From assembly GCA_031441465.1 (NCBI GenBank), contig JANOEP010000011.1, positions 32,001 to 96,000 of the forward strand: DNA of 64,000 nucleotides, in the 5' to 3' direction. Within the stretch, counting starts at the first letter, position 1, and each line of letters starts with the position of its first letter. The notes beneath the pieces were generated by a model that was given only the letters and a program-made list of their open reading frames with translations, was not told the origin of the DNA and did not search any database. Origin of the DNA: a bacterium. Its GTDB lineage: Bacteria; Krumholzibacteriota; Krumholzibacteriia; LZORAL124-64-63. Positions 1 through 64,000 of the stretch are shown piece by piece. The position numbers and the translations under genes were made by a program.

Positions 1-201
1 GGTCGCCAGCGTCTGCAGGGCGGGGTCGTCGACGACAACGCCGCCGGCCGCCTTGGCGACCACGGGCCGGTAGCCGGGCTCGAGTTCCAGCACCATGCGG
101 CCCGGAATGTAGCCGGCGAAGCTGTCCGCCAGGGCTGCGACGGGGACCAGGACGGTCGTGGCGGCCAGGGCCACCCAGACGGTCAACGCGAGTCTCTTCA
201 T
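1..201 (-). CDS. Partial secreted protein (N-terminus only), possibly an S8 peptidase prodomain
   Basis: ATG at 201 after a GAGG-type RBS; reads MKRLALTVWVALAATTVLVPVAALADSFAGYIPGRMVLEL (signal peptide, YxPG motif); runs off the left edge. Confidence 0.5.
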   Translation of the reverse strand, partial: MKRLALTVWVALAATTVLVPVAALADSFAGYIPGRMVLELEPGYRPVVAKAAGGVVVDDPALQTLAT

Positions 202-340
202 GATGGACGCGTCCTCTCTGATGGGTCATCCTCGAGCGGGTTGCGGCAGGTGCTGGACCTGACCGCATGATGATAGTCAAATCCGGTTGATTGTTCAACA
301 CGGGCGGCCCCGGCGCGGCCCGGCGGGAGGTCGGCGGGCG

Positions 341-1474
341 TTGCGCATCGCGTTCCTGGAGCCCTACGACGGCGGGTCCCACCGGGCCTTCCGCGAGGGG
401 CTGACCGACCACTCGCGGCACGAGATCCGGTCCTGGACCCTGCCGCCGCGGTTCTGGAAGTGGCGCATGAGGGGCGCCGCGCCGTGGTTCGCCGACCGTC
501 TGCGCGAGGACGCCCCGGCCTGCGACCTGCTGCTGGCGACCGACTACCTGAACGTTGCCGATCTGCGCGGCCTGCTGCCGCCGCCCCTGGACCGCGCGCC
601 GCTCGTGCTCTACATGCACGAGAATCAGCTGACGTACCCGCTGTCGCCCGACGAGACCTTCGACTTCCACTTCGGCTTCACCAACATCGTGAGCTGCCTG
701 GCGGCGGACTGCGTGGTGTTCAACTCGGAGTACCACCGCTCCCTGTTCCTGGACGCGTTGCCCGACTACCTGGCCCGCATGCCCGAGGCGGTGCCCAAGG
801 GGATCCGCGAGCGGCTCGCGGCCCGCAGTCGCGTGTTGCCGGTCGGGATCGCGCGGTCGCCGCATCCGGCGGACGCCTTCGCCCCCTACCTCGGCGGGCG
901 CTGCGACCCCGGCCTGGGTCCCGGCTGGCCCCGCGACGGGCGCGAGCACGTGATCCTGTGGAACCACCGCTGGGAGTTCGACAAGCGGCCCGAGATGTTC
1001 GTCCGCGCGCTGCTGCGCCTGGCGGAGCGCGGCTCGGCGTTCCGCCTGCTGCTGCTGGGCGAGCCGCGGCAGCAGGAAGCGGTCTTCGCCCCGCTGCGCG
1101 AACGTCTGGGTGAGCGTATCCTGGCTTGGGGCGAGCAGGACCGGGCGGCCTACCAGACCTGCCTGGCTAGGGCCGACATCGTGGTCAGCTGCGCGGCCCA
1201 GGAGTACTTCGGCATCGCCGTGGCCGAGGCCGTCCACGCCGGCTGCTACCCGGTCCTGCCGCGCGAGCAGGTGTACCCGTCCCTCTACGGCGCGCGTTGC
1301 CGCGGCCGTCACCTCTACGACGGGGAAGAGGGGTTGGTCGGCCTGCTGGACGCCCTGCTCACGGGCGACGGGTGCGGCCACGTCTGCTCGTTGCCGATGG
1401 ACGCCGACGCCTTCTGCTGGGAGCGCCTGGCGCCGCGTTTCGACACCCTTTTCGAGGAGATCCTCAGCAGATGA
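341..1474 (+). CDS. DUF3524/GT4-like glycosyltransferase (GTDC1/QTMAN-like)
   Basis: LEPYDGGSH, WKWRMRG, YMHENQLTYP, WNHRWEFDK and QEYFGIAVAEA motifs; TTG start after GGAGG. Confidence 0.85.
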   Translation: MRIAFLEPYDGGSHRAFREGLTDHSRHEIRSWTLPPRFWKWRMRGAAPWFADRLREDAPACDLLLATDYLNVADLRGLLPPPLDRAPLVLYMHENQLTYPLSPDETFDFHFGFTNIVSCLAADCVVFNSEYHRSLFLDALPDYLARMPEAVPKGIRERLAARSRVLPVGIARSPHPADAFAPYLGGRCDPGLGPGWPRDGREHVILWNHRWEFDKRPEMFVRALLRLAERGSAFRLLLLGEPRQQEAVFAPLRERLGERILAWGEQDRAAYQTCLARADIVVSCAAQEYFGIAVAEAVHAGCYPVLPREQVYPSLYGARCRGRHLYDGEEGLVGLLDALLTGDGCGHVCSLPMDADAFCWERLAPRFDTLFEEILSR

Positions 1475-2301
1475 CCGCCGCCCGCCTCTACACGAGCCTG
1501 CTGCTGGACGTCGAGGGCGTGCTCGTGCGCGACAAGAGCTGCGTGCCCGTGCCGGGCGCCCCGTCCTGGTTCGCCGGGATCGTCGCCCGCGGCACGCCCT
1601 ACTGCCTGGTGAGCAACAACACGACCCACCCGCCGGCCGTGCTGGCGGCCGCGCTCCGGGAGGCCGGCTTCGACGCCGACGAGGCGCGCCTGGTGACGGC
1701 GCTGGGACTCGGCGCGCGGCTGCTGTCGTCCTGGGGCAAGCGCCGGCTGCTGTGGCTGGGGACCGCCGACCTGGAGGGCTGGTGGCGCGACGCCGGCTTC
1801 GAGCTGGTGCGCGACGGCGCCTGCGACGCGGTGGTCCTGGGCGCGAATCCGGCCCTCACGACCGGGGATCTCGAGTCGGCCCTGCCCGCTCTGGTCGACG
1901 GGGGAGCCGAACTGGTCGCCCTGCACCGCGGTCTCTTCTACCTGGACGCCGCGGGGCGCCGGCGCTTCGGGCCGGGGTTCTACGCCGCGGCCCTGGAGCA
2001 GGCGGCGGCACACCCGGCGGTGGTGATCGGCAAACCGCAGGCGCGGATCTACCGGCGGGCCCTGGAAATCATTGGCGGCGCGCCCGGCGACGCGTTATTT
2101 ATCTCTGACGATCCCGTCGCCGACCTCGTCACCGCCAAGCGCCTGGGGATGGGGACGGCTTTCGTGCTTTCCGGGAAACACGCCGACTGCGGCGTCCTGG
2201 GCCGCCTGGACCAGGAAGACTGGCCGGACCTGATCGTCGATTCGCTGGCCGACCTGGAACCGCCCATCCCCGCCGCTCCGCAGGAGGACGCGCGTCCGTG
2301 A
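1471..2301 (+). CDS. HAD-IIA family hydrolase (NagD-like)
   Basis: LLDVEGVL motif I, SNN, IGKP, SDDPVAD; ATGA overlap with the upstream stop. Confidence 0.85.
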   Translation: MTAARLYTSLLLDVEGVLVRDKSCVPVPGAPSWFAGIVARGTPYCLVSNNTTHPPAVLAAALREAGFDADEARLVTALGLGARLLSSWGKRRLLWLGTADLEGWWRDAGFELVRDGACDAVVLGANPALTTGDLESALPALVDGGAELVALHRGLFYLDAAGRRRFGPGFYAAALEQAAAHPAVVIGKPQARIYRRALEIIGGAPGDALFISDDPVADLVTAKRLGMGTAFVLSGKHADCGVLGRLDQEDWPDLIVDSLADLEPPIPAAPQEDARP

Positions 2302-3185
2302 ACACCCCGACCAACGACCAGGACCTCAAGCGCTTCGGGCAGCTGACGCTGACGGCCTGGGAGTTGGAGCACGCCCTGGACAACGTCGAGCCCGATCCCG
2401 AGCTGGAGACGCAGCCCCCCCGGCCGGCCCGCGCCGCGTCGATGGCCCTGCGCGCCCACGCCCGTCTGCAGGGCGAGATGGAGACGCGCCAGGGAGTGCC
2501 GAAGGAACGCCGCACCCGCATCGGCATCCAGCCGGAGGTCGACGAGAGCGTGCTGCTGGTCCACGGTTCGACCGGAACGCCGCAGGACCTCGACGGCCTG
2601 GCCCGCTTCCTCCACGGCCAGGGTTACACCGTCTACAACATGCTGTTGCCGGGCCACGGCCTCGAGGCCACGACCCTGCCGGTGGTGAAGTGGAAGGCCT
2701 GCTTGAACGAGGTGCAGCTGCGTTACCGCCTGCTCGCCCGCCACAGCCGGCTGGTCCACGTCGTGGGCTTCAGCTTCGGCGGCGCCATGGCGATCCTGCT
2801 CACGCGGCAGGAGCAGCCGGCCTCGCTGTCGCTGTTCGCCCCGGCCCTGGTGCCGCGCGTGCCGTTCGGCACGCGCCTGCTGATGATGCTGGGCCTGCAC
2901 CGCTTGCCGATGCTGCGCCGGCGGATCGGCTGGAACCTCGAGGTTTTCGAGGCGATGGAACGCGCCAAGTCCCAGATCGGCAAGCTGCGCCTGCCGATCT
3001 ACGCGGCGCACTGCCAGGACGACGTCCGCATCGACCCCGCGTCGCTGCGGCTGCTGCAGAAGCGGACGCGGCACCGCGCCTCGCGCTTCCGCCTGTTCAA
3101 GACGGGCGGCCACATGATCCTCGCGGCCCACGGCGAGACGACGCTCAACGACGCCCTGCTGCAGTTCCTCCGCGACCGGCACTGA
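2298..3185 (+). CDS. Alpha/beta hydrolase (carboxylesterase-like)
   Basis: LLVHG, LPGHG, nucleophile motif GFSFGG, C-terminal GH; GTGA overlap. Confidence 0.85.
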   Translation: MNTPTNDQDLKRFGQLTLTAWELEHALDNVEPDPELETQPPRPARAASMALRAHARLQGEMETRQGVPKERRTRIGIQPEVDESVLLVHGSTGTPQDLDGLARFLHGQGYTVYNMLLPGHGLEATTLPVVKWKACLNEVQLRYRLLARHSRLVHVVGFSFGGAMAILLTRQEQPASLSLFAPALVPRVPFGTRLLMMLGLHRLPMLRRRIGWNLEVFEAMERAKSQIGKLRLPIYAAHCQDDVRIDPASLRLLQKRTRHRASRFRLFKTGGHMILAAHGETTLNDALLQFLRDRH

Positions 3186-3309
3186 CGCCCGCCTCACCCG
3201 CGGCGGGCGCGCAGGCCGCGACCTTCCCGATTGCACATTGCACGGCGCCGGCGGTCCCGCCGCCGCCCCCTTCTTCCCCGGCGTTCCCCGCAATGGCGTC
3301 TGCTGCCCT

Positions 3310-3337
3310 GTTTCCCGGGGTTTCCCGCCGTTTCCCG
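3310..3337 (+). repeat. Three direct GTTTCCCG repeats with 10-bp period (candidate operator)
   Basis: Copies start at 3310, 3320 and 3330, upstream of the HTH gene. Confidence 0.6.
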
Positions 3338-3439
3338 TGAGGGAGGGGTATGACTGCGGGCGGCACGGGAGTTGCTTGCCTGCCCGGTACACCGATGCGG
3401 GTCCCGCCCGCACCCGTCCCGAATAAGGAGCACAGCAAC

Positions 3440-3664
3440 ATGAACGACACCCGTGATCACGGCACCGCCACCATCTACATCGGCGCGGAGGAGACGTCCA
3501 ACCAGGTGCTGACCTCGGTCGAGGCCGCGGGGTACCTGAAGATGCACGTCAAGACGGTGTGCCGCCTGGCCAAGGAAGGGAAAATCCCCGCCAAGAAGGT
3601 CGGCAGCGAGTGGCGGTTCCTGCGGCGCGTGCTCGACGGCTGGCTCGCGAAGGAAATGGTCTGA
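3440..3664 (+). CDS. Excisionase/BldC-like helix-turn-helix DNA-binding protein
   Basis: LTSVEAAGYLKMHVKTVCRLAKEGKIPAKKVGSEWRF fits the HTH_17 pattern; AAGGAG RBS. Confidence 0.85.
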   Translation: MNDTRDHGTATIYIGAEETSNQVLTSVEAAGYLKMHVKTVCRLAKEGKIPAKKVGSEWRFLRRVLDGWLAKEMV

Positions 3665-3665
3665 C

Positions 3666-4583
3666 ATGCCCGTTCGGTTCCAGACACTGCCGGAGCCTCG
3701 CGCCGGTGTCGCGGCCCTGCGCCTCGACGGCGCCGTCGCGCGCGGCGATCACCGGCGATTCGCGGACGCGGTCGGGGTCTGCCTAGGCGCCGGTGCGAAC
3801 GCGCTGGTGCTGGAACTGTCGGACCTCAACTCGATCAACGAGGAACTTGCGGCGGAGATCGCCCTGCTGCTGCGGCGGCTGTCCGACGCGGGCACGCCGG
3901 CGGCCGTCGTCGGCGCCAGTGTCGTGGTCGGGTGGTTCCTGCGACGCCGGCTCGGCGAGCCGCCGGTGCGCGAGTACGCGACCGTCGACGAGGCCGTCGC
4001 GGCCATCGCGGCGGGCGCGGATCCATCCCCCGCCACGGCCGCGACGGTGCGAACTCAACACTCGCTCGCGGCGTTGTCCGGATTCCTCGATGTCCTCGGC
4101 GGCAGCGACTCCTCGGCCGAGTGGATCGAAGCCCTGACCGGGCTGCTGCGTCGCCATGGGTTGGGCCAGGATGCGCACCTGTTGCGTTGTGAAGGCGACC
4201 GGCTGGTTCTGGACGGACACCTCGACGCGCTCGCGGACGCGGGCGGACGTCTGGGGCTGCTGCTCGCGGCCGCCGAGGCGCCCCTGACGCTGCACGAGTT
4301 GGGTGTCGTGGACCTGCCGAAGCGCGAGCAGACCTTCCTGCGCTGGAGCGGCGCCGATGTCGTGGTGCCCCTGAAAGCGGCCGGCAGGCTGCAGGGCGCC
4401 CTGTTCGTGCGCTCGGGCCAGGACGGCGGCCTTTTCACCTACCGACCGGGCGAGCTGTTCGGGCTGGGCCTGCTCGGTTGCCTGATCGCCGGGCGCCTCG
4501 CGCAGCTGTCGCCGGTTCCCCCCGTCGCCGAACCTGCTGATTTCGCCGAAGTTGACGCCGAAGCCGTGCTCGTCGGCGCCTGA
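3666..4583 (+). CDS. STAS (anti-sigma antagonist-like) domain protein with possible GAF-like C-terminus
   Basis: LRLDGAV..LVLELSDLNSI..YATVDEA STAS-like N-terminus; VVVPL..GALFV GAF-like segment. Confidence 0.6.
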   Translation: MPVRFQTLPEPRAGVAALRLDGAVARGDHRRFADAVGVCLGAGANALVLELSDLNSINEELAAEIALLLRRLSDAGTPAAVVGASVVVGWFLRRRLGEPPVREYATVDEAVAAIAAGADPSPATAATVRTQHSLAALSGFLDVLGGSDSSAEWIEALTGLLRRHGLGQDAHLLRCEGDRLVLDGHLDALADAGGRLGLLLAAAEAPLTLHELGVVDLPKREQTFLRWSGADVVVPLKAAGRLQGALFVRSGQDGGLFTYRPGELFGLGLLGCLIAGRLAQLSPVPPVAEPADFAEVDAEAVLVGA

Positions 4584-4754
4584 AGCGACGGTCTCGTCCA
4601 TGTCGCGGGACACGACTTTCCGGGTTACACCTCCGTAAATCCTTGCCCCCCAATATGATCACGCAGCTGTCACCCTAGGGTACCACCGGGGTTGTCACTG
4701 TGTCGGCCATCGTTGACGACCCTCCGTTCGGCGTTCTGTCACCAAGGAACATGG

Positions 4755-4810
4755 TATCAACAGTTTGCGTCGTGGGTGGCGGACCGGGGCCTCCTGGAGG
4801 CGTCCTTGCA
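4755..4810 (+). promoter_or_regulatory. IHF site plus sigma54-type -24/-12 promoter
   Basis: TATCAACAGTTTG (4755-4767) matches WATCAANNNNTTR; TGGAGGCGTCCTTGCA (4795-4810) has GG-N10-GC. Confidence 0.5.
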
Positions 4811-4948
4811 GGAGCCGGGCGGGGGCGGTTGAGCGGGGCTGGGAGGACTCGCGAAGCCGCACGGCCTCAACCGGCGGGAGAGAGGGCGCCTCAGCTCTCC
4901 CGCCGGTGGCCACCCCGCCGAGGCGAAGCAACCTGTGGGGGGACGCGC

Positions 4949-5359
4949 ATGACGACCAAGGAAGTGAGGGGTTGTCTCGAGGCGGCGCTGGCGGGCACGC
5001 GCCGGCGGCTGCGCAGGGCCGGCGTGAACCTGGACGACTGGGGCCTGAACGAGCGGCCGCGGGAATGGGCGCTCTGGCTCGAGTGCCGCAACGACGAGCA
5101 AGCCGGACCTGGGTGCCGCCACCGTCCCGGCGATCCGCAGCGGTGCGGGCCGCCAGTCTGGCGCGCCGCCGCCGTCTGGCCGCGGACCCCGCGCGCGGGC
5201 CGGCGGCACGCTCTGGCGGCGCTGGCGCAGGTGTTGGCGGAGGTTGCGCTGTTGAGCGGCAAGGGGGCGGCGCTGTGGCGCGAGGAAGGAGCGGGATCTA
5301 CCCGGGCTGGGCCGGCGCCGTCTCGACGCGCTCGCGCCCCTTCGAGGCGATGCGGTTGA
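4949..5359 (+). CDS. Hypothetical protein (uncertain)
   Basis: ATG after a G-rich RBS; no recognisable motif; overlaps the 3' end of cdaA. Confidence 0.3.
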   Translation: MTTKEVRGCLEAALAGTRRRLRRAGVNLDDWGLNERPREWALWLECRNDEQAGPGCRHRPGDPQRCGPPVWRAAAVWPRTPRAGRRHALAALAQVLAEVALLSGKGAALWREEGAGSTRAGPAPSRRARAPSRRCG

Positions 5360-6089
5360 GTTCGGCGGTCAGATCCTCGACCGACAGGCCTCGCCGGATC
5401 TCGCCGGCGTGGGCCAGGGAGATGGCGCGCGTCTCCTCGGAAACGACGATGACCGCCGCGTCGGACACCTCGCTCAGACCGATGGCGGCGCGGTGGCGGG
5501 TGCCCAGGACGTAGCCCAGTTCGGAGCGCTCGGTGTTCGGCAGGATGCAGGACGCGGCGACGATCTTGTCCTGGCTGATCACGACGGCCCCGTCGTGCAG
5601 GGGGCCGGGCACGGTGAAGATCGACTCGAGCAGCTCGCACGAGATGTCCGCGTTGAGCGTCGTGCCGGTCTTGGCCCAGCGTCCGAGGCTGATCTCGCGC
5701 TCCAGCACGATCAGGGCGCCGAGGCCGCGGCGCGCGAGGCGTTCCACGGCGTGGACGATCTCCTGCTGGGCGGGGATCTCTTCCGGCGCGGCGAAGAACA
5801 TGATCCCGCGGCGACGCCCCAGGTAGGTCAGGGCCGTGCGCAGCTCCGGCTGGAAGATGATGATGAAGGCCACGACCCAGACCGTCTGCAGAGAATCGAG
5901 GATCTGCTGGACGACGACCATGCCGATGCGCTCGGCGATCCAGGACAGCACCGCGAGCAGGCCGAGGCCGACGAACATCTGCGTCGCGCGCGTGCCGCGC
6001 ACCAGCAGGAGCAGGCGGTAGAGCAGGAACGCCACGATCAGGATGTCGAGGATGTCGATGATCAGGGAGTCGGCCAGGAACTTCAGCAT
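5298..6089 (-). CDS. cdaA: Diadenylate cyclase
   Basis: Three N-terminal TM helices; FQPELR, LHDGA, GTRHRAA and VSEE motifs. Confidence 0.93.
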   Translation of the reverse strand: MLKFLADSLIIDILDILIVAFLLYRLLLLVRGTRATQMFVGLGLLAVLSWIAERIGMVVVQQILDSLQTVWVVAFIIIFQPELRTALTYLGRRRGIMFFAAPEEIPAQQEIVHAVERLARRGLGALIVLEREISLGRWAKTGTTLNADISCELLESIFTVPGPLHDGAVVISQDKIVAASCILPNTERSELGYVLGTRHRAAIGLSEVSDAAVIVVSEETRAISLAHAGEIRRGLSVEDLTAELNRIASKGRERVETAPAQPG

Positions 6090-6159
6090 CGGTTCATCCC
6101 GGTGTCCGGGCCCGCGAGTGTGAGGTCGGAGCGCAGCATAGCAGCCGATCGCCGCCGGC

Positions 6160-7013
6160 TCAACGCCGTTCTCCCGCGGCGGCGATCGCCGCCAGGACCT
6201 CCAGCATCTGCACCGTCTCGGCCACGTCGTGGACCCTGACCGCGGCGGCGCCGGCCGCGAACGCGATCGCCGCCGCGGCCAGGCTGCCCGGCAGGCGTTG
6301 CTCCACGGGCGCGCCGGTGATGTCCGCGATGAACGACTTGCGCGACGCGCCGATCAGCGCCGGATGCCCGCCCGTCGCCTCGCGCACCCGCGCGAGCAGG
6401 GCCAGGTTGTGGCCGAGGTCCTTGCCGAAGCCGAGGCCGGGGTCGACCAGCAGCCGCGCCGGCGCCACGCCGGCGGCCAGCGCCGCGCGGACGCGCTCCT
6501 CGAGGTGGGCCGCCACCTCGGCGACGACGTCGCCGTAGCGCGGGTCCGCCTGCATGGTCGCGGGAGTGCCCTGCATGTGCATCAGCACCAGGCCGCAGCC
6601 CGCGGCGGCCGCCAGCGGCAGCAGTCCGGGGTCGCCGCGTCCGGCGGTGATGTCGTTCAAACCGTCGGCCCCGGCGTCCAGGGCGGCCCGGGCGGTGTCG
6701 GCGCGCCAGGTGTCCACGGTCAGGGGCACCGCGACGCGGCGGCGGACGGCGGCCAGGGCGGGCAGCAGGCGGGCGCGCTCGGCGTCGCCGTCGGCGGGCG
6801 TCGAGCCGGGCCGCGAGGATTCCGCGCCGAGGTCGAGCAGGTCGGCGCCGGCGGCGACCAGGGCCTCGGCGCGCCGCGCGGCCTCTTCGGCGCCGTCGGC
6901 GCGCGAGGCCGGGAAGAACGAATCCGGGGTCAGGTTCACCACCCCCATGACCAGGGGGCGGCGGCCGTAGTCCAGCGTCGCGCGGCCGAGATCCCAGACG
7001 CGCGGCGCGGCGG

Positions 7014-7017
<4 letters not shown>
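6160..7017 (-). CDS. folP: Dihydropteroate synthase
   Basis: MGVVNLTPDSF, ESSRPG, DPGLGFGK, SRKSF, RVHDV. Confidence 0.95.
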
Positions 7018-9017
<2,000 letters not shown>

Positions 9018-9066
9018 GGGTCTCCATTCGCGCGAGGTGCGCCGGCGCCCGGGTGGCCGCCGGCGG

Positions 9067-10521
9067 TCATGGGAGGGCCGTATCGCCCGTCACTTCTCTT
9101 CCGTATCGGACCAGGAGTGTAACCGCGTCGAGGGTGGTCGGCAACAGCCGGGTCCGCTCGTCCCGAACCAGCCCGACGACCCAGAACGGCCCCGCCTCGT
9201 CCGCGGCGACCAGCACCCGCGCCCGCTCCGGCAGCGGCACGCGCATCTGCTGCAGCAGGTCGCCGACCTTGCGCCGGCCGGTCATCCCGAACGGCTTCAG
9301 CCGATCGCCGGGCCGCCACGGCCGGACGAGGGGCGCGCCGCGCAGGGCGGATCCCGGGCAGGTCAGCCGCCAGCCGTCCAGCGGCGGGGCCGTGCCCGCC
9401 GGCTCGGGGTCGCGCGCCGCCGCCTCGGCGGGCGTCGCCGCCCGCACCGTCAGCACCGCCGCCGGGGTCGGGCCGTCGCCGCCGGCGGCGGCGGGCGGAT
9501 CGAAGCACAGGCGGTCGAAGTCGCGCCGCGCGCGCCACCCCCCGAGCAGGTCGACCTCGGCTCCGGAGCGACTCGCGCCCAGCCAGTCCAGCAGGCGAAC
9601 GACGTGGACGCGGTCCAGATCGAGACCGCATTCCCCGCGCAGGTGCCGGCGCAGCGCCCGCGCCGCCAGTGGGCCGGGCAGGGCCGCCAGCGCCGCGACC
9701 GGCAGGGTGCCGTCGGGCCGCCCCCGCCGCAGCGCGCGCAGGGCCGCGGCGGACTGGGTCTCCAGTTCAGCGGCGTCGTCCCGCAGCAGGGCCGCCAGGC
9801 GGGCCGGCGTCGTCGCCGCGCCGGCGCCGAAGATGTCCCGCGCCAGCGGCAGCAACTCGCGCCGCACGCGGCCGCGCACGTTGCTGGCGTCGTCGTTGGT
9901 CGCGTCGCGCCGCCAGGGCTGCCCGAGGGCGGCGAGCCAGGCCTCGATCTCGGCGCGGCCGCACCCCAGCAGGGGGTGGATGAAGCGGCCGGCGCGCGGC
10001 CGGATCCCCTGCAGGCCTTCGGGACCCGTTCCGCGGAACAGGCGCATCACGACGGTCTCGGCCTGGTCGTCGCGCTGGTGGCCGGTGGCGCAGGCGGCCA
10101 GCGTCGGCCGCGTGTCCAGGACGCCGGTCAGGAACGCCCGGCGGGCCGCGCGCGCCGCCTCCTCGAGGCCGCGCCCCCGCGAGGCGGCGGCGGGCCGGGG
10201 GTCTTCCCGCTTCAGGTGCAGCGGGACGTCGAGGTCGCGGCAGAGGTCGCGGCAGAACCCGGCGTCGGCGTCGGCGTCGGCGCCGCGCAGTGCGTGGTCG
10301 AGGTGGGCGGCCTCCACGGGCGCGCCGCTCCGCTCGCGGTGCAGCACGGCCAGCCGCAGCAGCGCGGTCGAGTCCGCGCCGCCGGACAGGGCGACCAATA
10401 CTCCCGGAGTCACGCCCGGCGCGCCGGCCGCCTCGCCGTTGCGAGCGGCGGCGCGCAGCAGGCGCGCGAGCTCGGGCAGCGCGCGCGCGGGGAAGGCCGT
10501 CAGGATGCGCTCGGTTGTCAT
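9067..10521 (-). CDS. tilS: tRNA(Ile)-lysidine synthetase
   Basis: SGGADS, HQRDDQAET, C-terminal PGDR..RRKV domain. Confidence 0.93.
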   Translation of the reverse strand: MTTERILTAFPARALPELARLLRAAARNGEAAGAPGVTPGVLVALSGGADSTALLRLAVLHRERSGAPVEAAHLDHALRGADADADAGFCRDLCRDLDVPLHLKREDPRPAAASRGRGLEEAARAARRAFLTGVLDTRPTLAACATGHQRDDQAETVVMRLFRGTGPEGLQGIRPRAGRFIHPLLGCGRAEIEAWLAALGQPWRRDATNDDASNVRGRVRRELLPLARDIFGAGAATTPARLAALLRDDAAELETQSAAALRALRRGRPDGTLPVAALAALPGPLAARALRRHLRGECGLDLDRVHVVRLLDWLGASRSGAEVDLLGGWRARRDFDRLCFDPPAAAGGDGPTPAAVLTVRAATPAEAAARDPEPAGTAPPLDGWRLTCPGSALRGAPLVRPWRPGDRLKPFGMTGRRKVGDLLQQMRVPLPERARVLVAADEAGPFWVVGLVRDERTRLLPTTLDAVTLLVRYGREVTGDTALP

Positions 10522-10559
10522 GGGGGGCCGTCGGCGAGGGCCGGGGGCGAAAAAAAGGA

Positions 10560-10636
10560 TGGTAGCGGCTCAGGGATTCGAACCCCGGACACACGGATTA
10601 TGATTCCGTTGCTCTAACCAACTGAGCTAAGCCGCC
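10560..10636 (-). tRNA. tRNA-Met(CAT), probably elongator
   Basis: GGCGGCTTAGCTCAGTTGGTTAGAGC...ACGGA ATCATAA TCCGT...GGTTCGAATCC...ACCA; 77 nt cloverleaf. Confidence 0.93.
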
Positions 10637-10697
10637 ACCATGACTTCTGCTTTTCGTTCTTCTGCGTCGAAGGCTCGGACTCCGTCCGAGGACCACC

Positions 10698-10726
10698 AAT
10701 TTATAGTCGCGCCCCGCCGGTGTCAA
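10698..10726 (-). promoter_or_regulatory. Sigma70 promoter for the tRNA-Met/tilS cluster
   Basis: TTGACA then TATAAATT (15-17 nt spacer) on the minus strand. Confidence 0.7.
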
Positions 10727-10847
10727 GACGCCGCCCCGCCGCCTGCTCGCCCCTTGACGGCGGGCCGACCCTGGGCGACCATCGGCCCCGACGCCGTCGG
10801 GAGGGTCCGGCGGCGCGACGGGAGCAGGCTGCCAGGGGAGGCCGGGC

Positions 10848-11543
10848 ATGAGCGATACCATCGGCAAGAGATTCCTGACCATCGTCACCAACCCGGTCGC
10901 GGCCATGGCCGAGGTGAAGGAGAATCCGCGCTGGGTGATCGCCGCCTTGGCGGTGGCGCTCATGATCGGGCTGTTCTCCGCCGCCACGCTGCAGATCACG
11001 GGCCCGGAACAGCTGGACGTCATGAGGGACACCAAGTTCGGCCAGATGATGCCCGAGGAGGACCTGGCCGAGATGTACGCGAAGTACGAGGCGCCGACCA
11101 CCTCCGCGCGCGTGATCCAGGGCGTCCAGAGCGGCGTCGGGGCCGCCGTGATGCTGTTCATCATGGCCCTGATCTACCTGCTGTTCTGCAGGCTCGCCGG
11201 CGGGAGGGGCACCCTGATCCAGACGGCCGCGGTGGTCTACTGGTCCTCGGTGGTCAGCCTCGGTCTGGCGTCGCTGGTCAAGTGGCCCCTGGTGCTGGCC
11301 AAGGGCTCCTCCCTGGGCGTGGCGATCGGACCGGCGGTGTTCGTGGCCGACCGGGGGCCCACGGACGCCCTGGTCCAGCTCCTGTCCATCTTCGACCTGT
11401 TCACCGTCTGGGGCGTGCTGCTGATGGTGATCGGCCTGGGCCAAGTTCATGATTTCGCACGCAACAAGGCGACCACCGTCGTCGTAACCACATGGTTGTT
11501 CCTGAGCCTGGTGCTGTTCGGCATCGGCCGGCTCTTTCTCTAG
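10848..11543 (+). CDS. YIP1 family membrane protein (YknW-like)
   Basis: About five hydrophobic helices; first gene of a MacAB-type cluster. Confidence 0.75.
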   Translation: MSDTIGKRFLTIVTNPVAAMAEVKENPRWVIAALAVALMIGLFSAATLQITGPEQLDVMRDTKFGQMMPEEDLAEMYAKYEAPTTSARVIQGVQSGVGAAVMLFIMALIYLLFCRLAGGRGTLIQTAAVVYWSSVVSLGLASLVKWPLVLAKGSSLGVAIGPAVFVADRGPTDALVQLLSIFDLFTVWGVLLMVIGLGQVHDFARNKATTVVVTTWLFLSLVLFGIGRLFL

Positions 11544-11570
11544 TCGTCCGGTGCGTGACGGGAGGCATCC

Positions 11571-12833
11571 GTGAAGAAGTGGCTCATCATCGGCGCCGCG
11601 GTCATCGTGGTCGCGCTGATTGCCGTGAACCTGCTCAGGTCGTCCCAGAAGGCGCTGAGCGTCGAGGCGGGCAAGGTCGCCCGCAAGGATCTCGTCGAGG
11701 TCGTGACCGCGTCGGGGACCCTGACGCCGAAGCGCAAGGTCGACGTCAGCGCCTCGACGATCGGCAAAGTGACGCGCCTGGCCGTCCGCGAGGGGGACCG
11801 GGTCGAGCAGGGGCAACTGCTGCTGGAGATCGACCCGACCGAGTTCCGCTCCGTGGTCGACGGCCTGCAGGCCGCCGTGCGGACCGCGCGCGCCAACCTG
11901 GACCTCGCCCGTGCCGGCCGCGACAAGGCGAAGCAGGACCTCGAACGGGCCAGCTCCCTGTTCGGCAGCGGGCTGTCGTCGCAGGAACTGATCGACGGGG
12001 CCGAGGCCAACGCCCGCATCGAAGAGGCCCGCACCGCGTCCGCCGAGGCGTCCCTGCGCCAGACGGAGGCGAACCTCGCGCGGGCCCGCTACGACCTCGA
12101 CAAGGTCACCATCACCTCGCCGATGGCCGGCGTGGTCACGCGGCTGAACGTCGAGGAGGGCGAGAACGCCATCATGGGCACCCTCAACAACCCCGGCACC
12201 GTGCTGCTGACGGTGGCCGACCTGGCCACCATGGAGGCCGAGGTCGACGTGGACGAGACCGAGGTCGTGCGCGTGAAGCTCGGCCAGCCGGTCAAGGTCG
12301 AGGTGGACGCCTTCCCCGACACGTCCTTCGCCGGCACCGTGACCGAGATCGGCAACAGCCCCATCTACACCAGCACCGGGCAGAGCCAGCAGGCGGTGGA
12401 CTTCAAGATCACCGTCACGCTCGACGACCCCATCCAGGACGTGCGCCCCGGCCTGACCGCCAAGGCCGAGATCACCGTGGCCGACACGAAGCAGGCCCTC
12501 TGCGTGCCCATCGGCGCGGTGACCGTGCGCGAGTGGCCGCCCCTGCCCAAGGTCGGCAAGGGCCGGCGACCCCGGCCCACGACCGCCGCCGCCGACTCGG
12601 TCAAGCGCGAGGAACTCGAGGGCGTCTTCGTGATCGAGGGGGGCAAGGCCGTGTTCAAGACGGTCGAGATCGGCATCACCGGCGAGGAGGACTTCGAGAT
12701 CCTGACCGGCCTCACCGAGGGCCAGCAGATCGTCACCGGCCCGTTCCGCCTCCTGCGCGACCTGCAGCACGAGGAAGCGGTGAAGGTCGAGACCAAGAAG
12801 AAGAGCGCCGGCGCCGACAAGAAGCGGGACTGA
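11571..12833 (+). CDS. Efflux periplasmic adaptor (MacA/HlyD family)
   Basis: N-terminal anchor, VREGDRVEQGQLL lipoyl half-motif, coiled coil, ITSPMAG. Confidence 0.92.
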   Translation: MKKWLIIGAAVIVVALIAVNLLRSSQKALSVEAGKVARKDLVEVVTASGTLTPKRKVDVSASTIGKVTRLAVREGDRVEQGQLLLEIDPTEFRSVVDGLQAAVRTARANLDLARAGRDKAKQDLERASSLFGSGLSSQELIDGAEANARIEEARTASAEASLRQTEANLARARYDLDKVTITSPMAGVVTRLNVEEGENAIMGTLNNPGTVLLTVADLATMEAEVDVDETEVVRVKLGQPVKVEVDAFPDTSFAGTVTEIGNSPIYTSTGQSQQAVDFKITVTLDDPIQDVRPGLTAKAEITVADTKQALCVPIGAVTVREWPPLPKVGKGRRPRPTTAAADSVKREELEGVFVIEGGKAVFKTVEIGITGEEDFEILTGLTEGQQIVTGPFRLLRDLQHEEAVKVETKKKSAGADKKRD

Positions 12834-12836
12834 TCC

Positions 12837-14066
12837 ATGAACCTGTGGGAAGGGGTCCGCATCGCCCTGTCCAGCCTCTGGACGCACAAGCTGCGGACCT
12901 TCCTGACCCTGCTCGGCAACATCGTCGGCACGATGAGCGTCATCGCCGTCGTGTCGCTGATCAACGGCGTCGACCTCTACGCGCGCCGCGAAGTCCTCTC
13001 CGAGGGCTCGAACGTGTTCACGGTTTCGCGCGTGAACTTCTTCGACATCCTCACCGACATGGACGCCTTCCTGGCCTCGCTGAACAACCCCGAGCTGACC
13101 CTGGAGGACCGCGACTACCTGCGCGACCACATGCAGATGGCCTCCGAGGTCGGAGCCTCGCTCGAACGCACGGCCGACCTGCGCGCCGGCGCCAAGGAGT
13201 CCCGCGGCATCGAAGTGCGCGGCAAGACCGACGACTACTCCCGGCTCGAGGACCTGCCCCTGCACAGCGGCCGCCACCTGGCCGAGCACGACGTGTTCGC
13301 CAGCGCCCAGGTGGCGGTGATCGGCTGGGAGGTGGCCCAGGACCTGTTCCCCGGCGTGACCGACCCCGTCGGGCGCGACTTCAAGCTGTCCGGGCGGCAC
13401 TTCCGCGTCATCGGCGTCGCCGACGACCGCGGCTCCATGCTCGGCAACAGCCGCAACCGTTTCGCGGTGGTGCCGATCACGGCCTGGATGAAGTCCTTCG
13501 GCGGGCGCGAGTCGATCGACATCAAGATCGCCGCCGTCGACCTGCCCCTGCTCGCCGACGCCAAGGAGGAGGCGCGCCACCTGATGCGCCTGCGCCACCA
13601 GCTGCGCCCGAAGGAGAAGGACGACTTCGGCATCGTGACCATGGACGAGCTGCTCTCGCTCTGGTCGGGCATCTCCAAGGCCATCTACGGCGCGTTGGTG
13701 CCGCTGGTGGGGATCAGCCTGGTGGTGGGCGGCATCGTGCTGATGAACATCATGCTGGTGGCGGTGACCGAGCGGACCCGCGAGGTGGGCATCCGCAAGG
13801 CCGTCGGGGCGAGGCGGACGGCGATCCTCTGGCAGTTCCTGGTGGAGTCGATCACCCTGTCGATGACCGGCGGCGTGCTGGGCATCAGCATCGGACTGGG
13901 GCTGGCCCTGCTCATCTCGGTGCTGTCGCCGCTGCCGTTCGCCTTCGCGAGCTGGTCGATCGGCGCGGGCCTCGCGGTGACCTTCGTCATCGGGCTGGTC
14001 TTCGGCACCTACCCCGCCTGGAAAGCGGCCGGCCTCGACCCGGTGGAGGCGTTGCGCCATGAGTAG
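12837..14066 (+). CDS. ABC transporter permease (MacB/FtsX family)
   Basis: GGIVLMNIMLVAVTERTREVGIRKAVGA; ends DPVEALRHE. Confidence 0.93.
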   Translation: MNLWEGVRIALSSLWTHKLRTFLTLLGNIVGTMSVIAVVSLINGVDLYARREVLSEGSNVFTVSRVNFFDILTDMDAFLASLNNPELTLEDRDYLRDHMQMASEVGASLERTADLRAGAKESRGIEVRGKTDDYSRLEDLPLHSGRHLAEHDVFASAQVAVIGWEVAQDLFPGVTDPVGRDFKLSGRHFRVIGVADDRGSMLGNSRNRFAVVPITAWMKSFGGRESIDIKIAAVDLPLLADAKEEARHLMRLRHQLRPKEKDDFGIVTMDELLSLWSGISKAIYGALVPLVGISLVVGGIVLMNIMLVAVTERTREVGIRKAVGARRTAILWQFLVESITLSMTGGVLGISIGLGLALLISVLSPLPFAFASWSIGAGLAVTFVIGLVFGTYPAWKAAGLDPVEALRHE

Positions 14067-15297
14067 CAGCGCCATGCACGCGCGCGAAGGGGTCCACCAG
14101 GCGCTCCTGACGATCCGGGGCCACCGGTTGCGCAGCGCCCTGTTGATCCTCGGCGTGGCCATCGGCGTGGCGACGCTGCTGGCGATCTACACCATCGTCT
14201 CCGGCCTGAGCGGGCGCATCCGCAGCGACATCGTCTCCTCGGCCAAACCCTACCTCTACATCGCCCGGCACTCGGGCCTCGGCGGCGAGGACCCCGAGGA
14301 GGCCCTGCGCCGGCCACAGTTGATGCCGGAGCTGATCGCGCCCCTGGACGCGCTGCCCGGCGTGGACGGCGTGGACTACATGATCACCAGCGGGCGGGCG
14401 ACGATCCTGACCTACGGCAAGGAGCGCACCAACCTGGTGCAGATCTTCGGCGCCTCGTCGAACTTCGCCTCGCTCTACTCGTTCACCCTGGCCGAGGGGC
14501 GCTACTTCACCTTCGACGAACAGGACTCCCGCACCCGCGTCTGCGTGCTCGGCAGCGGCCCGTCCGAGGCCCTGTTCCCCGGGATCGACCCCGTCGGCAA
14601 GACCCTGCGCCTGTTCGGCACGGAGTACCGGGTCGTCGGCGCCATGGAGAGCCGCCGCCATATCTTCGGCGCGATGGGGGACAATTTCGTCGTGGTGCCG
14701 TGGACCTCCTACGAGAAGGACTTCTCGACCGGCGAGTACGACGACCGCACGCTGGCCGTCACGGTGGTCGACGGCTTCGAGACCGACGACGTCGCCGCCG
14801 ACGTCACCGGCGCCCTGCGCCGCGGGCGCGGCCTCAGGCCCGGCGAGAAGGACGACTTCGCGGTGGTCGCCTCGGAAACCTACGGCGAACTCGTCGACAA
14901 GGTGACCCAGGGCGTCGCCCTGATGCTGGTGGTGCTGTCGAGCATCGGCCTGATGGTCGGCGGCATCGGCGTGATGAACATCATGCTGATCTCGGTCACC
15001 GAGCGCACCCGGGAGATCGGCGTGCGCATGGCCATCGGCGCCCGTCGTCAGGACGTGCTGCGGCAGATCCTGGTCGAGGCCGCCACCCTGACCGCCATCG
15101 GCGGCGTCATCGGCGTCGTGCTGGGCTACCTCGCGGCCTGGGGCGGCACCAAGGTCCTGCGCTTCCCCTTCGCCCTGAGCCCCTGGATCGTGCTGATCGC
15201 GGTGCTGTTCTCCGCGGGGATCGGCATCGTCTTCGGGCTGTACCCCGCCAACCGCGCGGCGCGCATGGATCCCATCGAAGCCCTGCGCCACGAGTAA
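14059..15297 (+). CDS. ABC transporter permease (MacB/FtsX family)
   Basis: GGIGVMNIMLISVTERTREIGVRMAIGA; ends DPIEALRHE. Confidence 0.93.
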   Translation: MSSSAMHAREGVHQALLTIRGHRLRSALLILGVAIGVATLLAIYTIVSGLSGRIRSDIVSSAKPYLYIARHSGLGGEDPEEALRRPQLMPELIAPLDALPGVDGVDYMITSGRATILTYGKERTNLVQIFGASSNFASLYSFTLAEGRYFTFDEQDSRTRVCVLGSGPSEALFPGIDPVGKTLRLFGTEYRVVGAMESRRHIFGAMGDNFVVVPWTSYEKDFSTGEYDDRTLAVTVVDGFETDDVAADVTGALRRGRGLRPGEKDDFAVVASETYGELVDKVTQGVALMLVVLSSIGLMVGGIGVMNIMLISVTERTREIGVRMAIGARRQDVLRQILVEAATLTAIGGVIGVVLGYLAAWGGTKVLRFPFALSPWIVLIAVLFSAGIGIVFGLYPANRAARMDPIEALRHE

Positions 15298-15299
15298 CA

Positions 15300-15471
15300 C
15301 ACCCCGGTGACGAACAGGACACACGGATCGTCCCGTCGCGGGGGGCGCTCGCCGGACACATCCTGTGTCCGGCTCGCTCGACTTGCGTCCCTCTGCGCCC
15401 TCCTGGCGCAGAGGGCCTCCAGACGCCCCCGCGACGGGACGATCCGTGTGTCCTGTTCGTGGACCGGGGTG
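15300..15471 (+). repeat. Cruciform extragenic palindromic element, copy 1
   Basis: 35-bp perfect inverted arms (15310-15344/15426-15460) enclose hairpins 15351-15373 and 15389-15415. Confidence 0.85.
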
Positions 15472-15594
15472 GATTGGGGGAGAGGTGGGGACGATGCGAC
15501 CGGGCTCAGCGCACCAGGGACATCATGGTCGTCGCGACCGTGCCGGGCGAGGTAGGTGCCCGAGGGGTAGGTGCGGCAGCGCAACCGCCGCGGT

Positions 15595-15966
15595 TTATCG
15601 CCGCGCGAGGCAGGACGCGGCCAGCAACCCCCAGCCCGCCAGGAAGAACACCCCGCCGAAGGGCGTGACGATCCCCAGCTTGCGCAGGCCGGTGAGCGCG
15701 AGGGCGTAGAGGCTGCCCGAGAACAGCAGCGTGCCGGCGAGGAAGCACCAGCCGGCGGCGCGGGCGGGCGCCGGTGACGCCGCGCCGCCGCCGGCGGCCC
15801 AGGCGGCCGCGAGCAGGGCGAAGGCGTGGTACATCTGGTAGCGGGCGCCGGTCTCGAAGATCGTCAGCATCTCCGGCGTGAGCTTCGACTTCAGGCCGTG
15901 GGCGGCGAACGCGCCCAGAGCGACGGCGACCAGGCCGGACACGGCGCCGGCGAACGCGAAGTTCAT
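15595..15966 (-). CDS. DUF423 family membrane protein
   Basis: LGAFAAHGL, ETGARYQMYH, LFSGSLY, TPFGG. Confidence 0.9.
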   Translation of the reverse strand: MNFAFAGAVSGLVAVALGAFAAHGLKSKLTPEMLTIFETGARYQMYHAFALLAAAWAAGGGAASPAPARAAGWCFLAGTLLFSGSLYALALTGLRKLGIVTPFGGVFFLAGWGLLAASCLARR

Positions 15967-16778
15967 CAGATCTCCACCTTGAAGAGGCCCTTGACCGCCA
16001 GCCCGCCGGCGATCGAGAAGAGGCAGAAGCCCCACAGCCAGTCCGGCATGCCGAGACGGTTGCGGCCGCGCGCGGGCAGCTCGGCCCTGATCCCGGTGAT
16101 CGCGGCGCCGGCCGGCAGGGGCGATTCGGCGGGATGCAACAGGACGTGACGCCAGCCCGAGGCGACGCGGTCCGAGCCGAGGCGGCCCAGGGCGCGGTCG
16201 GGGGCGAGACGCTTTTCCCAGCGACCGGCGCCGTCGGAGACGGCGAGCGCCGCAGGTGCGTCGCGCTCGGCCCGCACACGCCACCAGACGGCCCGACCGG
16301 CCCGGTCGCGCACGGGTCCGGCCGCCACGGCCAACCCGGGTCCGGGTTCGATCACGAGGCGGTCCGGCGCTGCGTCCGGCGCGTAGCGCGCCGTGACCAG
16401 GATCTCCTCGCCGGCCCGCAGGGCGCGGTGCTGATAGCGCGCGTCGAGCTGCACGATCACCAGCAACGCCAGCGGCAGCAGCACCAGCAGCGCGGGCAGC
16501 GACACCAGCAGGTAGCGCAGGTTCGCCACCAGCAGCCGCGCCTGCAGGCGCGCCATCACGGCCAACGAGTCCTGGTACAGGCTCAGCTCGTAGAGGCCGC
16601 CGGTCAGTTCGCGGCGGCGGCGGGCCAACAGGTCCTGGTTCGTCGTGAGCTTGAACAGCCACAGCATCGCGACGCCGGCGAGCGCCGACACGACGGCGAG
16701 GCCCGCCCACGGCGCGGCGCCGAAGGGGCGCAGCAGCAGGTCGAACAGGCCGTTCAGCAGCGAGGCGAACCAGGTCAC
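15966..16778 (-). CDS. Hypothetical membrane protein
   Basis: TM segments at both ends; coupled to neighbours in the operon. Confidence 0.7.
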   Translation of the reverse strand: MTWFASLLNGLFDLLLRPFGAAPWAGLAVVSALAGVAMLWLFKLTTNQDLLARRRRELTGGLYELSLYQDSLAVMARLQARLLVANLRYLLVSLPALLVLLPLALLVIVQLDARYQHRALRAGEEILVTARYAPDAAPDRLVIEPGPGLAVAAGPVRDRAGRAVWWRVRAERDAPAALAVSDGAGRWEKRLAPDRALGRLGSDRVASGWRHVLLHPAESPLPAGAAITGIRAELPARGRNRLGMPDWLWGFCLFSIAGGLAVKGLFKVEI

Positions 16779-16788
16779 CGCGGACTCC

Positions 16789-16983
16789 TCAGGAGATGTA
16801 GCCGAGGCCCTGCATGCGCTTGCGGATCTCGTCCTCGGAGGCGCCGCCTTCCTCGAACTTCGCGATCTCGCGCTCGAGCACGTGGCGGACGAACTCCTCG
16901 GGCGAGGCGTAGCCGGCGATCCCCGAGTACTTGCGGATCTTGGCCAGGAGAGCCTTGTCGATCTTGACGGCGGGTCCGAACAT
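16789..16983 (-). CDS. Small CopG/RHH-like protein ending in an LGY motif (64 aa)
   Basis: MFGPAVKIDKALLAKIRKYSGIAGYASPEEFVRHVLERE...EDEIRKRMQGLGYIS; GGAGG RBS, TGATG overlap. Confidence 0.75.
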   Translation of the reverse strand: MFGPAVKIDKALLAKIRKYSGIAGYASPEEFVRHVLEREIAKFEEGGASEDEIRKRMQGLGYIS

Positions 16984-18968
16984 CAGCGACCTCCCGTGAA
17001 GAGGGGGCTGCCGACCATCTCCGGCAGCGGTGCGATCCCGAACAGGGAGAGGAACGTCGGGGCCAGGTCCAGCAGGGTCGGGTCGGTCTTGTCGATCCGC
17101 CGGCTGCTGATGATGATCCCAGGCACCTCGTCGGCGGCCATGCAGTGGTCGCCGCTCCACTTCATCATGTTGTCGACGAACAACGACGCGGGCACCTCGC
17201 CCAGGGCCGATTCGTTCGAGCCGCGGTAACCCCGGTAGTAGCCCAGGACGATGTCCGGGGCCTCGTGCGCGTGCTGGCCGTGGTAGACCTCGTCGGTGCG
17301 GTAGGCGTACTTGATCGCCCGCCGGCCGGTGACCGGATCGACCGCCGCCTCCAGGCCGGCGACCAGCTCCCGCAGCAGGGCCTCGCGCCCGGCGCCGGCG
17401 TCGACGATCCCGCGCGCCTCCCGCCCCTGCAGGTTGAGGTAGAGGCCGTTGATGCCGATGGCGTAGGCCCGGGTGCGGTCCCAGTCGATCCCCGACAAGT
17501 ACGTCACGTCACCCGGCGCGACGCCGGGCTGCAGGACCAGGTAGCCGTGATCGTACAGCCAGCGGTTGACATGGAAGGAGCGGTGGTAGGGCGCGAAGCC
17601 GTGGTCGCTCAGCACCAGCACCAGGGTCTCGTCGTCCGCGCGCTCCAGGGCCAGGCCCAGGGCGCGGTCGCAGGCCCGGTAGACGTCGCGGATGCGGTGC
17701 TCGTGGCGCTCGTCGTCGGGGTCGTGCAGGGGCGAGCCGTGGTCCATGTTGCGCCAGAAGGTGTGGCAGGTCTGGTCCGGGCTGTTGAAGTAGAAGAACA
17801 GGAAGCCGCTCTTCTGCGCGGCGAAGCGGGCGAGTTCGTGGCTCAGCTGCCGCTCGAGTTCCTCGAAGACCAGCGTCGACTGCGCCACGTAGTCGTCGTC
17901 GTCGAAGACGCCCTCTTCGAGCGCCTTGGTGTCGTCGGGCAGGCCCTGCGTGTAGAAGGGGCCCAGCGCCGCGGCCAGCTCGCGCGACCAGTCGGCGGGC
18001 GTGCTGATGGGCATCTCCGGCGCGGCGGGGTCGAGGTTCACCGGCGTGACGTACAGCTTGAACGTCGGCGACGCCTCCTTCAGGTAGAAGCGGCAGACGC
18101 CGCGCACGGTCTTCAGGGCGGGTACCAGCCGGAAGCGCAGCGTGACCCAGTCGCTCCACTCGCCCTGCTGCAGCAGGAAGCGCTCGCCGTCGACGTCGAA
18201 CAGGGCGCTGCCGTGCTCGCGATCCACCACGACCTCGAAGGGCAGCCGCGATTCCGGGTCGCCCGCGCGGTAGGTGTTGGCCGGGCCGATCAGTTCGGCC
18301 CACACGCGGCCGTCCCGCACCGCGACCGGCACGTGGCGGCCGCCGGACATCTCGATCTCTTCCGTGACGTCCTCGGTGAAGTAGCTATAGATGCCGTAGG
18401 TGCCCAGGATGTCGGGCGTTCCCATGCCGGACAGCGTGTGCGCCTCGCACTCGACCGGCGGGAAGTTCGCGGGCATCTTGAAGACCGTCGCCGGGACGCC
18501 CGCCGCGTCCAACAGCTGCCAGAAGGCGGCGCCGTCGCGCAGGTTCTCGACGCGGCTCTCGTCGCGGGGGAACTTCCAGGGCCCGATCTTCCACCAGCGC
18601 TGCGACTCCATGGCCTGGGCGGCCGACAAGTAGGGCGTCAGCGTGGCCGGGTTGCGGTGGATGAAGTCGAAGATGCCGTGGCCGCCGGGGTCCATGCCGG
18701 TGATGAAGTTCGACCAGGCCACCGGCGACTGGGGCGGGATCGCCGTGCCCAGCGGCCGGTAGTCGCCGCGCGCGATCAGGGCGTCGAAGTTGGGCATCGA
18801 GCCGTCGGCGCGGAACCGGTCCAGCAGCTGCGGGTCCATGCCGTCGAAACCGAGGCACAGCACCTTCGGCGGCGTCGCGGCGGTCGCCGCGCCGCAGACG
18901 GCGGCCACGAGCAGCAGGCCCAGGGCCGCGGCCGGCAGGTTGATCGGTCCGGCGCGGCGCGGGCTCAC
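16983..18968 (-). CDS. Alkaline phosphatase superfamily protein (type I phosphodiesterase/NPP-like), secreted
   Basis: Signal peptide, GFDGMDP, PPQSPVAWS, SDHGF, WSGDH; GTG start overlaps the upstream stop. Confidence 0.88.
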   Translation of the reverse strand: MSPRRAGPINLPAAALGLLLVAAVCGAATAATPPKVLCLGFDGMDPQLLDRFRADGSMPNFDALIARGDYRPLGTAIPPQSPVAWSNFITGMDPGGHGIFDFIHRNPATLTPYLSAAQAMESQRWWKIGPWKFPRDESRVENLRDGAAFWQLLDAAGVPATVFKMPANFPPVECEAHTLSGMGTPDILGTYGIYSYFTEDVTEEIEMSGGRHVPVAVRDGRVWAELIGPANTYRAGDPESRLPFEVVVDREHGSALFDVDGERFLLQQGEWSDWVTLRFRLVPALKTVRGVCRFYLKEASPTFKLYVTPVNLDPAAPEMPISTPADWSRELAAALGPFYTQGLPDDTKALEEGVFDDDDYVAQSTLVFEELERQLSHELARFAAQKSGFLFFYFNSPDQTCHTFWRNMDHGSPLHDPDDERHEHRIRDVYRACDRALGLALERADDETLVLVLSDHGFAPYHRSFHVNRWLYDHGYLVLQPGVAPGDVTYLSGIDWDRTRAYAIGINGLYLNLQGREARGIVDAGAGREALLRELVAGLEAAVDPVTGRRAIKYAYRTDEVYHGQHAHEAPDIVLGYYRGYRGSNESALGEVPASLFVDNMMKWSGDHCMAADEVPGIIISSRRIDKTDPTLLDLAPTFLSLFGIAPLPEMVGSPLFTGGR

Positions 18969-21175
18969 GAGGCACCTCCGTCGGGCAGCAGGCTCCGGCC
19001 GGTCATCCATTCCGGCTTCGCGATGCCGAACAGGTCCAGGATGGTCGGCGCCAGGTCGGTCAGCGCCGGCTTCGTCGCGGTGAACGGCAGCGACGAGAAG
19101 AGGATCCCCGGCACCAGGCGCGGGTCGACGCAGTGGTCGCCCGACCAGCTGCGGGTGTTGTCCTCGAAGACGTCGGCGGTGATGCGGCCCACCGCGGCGT
19201 CCCAGCCCGTGCGCCAGCCGACCTTGTAGCCGACCACCAGGTCGGGGCCGTTGCCGGTGTAGGGGCCGTGGTAGCACTCCCGCCCGTCCCAGACGCCGTT
19301 CACGCAGGTGCAGTGGCGCTCGGGGTCGCGCAGGTCCCGCAGCTTCGCCGCCAGTTCCAGCTTCAGCGCGTCGGCCGCGTCGGCCTCGACGATCCCGCGG
19401 GCCTCGCGGCCCTTCAGGTTGAGGTAGAAACCGCCGAGGCCCGTGGCGTAGGCGCGGGTGCGCGACCAGTCGACGCGCGTCGGCTCGACCCTGGCGCCCG
19501 GGGCGACGTCCGGCAACGGTCCGGCGGCGGGATCGTCCAGCAGGAACAGGTAGCCGTGCTCCCGCAGCCAGGTGTTGAGGTTCACGCAGCGCTGGAAGGT
19601 CTTGAAGCCGTGGTCCGAGACGACCAGCAGCACGTCGCCGGGCCGCATCTTGTCCATCGTCTCGCCCACCAGCGCGTCGGCGCGGTCGTAGAGGTCCCGG
19701 ATGGCGTGGCGGTGGCGCTCGACGTCCTTGCCCGGGTTGGCCGGGTGCGCGGGGTCGAGGTAGCGGAAGAACATGTGCTGGATGCGGTCGGTGGCGTCGA
19801 ACACGACCGAGATCGAGCCGGTGCGCTGGCGGTCGAGCGCGTGGAAGAACTGACGGCGGCGCTCCTCGTGGATCTCGTAGGCCTGGTCCAGGAAGGCCTG
19901 CTCGTCGATGACGCGCTCGTTCAGGGCCCAGGTGTCCTCCGCCAGGCCCAGCGTGGCGAAGGGGCCGTGGAGCTTGCCCAGGGCCACGGCGTAGTGGGCG
20001 GGGTGGGAGATGGCCAGGGCCGGCTTCTCGGGGTCGAGGTGCACCGGGGTCACGTAGAAGCCGACCGGCTCCTCGAAGCTGGTGACGCGGATCTTGCAGA
20101 TGCCGTGAGCGGTCAGGCCCGGTCCGGCCCGGAAGGCCACCGGGATCCAGTCGCTGTTGCGGTCGGCGCCCAGCGTGAACGCGCGCTTGCCGACGCGGAA
20201 GTGCGCCAGGCGGGCCGCCGTGTCGAAGTTCGCTTCCAGGGGCACGCTCAGCGGCCGGCCGTCGAGATCGTCGGGGCCGGCCAAGCGCGCGCGGTAGGTG
20301 TCGCCGTCGCGGACGAGGCGGTTGCGCACCCCGCCGATCGTGTCGCTGTCGGCGACGGGGGCCACGCCGGCCGAGGCGCCGTCGATCGGGGCGCCGCCCG
20401 ACGGGTCGGAACTGTACCAGGAAAAGGTGCCCTGGGTGCCGCGCAGGTCGGGCACGCACATCGCCGACAGCATCTGCCCGTCGACCTTTTCGGGCGGGAA
20501 GGTGATCGGCACCCGCAGCACCGTGGCCTTGACGCCGTGCTCGCCCAGCACCTGCCAGAAGGCCTTGCTGCGCCGCAGCAGTTCGAAGCGGGGCTTGCCC
20601 AGGGGCAACCGCCAGGAACCCAGCTTCAGCACGCGGTCCGACGGCGTGAGCCGGGTGGAGGAGAGCACCGGCAGGTAGGTGTGCAGGTCGCGGTTGAGGA
20701 AATCGAAGATGTTGTGGCGTCCGGCGTCGACGCCGGTGGCGAAGCCCGACCACGCGACCGGCGACATCGCCGGCGTGGTCGTGGACAGCGGCCGGAAACC
20801 GCCCCTTGCCTGGAGGCGCCGGAAACCGGGCAGGCGACCCTCGCGCAGGCCCTGCTTGACCAGGCCGGGATCGAGGCCGTCGAGACCCAGCACGATGACC
20901 CGGCGGGCTCGGGCTCGGCGCAGGCGCCGCCGGCCGCGCAGGTACCGCATCAGCGTGCGCAGGGGCCACAGCAGCAGCGCGCCCATCGCCACGAACAGGC
21001 CGGCCAACCCGAACAGCACCGAACCTCCCAGCGCGAAGCCGGCGCCGGGACCGATGTACGCCGCGGCGGGCGCGGCGGCGCCGAGCGCGGCCATCCCGGC
21101 GACGACGGCGAAACCGCGCCCGCGCACGGAACGAGGTCCACTCCCGGGGCAGGTCTGGGTCGTGCGGCGCGGCAT
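18965..21175 (-). CDS. Alkaline phosphatase superfamily protein (NPP-like) with AYIGPG N-terminal membrane segment
   Basis: AYIGPGAG plus TM helix, GLDGLDP, PAMSPVAWS, SDHGF, WSGDH. Confidence 0.88.
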   Translation of the reverse strand: MPRRTTQTCPGSGPRSVRGRGFAVVAGMAALGAAAPAAAYIGPGAGFALGGSVLFGLAGLFVAMGALLLWPLRTLMRYLRGRRRLRRARARRVIVLGLDGLDPGLVKQGLREGRLPGFRRLQARGGFRPLSTTTPAMSPVAWSGFATGVDAGRHNIFDFLNRDLHTYLPVLSSTRLTPSDRVLKLGSWRLPLGKPRFELLRRSKAFWQVLGEHGVKATVLRVPITFPPEKVDGQMLSAMCVPDLRGTQGTFSWYSSDPSGGAPIDGASAGVAPVADSDTIGGVRNRLVRDGDTYRARLAGPDDLDGRPLSVPLEANFDTAARLAHFRVGKRAFTLGADRNSDWIPVAFRAGPGLTAHGICKIRVTSFEEPVGFYVTPVHLDPEKPALAISHPAHYAVALGKLHGPFATLGLAEDTWALNERVIDEQAFLDQAYEIHEERRRQFFHALDRQRTGSISVVFDATDRIQHMFFRYLDPAHPANPGKDVERHRHAIRDLYDRADALVGETMDKMRPGDVLLVVSDHGFKTFQRCVNLNTWLREHGYLFLLDDPAAGPLPDVAPGARVEPTRVDWSRTRAYATGLGGFYLNLKGREARGIVEADAADALKLELAAKLRDLRDPERHCTCVNGVWDGRECYHGPYTGNGPDLVVGYKVGWRTGWDAAVGRITADVFEDNTRSWSGDHCVDPRLVPGILFSSLPFTATKPALTDLAPTILDLFGIAKPEWMTGRSLLPDGGAS

Positions 21176-21288
21176 GGCGTGTCCCGGTCAAGTGGTCCGG
21201 TGAACGTGGTGGGGACGACCGTTCAGGATAGGTGAACTGGGTCGCGTTGGCATCTTAAAACCAGCGCCGGGGAACCCGGCGACGACGG

Positions 21289-22119
21289 TCACTTCTGCAA
21301 CGCGAAGGCCGCGATGACGCTGGCGGTGTAGTCGGGCTCCTCGAGCATCACGAAATGGCCGACCCCGGGCATCGTCTTGAAGCTGATGGTGCGCGCCCCG
21401 GCGTAGCCGTAGGCGTCGAGGAACTCCTGGGCTCGGTTGGGGTCGGGCAGCAGCGAATCGCTGCCGATCACCAGGATCGGGATGTCCTGGCCGTTCAACT
21501 CGTCGGTCAGGTCGAAATCGAAGCTGTTCAGCAGGAGTTGGGTGAAGGTGATCTGCTCGGTGCGCAGGGCCTGGTCCACGACACGGGCGACGATCGTCTC
21601 GTCCTGGCTGAGCAGCCCGTAATAGTCGGCCAGGTACACGTCGTAGTTGAGGGACAGCTGGTCGGCGACCTGGATCTTCACCTCGCGCGTGGCCGATTGG
21701 CGCGGCGCGGCGTCGATCATCACCAGGCGCCGGACCTCCTGCGGGTGAGCGAAGGCGTAGGTCATGGCGACCATGCCGCCGAAGCCGTGGCCCACCAGCA
21801 CCGGGGTGTGGATGCCCTTCTCCAGCAGGAAGCGGCCGAGGTCGGCGGCCACCGTGGCGATGGTCGCATCCTTGATCGGCGGGGTGCGGCCGTGGCCGGG
21901 CATCTCGTAGGCCCAGACCCGGAACCCCAGCTGCAGGTGGGGCAGCACGTCCTCCCAGATCGACGCGTCGGAGCCGAGCCCGTGGATCAGGACCATGTCG
22001 CTGCCGACCGGGTTGAACGGCGAGTCCGCTCCGGCGGTGGCCATGCCGGATCCCATCGTACCGCAGACGATCAGGGCGACCAGCAGCGGCAACAGCGCGG
22101 TCAGGGTCGCACGCTTCAT
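21289..22119 (-). CDS. Secreted alpha/beta-fold protein (nucleophile Ser absent)
   Basis: Signal peptide, LIHGLG, PGHG, GHGFGG, GHFVMLE. Confidence 0.8.
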   Translation of the reverse strand: MKRATLTALLPLLVALIVCGTMGSGMATAGADSPFNPVGSDMVLIHGLGSDASIWEDVLPHLQLGFRVWAYEMPGHGRTPPIKDATIATVAADLGRFLLEKGIHTPVLVGHGFGGMVAMTYAFAHPQEVRRLVMIDAAPRQSATREVKIQVADQLSLNYDVYLADYYGLLSQDETIVARVVDQALRTEQITFTQLLLNSFDFDLTDELNGQDIPILVIGSDSLLPDPNRAQEFLDAYGYAGARTISFKTMPGVGHFVMLEEPDYTASVIAAFALQK

Positions 22120-22399
22120 GGGGGGCCTTTCACGGCTCGGGACAAGGAGGCGGGTCGTCGGCCGTTTCGTACAGATCGACGACGGACGCCACAACACCGC
22201 CGGCCTTCGCGTGTTCCCGCACCCGGGCCGGTGCCCGGGAGCAGCAGGAGGATCCTGGGGTACAAGCAAGGGCCGGAGCGGGCCGCGGTCAAGCGCCGGC
22301 AGCCGGTCGGGCGCCAGCACCCTGCTAGACACCCGCGTGTCCGCCGACTATCATGAGCCATCCGCGGCGGAGTGTGCCGACAGACCGGGAGCGAAGCTC

Positions 22400-24130
22400 A
22401 TGAAATCACGATGGTTCGTCACCGTCCTGCCGGCCGTCACGATGGCCGTCGTTAAGATGGCCGTCGTCACGCTGGCCGTCGTCATGATGACCGCCGTCAC
22501 CGTCAGCGCCCAACCGGCGCCGCCGGACTCCTCCGCCGCGCCCCCCCGTGCCGCCGTGAGCGACGCGGACAGGATCGCCGAGATCAACCGCCTCCTGGCG
22601 GAGAATCCCCGGAACGCCCAGCTCTACAACGAACTCGGTACGATCTACGCCGACCGCGAGAACTGGGTGGCCGCTCGCGACGCCATCATCGCCGCCATCC
22701 AGTCCGACCCCCGCGCTCCGGACAGCCACCGGAATCTGGGTCTGGTCCTGATCAAGCTCGGCGAGCTGGACATGGCCCTGACCGAATTCGAAGCCTACCG
22801 CAAGCTGTCCCCCGAAGGCGGCCTCGACGCGTGGAAACTGATCGCCGAGGCCCGGCGGCGCGCCGGCGACCCGGCGGGCGCGGCCGCGGCCTACGAGACC
22901 GGGATCGCGGCCTACGGCGGGGTCTTCAACTCCGGGTCCTACGACCTGATCATGGGCCGCCTCGTGCTGGCGGAGGCGTCACCGGACCAGGAGGCCGCCG
23001 GCGCCGTGCTGGACCGCTTCGCCGGTGCGGCCCGCGACCACCTCGCCACGACCGGATTCGTCCCGGCCGACCGGACCGGCCTGGCGGCGCGCGCCCTGCT
23101 GGACCGGGCGCTGCGGCGCAAGCTCGAAGCCGCCCAGACCGCCGTCGACGCCGGCCGTCACGCCGAGGCGGCGGTCCTCTACGAAGCGGCGCTGGCGCTC
23201 GATCCCACCCGCCAGGATCTGCTGCCCCGCGCGGCCGGCGCCTGGTTCGACTCCGGCGACGCGCTGAAGTCGAAGGTGATGGCCCGCCGTGCGACCCAGG
23301 AGCACCCCGAGCGTCCGGACGGCTGGCTGGCCGTGGGCCGCATCGCCGAAGCGGAGAACCGGCCCCAGGACGCCATCACCGCCTACACGAACGCCTGGAA
23401 TCTGGACAACTCGCAGCAACCCGTCGCGGCGAAGATCGGCACCCTCTACCTGCGAATGGGCGACAACGAAAGCGCCCGCAAGTTCGTGGGCGCGGTCGTC
23501 TCAGATCCCGAGACGACGGCGGAGATCCTCTTCCTCTACGGGTGCAGCCTGCAGCGGACCAACGATCACAAACTCGCGGTGCCCCCGCTGACCAGGGCGG
23601 TGGAGAAGGATCCCGGCCTGGTCGCGGCCTGGAAGGCCCTGGCGGTGTCCCTGCAGCAGCTCGAGCGCTGGCGCGAGGCGGCCGACGCCTACCGGCACGC
23701 CCTGGAGTCCGAGCAGGACGCCAAGCTGGCCTTCCAGCTCGGCGCCTGTCTGGTGAAGGACAACCGTCCCGAAGAGGCGATCGACGCCTACTGGCTGGCC
23801 CTGGACCTGGATCCCACCTACACCAAAGCCTGGTCGAACCTGGGTGTGATCCAGTTGCAGCTCAAGGACTACGCCAACGCCTTGATCACCTTCCGCACGC
23901 TGGCGACCCAGGGCGAGGATGTCTACCGCGCTCGACTGAACGAGGGCGTCTGCCTGTCCCAGCTCGGGCGGTTCGAAGAGGCCATGACGGCCTACGAGCA
24001 GGCTCTGGCACAGCAGGAAACGTCGGCCGTCTGGGACGCCATGGGCTACGTGTTCGACCAGCTGGGCGACAAGCCGAGCGCCGCGTCCTGCCTGGAGAAA
24101 GGCAAGCGCCTGAAGGCCGAGGGCAAGTGA
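22400..24130 (+). CDS. Tetratricopeptide repeat protein, exported
   Basis: Signal peptide (contains 15-nt near-tandem repeats) and many TPR units (AWSNLG, ALDLDP). Confidence 0.85.
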   Translation: MKSRWFVTVLPAVTMAVVKMAVVTLAVVMMTAVTVSAQPAPPDSSAAPPRAAVSDADRIAEINRLLAENPRNAQLYNELGTIYADRENWVAARDAIIAAIQSDPRAPDSHRNLGLVLIKLGELDMALTEFEAYRKLSPEGGLDAWKLIAEARRRAGDPAGAAAAYETGIAAYGGVFNSGSYDLIMGRLVLAEASPDQEAAGAVLDRFAGAARDHLATTGFVPADRTGLAARALLDRALRRKLEAAQTAVDAGRHAEAAVLYEAALALDPTRQDLLPRAAGAWFDSGDALKSKVMARRATQEHPERPDGWLAVGRIAEAENRPQDAITAYTNAWNLDNSQQPVAAKIGTLYLRMGDNESARKFVGAVVSDPETTAEILFLYGCSLQRTNDHKLAVPPLTRAVEKDPGLVAAWKALAVSLQQLERWREAADAYRHALESEQDAKLAFQLGACLVKDNRPEEAIDAYWLALDLDPTYTKAWSNLGVIQLQLKDYANALITFRTLATQGEDVYRARLNEGVCLSQLGRFEEAMTAYEQALAQQETSAVWDAMGYVFDQLGDKPSAASCLEKGKRLKAEGK

Positions 24131-25197
24131 CGATCCGCGGCGTAGCAACCTGCCTGTGGGGCGCCGCCGCCGTCGCGGGGCTCCTGGCCCTCGGCGGTTG
24201 CGCCGCCGGCTTGCCGCCGGTGGACGCGGGTTACCCACGCTTCACTCCCGAGCAGTTGCGCGCCGACGGTTACCCCGACTCGCACCACGTGGTCGACCGC
24301 GCGGGCTGGATGCCCCGCCGCGATGCGACGGGACGGCCCTTCGGTCCTGGGACCGTCTGCAGCGGCCCCGTCTGGTTGGACCGGCCCGACGCCGTCAAGA
24401 GCGGGGGCCGCCTGTCCCTGGGACCGTTCACCGTGGATTTCGACCCCGAGTACGACCCTTGCCAGATCGCCCCGTTGCTGGAGTATTGCGAAGCCGCCCT
24501 GGTCGACGTCGGCGGCCTGCTGGGCCTCGCGCCCGGCGACAGCCTGCCGATCCTCAACCCCGACAACCTCGACGACTACCTCCAGCTCACGGGACAGGGA
24601 CCCTGGCGCATGATGAGCTACCGGCACGGCGCCTGCACCGTCCAGCCGGTGCCGGTGCTGATCGCGCGCACGCTCCTGCCCCACGCCGCCTACGAACTGG
24701 TGGCGCGCTGGCTCCTGGACGCCAACGGCGGCGGCGCGCTGCCGACCTGGCTGCGCGAAGGCCTCGCGGTCTACGCCGCCGACCTCGGCGTCCACCTGAA
24801 CAACTACATGGAGCAGTACCGACCGGACGGCCCGCCCCTGCTCTCGCCGGGCGACGCCGCGGCGTTGCTCGATGCCGCGCCCCTACCCGATCCGGAGCTG
24901 GACCGCCAGATGCACCGTCGCGCCCACTACTCCGCGTTCGTCATGGTCTGGCGGCTGGTCGAGGACCACGGCGGACCGACCCGCCTGCGGACCTTCCTCG
25001 CGGCCGTCCGCGACGGCGTCGCGCCCGACGCCGCCTGCCGCGCCTCGTATGGCCTCGACCTGGCGGCGCTGGCCGCGCAGCTCGACGCCTCGCAGGGGCC
25101 GGAGCCTCTCGGCGACGCCGTGCAGTCGCGCAGCCCCCACTTGCCCGCTGCGGCCCGTGACGGTGCCGCGCCCGAGGAACGGACCAGCCATGAGTGA
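24127..25197 (+). CDS. Putative lipoprotein with degenerate peptidase-MA-like domain
   Basis: LGGC lipobox; PTWLREGLA motif; GTGA overlap. Confidence 0.6.
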   Translation: MTIRGVATCLWGAAAVAGLLALGGCAAGLPPVDAGYPRFTPEQLRADGYPDSHHVVDRAGWMPRRDATGRPFGPGTVCSGPVWLDRPDAVKSGGRLSLGPFTVDFDPEYDPCQIAPLLEYCEAALVDVGGLLGLAPGDSLPILNPDNLDDYLQLTGQGPWRMMSYRHGACTVQPVPVLIARTLLPHAAYELVARWLLDANGGGALPTWLREGLAVYAADLGVHLNNYMEQYRPDGPPLLSPGDAAALLDAAPLPDPELDRQMHRRAHYSAFVMVWRLVEDHGGPTRLRTFLAAVRDGVAPDAACRASYGLDLAALAAQLDASQGPEPLGDAVQSRSPHLPAAARDGAAPEERTSHE

Positions 25198-26671
25198 ACC
25201 GTCCGCCATCCGCCTGCGTTTCGCCCCCAGCCCCACGGGCTACCTCCACGTGGGCGGGGCGCGCACCGCCCTGTTCAACTGGCTCCACGCCCGCAAGACC
25301 GGCGGCGCCTTCATCCTGCGCATCGAGGACACCGACCAGGAACGCAGCACCGACGCCGCCTACCAGGCCATCCTGCGCAGCATGGAGTGGCTGGGCCTCG
25401 ACTGGGACGAGGGCCCCGGCGTCGGCGGCCCCTGCGGTCCCTACCTGCAGTCCGAGCGGCTGGACGTCTACCAGCAGCAGGCCGCGGCGCTGCGCGGCAG
25501 CGGCCGCCTTTACCGGTGCTACTGCACCGGCGAGGAGATCGCGGCCCGCAACGTGGCGCGCGGCGAGAACGAGACCGCCGGTTACGACGGCCACTGCCGC
25601 GAACTCACCGCGCCGCAGGTCGCGGCCTTCACCGCCGCCGGCCGCGCGCCGAGCTGGCGCCTGCGCACCCCGGACGAGGGGGAGACCTTCTGGTACGACC
25701 TCGTCTACGAGAAGCGCGAGTTCCGCAACGACCTGATCACCGACCGCGTCGTGCTGAAGCAGGACGGCTTCCCCACCTACAACTTCGCGGTCGTGGTCGA
25801 CGACCATCTCATGCGCATCAGCCACGTGCTGCGCGGCGACGACCACGTCAGCAACACGCCCTTCCAGTTGCAGATCTACGACGCGCTGGGCTGGGAGCGG
25901 CCCAAGTTCGGGCACATGCCGATGATCCTGGGCCCGGACCGCAAGCGCCTCAGCAAGCGTCACGGCGCCACCAGCGTCGAGGAGTTCCGCGACCAGGGCA
26001 TCCTGCCCGACGCGATGATCAACTACCTGGCGTTGCTGGGCTGGTCGCCCGGCGCCTCGGGCGACGAGGTGTTCACGCGCGACGGGCTGGTCAAGGCGTT
26101 CAGCCTCAAGCGCGTCAACAGCTCGCCGGCGGCTTTCGACTACGACAAGCTGACCCACATCAACGCCCAGCACCTCAAGCGGCTCGGGCCGGACGACCGG
26201 CTCGCCCTCGCCGAGCCCATGCTCGACGCGCGCGGCTGGGCCCTGGACCCGGCCTGGCGCGCGCCCGCGGCCGACACGCGCGCCTACTTGACGCTGGTGC
26301 TCGCCATGCTCGGCGGCCGCTTCAGCGACCTGCGGCGCATTCCCGAGCAGGTCGGCTTCTTCTTCACCGACGACTTCCCGGTCGACCCCGAGGCGGCCGC
26401 GAACCTGACGGGGGAGGAGGTGCCCGGCCGGCTGCGGGCTCTGGCCGACCGGCTGGAGGCCGCGCTGCCGCCGCAGGACCCGGCGTCCCAGGACGTGTAC
26501 GAGTCCGCGGTCCGCGGTCTCGCCGCCGACCTCTGCCTGGAAGCCGGCGACCTGATCCACCCCTGCCGGGTGGCCCTGACCGGCCTGACGCGCAGCGCGG
26601 GGATGTTCGAAGTCATGTGGCTGATCGGCGGGCCGCGCACCGTCGCCCGGCTGCGCCGTGCGGCCGGCTAG
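25190..26671 (+). CDS. gltX: Glutamate--tRNA ligase
   Basis: RFAPSPTGYLHVGG, RIEDTD, RLSKR, anticodon-binding C-terminus. Confidence 0.96.
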   Translation: MSEPSAIRLRFAPSPTGYLHVGGARTALFNWLHARKTGGAFILRIEDTDQERSTDAAYQAILRSMEWLGLDWDEGPGVGGPCGPYLQSERLDVYQQQAAALRGSGRLYRCYCTGEEIAARNVARGENETAGYDGHCRELTAPQVAAFTAAGRAPSWRLRTPDEGETFWYDLVYEKREFRNDLITDRVVLKQDGFPTYNFAVVVDDHLMRISHVLRGDDHVSNTPFQLQIYDALGWERPKFGHMPMILGPDRKRLSKRHGATSVEEFRDQGILPDAMINYLALLGWSPGASGDEVFTRDGLVKAFSLKRVNSSPAAFDYDKLTHINAQHLKRLGPDDRLALAEPMLDARGWALDPAWRAPAADTRAYLTLVLAMLGGRFSDLRRIPEQVGFFFTDDFPVDPEAAANLTGEEVPGRLRALADRLEAALPPQDPASQDVYESAVRGLAADLCLEAGDLIHPCRVALTGLTRSAGMFEVMWLIGGPRTVARLRRAAG

Positions 26672-26702
26672 CGCTCCCGACCAGCGTGGAGGGAGGCGTC
26701 CG

Positions 26703-28745
26703 CTGTACCTGCGAATCCTGGCCCGCTACCTGATCGTGTGGGGCGTCTCGGCGGCTTCGCTGGCGCTCGTCGCGCTGCTGTTGCCGGGGATCTGGATCGA
26801 CACGGGTGTGCGCTGGTGGTGGTTGACCGCGGCGATGCTGCCGGTGGAGTTCGGTCTGCTGCTGCTGCTGCTGCGCCCCCTGCTCGTGCTGGCGACCCTG
26901 CCCTTGAACGCGGCCACCCTCGGCCTGCCGACCCTGCTGTTCAACGGTTTGATCCTCTACCTGACGGCCTTGACCTCGCGCGTCGTGAACATCGGCAACC
27001 TCGGCGACGCCTTCCTGGGTCTGGTGGTGATGACCGTGGTGAACGGTGCGGTCACCGGCTGGCTGGGGATCGACGACGTCTACCCGTTCTTCCAGACGAT
27101 CCTGCGCCGGGTCGGCCGCCGCTACGGGCCGCGGGCCCGGCCCGGTCAGGTGCGCGGGTTGCTGATCCTGCAGGTGGACGGGCTGTCGTGGCGCAGTTGC
27201 CGGCGCGCCCTGCGACGCGGCCGCATGCCGACGGTCGCCGCGCTGCGCGCGCTCGGGACGCACCGTCTGCACCGCTGGCACTGCGGCGTGCCCTCCAACA
27301 CGCCGGCCGTGCAGAGCGGCATGTTCTACGGCACGCGGACCCGGCTGCCCGGCTACCGCTGGTACGACCGCCGCCACCGCCGCGTGATGGTCGCCAGCCG
27401 CGCCGAGGACCTGCGCGCGGCCGAGGCCGAGTTCGACTGTGGCGCCGGCCTGCTCGCGGGCGGCTCCTGCATCAACAGCATGATGTCGGGCGGCGCCGCC
27501 AAGCGTCTGATGACCCTCAGCGCGTTGCGTGAGTCGAACGATCACCGCCGGCCCGGCGAGCGCGCCGACTTCTCGCTCTTCTGGCTCAGCCCCTACGCCT
27601 ACACCAGCGCCGTGACGGCCACGCTCTGGGACTTCCTGACGGCTTGTTTCTGGAACGTCCAATCCGGCTACCACCCGCGCAAGCGCGCCGTCCGCCGCAG
27701 CCTCCGCCAGGCCGCGATGCGGGCCGTCGGCAACGCGTTCCTGCGCGAGACGTCCTTCTTCTGGCTGGCGCAGGACGTGGTGCGGGGCGTGCCGGTGATC
27801 TACTCGAACTTCGTCGGCTACGACGAAGTCGCCCACCACGCCGGACCCGACGACGGCGAAGCCCTGGCGACGTTGACCGGCTTCGACCGCAAGCTGCAGA
27901 AGCTGCGCCGTCTGCTGCGCGACGCCGCCCCCATCGGCTACGACGTGGTCGTGCTGGCCGATCACGGGCAGAGCGCGTCGCTGCCCCTGCGCGCGTTCTG
28001 CGGCGAGACCCTCGAGGCGCTGGTCGCGCGCCTCGCCGGCCGCGTCCGGCCCGTGCTGCCGCCCCGGGACAGCGAGGCCGCCTACCTGGGCGCCCTGCTG
28101 GCGGAACTGCGTGACCAGGGACAGGACCGCCGGTCATGGCTGGCGTTCCAGAGCCGGATCACGCTCGAGCGCCTGCGGGACGACGAGCCCGATCACGACG
28201 CCGGCGCCGGTGAGGAGACGTCCCTGGTCGTGTGCGTTTCGGGCGGGCTCGCCCACATCTATCGCGAGGGCGCGCACCGCCCGCTGCGGCTGGCCGAGGT
28301 GTCCTCGCTCTACCCCGGACTGGTGGAAGGTCTCGCGAGCCACGCGGGCATCGGCTTCGTGCTGGCCCGCGATGACGACGGCGCGGCCTTGATGATCGGC
28401 CGCGACGGCGTGCGCAATCTCGACACCGGGGAGTTGCGGGGCGAGTCCGACCCCCTGGCCCCCTACTGGGACGAGCGGCTCTGGGCCGGCGAACTCTCGG
28501 CCCTGTTGTCCCACGCCCACGCCGGGGACCTGATCGTCAACGGGGCCCTGCTGCCGGACCGCCGGGTCGTGGTCTTCGAGGAACAGCTGGGCAGCCATGG
28601 CGGCCTCGGCGGTCCCCAGACCGAGCCGTTCATCCTGCTGCCGACCTCCTGGCACACCCGCCGCGACGACCTGCGCTCCCCCGAAGCCCTGCATGCCCAC
28701 CTGAAGGCGCAGCTGGAGGGCGGGCCCGCCCCCGCGGCGCCCTGA
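26703..28745 (+). CDS. Holin-like 4-TM domain fused to an alkaline-phosphatase-family domain
   Basis: TLPLNAATLGL..NGL membrane motif; QVDGLS, YDEVAHH, ADHGQ, GSHGGLGG; probable CTG start after GGAGG. Confidence 0.8.
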   Translation: MYLRILARYLIVWGVSAASLALVALLLPGIWIDTGVRWWWLTAAMLPVEFGLLLLLLRPLLVLATLPLNAATLGLPTLLFNGLILYLTALTSRVVNIGNLGDAFLGLVVMTVVNGAVTGWLGIDDVYPFFQTILRRVGRRYGPRARPGQVRGLLILQVDGLSWRSCRRALRRGRMPTVAALRALGTHRLHRWHCGVPSNTPAVQSGMFYGTRTRLPGYRWYDRRHRRVMVASRAEDLRAAEAEFDCGAGLLAGGSCINSMMSGGAAKRLMTLSALRESNDHRRPGERADFSLFWLSPYAYTSAVTATLWDFLTACFWNVQSGYHPRKRAVRRSLRQAAMRAVGNAFLRETSFFWLAQDVVRGVPVIYSNFVGYDEVAHHAGPDDGEALATLTGFDRKLQKLRRLLRDAAPIGYDVVVLADHGQSASLPLRAFCGETLEALVARLAGRVRPVLPPRDSEAAYLGALLAELRDQGQDRRSWLAFQSRITLERLRDDEPDHDAGAGEETSLVVCVSGGLAHIYREGAHRPLRLAEVSSLYPGLVEGLASHAGIGFVLARDDDGAALMIGRDGVRNLDTGELRGESDPLAPYWDERLWAGELSALLSHAHAGDLIVNGALLPDRRVVVFEEQLGSHGGLGGPQTEPFILLPTSWHTRRDDLRSPEALHAHLKAQLEGGPAPAAP

Positions 28746-28816
28746 AAGCGGCAGCGGCATGGTTCCGCCGCCGCAGGGGGGGAAGAAATGATCCGGGGGA
28801 GGGGTTTGCTCGAATC

Positions 28817-28845
28817 TTGCGTTCCGGGTGGCCGTATTCTATATT
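28817..28845 (+). promoter_or_regulatory. Sigma70 promoter for the tRNA pair
   Basis: TTGCGT-N17-TATATT. Confidence 0.65.
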
Positions 28846-28857
28846 CCTGCCCGTTGC

Positions 28858-28931
28858 TGCCCGGTCGTTCAATGGTAGGACTGCTGACTCTGGCTCAGTA
28901 TATGGGGGTTCGAATCCTCCCCGGGCAACCA
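28858..28931 (+). tRNA. tRNA-Gln(CTG)
   Basis: TGCCCGG acceptor stem, anticodon loop CTCTGGC, GGTTCGAATCC, CCA end. Confidence 0.93.
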
Positions 28932-28971
28932 TGGAATACGACGACGGCCCCAGGGCTGTCGGCAGGATCGT

Positions 28972-29047
28972 GCCCCCTTCGTCTAGTGGCCTAGGACGCC
29001 GCCCTCTCACGGCGGTAACACGGGTTCGAGTCCCGTAGGGGGTACCA
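28972..29047 (+). tRNA. tRNA-Glu(CTC)
   Basis: GCCCCCT acceptor stem, anticodon loop CTCTCAC, GGTTCGAGTCC, CCA end. Confidence 0.95.
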
Positions 29048-29056
29048 TAGCGACGG

Positions 29057-29087
29057 CGAGCCGCCCCAGGGGCGGCTCGTTTTCTTT
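29057..29087 (+). terminator. Intrinsic terminator after the tRNAs
   Basis: CGAGCCGCCC-CAG-GGGCGGCTCG followed by TTTTCTTT. Confidence 0.85.
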
Positions 29088-29231
29088 GCTACCGCCTCGC
29101 GCCGGGCCTCCCTTGCGGGTCGCCGGGAATGCCGCTAGCTTCTGTCCGCGTTTTGGCACGGGCAGTTCATCGTACGACCGCGATCCCGCCACCCCTGACC
29201 GCCGGATCGCCCAGACCACACAGGAGGCTCC

Positions 29232-29825
29232 ATGTCCCAGTTCATCGGCCAGCAGGCTCCCGACTTCGCCGCCACCGCCGTCATGCCCGACAACAGCGTC
29301 AAGGACGGCTTCAAGCTCAGCGACTACCGCGGCAAGTACGTGGTGCTGTTCTTCTACCCGCTGGACTTCACCTTCGTGTGCCCGACCGAGATCATCGAGT
29401 TCAACCGCAAGCTCAAGGAGTTCGCGGCGCGCGACGCGCAGGTCATCGGCGTGTCCATCGACAGCCAGTTCAGCCACGTCGCGTGGAAGGAGAAGCCGGT
29501 CGAGCAGGGGGGCATCGGCATGATCCAGTACCCGCTGGTCGCCGACCTCACCAAGCAGATCAGCCGCGACTACGGCGTCCTGCTTGAAGACAAGATCGCG
29601 CTGCGCGGCACCTTCCTGATCGACAAGAACGGCGTGATCCAGCACCTGGTGGTCAACAACCTCGGTCTCGGCCGCAACATCGACGAGGTCCTGCGCATGG
29701 TCGACGCGCTGCAGCACCTCGAGAAGCACGGCGAGGTCTGCCCCGCGGGCTGGCACAAGGGCGAGGACGCCATGAGCCCCACCGCGAAGGGCGTCGCCAC
29801 CTACCTGGCGAAGCACGGCAAGTAG
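29232..29825 (+). CDS. ahpC: 2-Cys peroxiredoxin (AhpC/TSA)
   Basis: FYPLDFTFVCPTE and EVCPAGW. Confidence 0.93.
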   Translation: MSQFIGQQAPDFAATAVMPDNSVKDGFKLSDYRGKYVVLFFYPLDFTFVCPTEIIEFNRKLKEFAARDAQVIGVSIDSQFSHVAWKEKPVEQGGIGMIQYPLVADLTKQISRDYGVLLEDKIALRGTFLIDKNGVIQHLVVNNLGLGRNIDEVLRMVDALQHLEKHGEVCPAGWHKGEDAMSPTAKGVATYLAKHGK

Positions 29826-29828
29826 CCC

Positions 29829-30770
29829 TTGCCGCCGGCGCGCGACACGCCCGACGGGGTCGGAGGCCGCGCTTCCGACCCCGTTGCGCGTCCGCGGCGG
29901 GCCCTGCTGATCTTCGTCGACGGCCTGGGCTGGGGCGGCGGCGATCCCGCCGTCGACCCCTGCCGCGGCTACGGCGGCACCCTCTTCGACTTCGCCCACA
30001 CCGACGCCGGATGCCGGCCAATCGACGCCTGTCTGGGCGTCGACGGCCTGCCCCAGAGCGCCACCGGCCAGACCACGCTGCTGTGCGGCGTCAACGCCCA
30101 GGCGGCCGTGGGCCGGCACGTGCCGGGCTTCCCCACGGCGCCGCTGCGCGACATCCTGCGCGAGAAGTCGATCTTCGTGCAGTTGCGTGATTCCGGCCGC
30201 GACGGCAGCTTCTTGAATGCCTTCCGTCCGCTCTTCTTCCGCCTGCCGCGCGCGATGCAGGGAAGGCTCTCGGCCACGACGGTCGCCCACCTCGCTGCGG
30301 ACCGGCCCTTCTTCGGTCTGGATGACCTGCGCGCTGGCCGCGCCGTCTACCAGGAGTTCACCAACCGTGAACTGATCGGCAAGGGCTTCGACGTGCCGGA
30401 GTTCACGCCGGAGCAGGCCGGCCGCATCCTGGGCCGCGAAACGCTGCGGCGCGACTTCACCCTCTACGAGTACTTCCAGACCGACCGCGCCGGCCACGCC
30501 CGTGATCGCCCGCGCGCCCACGCCGTCCTGCAAGACCTGGAGACCTTCGTGCGCGCCGCCCTCTCCGAAATCACGGCGCAAGGCTCCAACTCCCAAACCC
30601 TCGTCCTGCTCACCAGCGACCACGGCAACCTCGAAGACCTCTCCACCCGTTCCCACACCCGCAACCCGGTCCCCCTGCTCGCCTGGGGCCCCGGCGCCGC
30701 CGCCCTGCTCGCCCGCTGCACCCGCCTCGACGAAGTCACCCCCGCCCTGCTCTGCCTTCTGCTGAATTGA
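29829..30770 (+). CDS. Metalloenzyme of the alkaline phosphatase/phosphoglycerate mutase superfamily
   Basis: FVDGLG, PQSATGQT, DRAGH, TSDHGN, HTRNPVP. Confidence 0.8.
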   Translation: MPPARDTPDGVGGRASDPVARPRRALLIFVDGLGWGGGDPAVDPCRGYGGTLFDFAHTDAGCRPIDACLGVDGLPQSATGQTTLLCGVNAQAAVGRHVPGFPTAPLRDILREKSIFVQLRDSGRDGSFLNAFRPLFFRLPRAMQGRLSATTVAHLAADRPFFGLDDLRAGRAVYQEFTNRELIGKGFDVPEFTPEQAGRILGRETLRRDFTLYEYFQTDRAGHARDRPRAHAVLQDLETFVRAALSEITAQGSNSQTLVLLTSDHGNLEDLSTRSHTRNPVPLLAWGPGAAALLARCTRLDEVTPALLCLLLN

Positions 30771-30933
30771 GAGGGGTTTCTATCCCGAGGGACGCTCCCC
30801 TTGGTTCCCACCTCGGAGAGACATACAGAGGCCCCGCGCTGCGATTTCCTTCCAGGCATGAGCAGCGCGGGGCCTCTGTATGTCTCTCCGAGGTGCCGAA
30901 CTAGGGGAGCCGTCCCTCGAGATAGAACACCTC
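30771..30933. repeat. Long inverted repeat between convergent genes
   Basis: 34-bp perfect arms (30809-30842/30862-30895), 19-nt loop, imperfect extension of about 38 bp each side. Confidence 0.9.
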
Positions 30934-31794
30934 GAAAACCTTTTCATGGAAGATGGGGCCATGCCCGAAGTACCCGTCCTCGCCGAACAGCTCCCCGTGG
31001 TCGGACATCACCATGAAGTAGGTGTTGCGCGGGCAACGCTGCATGAACTCGCCCACGACCCGGTCGAGGTGCTCCACGCAGACGACCTGCTTGTCGTAGA
31101 AGGCGCGGAACTGCGCCGGCGTGAAGAACTCGTCCTCTTTCTTGTCCTGCATGAATTCCGAGGGGTTCTTCAGGAAGTCGTCGAGGTGCTTGAAGACGCC
31201 GTGGACGCCGGAGATGTGCGGCAGGTCGCCGGGCTTCTCGCCGGGCAGCAGGTAGGGGTAGTGCGTCTCGCCGGTGTTGAGGAAGAAGAACGAGGGCCGG
31301 TCGTCGCGGAACTGCAGCTGCTGGAAGATCAGGCTCAGGTCGTTGTGGCTGGGGGCCAGCTCGTACTTGTCGAAGTGCTGGCTCATGCTGGTCATCGGGT
31401 TGAGGACCGGCAGGCTGACCCAGCCCTCGTTCCAGTAGCCGGCCGCCTTCAGGAAGTGCGGCAGTGAGAGCTGGGGCACGAACTTCCCGAATTCCACGTC
31501 GGGCATGTTCAGTCGGTGGCTCCACAGGGCGAACTCCTCGCGGTAGACGTTGCTGGCGAAGACCCCCTTGGGGCTCAGGTGGGGCACCATGCCCATCAGG
31601 AAGGTGTAGTGGCTGGGGCTGGTCCAGCTGGCGTAGCTGTAGCGCGGCTCGGCCGACGCGATGCGGTCGAGGTTGGGCGTGCGGGCCGCCTGGTAGGCGT
31701 CCCAGCGGCAGCTGTCGAAGACGATGAACACCAGGTTGTTGAGCTTGCCGCCGCCGGCGATGAGGCTCTTGACCCTGTCGATGAGGCCGGCCAT
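30901..31794 (-). CDS. Sulfatase-like hydrolase (alkaline phosphatase superfamily)
   Basis: FIVFDSCRWD, WTSPSH (no C/S-x-P-x-R signature), THYPY, SDHGELFGEDGYFGH. Confidence 0.8.
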   Translation of the reverse strand: MAGLIDRVKSLIAGGGKLNNLVFIVFDSCRWDAYQAARTPNLDRIASAEPRYSYASWTSPSHYTFLMGMVPHLSPKGVFASNVYREEFALWSHRLNMPDVEFGKFVPQLSLPHFLKAAGYWNEGWVSLPVLNPMTSMSQHFDKYELAPSHNDLSLIFQQLQFRDDRPSFFFLNTGETHYPYLLPGEKPGDLPHISGVHGVFKHLDDFLKNPSEFMQDKKEDEFFTPAQFRAFYDKQVVCVEHLDRVVGEFMQRCPRNTYFMVMSDHGELFGEDGYFGHGPIFHEKVFEVFYLEGRLP

Positions 31795-31914
31795 GCGCGC
31801 TTCCTCCCGGTCGCAGAGGGGGGGATCCCGTCGCGCACATGATCAGCGTTCCCGACAGCGCGGTCAAGGCCGTCGCCCCGACCGCGATCTGCGCTCTCCT
31901 GCCGGAACCTCAGC

Positions 31915-32238
31915 TCACAGAGCCGCGTCGAGAGCCTGGGCCAGTTCGGCTTTGGGCCGCATCCCCACCAGGGAGGCCACGGGTTTGCCGCCCTTGAAGA
32001 CCATCACCGTCGGGATGCCGCGGATGCCGTACTTCGTCGCCAGGTCCTGGTTGTCGTCCACGTTGATCTTCACGACCTTCGCCTTGCCGTCGTAGTCGCG
32101 GGCCAGTTCCTCGATGGTCGGGGTCAGCAGTTTGCAGGGGCCGCACCACGGGGCCCAGAAGTCCACCATCACGGGCAGGGCGCTGTCGAGCACTTCGCCT
32201 TGGAACGTCCCGCTCTCGACCTTGATCGCTTCGCTCAC
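31915..32238 (-). CDS. trxA: Thioredoxin
   Basis: DFWAPWCGPC, IRGIPT. Confidence 0.95.
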   Translation of the reverse strand: MSEAIKVESGTFQGEVLDSALPVMVDFWAPWCGPCKLLTPTIEELARDYDGKAKVVKINVDDNQDLATKYGIRGIPTVMVFKGGKPVASLVGMRPKAELAQALDAAL

Positions 32239-32292
32239 GTCGTCACCTCGTTGCCGGTGGTTGATTCCGTTCAGAGAACATCAGCAATGAAA

Positions 32293-32438
32293 GGCACGAT
32301 ACGTGCCAATGCCGACAGCTTGTTGAATGTTTACAAGCCATAATCAACAAACAGGTTAGCCTGGATAGCGGCACAATGTGTAGGCGTTGCTACGTTGCAT
32401 GCAACGGTATTGATGCAACAATACCGTTGCGTGCAACG
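32293..32438 (-). promoter_or_regulatory. Sigma54 promoter and upstream activator sites for trxA
   Basis: TGGCACGTATCGTGC on minus strand (32294-32308), AT-rich spacer, 20-bp inverted repeat 32393-32438 built from GTTGC/GCAAC units. Confidence 0.7.
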
Positions 32439-32474
32439 CTGCTGGGGGGCATCTTGGAAGGCAGGGGAGGAACC

Positions 32475-33839
32475 ATGGACAGACTCGACGCCCTGTGCCG
32501 ATTCCGACCGTTGAGCGTGGCCGACATCCTCGACGCCTTGGCCGAAGGGGTCGTCGCCGTCGACGAGAACCTGCGTGTGCTGGGCATGAACGCCAGGGCT
32601 CGGGCCTTGTTCGAGACGCCGGCGGACGGGCTCGGCGGCGCCTCGGTGTGTGAGCTGTTCGGAGAGGGAACCTGCCCGCTGGCGTGCCTGCGGGAAACGT
32701 TGACCACCGGCCGGCCCATCCGCGACTACCAGACACGGGTGAGGCTGGCGGGCGGCCGTCTCGGCGAGGTGCAGATCAGCACGATCCCGCTGGCGAGCGA
32801 GTCGGGCGTGGTGCACGGCGCGGCGATCATCATCAGCGACGTGACCGAGGTGACGATCCTGCGCAAGGAGGTCGACGCCCGGCACCGCCACGGCGCCATC
32901 ATCGGTCGCGACCGGCGCATGCTCGACCTGTACCGGCTGATCGAGGATGTCGGGCCGAGCCAGGCCACGGTCCTGATCCGCGGCGAGAGCGGCACCGGCA
33001 AGGAACTGGTGGCGCAGGCCGTCCACTACGCGTCCCATCGCGCCGACGGCCCGTTCGTGATGGTCAACTGCGCCGCTCTTTCCGAGGGGCTGCTCGAGAG
33101 CGAGTTGTTCGGCCACGTGCGCGGCGCCTTCACGGGTGCGATCGCGACGCGGCGGGGCCGCTTCGAGGAGGCGCGCGGCGGCACGCTGTTCCTGGACGAG
33201 ATCGGCGACGTCAGCCCGGTGGTGCAGGTCAAACTGCTGCGCGTGCTCCAGGAGCGCGTCATCGAGCGCGTCGGCGACAACACGCCCGTGCCGGTGGACG
33301 TGCGCATTGTCTCGGCCACGAACCGGGATCTGGAAGACCTGGTCGCGCGCGGGCGGTTGCGCGAGGACTTCTATTACCGCATCAAGGTCGTGGTCCTGGA
33401 CATCCCGCCCCTGCGCGAGCGCCGCGAGGACATCCCGCTGCTGGTCGATCACTTCCTGGCACGCAACCCGCAGGCCTCGCGCGGCGTCTCTACCGAAGCG
33501 CTGCGGGTGCTGATGGCCCATGCCTGGCCCGGGAACGTCCGCGAGCTGGAGAACTCGCTCGAACACGCCTTCGTCCTGTGCCGCGGCGGGATCATCGAAC
33601 CCGCGCACCTGCCGCCGGAAGTGGCGGCGGGAGCGGCGGGCGGGCGCGTCCAGGCCGGGCTGCGCGGCCTGCCCCGCCACGGCGACACCGAGCGCGACGC
33701 GGTGCTGGCGGCGCTGGTGCGCCACGGCTGGCACCGCGTCCGCACCGCCCGCAGCCTGGGGGTTGACAGGACCACGCTGTGGCGCAAGATCCGCGAGTAC
33801 GGCCTGACGCCGCCGGATGCCGGCGCCGTCGGAAACTGA
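32475..33839 (+). CDS. PAS-domain sigma54-dependent transcriptional activator (bEBP, Fis HTH)
   Basis: [36 protein letters not shown]-terminal HTH. Confidence 0.93.
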
Positions 33840-33853
33840 TCCGAGGGGGGAAC

Positions 33854-34726
33854 ATGGCGGGCAAGAACAACTGGCTGCTGGGCTGCGGGATCGGCTGCCT
33901 CGCGGTGATCGTGATCTCGGTCCTGGGCGGCGTCCTGCTGTTCAACACCGGCAAGAAGGTCGTGGCGCGCTTCGAGGAGCTGGGCGACACCCAGCGCGCG
34001 CTCGCCGACCGCTTCGGCGCAGTCGCGGATTACGTCCCGCCCGCCGCCGGCGCCCTGCCGGCCGAGCGGGTCGAGATCTTCCTGCGCGTCCAGGAGACGC
34101 TCCACGAGACGGGCCAACAACTCGTCGGCCACGGCCGAGCCCTCCAAGAACTCGAACACCAGAAGGGCAAGGGCATCGGCCCGGCCAGCATCCTGCGCGG
34201 GATCCGCGGCGTGGTGGGCATCGGCCGCTACGCCGCCGAGTACCTGCAGGAGCGCAACGAGGCTCTGTTGGCGGCGGGGATGGGCCTGGGCGAGTATTCC
34301 TACCTGTATGTCCTGGGTTACCACAGTTGGCTCGGCCGCGAGTTCGATCCCACGTTCGGCGAACCCTCCACGCGGGTCGATGCCGACCACGGGGCGCGGA
34401 TCGAGATCGGCGACCGTGACGACGAGCGCCGTTCCGAGCGCCTGCAGGGTTTGTTCCGCAACTGGTCGACGAACCAGCACCAGGCCGCGGTCGCGGCCGG
34501 CCTCGACGCTGCATGGTGCGAGCGCCTGGCCGCCGAGGCCCTCGCCGCGGCGTCGGCCGACAGCCTGCGCCTGCCCTGGACCGGCGGCTTGCCGGCGCCC
34601 ATCACGTCCAGCCTCGACCCGTTCCGGTCGCGCTTCGAAGCGACGTACCAGCCCCTGGATCCCCTGGTGGGGGTGGGGGTCGAGCAGGATCATGACGGGC
34701 AGGGGTACGACTTCAAGATTGAGTGA
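33854..34726 (+). CDS. Hypothetical membrane-anchored protein
   Basis: N-terminal GCGIGC plus TM helix; G-rich RBS. Confidence 0.7.
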   Translation: MAGKNNWLLGCGIGCLAVIVISVLGGVLLFNTGKKVVARFEELGDTQRALADRFGAVADYVPPAAGALPAERVEIFLRVQETLHETGQQLVGHGRALQELEHQKGKGIGPASILRGIRGVVGIGRYAAEYLQERNEALLAAGMGLGEYSYLYVLGYHSWLGREFDPTFGEPSTRVDADHGARIEIGDRDDERRSERLQGLFRNWSTNQHQAAVAAGLDAAWCERLAAEALAAASADSLRLPWTGGLPAPITSSLDPFRSRFEATYQPLDPLVGVGVEQDHDGQGYDFKIE

Positions 34727-34757
34727 GCCGACGATCGTCGACGGCCGATCCAGCAGG

Positions 34758-34786
34758 GCGCCCTCTCCCTTTCGGGAAGAGGGCGC
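34758..34786. terminator. Hairpin between convergent genes
   Basis: GCGCCCTCT...AGAGGGCGC stem; no clear U tract. Confidence 0.45.
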
Positions 34787-34810
34787 TTGCATGTTCAGCC
34801 CTCGCGTTCA

Positions 34811-34984
34811 TCACTCCCGCTCGTCCGGGGGCGGCGGCGCACGTCCGGTCCGCTTGCGCACCGCCTCGCGCAGCAGGTACTCGATCTGGCCGTTCACGCT
34901 GCGGAATTCCTGGTCGGCCCAACGCCGCAGCTCTTCGTAGAGTTCGGGACTCAGGCGCAGCGGGAAGGACTTGCGATCGGCCAC
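34811..34984 (-). CDS. Arc/ribbon-helix-helix DNA-binding protein (57 aa; not in ORF track)
   Basis: [45 protein letters not shown]...; GTG start. Confidence 0.85.
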
Positions 34985-34988
34985 GAGG

Positions 34989-35447
34989 TCACGCTCCGCT
35001 TCGCTGCGGGAGGTGTGCGCGCGCCTTCTCGACGGCCTTCAGCAGTTCGTCGGGGTCCGGCGCGCTGATGATGACCGGCAGACCGGAATCCAGCGTTACC
35101 ACGACGCCCCGACGGCCGCTCATCCGGAATTCACCCCTCTGGGGGTGCACTCCGGCCTCCAGATTCGCCAACCACCGGCCCTGGAACGTCGCGCAGCTGC
35201 GGATTCGCGAGATCGGGATCCGGCGCCCGGGGAAGCCGAACAGACAGCGGATCTTCAACTCCTCGTAGGTCACGGTGACGGTCATCACGCCGAAGATCAC
35301 CGGCGTGGCGAGCATGACCGTGTAGACCCACCAGGGGGCGCCTTCCCCGGGATCGCCCAGGCTGAGGACCCCGATGAAGACGAGCATGACGATGCAGATG
35401 CCCAGCATGACCCAGCTGATCTGCCGCGACTGGTAGAGGGGTGTCAC
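34989..35447 (-). CDS. Hypothetical membrane protein
   Basis: Two TM helices then a beta-rich domain; AGGAGG RBS. Confidence 0.65.
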
Positions 35448-35456
35448 CGCCGCCTC

Positions 35457-36323
35457 CTACTGGTAGAGGGTCCCGGTGTTGATCACGGGCTGGGTCGCGT
35501 GGTTGCTGCACAGCACGACCAGGAGGTTCGAGACCATGGCCGCCTTGCGCTCATCGTCCAGCTCGATGATGGATTTCGAGCTGAGTTCCTGCAGGGCGCG
35601 CTCGACCATGCCGACGGCGCCCTCGACGATCAACTGGCGCGCCGCGACTACGGCGCTGGCCTGCTGGCGCTGCAGCATGGCGCCGGCGATCTCGGAGGCG
35701 TACGCCAGGTGGCTCAGCCGCGCTTCGATGACCTCGACGCCGGCCCGGGACAGACGCTCGTGCAGTTCCTTTTCGAGTCGGTGGTTGATCTCCTCGGTGG
35801 TGCCGCGCAGGGTCAGTTCGTTCTCGCCGCCGTCGTAGGGGAAGGCGCTCGCGAGGTGGCGCAGCGCGGCCTCGCTCTGCGTGTGGATGTAGTCCTCGTA
35901 GTGGTCGACCTCGAACAGGGCGCCGGTCGTGTCGACCACGCGCCAGACGACCACCGCGGCGATCTCGATCGGGTTGCCCGTGAGGTCGTTGACCTTGATC
36001 CTCTCGCCGTTGAGGTTGCGCGCCCGCAGCGAGATCTTGATCTTCGTGTAGAAGGGGTTGGCCCAGCAGAAACCGTTCTGCTTCACCGTGCCGCGGTAGT
36101 CGCCGAACAGCAGGACCACGGCCGCCTCGTTCGGATTCACCACGAACAGCCCCGCCAGCAGGAAGATGCTCACGACCATGGCCGAGAGCGCCGTGATCAG
36201 CATCCAGATCACATGGCTGGTGATCGCGTTGACGAACAGCCAGATCGACCCGCCCAGCAAGAGCAGCAGGAAGGGCAGGAAGAACAGGCCCGAAGCGACC
36301 TTCAGCGTCTTCTCGGTGTGCAT
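35457..36323 (-). CDS. SPFH/band-7 domain protein
   Basis: [47 protein letters not shown]. Confidence 0.9.
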
Positions 36324-36368
36324 CGGTGGCATCCTCCGCGTTGGGGCCCCGGCGGGGCCTCGGTTGAG

Positions 36369-36407
36369 TGATGTAGAAATGATATCATAAAGAGATCATA
36401 CGCGCAA
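36369..36407 (-). promoter_or_regulatory. Sigma70 promoter overlapped by TGATATCA-type operator boxes
   Basis: TTGCGC-N17-TATCAT on minus strand; palindrome ATGATATCAT 36379-36388. Confidence 0.65.
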
Positions 36408-36477
36408 ACCGATTCCATGTTGCACCATCAAACGCCGGCCAGGTCGCAACCCCCGCCCCGAGTCAGGTACCGGTGTC

Positions 36478-36618
36478 CCGGATCTGCACATCCTGCGGTA
36501 TCGGGGGCGTCTGAAGGCCTCCGGCGCCAGGAGGGCGCCGGAGGCCGGAAGTCGAGCGGGCCGGGCACAGGATGTTCCCGGCCCGCGTCCCCCGCTACGG
36601 CAGGATGTGCAGATCTGG
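36478..36618 (-). repeat. Cruciform extragenic palindromic element, copy 2
   Basis: 16-bp perfect arms (36481-36496/36600-36615); core 36503-36593 aligns with 15340-15430 in reverse orientation. Confidence 0.85.
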
Positions 36619-36623
36619 AACTC

Positions 36624-37898
<1,275 letters not shown>

Positions 37899-37999
37899 GC
37901 AGGGGTCTCCTTAGTGGGCGTCGTCCGGGTGGCGGGGGGGGGACCGGGATCGGTGCCAGGAGACAAAGTAGGCCCCTTGTGGGGGGCGGGCAAGTTCCT

Positions 38000-39325
38000 T
38001 CAGAGAGCGATGATTTCTTGGATATCCGCCTGATCGCCTCCGAATACGATGCCGATCTCCCTCAGCAGGGGGAACGGCGGATCGCCGCCGGCGAAGATGA
38101 AGACGAAATCGTTCGGCAGGATGGCGGGACCGGTCGTCGTGGTCAGCGCCACGGTGTCGGCCTGGATCGCGGTCAGCTGCGAGTCGCCCAGGAAGCGCAC
38201 GGCTCCGGAGGCGATCAGGGCCTCGACCTTGTCCGCGTTGCGTTTCTTGATGCGCAGCAGACGGGGCTTGCGGTAGGAAAGCGTCACTTCGATGTCCGGC
38301 TGGCTGGCCAGGGCGACCGCGGCTTCGACGGCGCTGTCGCCCCCGCCGACGACCAGCACCCGGTTACCCCGGTACAGCGAGGCGTCGATGAGGCGGTAGG
38401 CCACCTTCGCGGCGTCTTCGCCGGCGATGCCGAGCTTGCGCGGCGTGCCACGGCGGCCCAGGGCGAGCACCACGTTCCGGGCGCGATGGTCGCCGGCCGT
38501 CGTGTGGACTTTCAGGTCGCCGTGGCTGCCCGTGATGCTCAGCAGGCGCTCGTCGGTGTGGATCTTCAGGTCGTGCTCCGTGTGCAGGCGCAGCCAGATA
38601 TCCAGCAGGTCCTCCTTGCTGTACTCCTTCTGCAGCAACGGGCCGTACAGGGGGATCACGACCGGCTGGACCAGCACCAGCTTGCGACGGGGGTATTGCA
38701 GGATGGTGCCGCCCGGTCCCTGTTGGTCCAGCACCAGGCAGCGCAGGCCGTGCTGGCGCGCCGTCAGCGCCGCGCTCAGGCCGCCGGGTCCCGCGCCCAC
38801 GACGATCGCGTCCCAGCACGCGTCGCCGGCAGGGAAGGGGCCGCGGGCGACGATCGCCTCCATGGCGCGGCGTCCCTGGTCCACGGCGTTGCTCACCAGA
38901 GCGAACCCGCCCAACTCGCCGGCGACGAAGATCCCCGGCCGGCTGGTCTCGAGTTCCGGGCTGAGCACGGGGATGTCGTCGCGGGTCGTGATGTCTCCCA
39001 GACCGACCTTCAGCGCGCCGACGGGGCAGGCTTCGGCGCAGCGGCCGTGGCCGATGCACCGGGCGCCGTTGGTGATCACGGCCTTGCCGCCGACGATGCC
39101 GAGCACGTCGCCTTCCGGGCAGGCCGCCACGCAGGAGCCGCAGCCGATGCAGGCGTTGGCGTCGATGAGCGGGTACTGGCCGACGGGCCGGTTCATGCCG
39201 AGCGCCACGGTCTCGTCCCGCCGGGCGGCGTCCCGGATCCGGGTGGCGCGGAAGCGCAGGAAGTAGGGAACGAACAGGCCGGCGCCCAGCAGGAGGGCAC
39301 AGCCCCAGATCAGCAACGATTCCAT
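38000..39325 (-). CDS. Membrane-anchored 4Fe-4S ferredoxin / FAD-NAD(P) oxidoreductase (TrxR-fold)
   Basis: N-terminal TM helix, CIGCGSCVAACP, CIGHGRCAEACP, GAGPGG, GGGDSA. Confidence 0.88.
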   Translation of the reverse strand: MESLLIWGCALLLGAGLFVPYFLRFRATRIRDAARRDETVALGMNRPVGQYPLIDANACIGCGSCVAACPEGDVLGIVGGKAVITNGARCIGHGRCAEACPVGALKVGLGDITTRDDIPVLSPELETSRPGIFVAGELGGFALVSNAVDQGRRAMEAIVARGPFPAGDACWDAIVVGAGPGGLSAALTARQHGLRCLVLDQQGPGGTILQYPRRKLVLVQPVVIPLYGPLLQKEYSKEDLLDIWLRLHTEHDLKIHTDERLLSITGSHGDLKVHTTAGDHRARNVVLALGRRGTPRKLGIAGEDAAKVAYRLIDASLYRGNRVLVVGGGDSAVEAAVALASQPDIEVTLSYRKPRLLRIKKRNADKVEALIASGAVRFLGDSQLTAIQADTVALTTTTGPAILPNDFVFIFAGGDPPFPLLREIGIVFGGDQADIQEIIAL

Positions 39326-39342
39326 GTCCCCCCCATGCCGAT

Positions 39343-40965
39343 TCAGAAACGCAGCGAGAGATCGGCGCGCAGACGGTCGGCCTGGAGATCGTCGCCGCCG
39401 TCCCGCTCGTACTCCAGGCCCGCCAGCCAGGCCCGATTCAGGACCTTCCGCGCGCCGATCCTGGCCCAGTGCGAGTTGCGCGTCGCGGCGCCGGTGAGGT
39501 CGTAGTTGTAGAGCCCGGCCGCAAACTGCAGGTCCAGCCCGTCGCGCAGAGCATGATCCAGCCGCAGGGAAGGTGTCAATCCGGACACCCGCGGGCCGTC
39601 GAAGCCCCGCAGGTCCAGGGTCAGGTGGTTGCCGGCTCCCAGGATGCCGGCGCGTCCTACGCCGAAGCCCCAGCTCCAGGTGTCGCCGTCGCGGCCGGCG
39701 CCGCCGCGCACGCCGCCGTCGGCGCTCAACGACCAACCGGCGCCTCCGGTCCAGCGCGTCCGCAGTCGCAGGCCCATCCGCTCGGCGTCGCGGAAGAGGC
39801 TGTCGGGGAGCGAACGGTTCGTCCAAGTGCGGTACAGCTCGCGGCGGTCGTGACTCAGCGAGGCGCTCAGGTTCGGCGTGAATCGCGCGGAGAGGCTGGT
39901 GACCGAGTTGCTCAGGGCGAAGCGACGGCCTTCCGTCGCGTACCGCCAGCCCCGGTTGACTTCCAGTTCGGCGCTCTGGTGCAGGCGGAAGGCGCCCGTG
40001 CGGCCGAGGTCGCCGTCCAGCAGGAGGTACTCGCGGCTGGCTTCGCTGCCGTGGTACTCCCCGACCGCGGCCAGGACGAGATTCCAGGACCGGTCGGCGC
40101 CGTCGTCGTCGGTCCAGGCCAGGAAACCGCCACCCTTGCGCTCGTCGCTGCTCGGCTCGCTGGTGCGCGGGTCGGGCGTGAAGCCCGCGAAGGCGCCGAC
40201 CCGCGTGCCGGCGGCCAGGCGCCGGCTGGCCAGGACCCCGTCGAGCTGGCCGAAACCGCTGACGGCCCGGCTGGTGATCCTGCCCAGGCTGTAGTGCCAG
40301 TCGTCGGCTGGAAGCTCGTGCGAAAGGGTGAAGAGGTAGACGCGGTTGCGCCACTCGTTCTCGGCGGCGGACGAGTAGCCGGCGGCGCGGCGGTTCTGGC
40401 GCAGGGTGCCCCGCACCTGCAGTTCGTGGCCGCCGGCGAACGGTTCGCGAGACCGCAGGTCGAAGCGCAGCGCCGGCTGGGTCAAGTCGAGGTCGGCCTC
40501 GCTGCGGTCGTTGCTGTGCAGCCACTGCAGGGCGAGTCGGCCGCGCAGGAAGAAAGGCTGCCGCGGCGCCGTCGCCGCCGGTCGCGGCACGGGCGCGATC
40601 GACCCGGCGCCGGCGGCGGGCTCCGTGACGGCCTCGGTGTCGGCCGGCGCGGGCGCGGGGCCTTGCCGGATCACGGTGGCCGTGTCGCCGGGTTGGACGT
40701 CCGCCGGCGCACCCGTGATCCGGCAAGAGGCCGAATGCTCGGCCAGGTGCTCGAGCGTGATCTCGGTGACGGGCGCGTCGCGGCGCAGGATCTGCAACAC
40801 GTCGCCCGCGCGCAGGCCGTCGGCGCGGCCGGCGTCGAGGTAGACCTGATCGGCGGACACGTAGCTGACCTTGGCGCGCGGCAGGTCGTCCGCCCGCGCC
40901 GCCGGGGACGCGAGACCGAGGATCAAGATCCCGGCCAGCAACCAAGGGTGCTGTCGCTGTGTCAT
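39343..40965 (-). CDS. Putative outer-membrane beta-barrel (porin)
   Basis: Signal peptide, alternating amphipathic strands, C-terminal Phe (ADLSLRF). Confidence 0.75.
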   Translation of the reverse strand: MTQRQHPWLLAGILILGLASPAARADDLPRAKVSYVSADQVYLDAGRADGLRAGDVLQILRRDAPVTEITLEHLAEHSASCRITGAPADVQPGDTATVIRQGPAPAPADTEAVTEPAAGAGSIAPVPRPAATAPRQPFFLRGRLALQWLHSNDRSEADLDLTQPALRFDLRSREPFAGGHELQVRGTLRQNRRAAGYSSAAENEWRNRVYLFTLSHELPADDWHYSLGRITSRAVSGFGQLDGVLASRRLAAGTRVGAFAGFTPDPRTSEPSSDERKGGGFLAWTDDDGADRSWNLVLAAVGEYHGSEASREYLLLDGDLGRTGAFRLHQSAELEVNRGWRYATEGRRFALSNSVTSLSARFTPNLSASLSHDRRELYRTWTNRSLPDSLFRDAERMGLRLRTRWTGGAGWSLSADGGVRGGAGRDGDTWSWGFGVGRAGILGAGNHLTLDLRGFDGPRVSGLTPSLRLDHALRDGLDLQFAAGLYNYDLTGAATRNSHWARIGARKVLNRAWLAGLEYERDGGDDLQADRLRADLSLRF

Positions 40966-41990
40966 CAGTTACCTCGGGGGTGGCACTGGAAGCAGGCGGC
41001 GCTCTGGTAGGCGTAGCCGTTCTCGCCCTGGTGTCGCTGGTCCGTTTCCGTGCGGTTGTGCTCGTGGCAGAAGATGCACTCGAACACGGCATAGTTCGTC
41101 GGCGTCACGTGGCAGTCGACGCAGGCGTTCCACTCGTTGTTGTGCCGGCCCGAGTAGATCGGGAACAGCGTGTCGTGGTTCCAGTTCGACGGCTGCCAGA
41201 CCGAGGTCGTGTGGCAGGAGGCGCACTGGGTGTTGAAGCCGGCGGCGACGTGGCCGGGATCGTTGGCCGCCTCGTAGTCGGGGCGGTGGCAGGCGTAGCA
41301 GTCGGTCGGCGTGCCCGTGTAGCCCGCGGTGTGGCAGGAGGCGCAGGTCGCAGCGGCGTGGGCGCCGGTCAGCGGGAAGGCCGCCGAGTGGATGAAGGAG
41401 CCGGAGCCCCAATCGCTCGCCGTCATCCCGTGGCAGCTGGAGCAGTCCGTGCTGAAGCCGTTGGCCGCGTGGTCGGGATCGCGCGTCGCTTCGTAGTCGG
41501 TGTCGTGGCAACCGAGGCAGTCGGCGGCGATCGCGGTGTGCTCCTCGCCGGGCGATCCCTGGTGGCAGGCGTCGCAGTCCGCGACGGCGTGGGCGCCGAG
41601 CAGGGGGAAGCCGGTGGCGGGGTGGCGGTTGCGGCTCGCGTCGCGGACGTCCCAGCCGGAGGTGTCGTGGCAGTCTTCGCAGTTCGTGCCGAAGCGCCGG
41701 CGGTGCACGTCGAGGTGGCAGTCGGCGCAGGCCGACGCGACCCGGCGGAACTGCAGGTCCTGATGGCACCCGGAGCAGACGGCCTGGGCGTGCCGGCCGG
41801 TCAGGGCGTAGCCGGTCGTCGTGTGGTCGAACGAGGGCGGCGGCCAGGACACGTTCCACGACGAGGCGTCGTGACAGGCCTCGCAGCGCACGTCGATGTC
41901 CCCGTGGGGGCTGAGGTCCGGGGTCTGGGCTGGAGCCCGGACCGCGACGGACAGGAGGAACGACAACGGCAGCAGCCAGCGTCGGGTCAT
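40965..41990 (-). CDS. Multiheme c-type cytochrome (13 CxxCH)
   Basis: Signal peptide MTRRWLL...APA; 13 CxxCH motifs counted by hand; ATGA overlap. Confidence 0.92.
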   Translation of the reverse strand: MTRRWLLPLSFLLSVAVRAPAQTPDLSPHGDIDVRCEACHDASSWNVSWPPPSFDHTTTGYALTGRHAQAVCSGCHQDLQFRRVASACADCHLDVHRRRFGTNCEDCHDTSGWDVRDASRNRHPATGFPLLGAHAVADCDACHQGSPGEEHTAIAADCLGCHDTDYEATRDPDHAANGFSTDCSSCHGMTASDWGSGSFIHSAAFPLTGAHAAATCASCHTAGYTGTPTDCYACHRPDYEAANDPGHVAAGFNTQCASCHTTSVWQPSNWNHDTLFPIYSGRHNNEWNACVDCHVTPTNYAVFECIFCHEHNRTETDQRHQGENGYAYQSAACFQCHPRGN

Positions 41991-43714
41991 GGCCGGTCTC
42001 CCTTGGGTTTCGATTCGAGGAACCCCTGCGTGTGGCAGGCCTCGCAGCGCTTGTCGACCGGGCGGTACCGGACCAGGAAGTCGTCGGCGTCGCCCTCGCG
42101 GAGATGGCAGGCCTGGCAGGCCACGTGCTGATGGCCGCCGGCGAGCGGGAAGGTGGTGTCGCGATCGTGGACGAAGCGCTCCGCTTTCCAGCCGGCGGCG
42201 GTGGTGTGGCAGCGGGTGCAGTCGGTGGCGGGCGGGGTCGTCGCCGCGGCGAACTGGCCGCGGTGCGGATCCTGGTGGCACGCGTCGCAGCGTTCCGGGG
42301 TGGGGCTGAAGCGCAGGCTGTCCGAGGCGGCCCGCCGATCCGGCGCGGCCTGCCGATCCAGTGTGGCCTGCCGATCCTGTGGGGCGTGGCAGGCCCGGCA
42401 GGTGGTCGTCGCGTGCTTGCCCGAGAGCGGGAAGCGCGTGCGGCCGTGGTCGTAGGCCACCTGCCGCCACGAGGCGACGTCGTGGCAGAGCCGGCAACCC
42501 GCTTCGGCCTTCTGCGCCGTGCTCGTGCCGGCGTGGGGATCCCGGTGGCAGTCCGTGCACGCCGCCGCCGGCCGCTGCAGGGGCGTCGGCGCCCCCTGGC
42601 GCGGCGGCGCGTGGCAGGCGCTGCAGGCCACGGCGAGGTGGGCGCCCTGCAGGCCGAAACCGGTGGAGTCGTGGCGCGCGACCGTGAACGACGACGGTTT
42701 GAAGCCGTTCACGGTGTGGCAGCGGCTGCAGGCGTCGTAGGTGCGTCCCTCGGCGGCCTCCGGGTGGCGGTCTTGGTGGCAGCCGTCGCAGCGCGCGTAG
42801 ACCAGGGCGCCGCGGGGCGCGTCCGCGCGGTGGCAGGCGTCGCAGCGCAGGGCCGTGTGGCGCCCCCGCAACGGGTAGCGGGTGCGATCGTGGTCGAAGT
42901 CGCCGCCGGCGACCCGCCGCCAGTCCGCGGGATCGTGGCAGCGGGCGCAATCGGCGCCGAGGGAGCCGGCGTGGGGGTCCTTGTGGCAGGCCGCGCAGCT
43001 CGCGTGCTCGACGGGGCGGTAACGGTGCCAGGTGTCGGCAACGCCTTCGACGGTCTCGGTCGTCGCCCGGTGGCAGCGGTCGCAGGCCAGGTCGCGGTGT
43101 TTCCCTGCGAGGACGAAGTCGGCCTTGGCGTGGTCGAACCCGGGAGCGGGCTTCCAGGCGTCCGGCGTGTGGCAGGTCGTGCAGGCGCCTTCGAACTGGC
43201 CACGGTGTTCGTCGCGGTGGCAGTCCAGGCAACCGGCGCCGAGGCCCAGGTAGGTGCGGCCGGGGTTCTTGCCGCGGTCGCGGACGAGGGAGACGTCCTG
43301 GAGCAGATCCGCCCGGTGGCACTTCCGGCAGTCCAGCTTCCGGTGGGCTCCCGCCAGCGGCCACCCAGCCGCAGCGTGGTCGAAGGCGGCCGGGCCGGCC
43401 GGCCAGTGGATCAGGTCGAAGTCGCGACCCTGGTGCTCGACGTGGCAGGTTGTGCAGCGTTCGTGGCCGGCGGTGGCGTGGAGTCCGCGTCCCGCGGCCA
43501 CCCGCGTGGCGATCTCCTGGTGGCAGGCCAGGCACTTCGGGCCGACTTTCTGGTCGCCCAGCTCGTGGCAGGACGTGCACGCACGGACGCCCTCCAGGTG
43601 CTCGTGAACGCGGGAGAGCTTGCCGGGCGACAGCTGCGCCGCGGCGAGGACCGGGAATCCCGCAATCAGGACAATATTGATCGCAAAATGAGACACACGT
43701 CTCAGAACACCCAT
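41987..43714 (-). CDS. Multiheme c-type cytochrome (20 CxxCH)
   Basis: Signal peptide then QLSPGKL; 20 CxxCH motifs in FDH..FPL.G.H repeat modules. Confidence 0.92.
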   Translation of the reverse strand: MGVLRRVSHFAINIVLIAGFPVLAAAQLSPGKLSRVHEHLEGVRACTSCHELGDQKVGPKCLACHQEIATRVAAGRGLHATAGHERCTTCHVEHQGRDFDLIHWPAGPAAFDHAAAGWPLAGAHRKLDCRKCHRADLLQDVSLVRDRGKNPGRTYLGLGAGCLDCHRDEHRGQFEGACTTCHTPDAWKPAPGFDHAKADFVLAGKHRDLACDRCHRATTETVEGVADTWHRYRPVEHASCAACHKDPHAGSLGADCARCHDPADWRRVAGGDFDHDRTRYPLRGRHTALRCDACHRADAPRGALVYARCDGCHQDRHPEAAEGRTYDACSRCHTVNGFKPSSFTVARHDSTGFGLQGAHLAVACSACHAPPRQGAPTPLQRPAAACTDCHRDPHAGTSTAQKAEAGCRLCHDVASWRQVAYDHGRTRFPLSGKHATTTCRACHAPQDRQATLDRQAAPDRRAASDSLRFSPTPERCDACHQDPHRGQFAAATTPPATDCTRCHTTAAGWKAERFVHDRDTTFPLAGGHQHVACQACHLREGDADDFLVRYRPVDKRCEACHTQGFLESKPKGDRP

Positions 43715-44535
43715 CGGTACCCCAGGGCCACGGTTACGGCCACGTGGATCACCATGATGACCAACATGAGGTAAGCAAAGGGTTTGTGGATGACGTGCCA
43801 ATAGTGGAACAACTCCCGGATGCGGTTGTGGAACAGGATTCGACGACCGAGCAAGACCCGCGCCTTGGCGGCCGCCAGGACCGTCATGGAGGCCCCGGCC
43901 GGCAACTGCTTTCGTAACCGCATGCCCAGCAACATGTTGCTCAGAGGCAGGCGCCACAGGCTGCCGCTCGCCGTGGTGGCGGTCGCCAGGGTGGACATCG
44001 TGCGCGCGTCCAGCCCGTGAGCCTCGCGCAGCAGACGGTCGGCCTCCTCGAGCTGGAGCTGGATCTGTTCGATGGTCATGGCTTCGCCCAGCACGTTGCG
44101 CGGCAGTTGCAGGTACAGATACCGTCCGAACACGCCGCTGAGCGCCACGGCCATCATGGACCAGTAGCTCACTGCGACCAGGCCCTGGACCTTGAGCGAA
44201 GTGTGCAGCGTCACCAGCAGAGGTCCCGAGATTCCCAGGAAGATGTGCCCGTCGAGCCAGCGCGCGATGTGCCCTTTGCCGGCAAGCCCGTGCCAGCGCT
44301 TGCGCAGGGAGTAGAGCAGCAGCAGCAGGATCTGCAGGCTGCCGACGATGCCCAGGCCGTGGCCCACCGTGCCGGCCGGACGCAGGCTGCGGAAATCCGG
44401 GTGGTGGGGGCGCAGGTCCAACGGCAGGCTGTAGTAGTCGATTCCGACCACGAGCAGCCAGGTGATCGCGGCGGCGAGCAGGAGATAACTGAATCGCAGC
44501 ACGATGCGGAACCCGCGGGTGCTCCCGGCGGCCAT
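43702..44535 (-). CDS. His-rich inner-membrane protein (putative heme b, ferric-reductase-like)
   Basis: Several TM helices with WLDGHIFLG, LHTS, HYWHVIHKP, IHV; AAGGAG RBS. Confidence 0.75.
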   Translation of the reverse strand: MAAGSTRGFRIVLRFSYLLLAAAITWLLVVGIDYYSLPLDLRPHHPDFRSLRPAGTVGHGLGIVGSLQILLLLLYSLRKRWHGLAGKGHIARWLDGHIFLGISGPLLVTLHTSLKVQGLVAVSYWSMMAVALSGVFGRYLYLQLPRNVLGEAMTIEQIQLQLEEADRLLREAHGLDARTMSTLATATTASGSLWRLPLSNMLLGMRLRKQLPAGASMTVLAAAKARVLLGRRILFHNRIRELFHYWHVIHKPFAYLMLVIMVIHVAVTVALGYRWVF

Positions 44536-44572
44536 GGCGTCTCCTTGTCGGTCAACGGATTCGGGCGGCATC

Positions 44573-44652
44573 ATTCTAGGCTCTCTTGCTTCCGATACAA
44601 CCAGTATGTCGTGTCGCAAATGGTTGTCCTGGAGCGGCGGAGGTGATAGTTT
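44573..44652. promoter_or_regulatory. Back-to-back sigma70 promoters
   Basis: Minus strand TTGTAT-N16-TAGAAT (44600-44573); plus strand TTGTCC-N17-TAGTTT (44624-44652). Confidence 0.55.
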
Positions 44653-44726
44653 TCCCCACATGCCCGGTGCCCCGGCGGAGCGATCCCGGGGCGCCCCTTT
44701 TTCCGCGTGTGATGACGGAGGTGTCC

Positions 44727-46736
44727 ATGGACGTCAGCGGCAAGGCCAAGAGCCTCCCCGAGAACGCCTACCGCAAGCTCAAGCCCGGCGAGGAATACAT
44801 CCCCGTCGTGCCTGCCGGTCGGATCGTACCCGAGCTGACACCCTACTCCCTGATCTGGGGTCTGGTGTTCGCGGTGATCTTCTCGGCGGCGGCCGCCTAC
44901 CTGGGCCTGAAGATCGGCCAGGTGTTCGAAGCGGCCATCCCCATCACGATCCTGGCGATCGGCCTGAGCGCGAAGCGCAAGGACGCCCTGCAGCAGAACG
45001 TGATGATCCAGTCCATCGGCTCCGCCTCGGGCGTGGTCGTGGCCGGCGCCATCTTCACGCTGCCCGGCATCTACATCCTGAACCTGTCGGACAAGACCAA
45101 TTTCATGCAGATGTGCCTGGCCTCCCTGCTGGGCGGCTTCCTGGGCATCCTGTTCCTGATCCCGTTCCGCCGCTTCTTCGTCAAGGAGATGCACGGCGAG
45201 TTCCCGTTCCCCGAGGCCACCGCCAGCACCGAGGTGCTGATGGCGGGCGAGGCCGGCGGCGGCCAGGCGAGCGTGCTGGTCAAGAGCGGTCTGCTGGCCG
45301 GCGGTTTCCAGCTGTTCTCGCAGACGTGCGGCCTGTGGCGCGAGACCTTCGGCACGCCCGCCTTCGCGTGGGGCGAGTCGCTTTCGAGGAAGGTGCGCCT
45401 GGAGTTCCACATGATGACCGAGGCCGCGATCATCGGCCTGGGCTACATCATCGGCCTGCGCTACGCGCTGATCATCGCCTGCGGTTCGTTCCTGTCGTGG
45501 TGGGTCATGACTCCCATGATCGGCATCCTGGGCAAGGGCGTGACGGTCGCCGGCACGCTGTACCGCCTGGAAGCCCTCGACGGTCTGGACACGCTCATGA
45601 TCTTCCGCAACTTCGTGCGGCCGGTGGGCATCGGCGCGATCGCGATGAGCGGTCTGATCGGCGTCTGGAAGAGCCGCAGCATCATCCTGGGCGCCTTCAA
45701 GCTGGCGGCCGGCGGCGCGGCGGCCAAGTCCGCGGCCGGTGGCGTCGTCGAGCGCACGCAGCGCGACCTGCCCATGAACATCGTGACCTCGGGCCTGATC
45801 ATGACCCTGTTGGCGGTGTTCTGCTTCTTCTGGTTCATGGTGCCCGGCGTGGGCATGGGCCAGGCCCTGGCCGGCCTGGCGGTCGTGGCCGGCATCTCGT
45901 TCCTGTTCACGACGGTCGCCGCGCGCGCCATCGCCATCGTGGGCACCAACCCGGTGTCCGGCATGACCCTGATGACCCTGATCATCAGCTCGGTGGTCCT
46001 GAAGGCCGTGGGCCTGCAGGGCCAGGAGGGCATCGTGGCGGCGCTGTTGATCGGCGGCGTGGTCTGCACCGCGCTCTCGATGAGCGGCGGCTTCGTCAGC
46101 GACCTGAAGATCGGCTACTGGCTGGGCACGACGCCCTCCACCCAGGAGAAATGGAAGTTCCTGGGCACGGTCGTGGCGGCCGTCTCGGTGACCGCGGTGA
46201 TCATGATCCTGAACACCAGCTACGGCTTCTCCGGGGAGGGCGCCCTGCCCGCGCCCCAGGCCAACGCGATGGTGGCCGTGATCGAGCCCCTGATGACCGG
46301 CCAGCCGGCCCCTTGGCTGCTGTACATGGCCGGCATCTTCATGGCGCTGATCCTGCAGTGGACGGGCCTGCCGGCGCTCGCCTTCGCCCTGGGCATGTAC
46401 CTGCCCCTGGAGGTCAACACGCCGGTGTTGGCCGGCGGTCTGATCGCCTACTGGGTCGGCAAGGGCGGCAGCGAAGCGGCGCAGACCGCGCGCAAGGATC
46501 GCGGCACGCTGATCGCGAGCGGCTTCGTGGCCGGCGGCGCCATCATGGGCGTCATTGCCTCGATCATCAAGTTCGCGGGGATCCAGTCGTCCGGCGACGC
46601 CAAGTGGAGCGTGGACCGTGTCCTGGGCACGGACGGGTGGCTCGAGAACCCCGCTTCGGCCGTGCTGACGCTGGTGATGTTCTGCCTCCTGGGCTACTAC
46701 CTGTACCGCAGCTCGCGGTCGGCCGCCAAGGACTGA
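44727..46736 (+). CDS. OPT family oligopeptide transporter
   Basis: YLGLKIGQVFEAAIP, FPFPEATA, NPVSGMT, DLKIGYWLG, APQANAM. Confidence 0.92.
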   Translation: MDVSGKAKSLPENAYRKLKPGEEYIPVVPAGRIVPELTPYSLIWGLVFAVIFSAAAAYLGLKIGQVFEAAIPITILAIGLSAKRKDALQQNVMIQSIGSASGVVVAGAIFTLPGIYILNLSDKTNFMQMCLASLLGGFLGILFLIPFRRFFVKEMHGEFPFPEATASTEVLMAGEAGGGQASVLVKSGLLAGGFQLFSQTCGLWRETFGTPAFAWGESLSRKVRLEFHMMTEAAIIGLGYIIGLRYALIIACGSFLSWWVMTPMIGILGKGVTVAGTLYRLEALDGLDTLMIFRNFVRPVGIGAIAMSGLIGVWKSRSIILGAFKLAAGGAAAKSAAGGVVERTQRDLPMNIVTSGLIMTLLAVFCFFWFMVPGVGMGQALAGLAVVAGISFLFTTVAARAIAIVGTNPVSGMTLMTLIISSVVLKAVGLQGQEGIVAALLIGGVVCTALSMSGGFVSDLKIGYWLGTTPSTQEKWKFLGTVVAAVSVTAVIMILNTSYGFSGEGALPAPQANAMVAVIEPLMTGQPAPWLLYMAGIFMALILQWTGLPALAFALGMYLPLEVNTPVLAGGLIAYWVGKGGSEAAQTARKDRGTLIASGFVAGGAIMGVIASIIKFAGIQSSGDAKWSVDRVLGTDGWLENPASAVLTLVMFCLLGYYLYRSSRSAAKD

Positions 46737-46807
46737 CCCGGGGCCGGCTCGGGCCGAACGGCGATGGGGCGGCCGCGGGGCCGCCCCCTTCCATCCGGGA
46801 GACGACG

Positions 46808-47347
46808 ATGAACGCAACGACGATGCGACGGTCCTGCCTAGCGGCGGCCCTCCTGCTGGGAGTGTGCGCCGGCTGTGGCGGCAAGGGGCCGCAGACGTTG
46901 GCCACCCATGCCTTCGACGACGGGACGGGGTTGCTCGACCTGGGATTCGACGCGGCCCTCGAGACCGGTTCCGATGGCGGCGTGCTGCGGATCGAGGCAG
47001 CGCAGGATCGCGTGCTGGTCAACATCTGCGAATTGGCGGGACCGAAGGGCGACGTCGAGGCGATCGCCGTCGGCTGCCGCATCCGCAGCGAACTGCTCAG
47101 TCACCATGTCTTCCTGGATCTCTGGATCTTCCCGCGCGACGGCGAGCCGCGCCTGACGCGCACCGCCCTGCAGAACATCCGCCGGACCGTGCCCTGGACC
47201 GACATCGCGGTGCGGGTGCCGCTCAAGACGGGGGAGCAGCCCGAAAAGCTGCGCGTCGCCATCTATGCCGACGGCTCCGGCCGCATCTGGCTGGACGACC
47301 TCGTCGTCCGCGCCGGTCTCTCGGCGGATTTCGACGGCGGCCGGTGA
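46808..47347 (+). CDS. Putative lipoprotein
   Basis: LLLGVCAGC lipobox; beta-rich mature part ending WLDDL. Confidence 0.65.
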   Translation: MNATTMRRSCLAAALLLGVCAGCGGKGPQTLATHAFDDGTGLLDLGFDAALETGSDGGVLRIEAAQDRVLVNICELAGPKGDVEAIAVGCRIRSELLSHHVFLDLWIFPRDGEPRLTRTALQNIRRTVPWTDIAVRVPLKTGEQPEKLRVAIYADGSGRIWLDDLVVRAGLSADFDGGR

Positions 47348-47348
47348 C

Positions 47349-48431
47349 GTGAACCGCGTCTGGATTTCCCGCCGTGGCGGTCCCGAAACGCTGGTCCTGC
47401 GCGAGGAACCCGATCCCTCGCCGCGTCCCGGCGAGGTGCGCCTGCGCGTCGACGCCGCCGGCGTCAACTTCGCGGACGTGATGATCCGCATCGGTCTGTA
47501 TCCCGGCGCGCCGCGCTTGCCCATGGTCCCCGGTTACGAGGTCGCGGGCGTCGTGGACGCGCTGGGCGAGGGGGCGCCGGCGGACCTCGCCGGGCGTCGC
47601 GCGCTGGCCTTCTGCGAATTCGGCGGCTATGCCGACGTGGTCTGCGTGCCGGCCGGCGCCGTTTTTCCCCTGCCCGATTCCGTGAGCACGGTCGAAGCCG
47701 CCGCGTTGCCGGTGAACTTCCTGACCGCCTGGCAGATGCTCGAGGTCATGGCTCCGGCCGGACCCGGCGACACGGTGCTGATCCACGGCGCCGCCGGCGG
47801 GGTGGGCACGGCGGCGACGCAGCTGGCGCGCCGCCGCGGCGCCCGCGTGCTGGGCAGCGCCTCGCCGTCGAAGCACGCCTGGCTGCGGGAGCGGGGCGTG
47901 GAGCTGTGCCTGGACTCGCGCCGGCGCAGTTTCGCCGCGGAGGTGCGGGAAGCGACGGGCGGGCGCGGCGCGGACGTGGTGCTCGAGCCGCGCCACGGAC
48001 GCTGGATCCGCGAGAGCTACGAGAGCCTCGCGCCCACGGGCCGACTGGTGCTGTTCGGCTTCGCCGACGCGGCGACGCTCAACGGCTCGCGCCTGGCGCC
48101 GTTGCGGACGCTGATCGGCGTGCCGTGGCTGCTGATGAATCCGCTCCGGCTGGTGAACGACAACCGGGGCGTCCTGGGCGTGAACCTGGGTCGCCTGTGG
48201 GACGACCACGCCCGTGTCGCCGGCTGGATGCGGCGCATCCTCGCGCTGGCGGCGGCGGGCGAGGTGCGTCCGGTGATCGACCGCGCGTACCGTTTTCGCG
48301 ACGCCGACCGCGCCCACCTCGCATTGCAGCTGCGGCACAACCGCGGCAAGATCCTGCTGGTCAGCGACGACGCCGCCGCGCGCGGCGATCTCGGCTGCCC
48401 GGTGGGCGACCAGGAGGAATCCCGATCATGA
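47349..48431 (+). CDS. MDR-family NADPH:quinone oxidoreductase (VAT-1-like)
   Basis: AGVNFAD, PGYEVAG, HGAAGGVG, NRGKILL. Confidence 0.88.
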   Translation: MNRVWISRRGGPETLVLREEPDPSPRPGEVRLRVDAAGVNFADVMIRIGLYPGAPRLPMVPGYEVAGVVDALGEGAPADLAGRRALAFCEFGGYADVVCVPAGAVFPLPDSVSTVEAAALPVNFLTAWQMLEVMAPAGPGDTVLIHGAAGGVGTAATQLARRRGARVLGSASPSKHAWLRERGVELCLDSRRRSFAAEVREATGGRGADVVLEPRHGRWIRESYESLAPTGRLVLFGFADAATLNGSRLAPLRTLIGVPWLLMNPLRLVNDNRGVLGVNLGRLWDDHARVAGWMRRILALAAAGEVRPVIDRAYRFRDADRAHLALQLRHNRGKILLVSDDAAARGDLGCPVGDQEESRS

Positions 48432-49549
48432 GACATTTGCTCCAGCCGCGCCTGCGCGCCGTCGCCCTCACCACCCTCATCTTGGCCACCCTCGTCCTGG
48501 CCGCCCTCGCGGTCGACGCCGGGGCCGCGACACCGGCGCAGCGGGTCGCCGCCGTCGCGGCGACGCTCGCCCAGGCCAGGGAACTCGGCGCCGACAAGCG
48601 CTGCCCCGACGACTACCGCACGGCCGAAGCCGCGAACGACGTGGCGGTCGGCTGCGTGAACGGGGGCGGCGATTGCAACAGCACCCTGACCGCCGCCGAA
48701 CTGGCGGCCGCGCGCGCGCTCAGCCGCATCCGCTTCATCGAGGACCTGCGGTCGGCGCGCCACGACTGGCAGGAGGCGGCCGAGCGCTACGACCGCCTCG
48801 TCGAGCGCGTCGCCACCGTCGCGGGCCTGGTGGTCGACCCGGCGCTCTCGGGCGAAGCGGCCGGCCGGCGCGTGCTCGCGGACCTCGACCGGATGATGAC
48901 CGCGCTGCGCGTCCGGGCGGATTCGCTCGAGGCGGTCAACCGCGGCTTCGGGGCCTGGGTCGAGGGCGGTCGCGCCGTCCAGGACTCGACCATCGCCGAA
49001 TTGAGGCGCGAGCTGACCACGTCGCGGCACGCGCTCTGGGAGATGCAACTGCGGGCGGGCGTGGCCGAGGCCGACCTCTCCGCCGTCGAATCGAGGGAGA
49101 CCCGCGTGCAGGACCGCGAAACGGAGGTGCGCAGCCTCGGGCAGCTCTTCACCCCGGAAGAGGGGCAGGTCTGGCTGACCCCTGAGGGTGACGTGCGGGT
49201 GCGGCTGACGGGTTTGAAGTTCGCTTCGGGCAACGCCTGGCTGAACCCGAAGTACGACGCGCTGCTGGACAAGGCCGCCGAGGCGGTTCGCCGCTTCCCC
49301 GACCTGGTCCCTGGTGTGGAAGGCCACACCGACGACACCGGCCCCCGCGCCGCCAACCAGAAGCTGTCGCTGGCCCGCGCGCAGGCCGTGGCGGCGGCGC
49401 TGGCCAAGCGGCTGGACGCGACGACGGCGTCCCTGGCGGCGGTGGGCATGGGGCCGGACCAGCCGGTCGCCCCGAACAAGACCGACGAGGGCAAGGCCCG
49501 CAACCGGCGTATCGAGCTGGTGCTGAAGGCGGCGCGCGACGGGAATTGA
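48428..49549 (+). CDS. OmpA-family peptidoglycan-binding protein with coiled coil
   Basis: Signal peptide; EGHTD, NQKLSLARA, NRRIE. Confidence 0.88.
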   Translation: MRHLLQPRLRAVALTTLILATLVLAALAVDAGAATPAQRVAAVAATLAQARELGADKRCPDDYRTAEAANDVAVGCVNGGGDCNSTLTAAELAAARALSRIRFIEDLRSARHDWQEAAERYDRLVERVATVAGLVVDPALSGEAAGRRVLADLDRMMTALRVRADSLEAVNRGFGAWVEGGRAVQDSTIAELRRELTTSRHALWEMQLRAGVAEADLSAVESRETRVQDRETEVRSLGQLFTPEEGQVWLTPEGDVRVRLTGLKFASGNAWLNPKYDALLDKAAEAVRRFPDLVPGVEGHTDDTGPRAANQKLSLARAQAVAAALAKRLDATTASLAAVGMGPDQPVAPNKTDEGKARNRRIELVLKAARDGN

Positions 49550-49555
49550 GCGGAC

Positions 49556-50170
49556 TCAGCGCCGGTTCGCCTCCTGGGGCGCGGCGGTCGCCGGTGCGCC
49601 CGGCAGGGGATTCTCCTTGAGGATGGCGGACACGGCCTGGAAATCCTCGGTCCGCGCCACCTTGAGGATCTCGAACATCACCATCTCGGCGGTCATCACC
49701 TGGGCGCCGATGTCGCGCAGGTAGGCCAGGCCGAGGTTGCGGTTGCTGACCTGCCGCGACGAGACGGCGTCGGCCGCCACCGCCACCTGATATCCCGCCT
49801 CGAGCAGGTCGCGCGCCGTCTGGTAGACGCACACGTGCGCCTCGATCCCGCACAGCACGATCTGGTCGCGGTTCAGGCTCTTGAGCCGGCGGTTGAAGTT
49901 GTGGTCCGCGGCGCAGGAGAAGCTGATCTTCTCGATGGGCTCGTAGCGCCGCGGCAACGCGGCGAGTTCCTCGACGGTGCCGCCCAGACCGCGCGGGTAG
50001 TGCTCGGTGACCAGGACCGGGACGTCCAGCCGGTCGCAGAAGCGGATCAGGCGCGAGCAATTGGCCAGCACCAGGCCCATCTCGTGGATCAGCGGCCGGA
50101 ACTGTTCCTGGACGTCGATGACGACCAGGGCGGTGCGGTTCTTTTCCAGGCGCGGCGGCGGCTTGGGCAT
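49556..50170 (-). CDS. Isochorismatase family hydrolase
   Basis: VIDVQE, TEHYP, KISFSC, GIEAHVCVYQT. Confidence 0.9.
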   Translation of the reverse strand: MPKPPPRLEKNRTALVVIDVQEQFRPLIHEMGLVLANCSRLIRFCDRLDVPVLVTEHYPRGLGGTVEELAALPRRYEPIEKISFSCAADHNFNRRLKSLNRDQIVLCGIEAHVCVYQTARDLLEAGYQVAVAADAVSSRQVSNRNLGLAYLRDIGAQVMTAEMVMFEILKVARTEDFQAVSAILKENPLPGAPATAAPQEANRR

Positions 50171-50203
50171 CGGCGGTCCTTTCGTGGCGCGACGGCGCCG
50201 CGT

Positions 50204-51418
50204 TCATTCGCCGCGCGGCGGCGGCGCGTAGTCGGCGCAGGGATCCACGACTTCGGCGTAAGGGCTGTTCCAGCTCGTGTCGAACCAGCGCGCCAGGTCC
50301 CCGGCGACCGGCCCGCCGGCGATGAAGAAGCTCAAGTTGCGGGACTCGTGGAAGTAGTCACGTCCCCAGTTGGCGGTGCCCAGCCAGGCTTCGTCCCCGT
50401 CCTTGACCAGGTACTTCGGGTGCTCCACGCGCGCGAACGGGATGTAGCCGCCGGACCATTCCGGGATGTTCGTGAAGCGGACCTCGACGTTGTCGAGCAC
50501 GGCGAGGCTCTTGATGTGCGGCAGCGCGGCGGCGCGTTTGGCCCAGTTCGACAGGATGACCTTCACCTGCACGCCGCGCGCCGCGGCGCGGCGCAGGGCG
50601 GCGTCCAGGGTCGCGTAGTAGGTCCCGTCGCGTTCGGTGACGCCGTAGCTCAGCAGGTGCAGGCGCACCTCATGCGCGGCGCGGTCGATCAGGTCGACCA
50701 GCAGCGGCTCGTCGTGCGGCACGCCGGGCGGCAGCGCCGGCGGCGGGCTGGCCGCGAAGCGGACCGTCGCCGGCGCGTCGCCGCCCGCTTCCAGGATCCA
50801 GGGGCCGGAGTCGGTGGCGACCGCCGGCGGCGGCTCGCCGCCGGCCAGGGCCCAATCGTGCGCGAAGACGGCACCGACGGCCGTCGCGACCGCGACCGAT
50901 TCGAACCGCGCACCTAGTTCGTGGATGTGCTCGAGGGCCCGGTAATCCCAGTTCTGGCTGCCGACGAAGCAGGCGCGGTCGTCCACAACGAAGAACTTGG
51001 CGTGCTGCACGCCGCCCCACAGGCGGCGCGCGTCGAGCAAGCGCGCCTCGGCCCCGGGCAGCGCCCCGACGGCGTCGACCCATTCGGGGTAGGTCTTGTG
51101 GAAGCCCAGGTCGGCGAGCAACCGGACGCGCACGCCGCGGGCGGCCGCCGCGGACACCGCCGCCAGCACGACGTCCAAGGCGTCGTCCCGCGCGGGATCG
51201 GCGCTGATGTAGAAGACCTCGATGTCCAGGGAGCGGCGCGCCGACGCGATCATCGCAGGCCAGACGTCGCGGGCCTCGGGCAGGACGGGCTGATCCAGAA
51301 CGGTCTCGGCGGGCACGCTTTCGACCAGCTGCATGGTGCCCTGCCGCACGGCCGCCGTCGCGACGGTGAACTGCAGGAGCGCGGCGAGCGCCAGCGTTGC
51401 GAAAAGGGGCGTCTTCAT
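50204..51418 (-). CDS. Secreted phospholipase D-family protein (PLD3-like)
   Basis: Signal peptide, LVESVP, HAKFFVVD, HPKYLVKD. Confidence 0.88.
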   Translation of the reverse strand: MKTPLFATLALAALLQFTVATAAVRQGTMQLVESVPAETVLDQPVLPEARDVWPAMIASARRSLDIEVFYISADPARDDALDVVLAAVSAAAARGVRVRLLADLGFHKTYPEWVDAVGALPGAEARLLDARRLWGGVQHAKFFVVDDRACFVGSQNWDYRALEHIHELGARFESVAVATAVGAVFAHDWALAGGEPPPAVATDSGPWILEAGGDAPATVRFAASPPPALPPGVPHDEPLLVDLIDRAAHEVRLHLLSYGVTERDGTYYATLDAALRRAAARGVQVKVILSNWAKRAAALPHIKSLAVLDNVEVRFTNIPEWSGGYIPFARVEHPKYLVKDGDEAWLGTANWGRDYFHESRNLSFFIAGGPVAGDLARWFDTSWNSPYAEVVDPCADYAPPPRGE

Positions 51419-51663
51419 GGTCGGCTCCATCCGGCTGGGATCGCCCCAAACTAGCACGATCCGCCGTGACCCGCGAGGGGGGATCGCCCCGCGGGGTTCG
51501 ACGATCCTGGCGTCGACGCTAGCAAGAACCGCACCCGTGCGCGCCGGGTTCGCCGCCCGCCGCCGGCCTTCACGGATTTCACATTTGACGCGGGGGGGAA
51601 GTTGGTATATCCATGCGGCGTCGCACCGCCGACGGCGCGACGGCTCTGCACAAGGAGGGAAAC

Positions 51664-51972
51664 ATGAGCCTCGAAATCCGTTACCTGAAGTCCCGTCCGA
51701 TCTGCAAGGTGACGTTCCGTCTGCCCGCCGAGGCCGCGCCCGATGCCGAGTCCGTGCACCTGGTCGGCGAGTTCAACGACTGGAACACCACGAACTGCCC
51801 CATGACGCGCCTCAAGGACGGCGCTTTCAAGGTCGCCCTGGATCTGGAGACCGGCCGCTCGTACGGCTTCCGTTACCTCATCGACGGCAAGATCTGGGAA
51901 AACGACTGGGAAGCCCATCGCTACGAGCCGGCGCTGTCCGGCGGCGTCGAGAACTCGATCGTCGAGGTCTGA
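51664..51972 (+). CDS. Glycogen-binding early-set (CBM48-like) protein
   Basis: KVTF, VGEFNDW, YGFRYLIDG..WEND. Confidence 0.88.
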   Translation: MSLEIRYLKSRPICKVTFRLPAEAAPDAESVHLVGEFNDWNTTNCPMTRLKDGAFKVALDLETGRSYGFRYLIDGKIWENDWEAHRYEPALSGGVENSIVEV

Positions 51973-52004
51973 TCGCGCCCGCACCCGAGGGTGCCCGACG
52001 GCAG

Positions 52005-52035
52005 GAAGCCCCCGTCCGGACAGGACGGGGGCTTC
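52005..52035. terminator. Hairpin between convergent genes
   Basis: 13-bp stem GAAGCCCCCGTCC/GGACGGGGGCTTC. Confidence 0.6.
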
Positions 52036-52057
52036 TGCGTCCACCGGCGGCCGTGGG

Positions 52058-52558
52058 CTAGAGCAGGGCCTTCAGGACAGCCTCGTAGTCCGGCTCCGCC
52101 GTGGTCTCGGGGCAGAGCTGGCTGTGGGTGATCTTGCCGGCGGCGTCGATCACCAGGACCGAACGGGCCAGCAGTCCGGCCAGGGGGCCGTCGGCGATGC
52201 GCACGCCGTAGGCGCGGCCGAACCCGCCGTTGCGGAAGTCGGACACCGAGACGACGGCGTCGAGACCCTCGGCGCCGCAGAATCGCTTGTGGGCGAACGG
52301 CAGGTCCATCGAGGCGCACAGCACGACGGTGTCGGCGAGCTTGCCGGCCTCGACGTTGAAGCGGCGGACGCTCGCGGCGCACACGTCGGTGTCGATGCTC
52401 GGGAAGACGTTCAGGACGATGCGCTTGCCGCGCAGGTCGTCCAGGGTGACCTCCGAGAGATCGGTCTTGGTGAGCGTGAAGGACGGGGCGGTCGTCCCGA
52501 CGGCCGGCAGCGCGCCGACGGTGTGGAAGGGGTTGCCCTTCAGCTTGAACTCGGCCAT
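52058..52558 (-). CDS. tpx: Thiol peroxidase
   Basis: FPSIDTDVC, DLPFAHKRFC, EPDYE. Confidence 0.93.
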   Translation of the reverse strand: MAEFKLKGNPFHTVGALPAVGTTAPSFTLTKTDLSEVTLDDLRGKRIVLNVFPSIDTDVCAASVRRFNVEAGKLADTVVLCASMDLPFAHKRFCGAEGLDAVVSVSDFRNGGFGRAYGVRIADGPLAGLLARSVLVIDAAGKITHSQLCPETTAEPDYEAVLKALL

Positions 52559-52657
52559 GGCGGTCTCCTTCAAGTGGATGTTCGCGTTCATTCCGCCCCC
52601 AATCTAGTGCCGGGGGCGCGGTTCGCCACCCCGCGACGCCGGGGACGCCGAAACGGC

Positions 52658-52685
52658 GGGGGCGGATCCCGCGGGATCCGCCCCC
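52658..52685 (-). terminator. GC-rich palindrome after the transketolase gene
   Basis: 28-bp perfect palindrome GGGGGCGGATCCCGCGGGATCCGCCCCC. Confidence 0.5.
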
Positions 52686-52706
52686 CGTCCGTCGCCGGCG
52701 GTCCGG

Positions 52707-55055
52707 TCAGGAACCGGCGGCCGCGCCGAGCATGCGCTGCAGCTCCGCCATGCGCGCCTCGTGGTCCCGCGCGAAGCGGATCACGCCCGCGGCCAGGCTC
52801 GCGGTGTCGATCCTCGCGTCCTCGCAGACGTCGTCCAGGGCGCCGCCCACGCGCCATTCGTCGTCCCAGTCGCTGCACATCGCGTAGCGGCGGGCCAGCG
52901 GGTTGAAGTCCCAGTCGTGCATGAGGCGCCGGGCCCGGTTGGTCACGAAGGTGCTGTTCATCCGGTCGGCCCCGGTGATGGTCCGCTCGCGGTAGGCCTC
53001 GTCCTGCAAGGCGAACAGTTGCGGGCACGGGACGGCCACCAGCTTGATGTTCACGCCGGCCTTGTCGATCTCGGGCAGGGCGCGGATGAGGTTGTAGGTC
53101 GACATCGTGCCCTGCACGAAGAAGCAGCCCTGCCGGGGCCGGCCCTCCCGGTAATCGCGCAGGATGTAGGCGCCGCGCGCCGCTTCGAGGTGCGAGGCGA
53201 GACCCAGCGCCCGGCGGTCCACCGTCTCGATGGAGGGGCGGGTGAGGTGCAGCGCGACGATGGGCGCGTCGGTGAGCAAGGCCGCCGCCAGCAGCACCGG
53301 CACCTCGTTGAACTCGTAGGGGTGCAGGTCCATGACCTTGCCGTCGGGGAAGAGTTGCGTCACGCCGGGCGAGTAGACGCCGAAATGGGTCCGCGAATCC
53401 TCGGCCGTCTCGGGCCCGCTGTGGCCGGCGATCCAGATCGTCTTGCCGATCTTCAGCTCGCAGTCCGCCGCCAGCTGGCTGTACAGGCGCATGGGGCCGT
53501 ACTTCAGGTAGCTGAACGCGCCGTAGGTGGAGCAGGCGGTGTAGAAACCGTTGAACTCCTGTTCGGGCCGGTCGCTGAAGTTGACGCTGGCCGCGCCGAC
53601 GCACAGGCTCGCGTTCTGGAACTCGGTGATCTCCTGGGGCAGGACCACGCCCTCGGGCGCCGAGTCCCGCTCGTACCAGCCGTAGTTCGGTTTGTCCTCG
53701 TAGCTCTCGCCGAAGCCCGCGATGTTGGTCGAGCCGGCGAGGTCCGCCGAGCAGACCAGGAACAGGGGCCGGCCGTACTTCTCGCGGCAGGTGGCGTTGA
53801 TCCAGCTGCCCCAGCGCGACAGCGCGGCGCGGTTGGGCTGGTTCTCGCCGGGCTTGGCCCACATCCCCGCCGGGTACTGGGCGACGTCGAACAGGGCCGG
53901 GTCCCGCAGCGGGTTCTGCGTTATGGGGATCCGGAAGCCCTTCAGCTCGGCGGGCACGCTGTCGCCCAGCTCGACCAGACGGTCGGCGAGCCAGGCCACG
54001 GTGGCGTCGTTCTGGCGCAAGGCGTCGAGGGCGACGTTCAGGTTCGCCGCGAACTGCTCGCGCAGGGCGGTCTTGTCCTTGGGCGCCGGCTGGTCCTGGC
54101 CGGCCCAGGTCACGCCGTACTTCTGGGCGAAATCCGCGCGGCACTGCCAGAACAGATCGCTGTTGAGGGCGTGGGGCGAGCCGTGGCTCTTGTTGTCGAA
54201 CTTGTGATAGCCGCGCCCCTTGCGGGTCCGGCCCCACGTCATGCCCGGCCGCTGCCGCGGGTTGTCGCCTTCGACCATCTCCAGGATGGCGCGCGTGACG
54301 TCGGTCCAGTCGCTGCCGTCGGGCGCCTCGTGGGTGTGCCAGCCGTAGGGGGCGAACCAGTCCTGCGGCGAACCGTGGACCACCGAGGAGATCTTCTGGT
54401 CGTCGATGCCGTAGTCGTTCCAGTCCACCAGCACGAACATGTTGTCCAGGCCCAGGCCGTAGCCGGTGTTCTTCATCTCGTGCCAGCAACCGGCGGTCAG
54501 GCCGCCCTCGCCCTCGATGCCGAAGACCTTGACCCCGTCGGCACCGGCGCGCTTGAGCGCCAGGGCCTCGCCGCACATCACCGGGCCGCCGTGGCCGCTC
54601 GGTCCCGTGTTGAACTTCACGAACAGGTTGTTGCCGGCCATCTCGACGTGTCCCGGCAGCCCGCCGTGATTGCGGAACTCCAGGAGGTTCTCCCAGGTCA
54701 GCTGGCGCTCCGGCGCGCCCGGCACCAGGTACTTCGGGTCGCCGGTGCGGCGGTGCATCTCGCGCAGGGCTTCGTTCAAGACGGCCATGGTGCCGTAGAC
54801 CAGCGGCGCGGTGTGGCCGGCCACCAGGATGAACCGGTCGCCGAAGCGCTTGCCGGGGTTGCGGATGTCCCAGCGCATGGCGCCGCCGAGCAGCAGGCTG
54901 ACGAACATGTGGACCTTCGAGCGGCTGCCACCGGGGTGCCCGCTCTGGCGGTAGTTCAGCATGAGGTCGATCTGCTGATCGATGACGTCCTTGATCAGTT
55001 CCCAGTGCCGGAAATTCGGCTGCTGGGCCTGGAAGAGATGGTCGACCTTGGACAC
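52707..55055 (-). CDS. Transketolase family protein (divergent)
   Basis: SGHPGGS, DRFILVAGH, LPGH, TGPSGHG, ADLAGS; GTG start after GAGGAG. Confidence 0.85.
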   Translation of the reverse strand: MSKVDHLFQAQQPNFRHWELIKDVIDQQIDLMLNYRQSGHPGGSRSKVHMFVSLLLGGAMRWDIRNPGKRFGDRFILVAGHTAPLVYGTMAVLNEALREMHRRTGDPKYLVPGAPERQLTWENLLEFRNHGGLPGHVEMAGNNLFVKFNTGPSGHGGPVMCGEALALKRAGADGVKVFGIEGEGGLTAGCWHEMKNTGYGLGLDNMFVLVDWNDYGIDDQKISSVVHGSPQDWFAPYGWHTHEAPDGSDWTDVTRAILEMVEGDNPRQRPGMTWGRTRKGRGYHKFDNKSHGSPHALNSDLFWQCRADFAQKYGVTWAGQDQPAPKDKTALREQFAANLNVALDALRQNDATVAWLADRLVELGDSVPAELKGFRIPITQNPLRDPALFDVAQYPAGMWAKPGENQPNRAALSRWGSWINATCREKYGRPLFLVCSADLAGSTNIAGFGESYEDKPNYGWYERDSAPEGVVLPQEITEFQNASLCVGAASVNFSDRPEQEFNGFYTACSTYGAFSYLKYGPMRLYSQLAADCELKIGKTIWIAGHSGPETAEDSRTHFGVYSPGVTQLFPDGKVMDLHPYEFNEVPVLLAAALLTDAPIVALHLTRPSIETVDRRALGLASHLEAARGAYILRDYREGRPRQGCFFVQGTMSTYNLIRALPEIDKAGVNIKLVAVPCPQLFALQDEAYRERTITGADRMNSTFVTNRARRLMHDWDFNPLARRYAMCSDWDDEWRVGGALDDVCEDARIDTASLAAGVIRFARDHEARMAELQRMLGAAAGS

Positions 55056-55173
55056 GCTGGTCTCCTCTCGGGACTGGTCCGGCGGGGTGCGCGGGTCGCC
55101 GCAGGGTAGGGGCGGTGTCGGAAATTTGCCAGTCGCCCGCGACCTCTGCAAGGGAATTCGGCCGCAGCCGGGT

Positions 55174-55758
55174 TCAGGCGCAGGGGTGACCCAGGTGGTA
55201 GGTCTGCAGGATGGCGGCCGCCGCCCGCGCGTCGTCGACGGCCCGGTGCAGCTCGAAACCCCCGCAGATGCCCATCTTCTCGAGGATCGATTCGAGGTTC
55301 TGGCCGCTGGTGCGGTGGTGGTTCGCGGCCAGCCAGGCGGTCGCCACGGCCCGGATGTCGAAGGCGCCGCCGGCGATGTGCGTGCGGTAATCCAGGCCGC
55401 AGGCCTCGCACTCCCGCCGCAGCAGCGGGATGTCGTAGTAGACGCCGAAGGCGGCGATCATCGAGCGGTTGCGCGGTCCGTACCAGTCCAGGAAACGCCG
55501 GCCGACGACCGCGAAATCCGGGCGGTCGGCGACCATTTCCGGCGTGATCGAGGTCAGGCGCGTGATGAAGGGGGTGACCGGGTATTCCCGGGGCCGGACC
55601 AGCTCGCTGAAGACGTCGACGGTCTCGAGACTGCGGCGGTCCAGGCGGACGGCGCCGATCTCGATGATGTTGCTGCGCTCGACGGTGTTGTCGCCCTCGT
55701 CGGATTCGGGACAGGTGGCCTCGAGGTCGATCACGACGATGTCGGCGGAGTAGCGCAA
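55174..55758 (-). CDS. DEDDh 3'-5' exonuclease
   Basis: IDLEATC, IIEIGAV, LTSIT, HRAVDDA; TTG start after GGAGG. Confidence 0.88.
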   Translation of the reverse strand: MRYSADIVVIDLEATCPESDEGDNTVERSNIIEIGAVRLDRRSLETVDVFSELVRPREYPVTPFITRLTSITPEMVADRPDFAVVGRRFLDWYGPRNRSMIAAFGVYYDIPLLRRECEACGLDYRTHIAGGAFDIRAVATAWLAANHHRTSGQNLESILEKMGICGGFELHRAVDDARAAAAILQTYHLGHPCA

Positions 55759-55866
55759 GATTCCCTCCGGGATGCGGGCACGCGGCGGCCGCCACCGTAG
55801 CACGGCCGCGCCCGTCGCGCCAAGTCCGCGATTGACGGCGGATGGCGAGCGATTACTGTAGACCGC

Positions 55867-57768
55867 ATGCAGACCTACCTGCGCGTCTTGCGACTCGTGC
55901 GCCCGTACCTGCCTCAGGTGCTGGTGTCGATGACCTTCATGGCCGTCTTCTCGTTGCTGAGCGGCCTGAGCATCGTCATGCTCGCCCCCTTCCTCGACGC
56001 CCTGTTCGCCCCCGAGAACGCCACCTTCGTCGCCGCGCCGCCCCCCGTGGCGACGACCGCGCCGGCCGACACCCTCGCCGCCGCCGTCGCCGACCTCGGC
56101 GGGCGGGTGCAGCAGTTGCAGGACTCCTTCTCCATGAGCGGCCTGCGCGACCGGTTGCAGGGCGCGCTGAACGGCTGGCTGCTGCGCGGCTCGAAGGCAG
56201 AGTCCCTGTGGCGCATCGTGGTGGTGTTCTTCTGCCTGATGCTGCTGAAGAACGTCGCCGGCTACCTGCAGGCCGTGTTCACCGACTACGTCCAGCTCAG
56301 CCTGATCCGGGACCTGCGCAACCGCCTCTACGAGCGCTTCACCGAGCTGCCGCTGGCGTTCTACCACCGGCACCGCGCCGGCGAGCTGATCAGCCGCGCC
56401 ACCAACGACGTCCTGGTCGTCAACCGCAGCGTCAACGTCAGCTTCACCAACACGGCGCGCGATCCGCTGCTGGTCGTGATGTACCTGGGATTGGCCGTGC
56501 TGCTGAGCTGGAAGCTGACCCTGGTGGCGCTGGTCCTGCTGCCGCTGAGCCTGGTGATCATCGTGCGCATCGGCAAGACCCTGCGGCGGTACAGCCGGCG
56601 CCAGCAGGAGAAGATGGCCGTGCTGACCTCGCGCCTGCAGGAGACCATCGCGGGCATCCGGGTCGTCAAGGCCTTCACCAACGAGCCGGCCGAGAACGCC
56701 CGCTTCCGCGCCGAGTCGCAGATGCTGTTCCGCGACCTGTTCAAGATCGCCCGCGCGCAGCAGATCTCGTCGCCCCTGACCGAGCAGCTCTCGGTGCTGG
56801 TCGGCCTGTTCATCCTCTGGTACGGCGGCCGGCAGGTCCTGGCCGGCGGCGAGCTGCCGCCCCAGCTGTTCATGCTGTTCCTGTTCTGCATCTTCTCCCT
56901 GGGCAAGCCCATCAAGGCGCTCAGCCAGGTCAACAACGCCGTCCAGGAGGGTATCGCCGCCGCCGAGCGCGTGTTCGCGATCCTGGACGAACCCCAGACG
57001 GTGGTCGAGAAGCCGGACGCGCTCGTGCTGGACGCGGTGCGCGGCGAGGTGGAGCTGCGCGGGGTGCGCTTCAGCTACGACACCGGCGAGGAGGTCCTGC
57101 GCGGCGTGGACCTGCACGTGCGGCCGGGGGAGGTGGTGGCCCTGGTCGGCCCCAGCGGGGCGGGCAAGTCGACGCTGATCGACCTGATCCCGCGGTTCTA
57201 CGAGGCCACGGCGGGCGCCGTGCTGGTCGACGGCCACGACGTGCGCGACGTGACCCTGGCCTCGCTGCGCGGCGCCATGGGTCTGGTGACGCAGGAAGTC
57301 ATCCTGTTCAACGACTCCGTGCGCAACAACATCGCCTACGGCATGGCCTCGGCGCGGCAGGAGGAGATCGAGGCGGCGGCGAGCGCGGCCAACGCCCTGG
57401 ACTTCATCCAGCAGCTGCCCCGGGGTTTCGACACGGTCATCGGCGACCGGGGCCTCAAGCTCTCCGGCGGGCAGCGGCAACGGCTCTCGATCGCCCGGGC
57501 CATCCTGAAGAACCCGCCGATCCTGATTCTCGACGAGGCGACCAGCGCGCTGGACACCGAGAGCGAGCTGCTGGTCCAGCAGGCCATCGACCGTCTGGTG
57601 CGCAACCGCACGACCATCGTCATCGCCCACCGGCTCAGCACCATCCAGAACGCCGATCGCATCTGCGTGCTCCAGGCGGGCCGCATCGTCCAGATGGGCT
57701 CCCACGTAGAGCTCCTGGCCCGCGGCGGCCCCTACCGCCAACTGCACGACCTCCAGTTCCGGGCCTGA
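55867..57768 (+). CDS. ABC exporter, fused TMD-NBD (MsbA-like)
   Basis: TM domain plus GPSGAGKST, LSGGQRQR, DEATSALD. Confidence 0.92.
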   Translation: MQTYLRVLRLVRPYLPQVLVSMTFMAVFSLLSGLSIVMLAPFLDALFAPENATFVAAPPPVATTAPADTLAAAVADLGGRVQQLQDSFSMSGLRDRLQGALNGWLLRGSKAESLWRIVVVFFCLMLLKNVAGYLQAVFTDYVQLSLIRDLRNRLYERFTELPLAFYHRHRAGELISRATNDVLVVNRSVNVSFTNTARDPLLVVMYLGLAVLLSWKLTLVALVLLPLSLVIIVRIGKTLRRYSRRQQEKMAVLTSRLQETIAGIRVVKAFTNEPAENARFRAESQMLFRDLFKIARAQQISSPLTEQLSVLVGLFILWYGGRQVLAGGELPPQLFMLFLFCIFSLGKPIKALSQVNNAVQEGIAAAERVFAILDEPQTVVEKPDALVLDAVRGEVELRGVRFSYDTGEEVLRGVDLHVRPGEVVALVGPSGAGKSTLIDLIPRFYEATAGAVLVDGHDVRDVTLASLRGAMGLVTQEVILFNDSVRNNIAYGMASARQEEIEAAASAANALDFIQQLPRGFDTVIGDRGLKLSGGQRQRLSIARAILKNPPILILDEATSALDTESELLVQQAIDRLVRNRTTIVIAHRLSTIQNADRICVLQAGRIVQMGSHVELLARGGPYRQLHDLQFRA

Positions 57769-57850
57769 GTTTCCGGATTCCCGTGCAACTCCGGGCCGCG
57801 CGGCTGCGTAGCTACGCCACCGATCCAACGCCGCACCCGGAGGTTGAGCC

Positions 57851-58417
57851 ATGACCAGGACCCTACGACCCACCCTGTTCCTGATCGCCCTGCTGCTCGC
57901 CGCCCTCGCCGCGCTGCCCGCGGCGGCCCGCGACCGCGAGCGCGTCGTCACCGTCATCGACGAGGACGGCGAGACCTTCGTCTGCCGCTTCGAGGATGGC
58001 CAGGGCCTGCGCATCTTCGACAAGTCCTCGGGCGAGGAGGTCTTCGCCTTCGACGTCGCCGAGTTCGAGGCGACGCTCGGCGACGCGATGAAGGAGGTGC
58101 AGGCGGTGATGGCCGACCTGGACCTGGACATCCGGGCCACGTCCGGCGGCGACCACGTGGTCTTCGCCTGCGACGGCGAGACGGTCGAACTGGACCTCGA
58201 GGCCGCCATGGAGGGGGTCTTCACGACCCTGGCCGCGCTCGACGACATCGACATCGACGTCGGCGAGATCGTCCGCGAGGCCGGGGAAGAGCACGCTCAC
58301 CGTCACGACGGCGCGGGCGGCGAGATGGGTTCCCTGCAGGAGGAGCTCGACCAGCTGCGCCGCGAGATCCGGGAGTTGAAGCAGGAGATGCAGCAGGAGC
58401 GGGACAGGTCCCGCTAG
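57851..58417 (+). CDS. Hypothetical secreted protein with C-terminal coiled coil
   Basis: Signal peptide; acidic body; GGAGG RBS. Confidence 0.7.
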   Translation: MTRTLRPTLFLIALLLAALAALPAAARDRERVVTVIDEDGETFVCRFEDGQGLRIFDKSSGEEVFAFDVAEFEATLGDAMKEVQAVMADLDLDIRATSGGDHVVFACDGETVELDLEAAMEGVFTTLAALDDIDIDVGEIVREAGEEHAHRHDGAGGEMGSLQEELDQLRREIRELKQEMQQERDRSR

Positions 58418-59115
58418 ACGGCGCCGTCGCGGTCGTCCAGCGGCAGCGTCAGCCAACCCAGCGGGCCGTCGACCGTCCAGTCGGCGGCCCGCAGTTCTGC
58501 CGTCGTCCCGAAGCCGTAGAGGCAGCCGACCGTCCGCGCCCCGGCCGCCCGCCCGGCGTCGAGATCGCTGGCGCGGTCCCCGACGACCACCGTGCGCGAC
58601 GGGTCGGCGGCCAGGACGCGCACCATGCCGGTCTTGTCGGTGGCCAGGCCCTGTGCCTCGGCTTCCCCGATGCAGAGCGAGCGCGCGAAGAAGCGGTCCA
58701 GGCCGTGAGCGGCGACGATCCCCCGGAAGTAGGGCGCGTCGGCGTTGGAGAACAGCAGCAATTCGTGGCCGCGGTCCCTCAGCCCGCCGAGGGCGGCTTC
58801 GACGCCGTCGTAGAGGGCGGTGCCGCCCGCCCGGATCGCGACGATTTCCTCTTCCGAAGTGAAGCGGGCGTACGCCGCCGCGAACTCGGCGCGCCGCGGG
58901 CCGGGCACCGTCCGCGGCGGGAAGGCCCGGGCAAAGTACTCCCGGCCGGGCAGGCCCATGCAGTCCTCGATCAGGCCGAGGTCCGGTGCGGCCGGCGGCA
59001 GGCCGCAGTGGGCGTAGGCGCGCCCGAGCGCCGCGGCCACGGCGCCGACGACGGCGCGCCGGCTGTCCAGCAGAGTCCCGTCCATGTCGAACAGGAAGGC
59101 GTAGGGGACCGTCAC
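58414..59115 (-). CDS. HAD family hydrolase (phosphoglycolate phosphatase-like)
   Basis: FDMDGTL, VGDRASD, YGFG. Confidence 0.88.
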   Translation of the reverse strand: MTVPYAFLFDMDGTLLDSRRAVVGAVAAALGRAYAHCGLPPAAPDLGLIEDCMGLPGREYFARAFPPRTVPGPRRAEFAAAYARFTSEEEIVAIRAGGTALYDGVEAALGGLRDRGHELLLFSNADAPYFRGIVAAHGLDRFFARSLCIGEAEAQGLATDKTGMVRVLAADPSRTVVVGDRASDLDAGRAAGARTVGCLYGFGTTAELRAADWTVDGPLGWLTLPLDDRDGAV

Positions 59116-59343
59116 TCAGCCACGCTCCCTCAGCAGCCGGGCCACCTCGCCCGGTTCGGCGTGACGTCCGGTCTCCCGCTTGGAATAGACGAGGTCGCCG
59201 TCGGCGACGACCTCGAAGACGCCGCCGCTGGAGGGGATCATCTCGGCCGCGATCCCGAACTCCCGCGCCAGCTCCGCCGCCAGACCGGCGGCGATGGGGT
59301 CGTAGTTTCAGGTCCGGCAGAACTCGATGCTCAGCTTCTTCAC
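59116..59343 (-). CDS. SelW/SelT/Rdx-family selenoprotein (75 aa, CxxU)
   Basis: MKKLSIEFCRT-TGA-NYDPIAAGLAAELAREFG...GGVFEV..DGDLVYSK; GGAGG RBS; SECIS-like hairpin 59275-59293. Confidence 0.9.
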
Positions 59344-59357
59344 GGTTGGCCTCCGGT

Positions 59358-60530
59358 TCAGAACTCGATCAGCAGCTTCGGCCACTGGGCGAGCTTCGCT
59401 GAAAACGCGTCGGGCTTGAAGTCGTCGATGTGCACGAGGGTCTCGTGGCCGCCGGCGAGGATGTCCTCGAGGATGTGCTTCTGGATGCCGTTGCTGCGGT
59501 CCTCGAGCAGGTTGCGCGTGATGTGCCAGGTCTCGAAGATGCGCCGGCCGACGACGCTGCGCAGGGTCAGGCCGTTGACGATCATGCGGTCGAGGTCCTG
59601 GATGTGGAAGTTGCCCTGCTTCAGGCCGAACAGCACGACCTCGCCGCCGCGGCGCGTCGACTGGATCGCGTTGTTGACGCTGCTGTTGAAGCCGGCCATC
59701 TCCAGCGAGACGTCCGCGCCGATGCCGCGCGAGGCTTCGCGCACGGCCCGCACGACGTCCTTGTCGGCGGCCCAGCCGTGGGCGGCCGCCTTCGCCGCGT
59801 CGAACCCGATCACCTCGTCGGCGCCCAGCGACAGGGCCAGCTCGCGGTTTTTGGCGACCGGCTCGACGCCGATGACGCGCGTGGCGCCCAGGGCCTTGGC
59901 GATCATGATCACGAACAGGCCGATCGTGCCGCAGCCGAACACGGCGACCGTCTTGCCCCGCAGGTCGGCCGCGGTGCAGGCGTGCACGGCGTTGCCGAAG
60001 GGCTCCTGCACGGCGGCCACCTTCAGCTTGATCTTGCGGCGGTCGGTGGGCCACAGCACGCCGGCGGGCAGCTTGATGTACTCGGCGAAGCAGCCGTCGC
60101 GGCTGATGCCGATGATCTGGTCGCGGGCGCAGATGTGGGTCTGGCCGATCTGGCACTGGTAGCACGTGCCGCAGATGATGTGCGACTCGGTCGAGACGAG
60201 GTCCTTGGGGCGGTAGCCGTGGCGCGCCTGCACGCGCGAGCCCGTCTCGACGATCTCGCCGATCATCTCGTGGCCGATGATGCGGGTGGTCGCGTTTTCG
60301 CGCTTGAGGCTCTCGAAGATGTGGCCCTTGAAGGCCGTGCGGTGCCAGATCCCGCGGTCGCTGCCGCAGAAGCCGGCGTAGATGACCTTGACGATCACGC
60401 GGTCGCCGTCGGACGGGTCGTGCGACTCGTCCAGCTCGGGGCGGGGCATTTCCTGCTTGATGAAGCCGCGGGTGGTGTCCCACGGCATGGTGGCCTTGTC
60501 GTAGACCAGGGCCTTCATCGTCTTCGGCAT
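59358..60530 (-). CDS. Zinc-binding dehydrogenase, L-threonine 3-dehydrogenase-like
   Basis: GFCGSD, GHE, ESHIICGTCYQC..C, QEPFGNAVH, GCGTIG. Confidence 0.85.
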   Translation of the reverse strand: MPKTMKALVYDKATMPWDTTRGFIKQEMPRPELDESHDPSDGDRVIVKVIYAGFCGSDRGIWHRTAFKGHIFESLKRENATTRIIGHEMIGEIVETGSRVQARHGYRPKDLVSTESHIICGTCYQCQIGQTHICARDQIIGISRDGCFAEYIKLPAGVLWPTDRRKIKLKVAAVQEPFGNAVHACTAADLRGKTVAVFGCGTIGLFVIMIAKALGATRVIGVEPVAKNRELALSLGADEVIGFDAAKAAAHGWAADKDVVRAVREASRGIGADVSLEMAGFNSSVNNAIQSTRRGGEVVLFGLKQGNFHIQDLDRMIVNGLTLRSVVGRRIFETWHITRNLLEDRSNGIQKHILEDILAGGHETLVHIDDFKPDAFSAKLAQWPKLLIEF

Positions 60531-60638
60531 GGGGGGGAACCTCCTTGGCGCCCGGAAAGGCGGCGGCCGTCGCGACCGGCGCCGCCCGGACTCCAAGGTA
60601 CGCTCCCTTCGCCGCGCGATCAACCGCCGCGGCGGCTT

Positions 60639-61838
60639 TCAGTTGACGGTCTCGTAATAGTCGTCCCCGTAGCCCCAGCCGCCCTCCTCGTGGCGGCCGC
60701 GGGCGCCGTGCTCCTCCTCCTCGAGCAGGTCGTCGAGGGAGACCAGGTCCGTGGATGCCTCGAGGACCTCGTCCTCGCGATCCAGCAACCCGGCGAAGCC
60801 CCCGGCGAGGTCGTCGCGGCGCAGATCCTCCAGCAGGCGGGCCGGGGAGCGGGGGCGCTCGTCGCTGCCGGCGGCCGACGCCAGGGCGGACAGGCGGGGC
60901 GCCTCGGCCGCGTGGGGCGTGGCGAGCGCGTGCGGGTCCGGGATCGCGGCGACGACGCGGGCGGCGGGTCGCGGGGACGGGGCGGCCGCGTCCCGGCCGC
61001 GGCGTAGGCGGCGCACCAGGATCTCGTCCATGAGGTCGAAGTAGGCGCGACTGCCGCTGGACCGGCGGTCGAAGATCACCGTCGGCCGCCCGTCGACGGC
61101 CATCTCGGAGAGGCGCGTGTTGCGCGGGACGGTGGTCTCCAGGAGGCGGTCGCCGTACTCCTCGCCCAGCATCGCGGCCACGCGCCGGCTCATCCGCGTG
61201 CGGTGGTCGGTCATGGTCAGGAACAGGCCCTCGAGGCCGGCTGCGTCGGGCGACGCCGCGCTGAACTCCCGGACGTGGTCGAGCAGGCGCGCCAGGGAGT
61301 CGCGGCTCAGCTCCTCGGCCTGGACCGGGACCAGGAAGCCGTCGGCCGCCAGCAGCGAGGCGCGCGTCAAGGCCCCGAAGCCGGGCGGGCAGTCGATCAG
61401 GATGGTGTCGTACGACGCGCGCGCGTCGTCCACGGCCGCGACGAACGAGCGGGCCTGGCTGGTCATCAGGTCCTTGTACTGCTCCTCCTCGGACATCGTC
61501 CAGGCATCGGGAGAGACGACCTGCAGCCCGGGCAACACGGTGGCGTGCGCGACGTCGGTCAGCGGCAGCCCCGTCAACAAGACTTCGCGCAGCCCGCCCC
61601 GCAGCTGTTTTGGTCCCAGGCCCAGGCTGCGCGAGAGGCCGCACTGGGGGTCGGTGCCGATCACCAGCACGCGGTGGCCGTTCAGCGCGAAGCAGGCGCC
61701 CAGGTTCACCGTCGAGGTCGTCTTGCCGACGCCCCCCTTCTGGCTGACCAGGGCCAGCACGCGGGAGGCGGAGTCGTCCCAGGGGCGGACGGCTGCGGTC
61801 GCCGACGCTTCGTCGTCGCGGGCGGAGGGGTTCAACAT
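60639..61838 (-). CDS. ParA/Soj-family ATPase with long C-terminal tail
   Basis: QKGGVGKTT, DPQ, IDCPP, PVQAE. Confidence 0.88.
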   Translation of the reverse strand: MLNPSARDDEASATAAVRPWDDSASRVLALVSQKGGVGKTTSTVNLGACFALNGHRVLVIGTDPQCGLSRSLGLGPKQLRGGLREVLLTGLPLTDVAHATVLPGLQVVSPDAWTMSEEEQYKDLMTSQARSFVAAVDDARASYDTILIDCPPGFGALTRASLLAADGFLVPVQAEELSRDSLARLLDHVREFSAASPDAAGLEGLFLTMTDHRTRMSRRVAAMLGEEYGDRLLETTVPRNTRLSEMAVDGRPTVIFDRRSSGSRAYFDLMDEILVRRLRRGRDAAAPSPRPAARVVAAIPDPHALATPHAAEAPRLSALASAAGSDERPRSPARLLEDLRRDDLAGGFAGLLDREDEVLEASTDLVSLDDLLEEEEHGARGRHEEGGWGYGDDYYETVN

Positions 61839-61872
61839 CGTGGTTCCTTCTGGTTGCGAGTCCAAGGATGTT

Positions 61873-62547
61873 TCAGCAGAGGGCGAGCACTTCGTCCACG
61901 AGCCTGCCGATGCCGTCGAACACTACGGAAATCCTGTCGGTGACCATGTAGGCCGGTGTGGTCACGACGCGGTTCACGCCGTCCACCACCACCTCGTCGG
62001 CCGCGGCCGGCACGTGCCGGGCGCCCATCGCCTCCAGCGCCGCCGCCTGGCCGGGGTCGTCGCCGATGGTCAGTTTCACGGGCGGCCGCTCGTCACCCGT
62101 GCGGGTCCCCAGGACGCGGGCGACCAGGACCGGGGCGATGCAGGCCGCGCCGATGACCTTGCCCGCGCCGTGCATGGCGGCGAGGAACGCGGCCACCGAC
62201 GGTTCGACCGTGCACGCTGCGCCCTCGGTGGCGAAGGTGCAGAGGTTCTTGGCGACGCCGAAGCCGCCCGGCAGCACCACCGCATCGAAATCCTCGACGC
62301 ACAGGTCCCTCACCTCGGCGACCGGTCCGCGCGCGATGCGCGCCGACTCGACGCGCATGTCGCGGGTCTCGCCCGCAGCGGGTTCCCGGCGCAGGTGGTC
62401 GATCACGTGCAGTTGCGGTCCCGAGGGGGCGGCGACGGTCACGCGCGCACCGGCCCGGTCGAGCGCGAGCAGCACGGCCGTGGCCTCGTGGATTTCCGAA
62501 CCGTCGAACACGCCGGCGCCGCTCAGGATTACCGCCACGCGTTTCAT
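61873..62547 (-). CDS. elbB: ElbB/ES1 glyoxalase (DJ-1/PfpI superfamily)
   Basis: GVFDGSEIHEA, ESARIARG, PGGFGVAKNL, CIAP, TTPAYM. Confidence 0.92.
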   Translation of the reverse strand: MKRVAVILSGAGVFDGSEIHEATAVLLALDRAGARVTVAAPSGPQLHVIDHLRREPAAGETRDMRVESARIARGPVAEVRDLCVEDFDAVVLPGGFGVAKNLCTFATEGAACTVEPSVAAFLAAMHGAGKVIGAACIAPVLVARVLGTRTGDERPPVKLTIGDDPGQAAALEAMGARHVPAAADEVVVDGVNRVVTTPAYMVTDRISVVFDGIGRLVDEVLALC

Positions 62548-62712
62548 GGCGCCACCTCCCTCCAGGAAGAGTTGGGATTTTCGGGCCATCGGCCCCGGAT
62601 GTCAACCCCCCGCGGTCGGCCGGCAAGAGACTTTTTGGGGGCGTCGCCGGCGAGTACTACCTTGGGCCGTGATGCCGCGCGCAAACGCGCGCCGGCTCGA
62701 CACGGAGGGGCG

Positions 62713-63186
62713 ATGTCGAAAATCGCGATCGGCGGGATGGTCGAAACGCCCGCCCTGGTGCTCCTGAAGGTCCTGGGCGCCCGCAAGGGACCCGGCGTGG
62801 CCGGTCTGGCCCTGTCGACGCTCGGTGCGCACGGGGTCAACGTGCTGTGCGTGGTCTCGTCCTCGGACCGCTACGGCCGCGAGAACATGACCGTGGCCGT
62901 GGGCCGCGACGATCTCGACCAGGCGCTGGGCCTGCTGCAAGCCGTCCGCGAGGAAATCGACTCGGAACGCATCGAAGTGGTGCGCAACTGCTGCCTGATC
63001 TCGGTCTACGGCCCCCACTTCAGCGAACGGCCGTCCATCGCCGGCATGATCTTCGACGCCCTGGCCGCCGGTAAAATCGACATCCATGCCATCAGCACTT
63101 CGGTTTCGACCGTTTCCTGCCTCATCGACCAGGACGACCTGGAACCCGCCCGCCGACAACTCCAGGCCGTCTTCTTAATGCCTTAA
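62713..63186 (+). CDS. Stand-alone tandem ACT-domain protein (aspartokinase beta-like)
   Basis: PGVAG..GVNV and IAGMIFDALA..IHAISTS..VSCLID repeats. Confidence 0.8.
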   Translation: MSKIAIGGMVETPALVLLKVLGARKGPGVAGLALSTLGAHGVNVLCVVSSSDRYGRENMTVAVGRDDLDQALGLLQAVREEIDSERIEVVRNCCLISVYGPHFSERPSIAGMIFDALAAGKIDIHAISTSVSTVSCLIDQDDLEPARRQLQAVFLMP

Positions 63187-63252
63187 GTTGTGCCGTCGAG
63201 ATTGTGTCCGGCCGCGCCATCGGTTAGCGCGGCCGGCTCTCGTTTCATCCTC

Positions 63253-64000
63253 TCACATCGCGTAGCTCAACTCATGCCGCCGCTGCCGCGGCAACACCCG
63301 CGTGCTGACCGTGCGCCAGTAGTACTCGGTCCAACGCGCCGGCAACTCGATGCGGCTCACGAACAACCGACGTTCCAGCAACTCACTCACCGAGAGCCGC
63401 CTGTCGAACATCCCGCGCGCCTGCGCCGGCGTCGGGCTCCCGCGCTCCTTCTCCCGCCTGCCCTTCATGTAGTTCCGCCACACCAGGAACACCGCCAATC
63501 GCTCCGCGCTCGACTGCCGGCGCTTCGACCACGCGATCGTCTCGCGCTTGTGGTTCGCGCTGCTGTGGCGGATCAACAGGTCCAGCAAGTTGAACGGGAA
63601 CAACGGGTTGCCCGCATCCCGCCGCTCCCGGCTCGACGTCACTAGGTGGGTCGATTCGCAAGGCAACCCCTTCAGGACCCGCGGGTAGATCTGGTGCTCG
63701 TCACTCAAGACGGTCACCCGCCGTTGCCCGCCGGTGACCACCTCCAGCAGATGCTTCACGTCCTTGAACACGGCCTTGGAGTCCGGCCGGCCAAGGCGGG
63801 CTTCCAGCCGCTGGCGCTTGCGCTTCTGCGCCTTGGTCATGCGGCCGCTGCGGCGGACCTCGCTTTCGGTGAAGTAGATCATGAAGTCGGTGTCCGTCTC
63901 TACGGCCAGGTGGTGGTGGAAGGGCCAGTACTGGGAATGCTCGAAAGAGACGAAGCCGTCGATGGCGAACTGGTCGGCCGGCTTGGCGGACTGCATGCGT
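63253..64000 (-). mobile_element. Partial IS1-like DDE transposase-related CDS (5' end outside window)
   Basis: Acidic motifs IDGF..E and SDEHQIY, RHSSANHKRETIAWSK, RNY, TPAQARG resemble IS1/IS6-type C-termini; hairpin 63208-63236 downstream. Confidence 0.55.

What the first reader, a model, noticed from the sequence alone, without database searches (positions are those of the whole stretch)
38000..44535. Porin-multiheme cytochrome conduit (33 heme motifs) linked to a cytoplasmic NAD(P)/ferredoxin flavoenzyme
Seen: five tightly packed genes on one strand: His-rich TM protein, 20-CxxCH cytochrome, 13-CxxCH cytochrome, beta-barrel ending in Phe, and a membrane-anchored 2x[4Fe-4S]/FAD-NAD(P) oxidoreductase. 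Known: porin-cytochrome complexes (MtrCAB; the predicted PCC3 type with an inner-membrane protein and two large multiheme cytochromes) are linked to extracellular electron transfer. Inference: a complete wire from the NAD(P)H pool across both membranes, possibly bypassing quinones, in a lineage not known to me for this trait. Direction (metal reduction or oxidation) cannot be read from sequence.
Basis: partly seen in the sequence, partly recalled or inferred. Interest (0 to 1): 0.82.

Follow-up and report, generated by a model that had tools for sequence, protein, structure and literature searches.

The report
Overlooked NADPH enzyme feeding PCC3 wire
Five packed genes encode a predicted 33-heme electron wire of the known but untested PCC3 type, plus a flavin/iron-sulfur enzyme that accompanies such wires across many bacterial phyla and likely feeds them electrons from NADPH, which would make them electron exporters rather than the iron-oxidising importers they are usually proposed to be.

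Summary
Observation confirmed. One five-gene block encodes a membrane protein with four invariant His, cytochromes with 20 and 13 CxxCH, a modelled 22-strand barrel, and a membrane-anchored Fe-S/FAD enzyme. It is a PCC3 cluster (He et al. 2017): the membrane protein, 20-heme cytochrome and barrel are all homologous to proteobacterial PCC3 parts.

The new point is the fifth gene, which I did not find in the PCC3 papers read. All 40 of 40 well-flanked cross-phylum loci of this enzyme lie beside PCC3 genes. In reverse, 27 of 27 Burkholderiales-order and 18 of 18 Bacteroidales-order PCC3 membrane-protein hits have the enzyme. It is fused to the membrane protein in Planctomycetota. In Sideroxydans ES-1 it is apparently Slit_0866, next to the type cluster. 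It is a circularly permuted YpdA/TrxR-fold protein with an NADPH signature and no CxxC.

Best reading (0.55): a two-component NOX/ferric-reductase-like export route, NADPH to FAD to Fe-S to b hemes to c hemes to outside, that conserves no energy. Binding, direction and acceptor are untested. The scan noted this cassette twice before on other DNA.

The parts
43702..44535 (-). PCC3 inner-membrane protein (IMP), 277 aa, five predicted TM helices; predicted di-heme b, ferric-reductase-domain-like
   Evidence: Two WX3HX13H motifs (93-111, 246-264) and SGxxG (133), the motifs He 2017 gives for PCC3/4 IMPs. H97, H111, H250 and H264 are invariant in 64 of 64 homologs. Sub-threshold PF01794 hits in 9 of 15 members, best E 0.0036.
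41987..43714 (-). 20-heme cytochrome c, counterpart of the PCC3 periplasmic cytochrome
   Evidence: 20 CxxCH, 28.8 aa per heme, 27 further His and no Met after the start. 32% identity over 547 aa (E 1e-68) to the 21-heme protein of the Amphritea PCC3 locus L104.
40965..41990 (-). 13-heme cytochrome c, predicted barrel-threading or outer element; location not shown
   Evidence: 13 CxxCH, 26 aa per heme; no Cys before the first heme motif, so no lipobox. Closer to periplasmic-type PCC3 cytochromes (E 1e-32 to 1e-37) than to proteobacterial extracellular ones (E 1e-11 to 1e-14). Heme count at this position is 12-49 in relatives.
39343..40965 (-). Outer-membrane beta-barrel (22 strands, residues 139-540) with a small N-terminal beta domain (31-100); PCC3 porin homolog
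   Evidence: AF2 model; fold searches. Profile-profile match to 16 proteobacterial PCC3 porins: probability 98.6, E 6.7e-16, whole barrel. Two single-sequence control proteins scored probability 0.1 and 4.5.
38000..39325 (-). Membrane-anchored ferredoxin-fused FAD/NAD(P)H oxidoreductase, 441 aa: the fifth subunit
   Evidence: Pfam Fer4 plus Pyr_redox_2/3. Nearest solved relative is YpdA/Bdr, below the NCBIfam cut-off (145 vs 340 bits). Co-occurrence; fusion.
39260..39316 (-). N-terminal TM anchor (residues 4-22), followed by an Arg-rich stretch; implies a cytoplasmic enzyme
   Evidence: Hydropathy and a long helix in the model; topology inferred from the positive-inside rule.
39011..39169 (-). 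Two-cluster ferredoxin domain with non-canonical ligation (CxxCxxC..C and CxxHxxC..C)
   Evidence: C59, C65, C69, C90, C96 and C100 invariant in 81 of 81; H93 in 79 of 81; C62 in 51 of 81.
38831..39004 (-). Permuted segment (residues 108-165): the normally C-terminal part of the FAD domain, placed before the first Rossmann motif
   Evidence: Its profile matches the C-terminal FAD segment of many solved flavoprotein reductases (best E 2.6e-4, glutamate synthase small chain 407-445). Unpermuted relatives carry it after the core (L162-L164).
38030..38824 (-). YpdA/TrxR-fold FAD- and NADPH-binding core (residues 168-432); no redox CxxC
   Evidence: Aligns with YpdA residues 1-273 of 326 and stops there (Z 21.2, rmsd 6.6, 262 aligned). 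GxGxxA with R352 (81 of 81), R358 (80) and K360 (78); that these mark NADP preference is recalled knowledge.
37972..37987 (-). Terminator-like hairpin just after the flavoenzyme gene
   Evidence: Two such sites were found against 2.0 expected by chance, so this is weak.

Best explanation
The block is a PCC3-type porin-cytochrome cluster with a conserved fifth gene, and it likely works as a two-component NADPH-oxidase/ferric-reductase-like electron exporter. Shown: gene content, homology of IMP, 20-heme cytochrome and barrel to PCC3, two-way co-occurrence of the flavoenzyme with the IMP, their fusion in Planctomycetota, and the permuted TrxR fold. Inferred path: the anchored enzyme would oxidise cytoplasmic NADPH at FAD and pass single electrons through its two Fe-S clusters, the His-motif cluster being the likely exit. 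The electrons would go to the cytoplasm-side b heme of the IMP (H97/H250), cross the membrane to the second heme (H111/H264), run along the 20-heme cytochrome through the periplasm, and leave through the 13-heme cytochrome held in the 22-strand barrel to an outside acceptor (Fe/Mn oxides, humics, conductive particles or partner cells; not identifiable). No quinone is needed on this path. Electrons leaving a negative-inside cell and protons released inside would spend proton-motive force, so it would act as a redox valve or surface reductase rather than an energy-conserving respiratory chain.
For: Forward: 73 of 80 cross-phylum loci chosen by the flavoenzyme alone hold an IMP or a cytochrome with 10 or more hemes. 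Of the 40 with at least 7 kb on both sides, 40 do, and 39 have the IMP plus two such cytochromes.

Reverse: in 401 genomes of the order of G061 (an Undibacterium), all 27 strong IMP places have a full flavoenzyme on the same contig, 25 of them head-to-head within 1 kb; one of the 27 is the seed genome. In 201 genomes of the order of G063 (a Bacteroidales record), 18 of 18 IMP genomes have it, 16 within 35 bp. Among 61 own-lineage genomes, 27 of 28 with the IMP have it.

The enzyme takes several positions but stays in the cluster, while the flanking genes are not conserved beyond close kin. Seven of 80 loci are in-frame enzyme-IMP fusions whose short linker puts the enzyme at the IMP's N-terminus.

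Slit_0866 of Sideroxydans ES-1 (430 aa, next to PCC3 porin Slit_0867) is annotated as an FAD pyridine-nucleotide oxidoreductase, and its detected peptides match the family consensus by eye (PMC12016527 supplements).

PCC4-like loci carry an unpermuted relative of the same core with cNMP and Fe-S domains (3 of 7 weak-IMP loci fetched). Both ES-1 PCC3 clusters were down-regulated on Fe(II) (PMC8788666). Precedent: MsrQ, of the NOX/STEAP superfamily, is fed by a separate cytosolic NADH oxidoreductase, and its ubiquinone is not the donor (PMC12525009, abstract).
Against: No activity, cofactor or localisation was measured; b-heme binding rests on motifs and sub-threshold PF01794 hits. The seven fusions form one clade (support 1.0), so they count as one event. 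The more highly expressed ES-1 cluster (Slit_1446-1449) has no adjacent flavoenzyme: its neighbours are an HD phosphohydrolase and an aldolase, and a probable second copy, Slit_0525, lies elsewhere. G054 has the IMP and a 29-heme protein but no full-length enzyme was found (the contig ends after the cytochrome). In Sideroxydans CL21 the IMP of PCC3 copy 2 rose when cells became able to oxidise iron (10.1101/2025.02.27.639646). Slit_0866 was higher on magnetite than on Fe-citrate in late cultures, on few peptides, which fits either direction. The 13-heme protein lacks a lipobox. The energetic argument uses recalled potentials.
Confidence: 0.55

Rival explanations
1. Quinone-linked export: the flavoenzyme acts as an NAD(P)H:quinone reductase and the IMP as a quinol oxidase, so electrons still flow outward but through the quinone pool, possibly conserving energy.
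For: He et al. 2017 proposed that the IMP is a quinone-active cytochrome b. MsrQ binds ubiquinone. In Proteobacteria the enzyme is mostly on a divergent gene (28 of 67 IMP-bearing loci have the IMP on the opposite strand).
Against: Four invariant His placed at both membrane faces suggest a heme pair that spans the membrane by itself. The fusion ties one enzyme to one IMP. G000 encodes separate multiheme/cytochrome-b proteins that could serve as quinol oxidases.
Confidence: 0.2
2. Electron import, as in the published PCC3 model: electrons from Fe(II), minerals or cathodes enter by the wire and go to quinone or, through the enzyme, to NADP+ or ferredoxin for biosynthesis.
For: PCC3 was found in iron oxidisers and in 26 Gallionellaceae iron-oxidiser genomes. 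The CL21 IMP was up-regulated with iron-oxidising ability. Slit_0866 was higher on magnetite. TrxR-type FNRs can run both ways (recalled).
Against: Moving electrons inward against the membrane potential to NADP+ would need a donor near -450 mV or lower (recalled potentials; inference). PCC3 was down-regulated on Fe(II) in ES-1, and its extracellular cytochrome Slit_1448 was not detected under any of eight conditions. The cassette is common in Bacteroidales-order genomes and other lineages not known as iron oxidisers.
Confidence: 0.15
3. The enzyme is a YpdA-like low-molecular-weight disulfide reductase coupled to the wire for thiol or oxidative-stress balance; or the conduit ends in the periplasm or membrane as a redox store or sensor.
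For: YpdA/Bdr is the nearest solved relative. G000 has BshC matches, and no separate YpdA was found with the core profile. The 13-heme protein is not shown to reach the surface.
Against: The score is far below the YpdA cut-off. The YpdA GPCG cysteine is absent. The enzyme is kept in 27 of 27 Burkholderiales-order clusters, where glutathione rather than bacillithiol is expected (recalled). The barrel accompanies the enzyme in 22 of 22 fetched relatives.
Confidence: 0.1

Closest known systems
PCC3 predicted porin-cytochrome cluster (He et al. 2017, PMC5566968; Hoover et al. 2023, PMC9900912/PMC10734462)
   Same: Homologous IMP (profile E 2.9e-36 to the Amphritea 63/21-heme locus L104), periplasmic cytochrome and porin. 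Same gene order as ES-1 Slit_0870-0867, extended by Slit_0866.
   Different: Described as four genes linked to quinone; here there is a conserved fifth NAD(P)H/Fe-S enzyme. The barrel is shorter (540 vs about 745 aa), with a small beta domain in place of a TPR-like region. The second cytochrome is of the periplasmic repeat type. The host is outside Proteobacteria.
PCC4 predicted cluster (He et al. 2017)
   Same: Same IMP motifs; an unpermuted relative of the flavoenzyme core lies in some such clusters.
   Different: Cytochromes with 4, 5 and 10 hemes; distant IMP class; no match between the window barrel and one PCC4-locus porin candidate; cNMP domains on the flavoprotein. He et al. mention only 'other redox-active proteins' in the text read; their Supplementary Figure 4 was not seen.
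NOX / ferric reductase (FRD) superfamily, and two-component MsrQ with a cytosolic reductase (PMC12525009)
   Same: Two HX13H motifs across the membrane, fed from the cytoplasmic side by an NAD(P)H flavoenzyme; fused and split forms both occur.
   Different: The donor module here is a permuted TrxR fold with Fe-S clusters, not an FNR-type domain or free FMN. The acceptor is a multiheme wire. Pfam FRD hits are below cut-off.
YpdA/Bdr and TrxR-type ferredoxin-NADP+ reductases (PDB 7A76, 7A7B, 3LZW)
   Same: Same fold, no CxxC, NADPH-type motif.
   Different: Circularly permuted, membrane-anchored, with a built-in ferredoxin; about 24% identity.
MtrCAB / MtoAB and OmbB-OmaB-OmcB
   Same: Barrel plus multiheme cytochromes across the outer membrane.
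   Different: No MtrB_PioB match in G000. The barrel is smaller than the 28 strands He 2017 cites for MtrB. Those systems are fed from quinol through CymA-type proteins.

Membership tests
PCC3 | About 300-aa IMP with five TM helices, two WX3HX13H motifs and SGXXG | tested here: met
   homology to the L104 IMP.
PCC3 | Periplasmic multiheme cytochrome of about 21 hemes, 22-39 aa per heme | tested here: met
   20 hemes, 28.8 aa per heme, E 1e-68 to the Amphritea 21-heme protein. Periplasmic location is predicted from the N-terminus only.
PCC3 | Outer-membrane beta-barrel homologous to PCC3 porins | tested here: met
   Controls were single sequences and so less sensitive.
PCC3 | Second, extracellular multiheme cytochrome | tested here: inconclusive
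   A second cytochrome is in the expected position with variable heme number, but it has no lipobox and is closer to the periplasmic type. Location is not testable here.
PCC3 | Conserved clustering of the four genes | tested here: met
MtrAB/MtoAB/PioAB | MtrB/PioB-family barrel and DmsE-type decaheme | tested here: not met
   No PF11854 match for the barrel or in G000; TIGR03508 scores 48 and 21 against a cut-off of 192.
YpdA/Bdr bacillithiol disulfide reductase | TIGR04018 cut-off, canonical domain order, GPCG cysteine | tested here: not met
   145 vs 340 bits; permuted; no Cys at that position.
Thioredoxin reductase | Redox-active CxxC in the NADPH domain | tested here: not met
   Absent. 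A separate 333-aa TrxR-like ORF lies at G000:C54.
Ferric reductase domain (FRD/NOX/MsrQ) superfamily | PF01794 above cut-off; four heme-ligating His | tested here: inconclusive
   His pattern met; PF01794 only sub-threshold; no PDB sequence match. The IMP was not folded on its own.
Functional extracellular electron transfer conduit | Measured electron transfer across the outer membrane | not testable with these tools
   The papers read state that PCC3 function is untested.

The most novel reading that the evidence does not exclude
PCC3, a widespread multiheme conduit so far read as a candidate quinone-linked iron oxidase, is really a five-subunit, quinone-independent NADPH-to-surface wire: a NOX-like module built from a circularly permuted TrxR fold and a ferredoxin, wired through both membranes. 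It would let fermenters and heterotrophs in more than a dozen lineages dump reducing power onto minerals, humics or partner cells.
Probability: 0.45. Interest if true: 0.85.

Novelty: new variant of a known kind. Interest (0 to 1): 0.68.

Why it matters
PCC3 is counted as a putative iron-oxidation or electron-uptake marker in genome surveys, yet its function and direction are untested. A near-obligate NAD(P)H/Fe-S partner changes the model of its inner end and predicts export. The characterised porin-cytochrome conduits are fed from quinol (recalled, and as described in PMC5566968), so a direct pyridine-nucleotide entry would be a different design. The idea is testable now, because the gene appears to sit beside the type cluster of a cultured strain (Sideroxydans ES-1, Slit_0866). 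It also gives a better marker gene for the cassette in Bacteroidota, Planctomycetota, Gemmatimonadota and others. It may explain the 'gigantic' 61+20-heme cluster of a particle-associated Lentimicrobium reported as lacking synteny to known modules (PMC13013709); that link is my inference and was not checked by sequence.

Tried and rejected
- Complex prediction of IMP plus flavoenzyme gave no answer (0.29 against a mark of 0.32, controls not folded).
- Sequencing runs: no RNA holder was listed. The two full DNA holders are freshwater sediment and may be the source of the window.
- ES-1 proteome co-abundance: Slit_0525 with the IMP Slit_1446 gave rho 0.88, but unrelated proteins gave 0.84 and 0.88, so it is not specific and I rejected it as evidence.
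- Distance matrices of enzyme and IMP correlate (rho 0.52, shuffled maximum 0.13, 64 pairs), but shared host ancestry also gives that, so it is not used as proof of co-evolution. The ML tree in that call did not finish; FastTree was used instead.
- A single-sequence search with the permuted segment was not significant (best E 0.04); only the profile and the unpermuted relatives support the permutation.
- The IMP has no PDB sequence match, and its Atlas neighbours are all unnamed.
- MtrB was not among the listed structural matches of the barrel, which is inconclusive.
- A second paralog (permuted core plus Fer4_5/Fe-S membrane domain, about 700 aa) is a different system: none of its 13 fetched loci has the IMP or barrel.
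- Flanking genes (716-aa membrane protein, pepT, SPFH) were rejected as parts: conserved only in close kin and in 0 of 80 cross-phylum loci.
- Literature searches that found no description of the fifth gene. The library lacks most subscription papers, bioRxiv supplements are closed, and He 2017's supplementary tables and Figure 4 could not be read as data.
- Cluster-member names for close homologs could not be obtained, so the lineage rests on hit labels.


Full report
OBSERVATION. The junctions overlap by 13, 4 and 1 nt, with one 17-nt gap. Only one other CxxCH occurs in the six frames of the window. The genome (3.49 Mb, 96.8% complete) has two cytochrome-c assembly genes and 28 ORFs with two or more CxxCH. 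The lineage is probably Krumholzibacteriota. This rests on the labels of close hits and an earlier scan note; I built no marker tree.

IT IS A PCC3 CLUSTER. He et al. 2017 (PMC5566968; I read the abstract, sections 15 and 16, passages, and the text of two supplementary files) define PCC3 as porin, extracellular cytochrome, periplasmic cytochrome and an IMP with two WX3HX13H motifs and SGXXG. The window IMP has exactly these motifs, and its four His are invariant in 64 of 64 aligned homologs. Locus L104 (Amphritea) carries cytochromes with 63 and 21 hemes, the counts He et al. give for A. atlantica. The window's IMP profile hits its IMP at E 2.9e-36, and the 20-heme protein hits its 21-heme protein at E 1e-68. 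The barrel models as 22 strands with a small N-terminal beta domain and matches 22-strand barrels best. It aligns over its whole length with a profile of 16 proteobacterial PCC3 porins (probability 98.6); two single-sequence controls did not match. The weak point is the 13-heme protein: it has no lipobox and resembles the periplasmic type more than the extracellular type.

THE FIFTH GENE, FORWARD TEST. Of 61 genomes of the own lineage, 27 have the full-length ferredoxin-bearing enzyme. I fetched 22 of these 27 places. All 22 have the barrel, 17 show all five genes, and 5 are cut by contig ends; three gene orders occur. A scan of 3 of 64 parts of the GTDB collection gave 565 relatives, of which the best 80 were kept. 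By record title they span Calditrichota, Marinimicrobia, KSB1, Bacteroidota, Ignavibacteria, Gemmatimonadota, Acidobacteriota, Planctomycetota, Verrucomicrobiota, Myxococcota, Nitrospinales, Nitrospira, Spirochaetaceae and Proteobacteria. 73 of 80 have an IMP or a cytochrome with 10 or more hemes. The 7 without are all short of DNA on at least one side. Among the 40 with at least 7 kb on both sides, 40 have one and 39 have the IMP plus two cytochromes.

REVERSE TEST. In 401 genomes of the order of G061 there were 51 IMP-profile places in 46 genomes. The 27 strong ones (E 1e-66 or better) all have the enzyme on the same contig: 25 head-to-head within 1 kb, the others at 8.4 and 14.9 kb. One of the 27 is the seed genome. 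The 24 weak places belong to another class. Of 7 such loci fetched, all have decaheme proteins, and 3 carry an unpermuted relative of the core with cNMP and Fe-S domains. One further genome (G332) has a frameshifted enzyme and no IMP hit. In 201 genomes of the order of G063, 18 of 18 with the IMP have the enzyme: 16 within 35 bp (one of them split by a stop), one at 1.9 kb and one on another contig. One more genome has only a partial hit. In the own lineage 27 of 28 IMP genomes have it; G054 is the exception. Kin are not independent, so these are counts and not a statistical test.

FUSION AND TYPE STRAIN. Seven of the 80 loci, all Planctomycetota records, encode enzyme and IMP as one chain, with the IMP's first helix directly after the enzyme. 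They form one clade, so this is one fusion event. In the proteome supplements of PMC12016527 (passages and table rows), Slit_0866, next to the PCC3 porin Slit_0867, is a 430-aa FAD pyridine-nucleotide oxidoreductase. Its five peptides match my family consensus by eye, including the start of the permuted segment. Slit_0525 (431 aa, same annotation) has one non-unique peptide, as does Slit_0866, which suggests a second copy; its peptides were not visible. The other ES-1 cluster has no adjacent enzyme.

WHAT THE ENZYME IS. It consists of an N-terminal helix, a two-cluster ferredoxin, a 55-residue segment, and a core that aligns with YpdA 1-273 of 326 and then ends. The segment's profile matches the C-terminal FAD-binding stretch of many reductases, and in the PCC4-type relatives it follows the core. 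The fold is therefore circularly permuted, which places the ferredoxin directly on the FAD domain. There is no CxxC. GxGxxA and conserved Arg/Lys residues point to NADP(H) (the meaning of the motif is recalled). One cluster motif has His in place of Cys in 79 of 81 homologs; whether that gives a His-ligated [4Fe-4S] or a [3Fe-4S] cluster is unknown.

MECHANISM. Positive-inside topology puts the enzyme and the IMP's N-terminus in the cytoplasm, H97/H250 near the inner face and H111/H264 near the outer face (inference). That is the NOX/ferric-reductase layout, whose likeness to the IMP He et al. already noted. MsrQ offers a split-form precedent (PMC12525009, abstract only). The likely path is NADPH, FAD, Fe-S, two b hemes, 20 c hemes, 13 c hemes in the barrel, then an outside acceptor. 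Outward flow is downhill in redox terms and with the membrane potential. Inward flow to NADP+ is uphill on both counts (recalled potentials). I therefore favour export without energy conservation (0.55) over quinone-linked export (0.2), import (0.15) and a thiol or storage role (0.1). Published expression data are mixed: PCC3 was down on Fe(II) in ES-1 (PMC8788666, passages and a supplement table), one IMP was up with iron oxidation in CL21, and Slit_0866 was up on magnetite. G000 encodes two heme-copper oxidase subunits and several other multiheme systems, so it has other respiratory outlets, which fits an accessory role for this one.

NOVELTY. PCC3 is known as a prediction. The passages I saw describe four genes: PMC5566968, PMC9900912, PMC10734462 (supplement search), 10.1101/2025.02.27.639646, PMC8788666, PMC12016527 and PMC13386937. 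Searches for the fifth gene found no description. Subscription papers, bioRxiv supplements and figure-only supplements were not visible and may mention it. Iron-cycling potential in Krumholzibacteria was proposed before (PMC7914226 and PMC9769843, passages). The scan noted the cassette in two other genomes; I had reached my reading before seeing those notes and do not count them as evidence. Verdict: new variant of a known kind; interest 0.68.

Noticed in passing
L164:7056-9431 (+), L162:16045-18930 (+), L163:15854-19291 (+): PCC4-like clusters carry an unpermuted YpdA-like flavoprotein; in L164 and L162 it is fused to two cNMP-binding domains and Fe-S domains, and in L164 it overlaps the IMP gene. 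This could be a cyclic-nucleotide-regulated entry module.
   Followed up: partly
L055, L059, L062 and 10 similar loci: A second family uses the same permuted FAD/NADPH module fused to a Fer4_5-type membrane Fe-S domain (about 700 aa), with no PCC3 genes nearby.
   Followed up: partly
L067:8660-9952 (-): Protein with the ferredoxin and the permuted segment but no match to the FAD/NADPH core; the C-terminal half is unexplained.
   Followed up: no
window 44586-46736 (-): 716-aa polytopic membrane protein 50 bp upstream of the IMP. It looks like an OPT/YSL transporter from recall, but has no Pfam or NCBIfam hit. It is beside the cassette only in close kin.
   Followed up: partly
G000 C19:12284-15514, C22:33650-38226, C16:178109-180985, C61:9968-11980, C66:84131-89324: Other multiheme systems in the same genome: a 42-heme protein, a 28+12-heme pair, 19- and 11-heme proteins with a cytochrome-b-like domain, and a DmsE-type decaheme beside a rhodanese protein.
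   Followed up: partly
L078, L136: Two Alphaproteobacteria records carry the window-type cassette (short barrel, co-oriented genes). Their enzyme and IMP group with non-proteobacterial ones, a lead for transfer of the cassette as a unit; not tested with a rooted clade test.
   Followed up: partly
L051, L053, L054 flavoenzyme N-termini: A Cys-rich zinc-ribbon-like stretch precedes the ferredoxin domain; in L051 and L053 it seems to replace the membrane anchor (starts uncertain).
   Followed up: no
G000 C46:41738-42658 and C71:4051-4221: BshC matches suggest bacillithiol synthesis, yet no stand-alone YpdA was found with the core profile.
   Followed up: no
window 32376-33839 (+): PAS-containing sigma-54 activator about 4 kb downstream of the block; no link to it was shown.
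   Followed up: no
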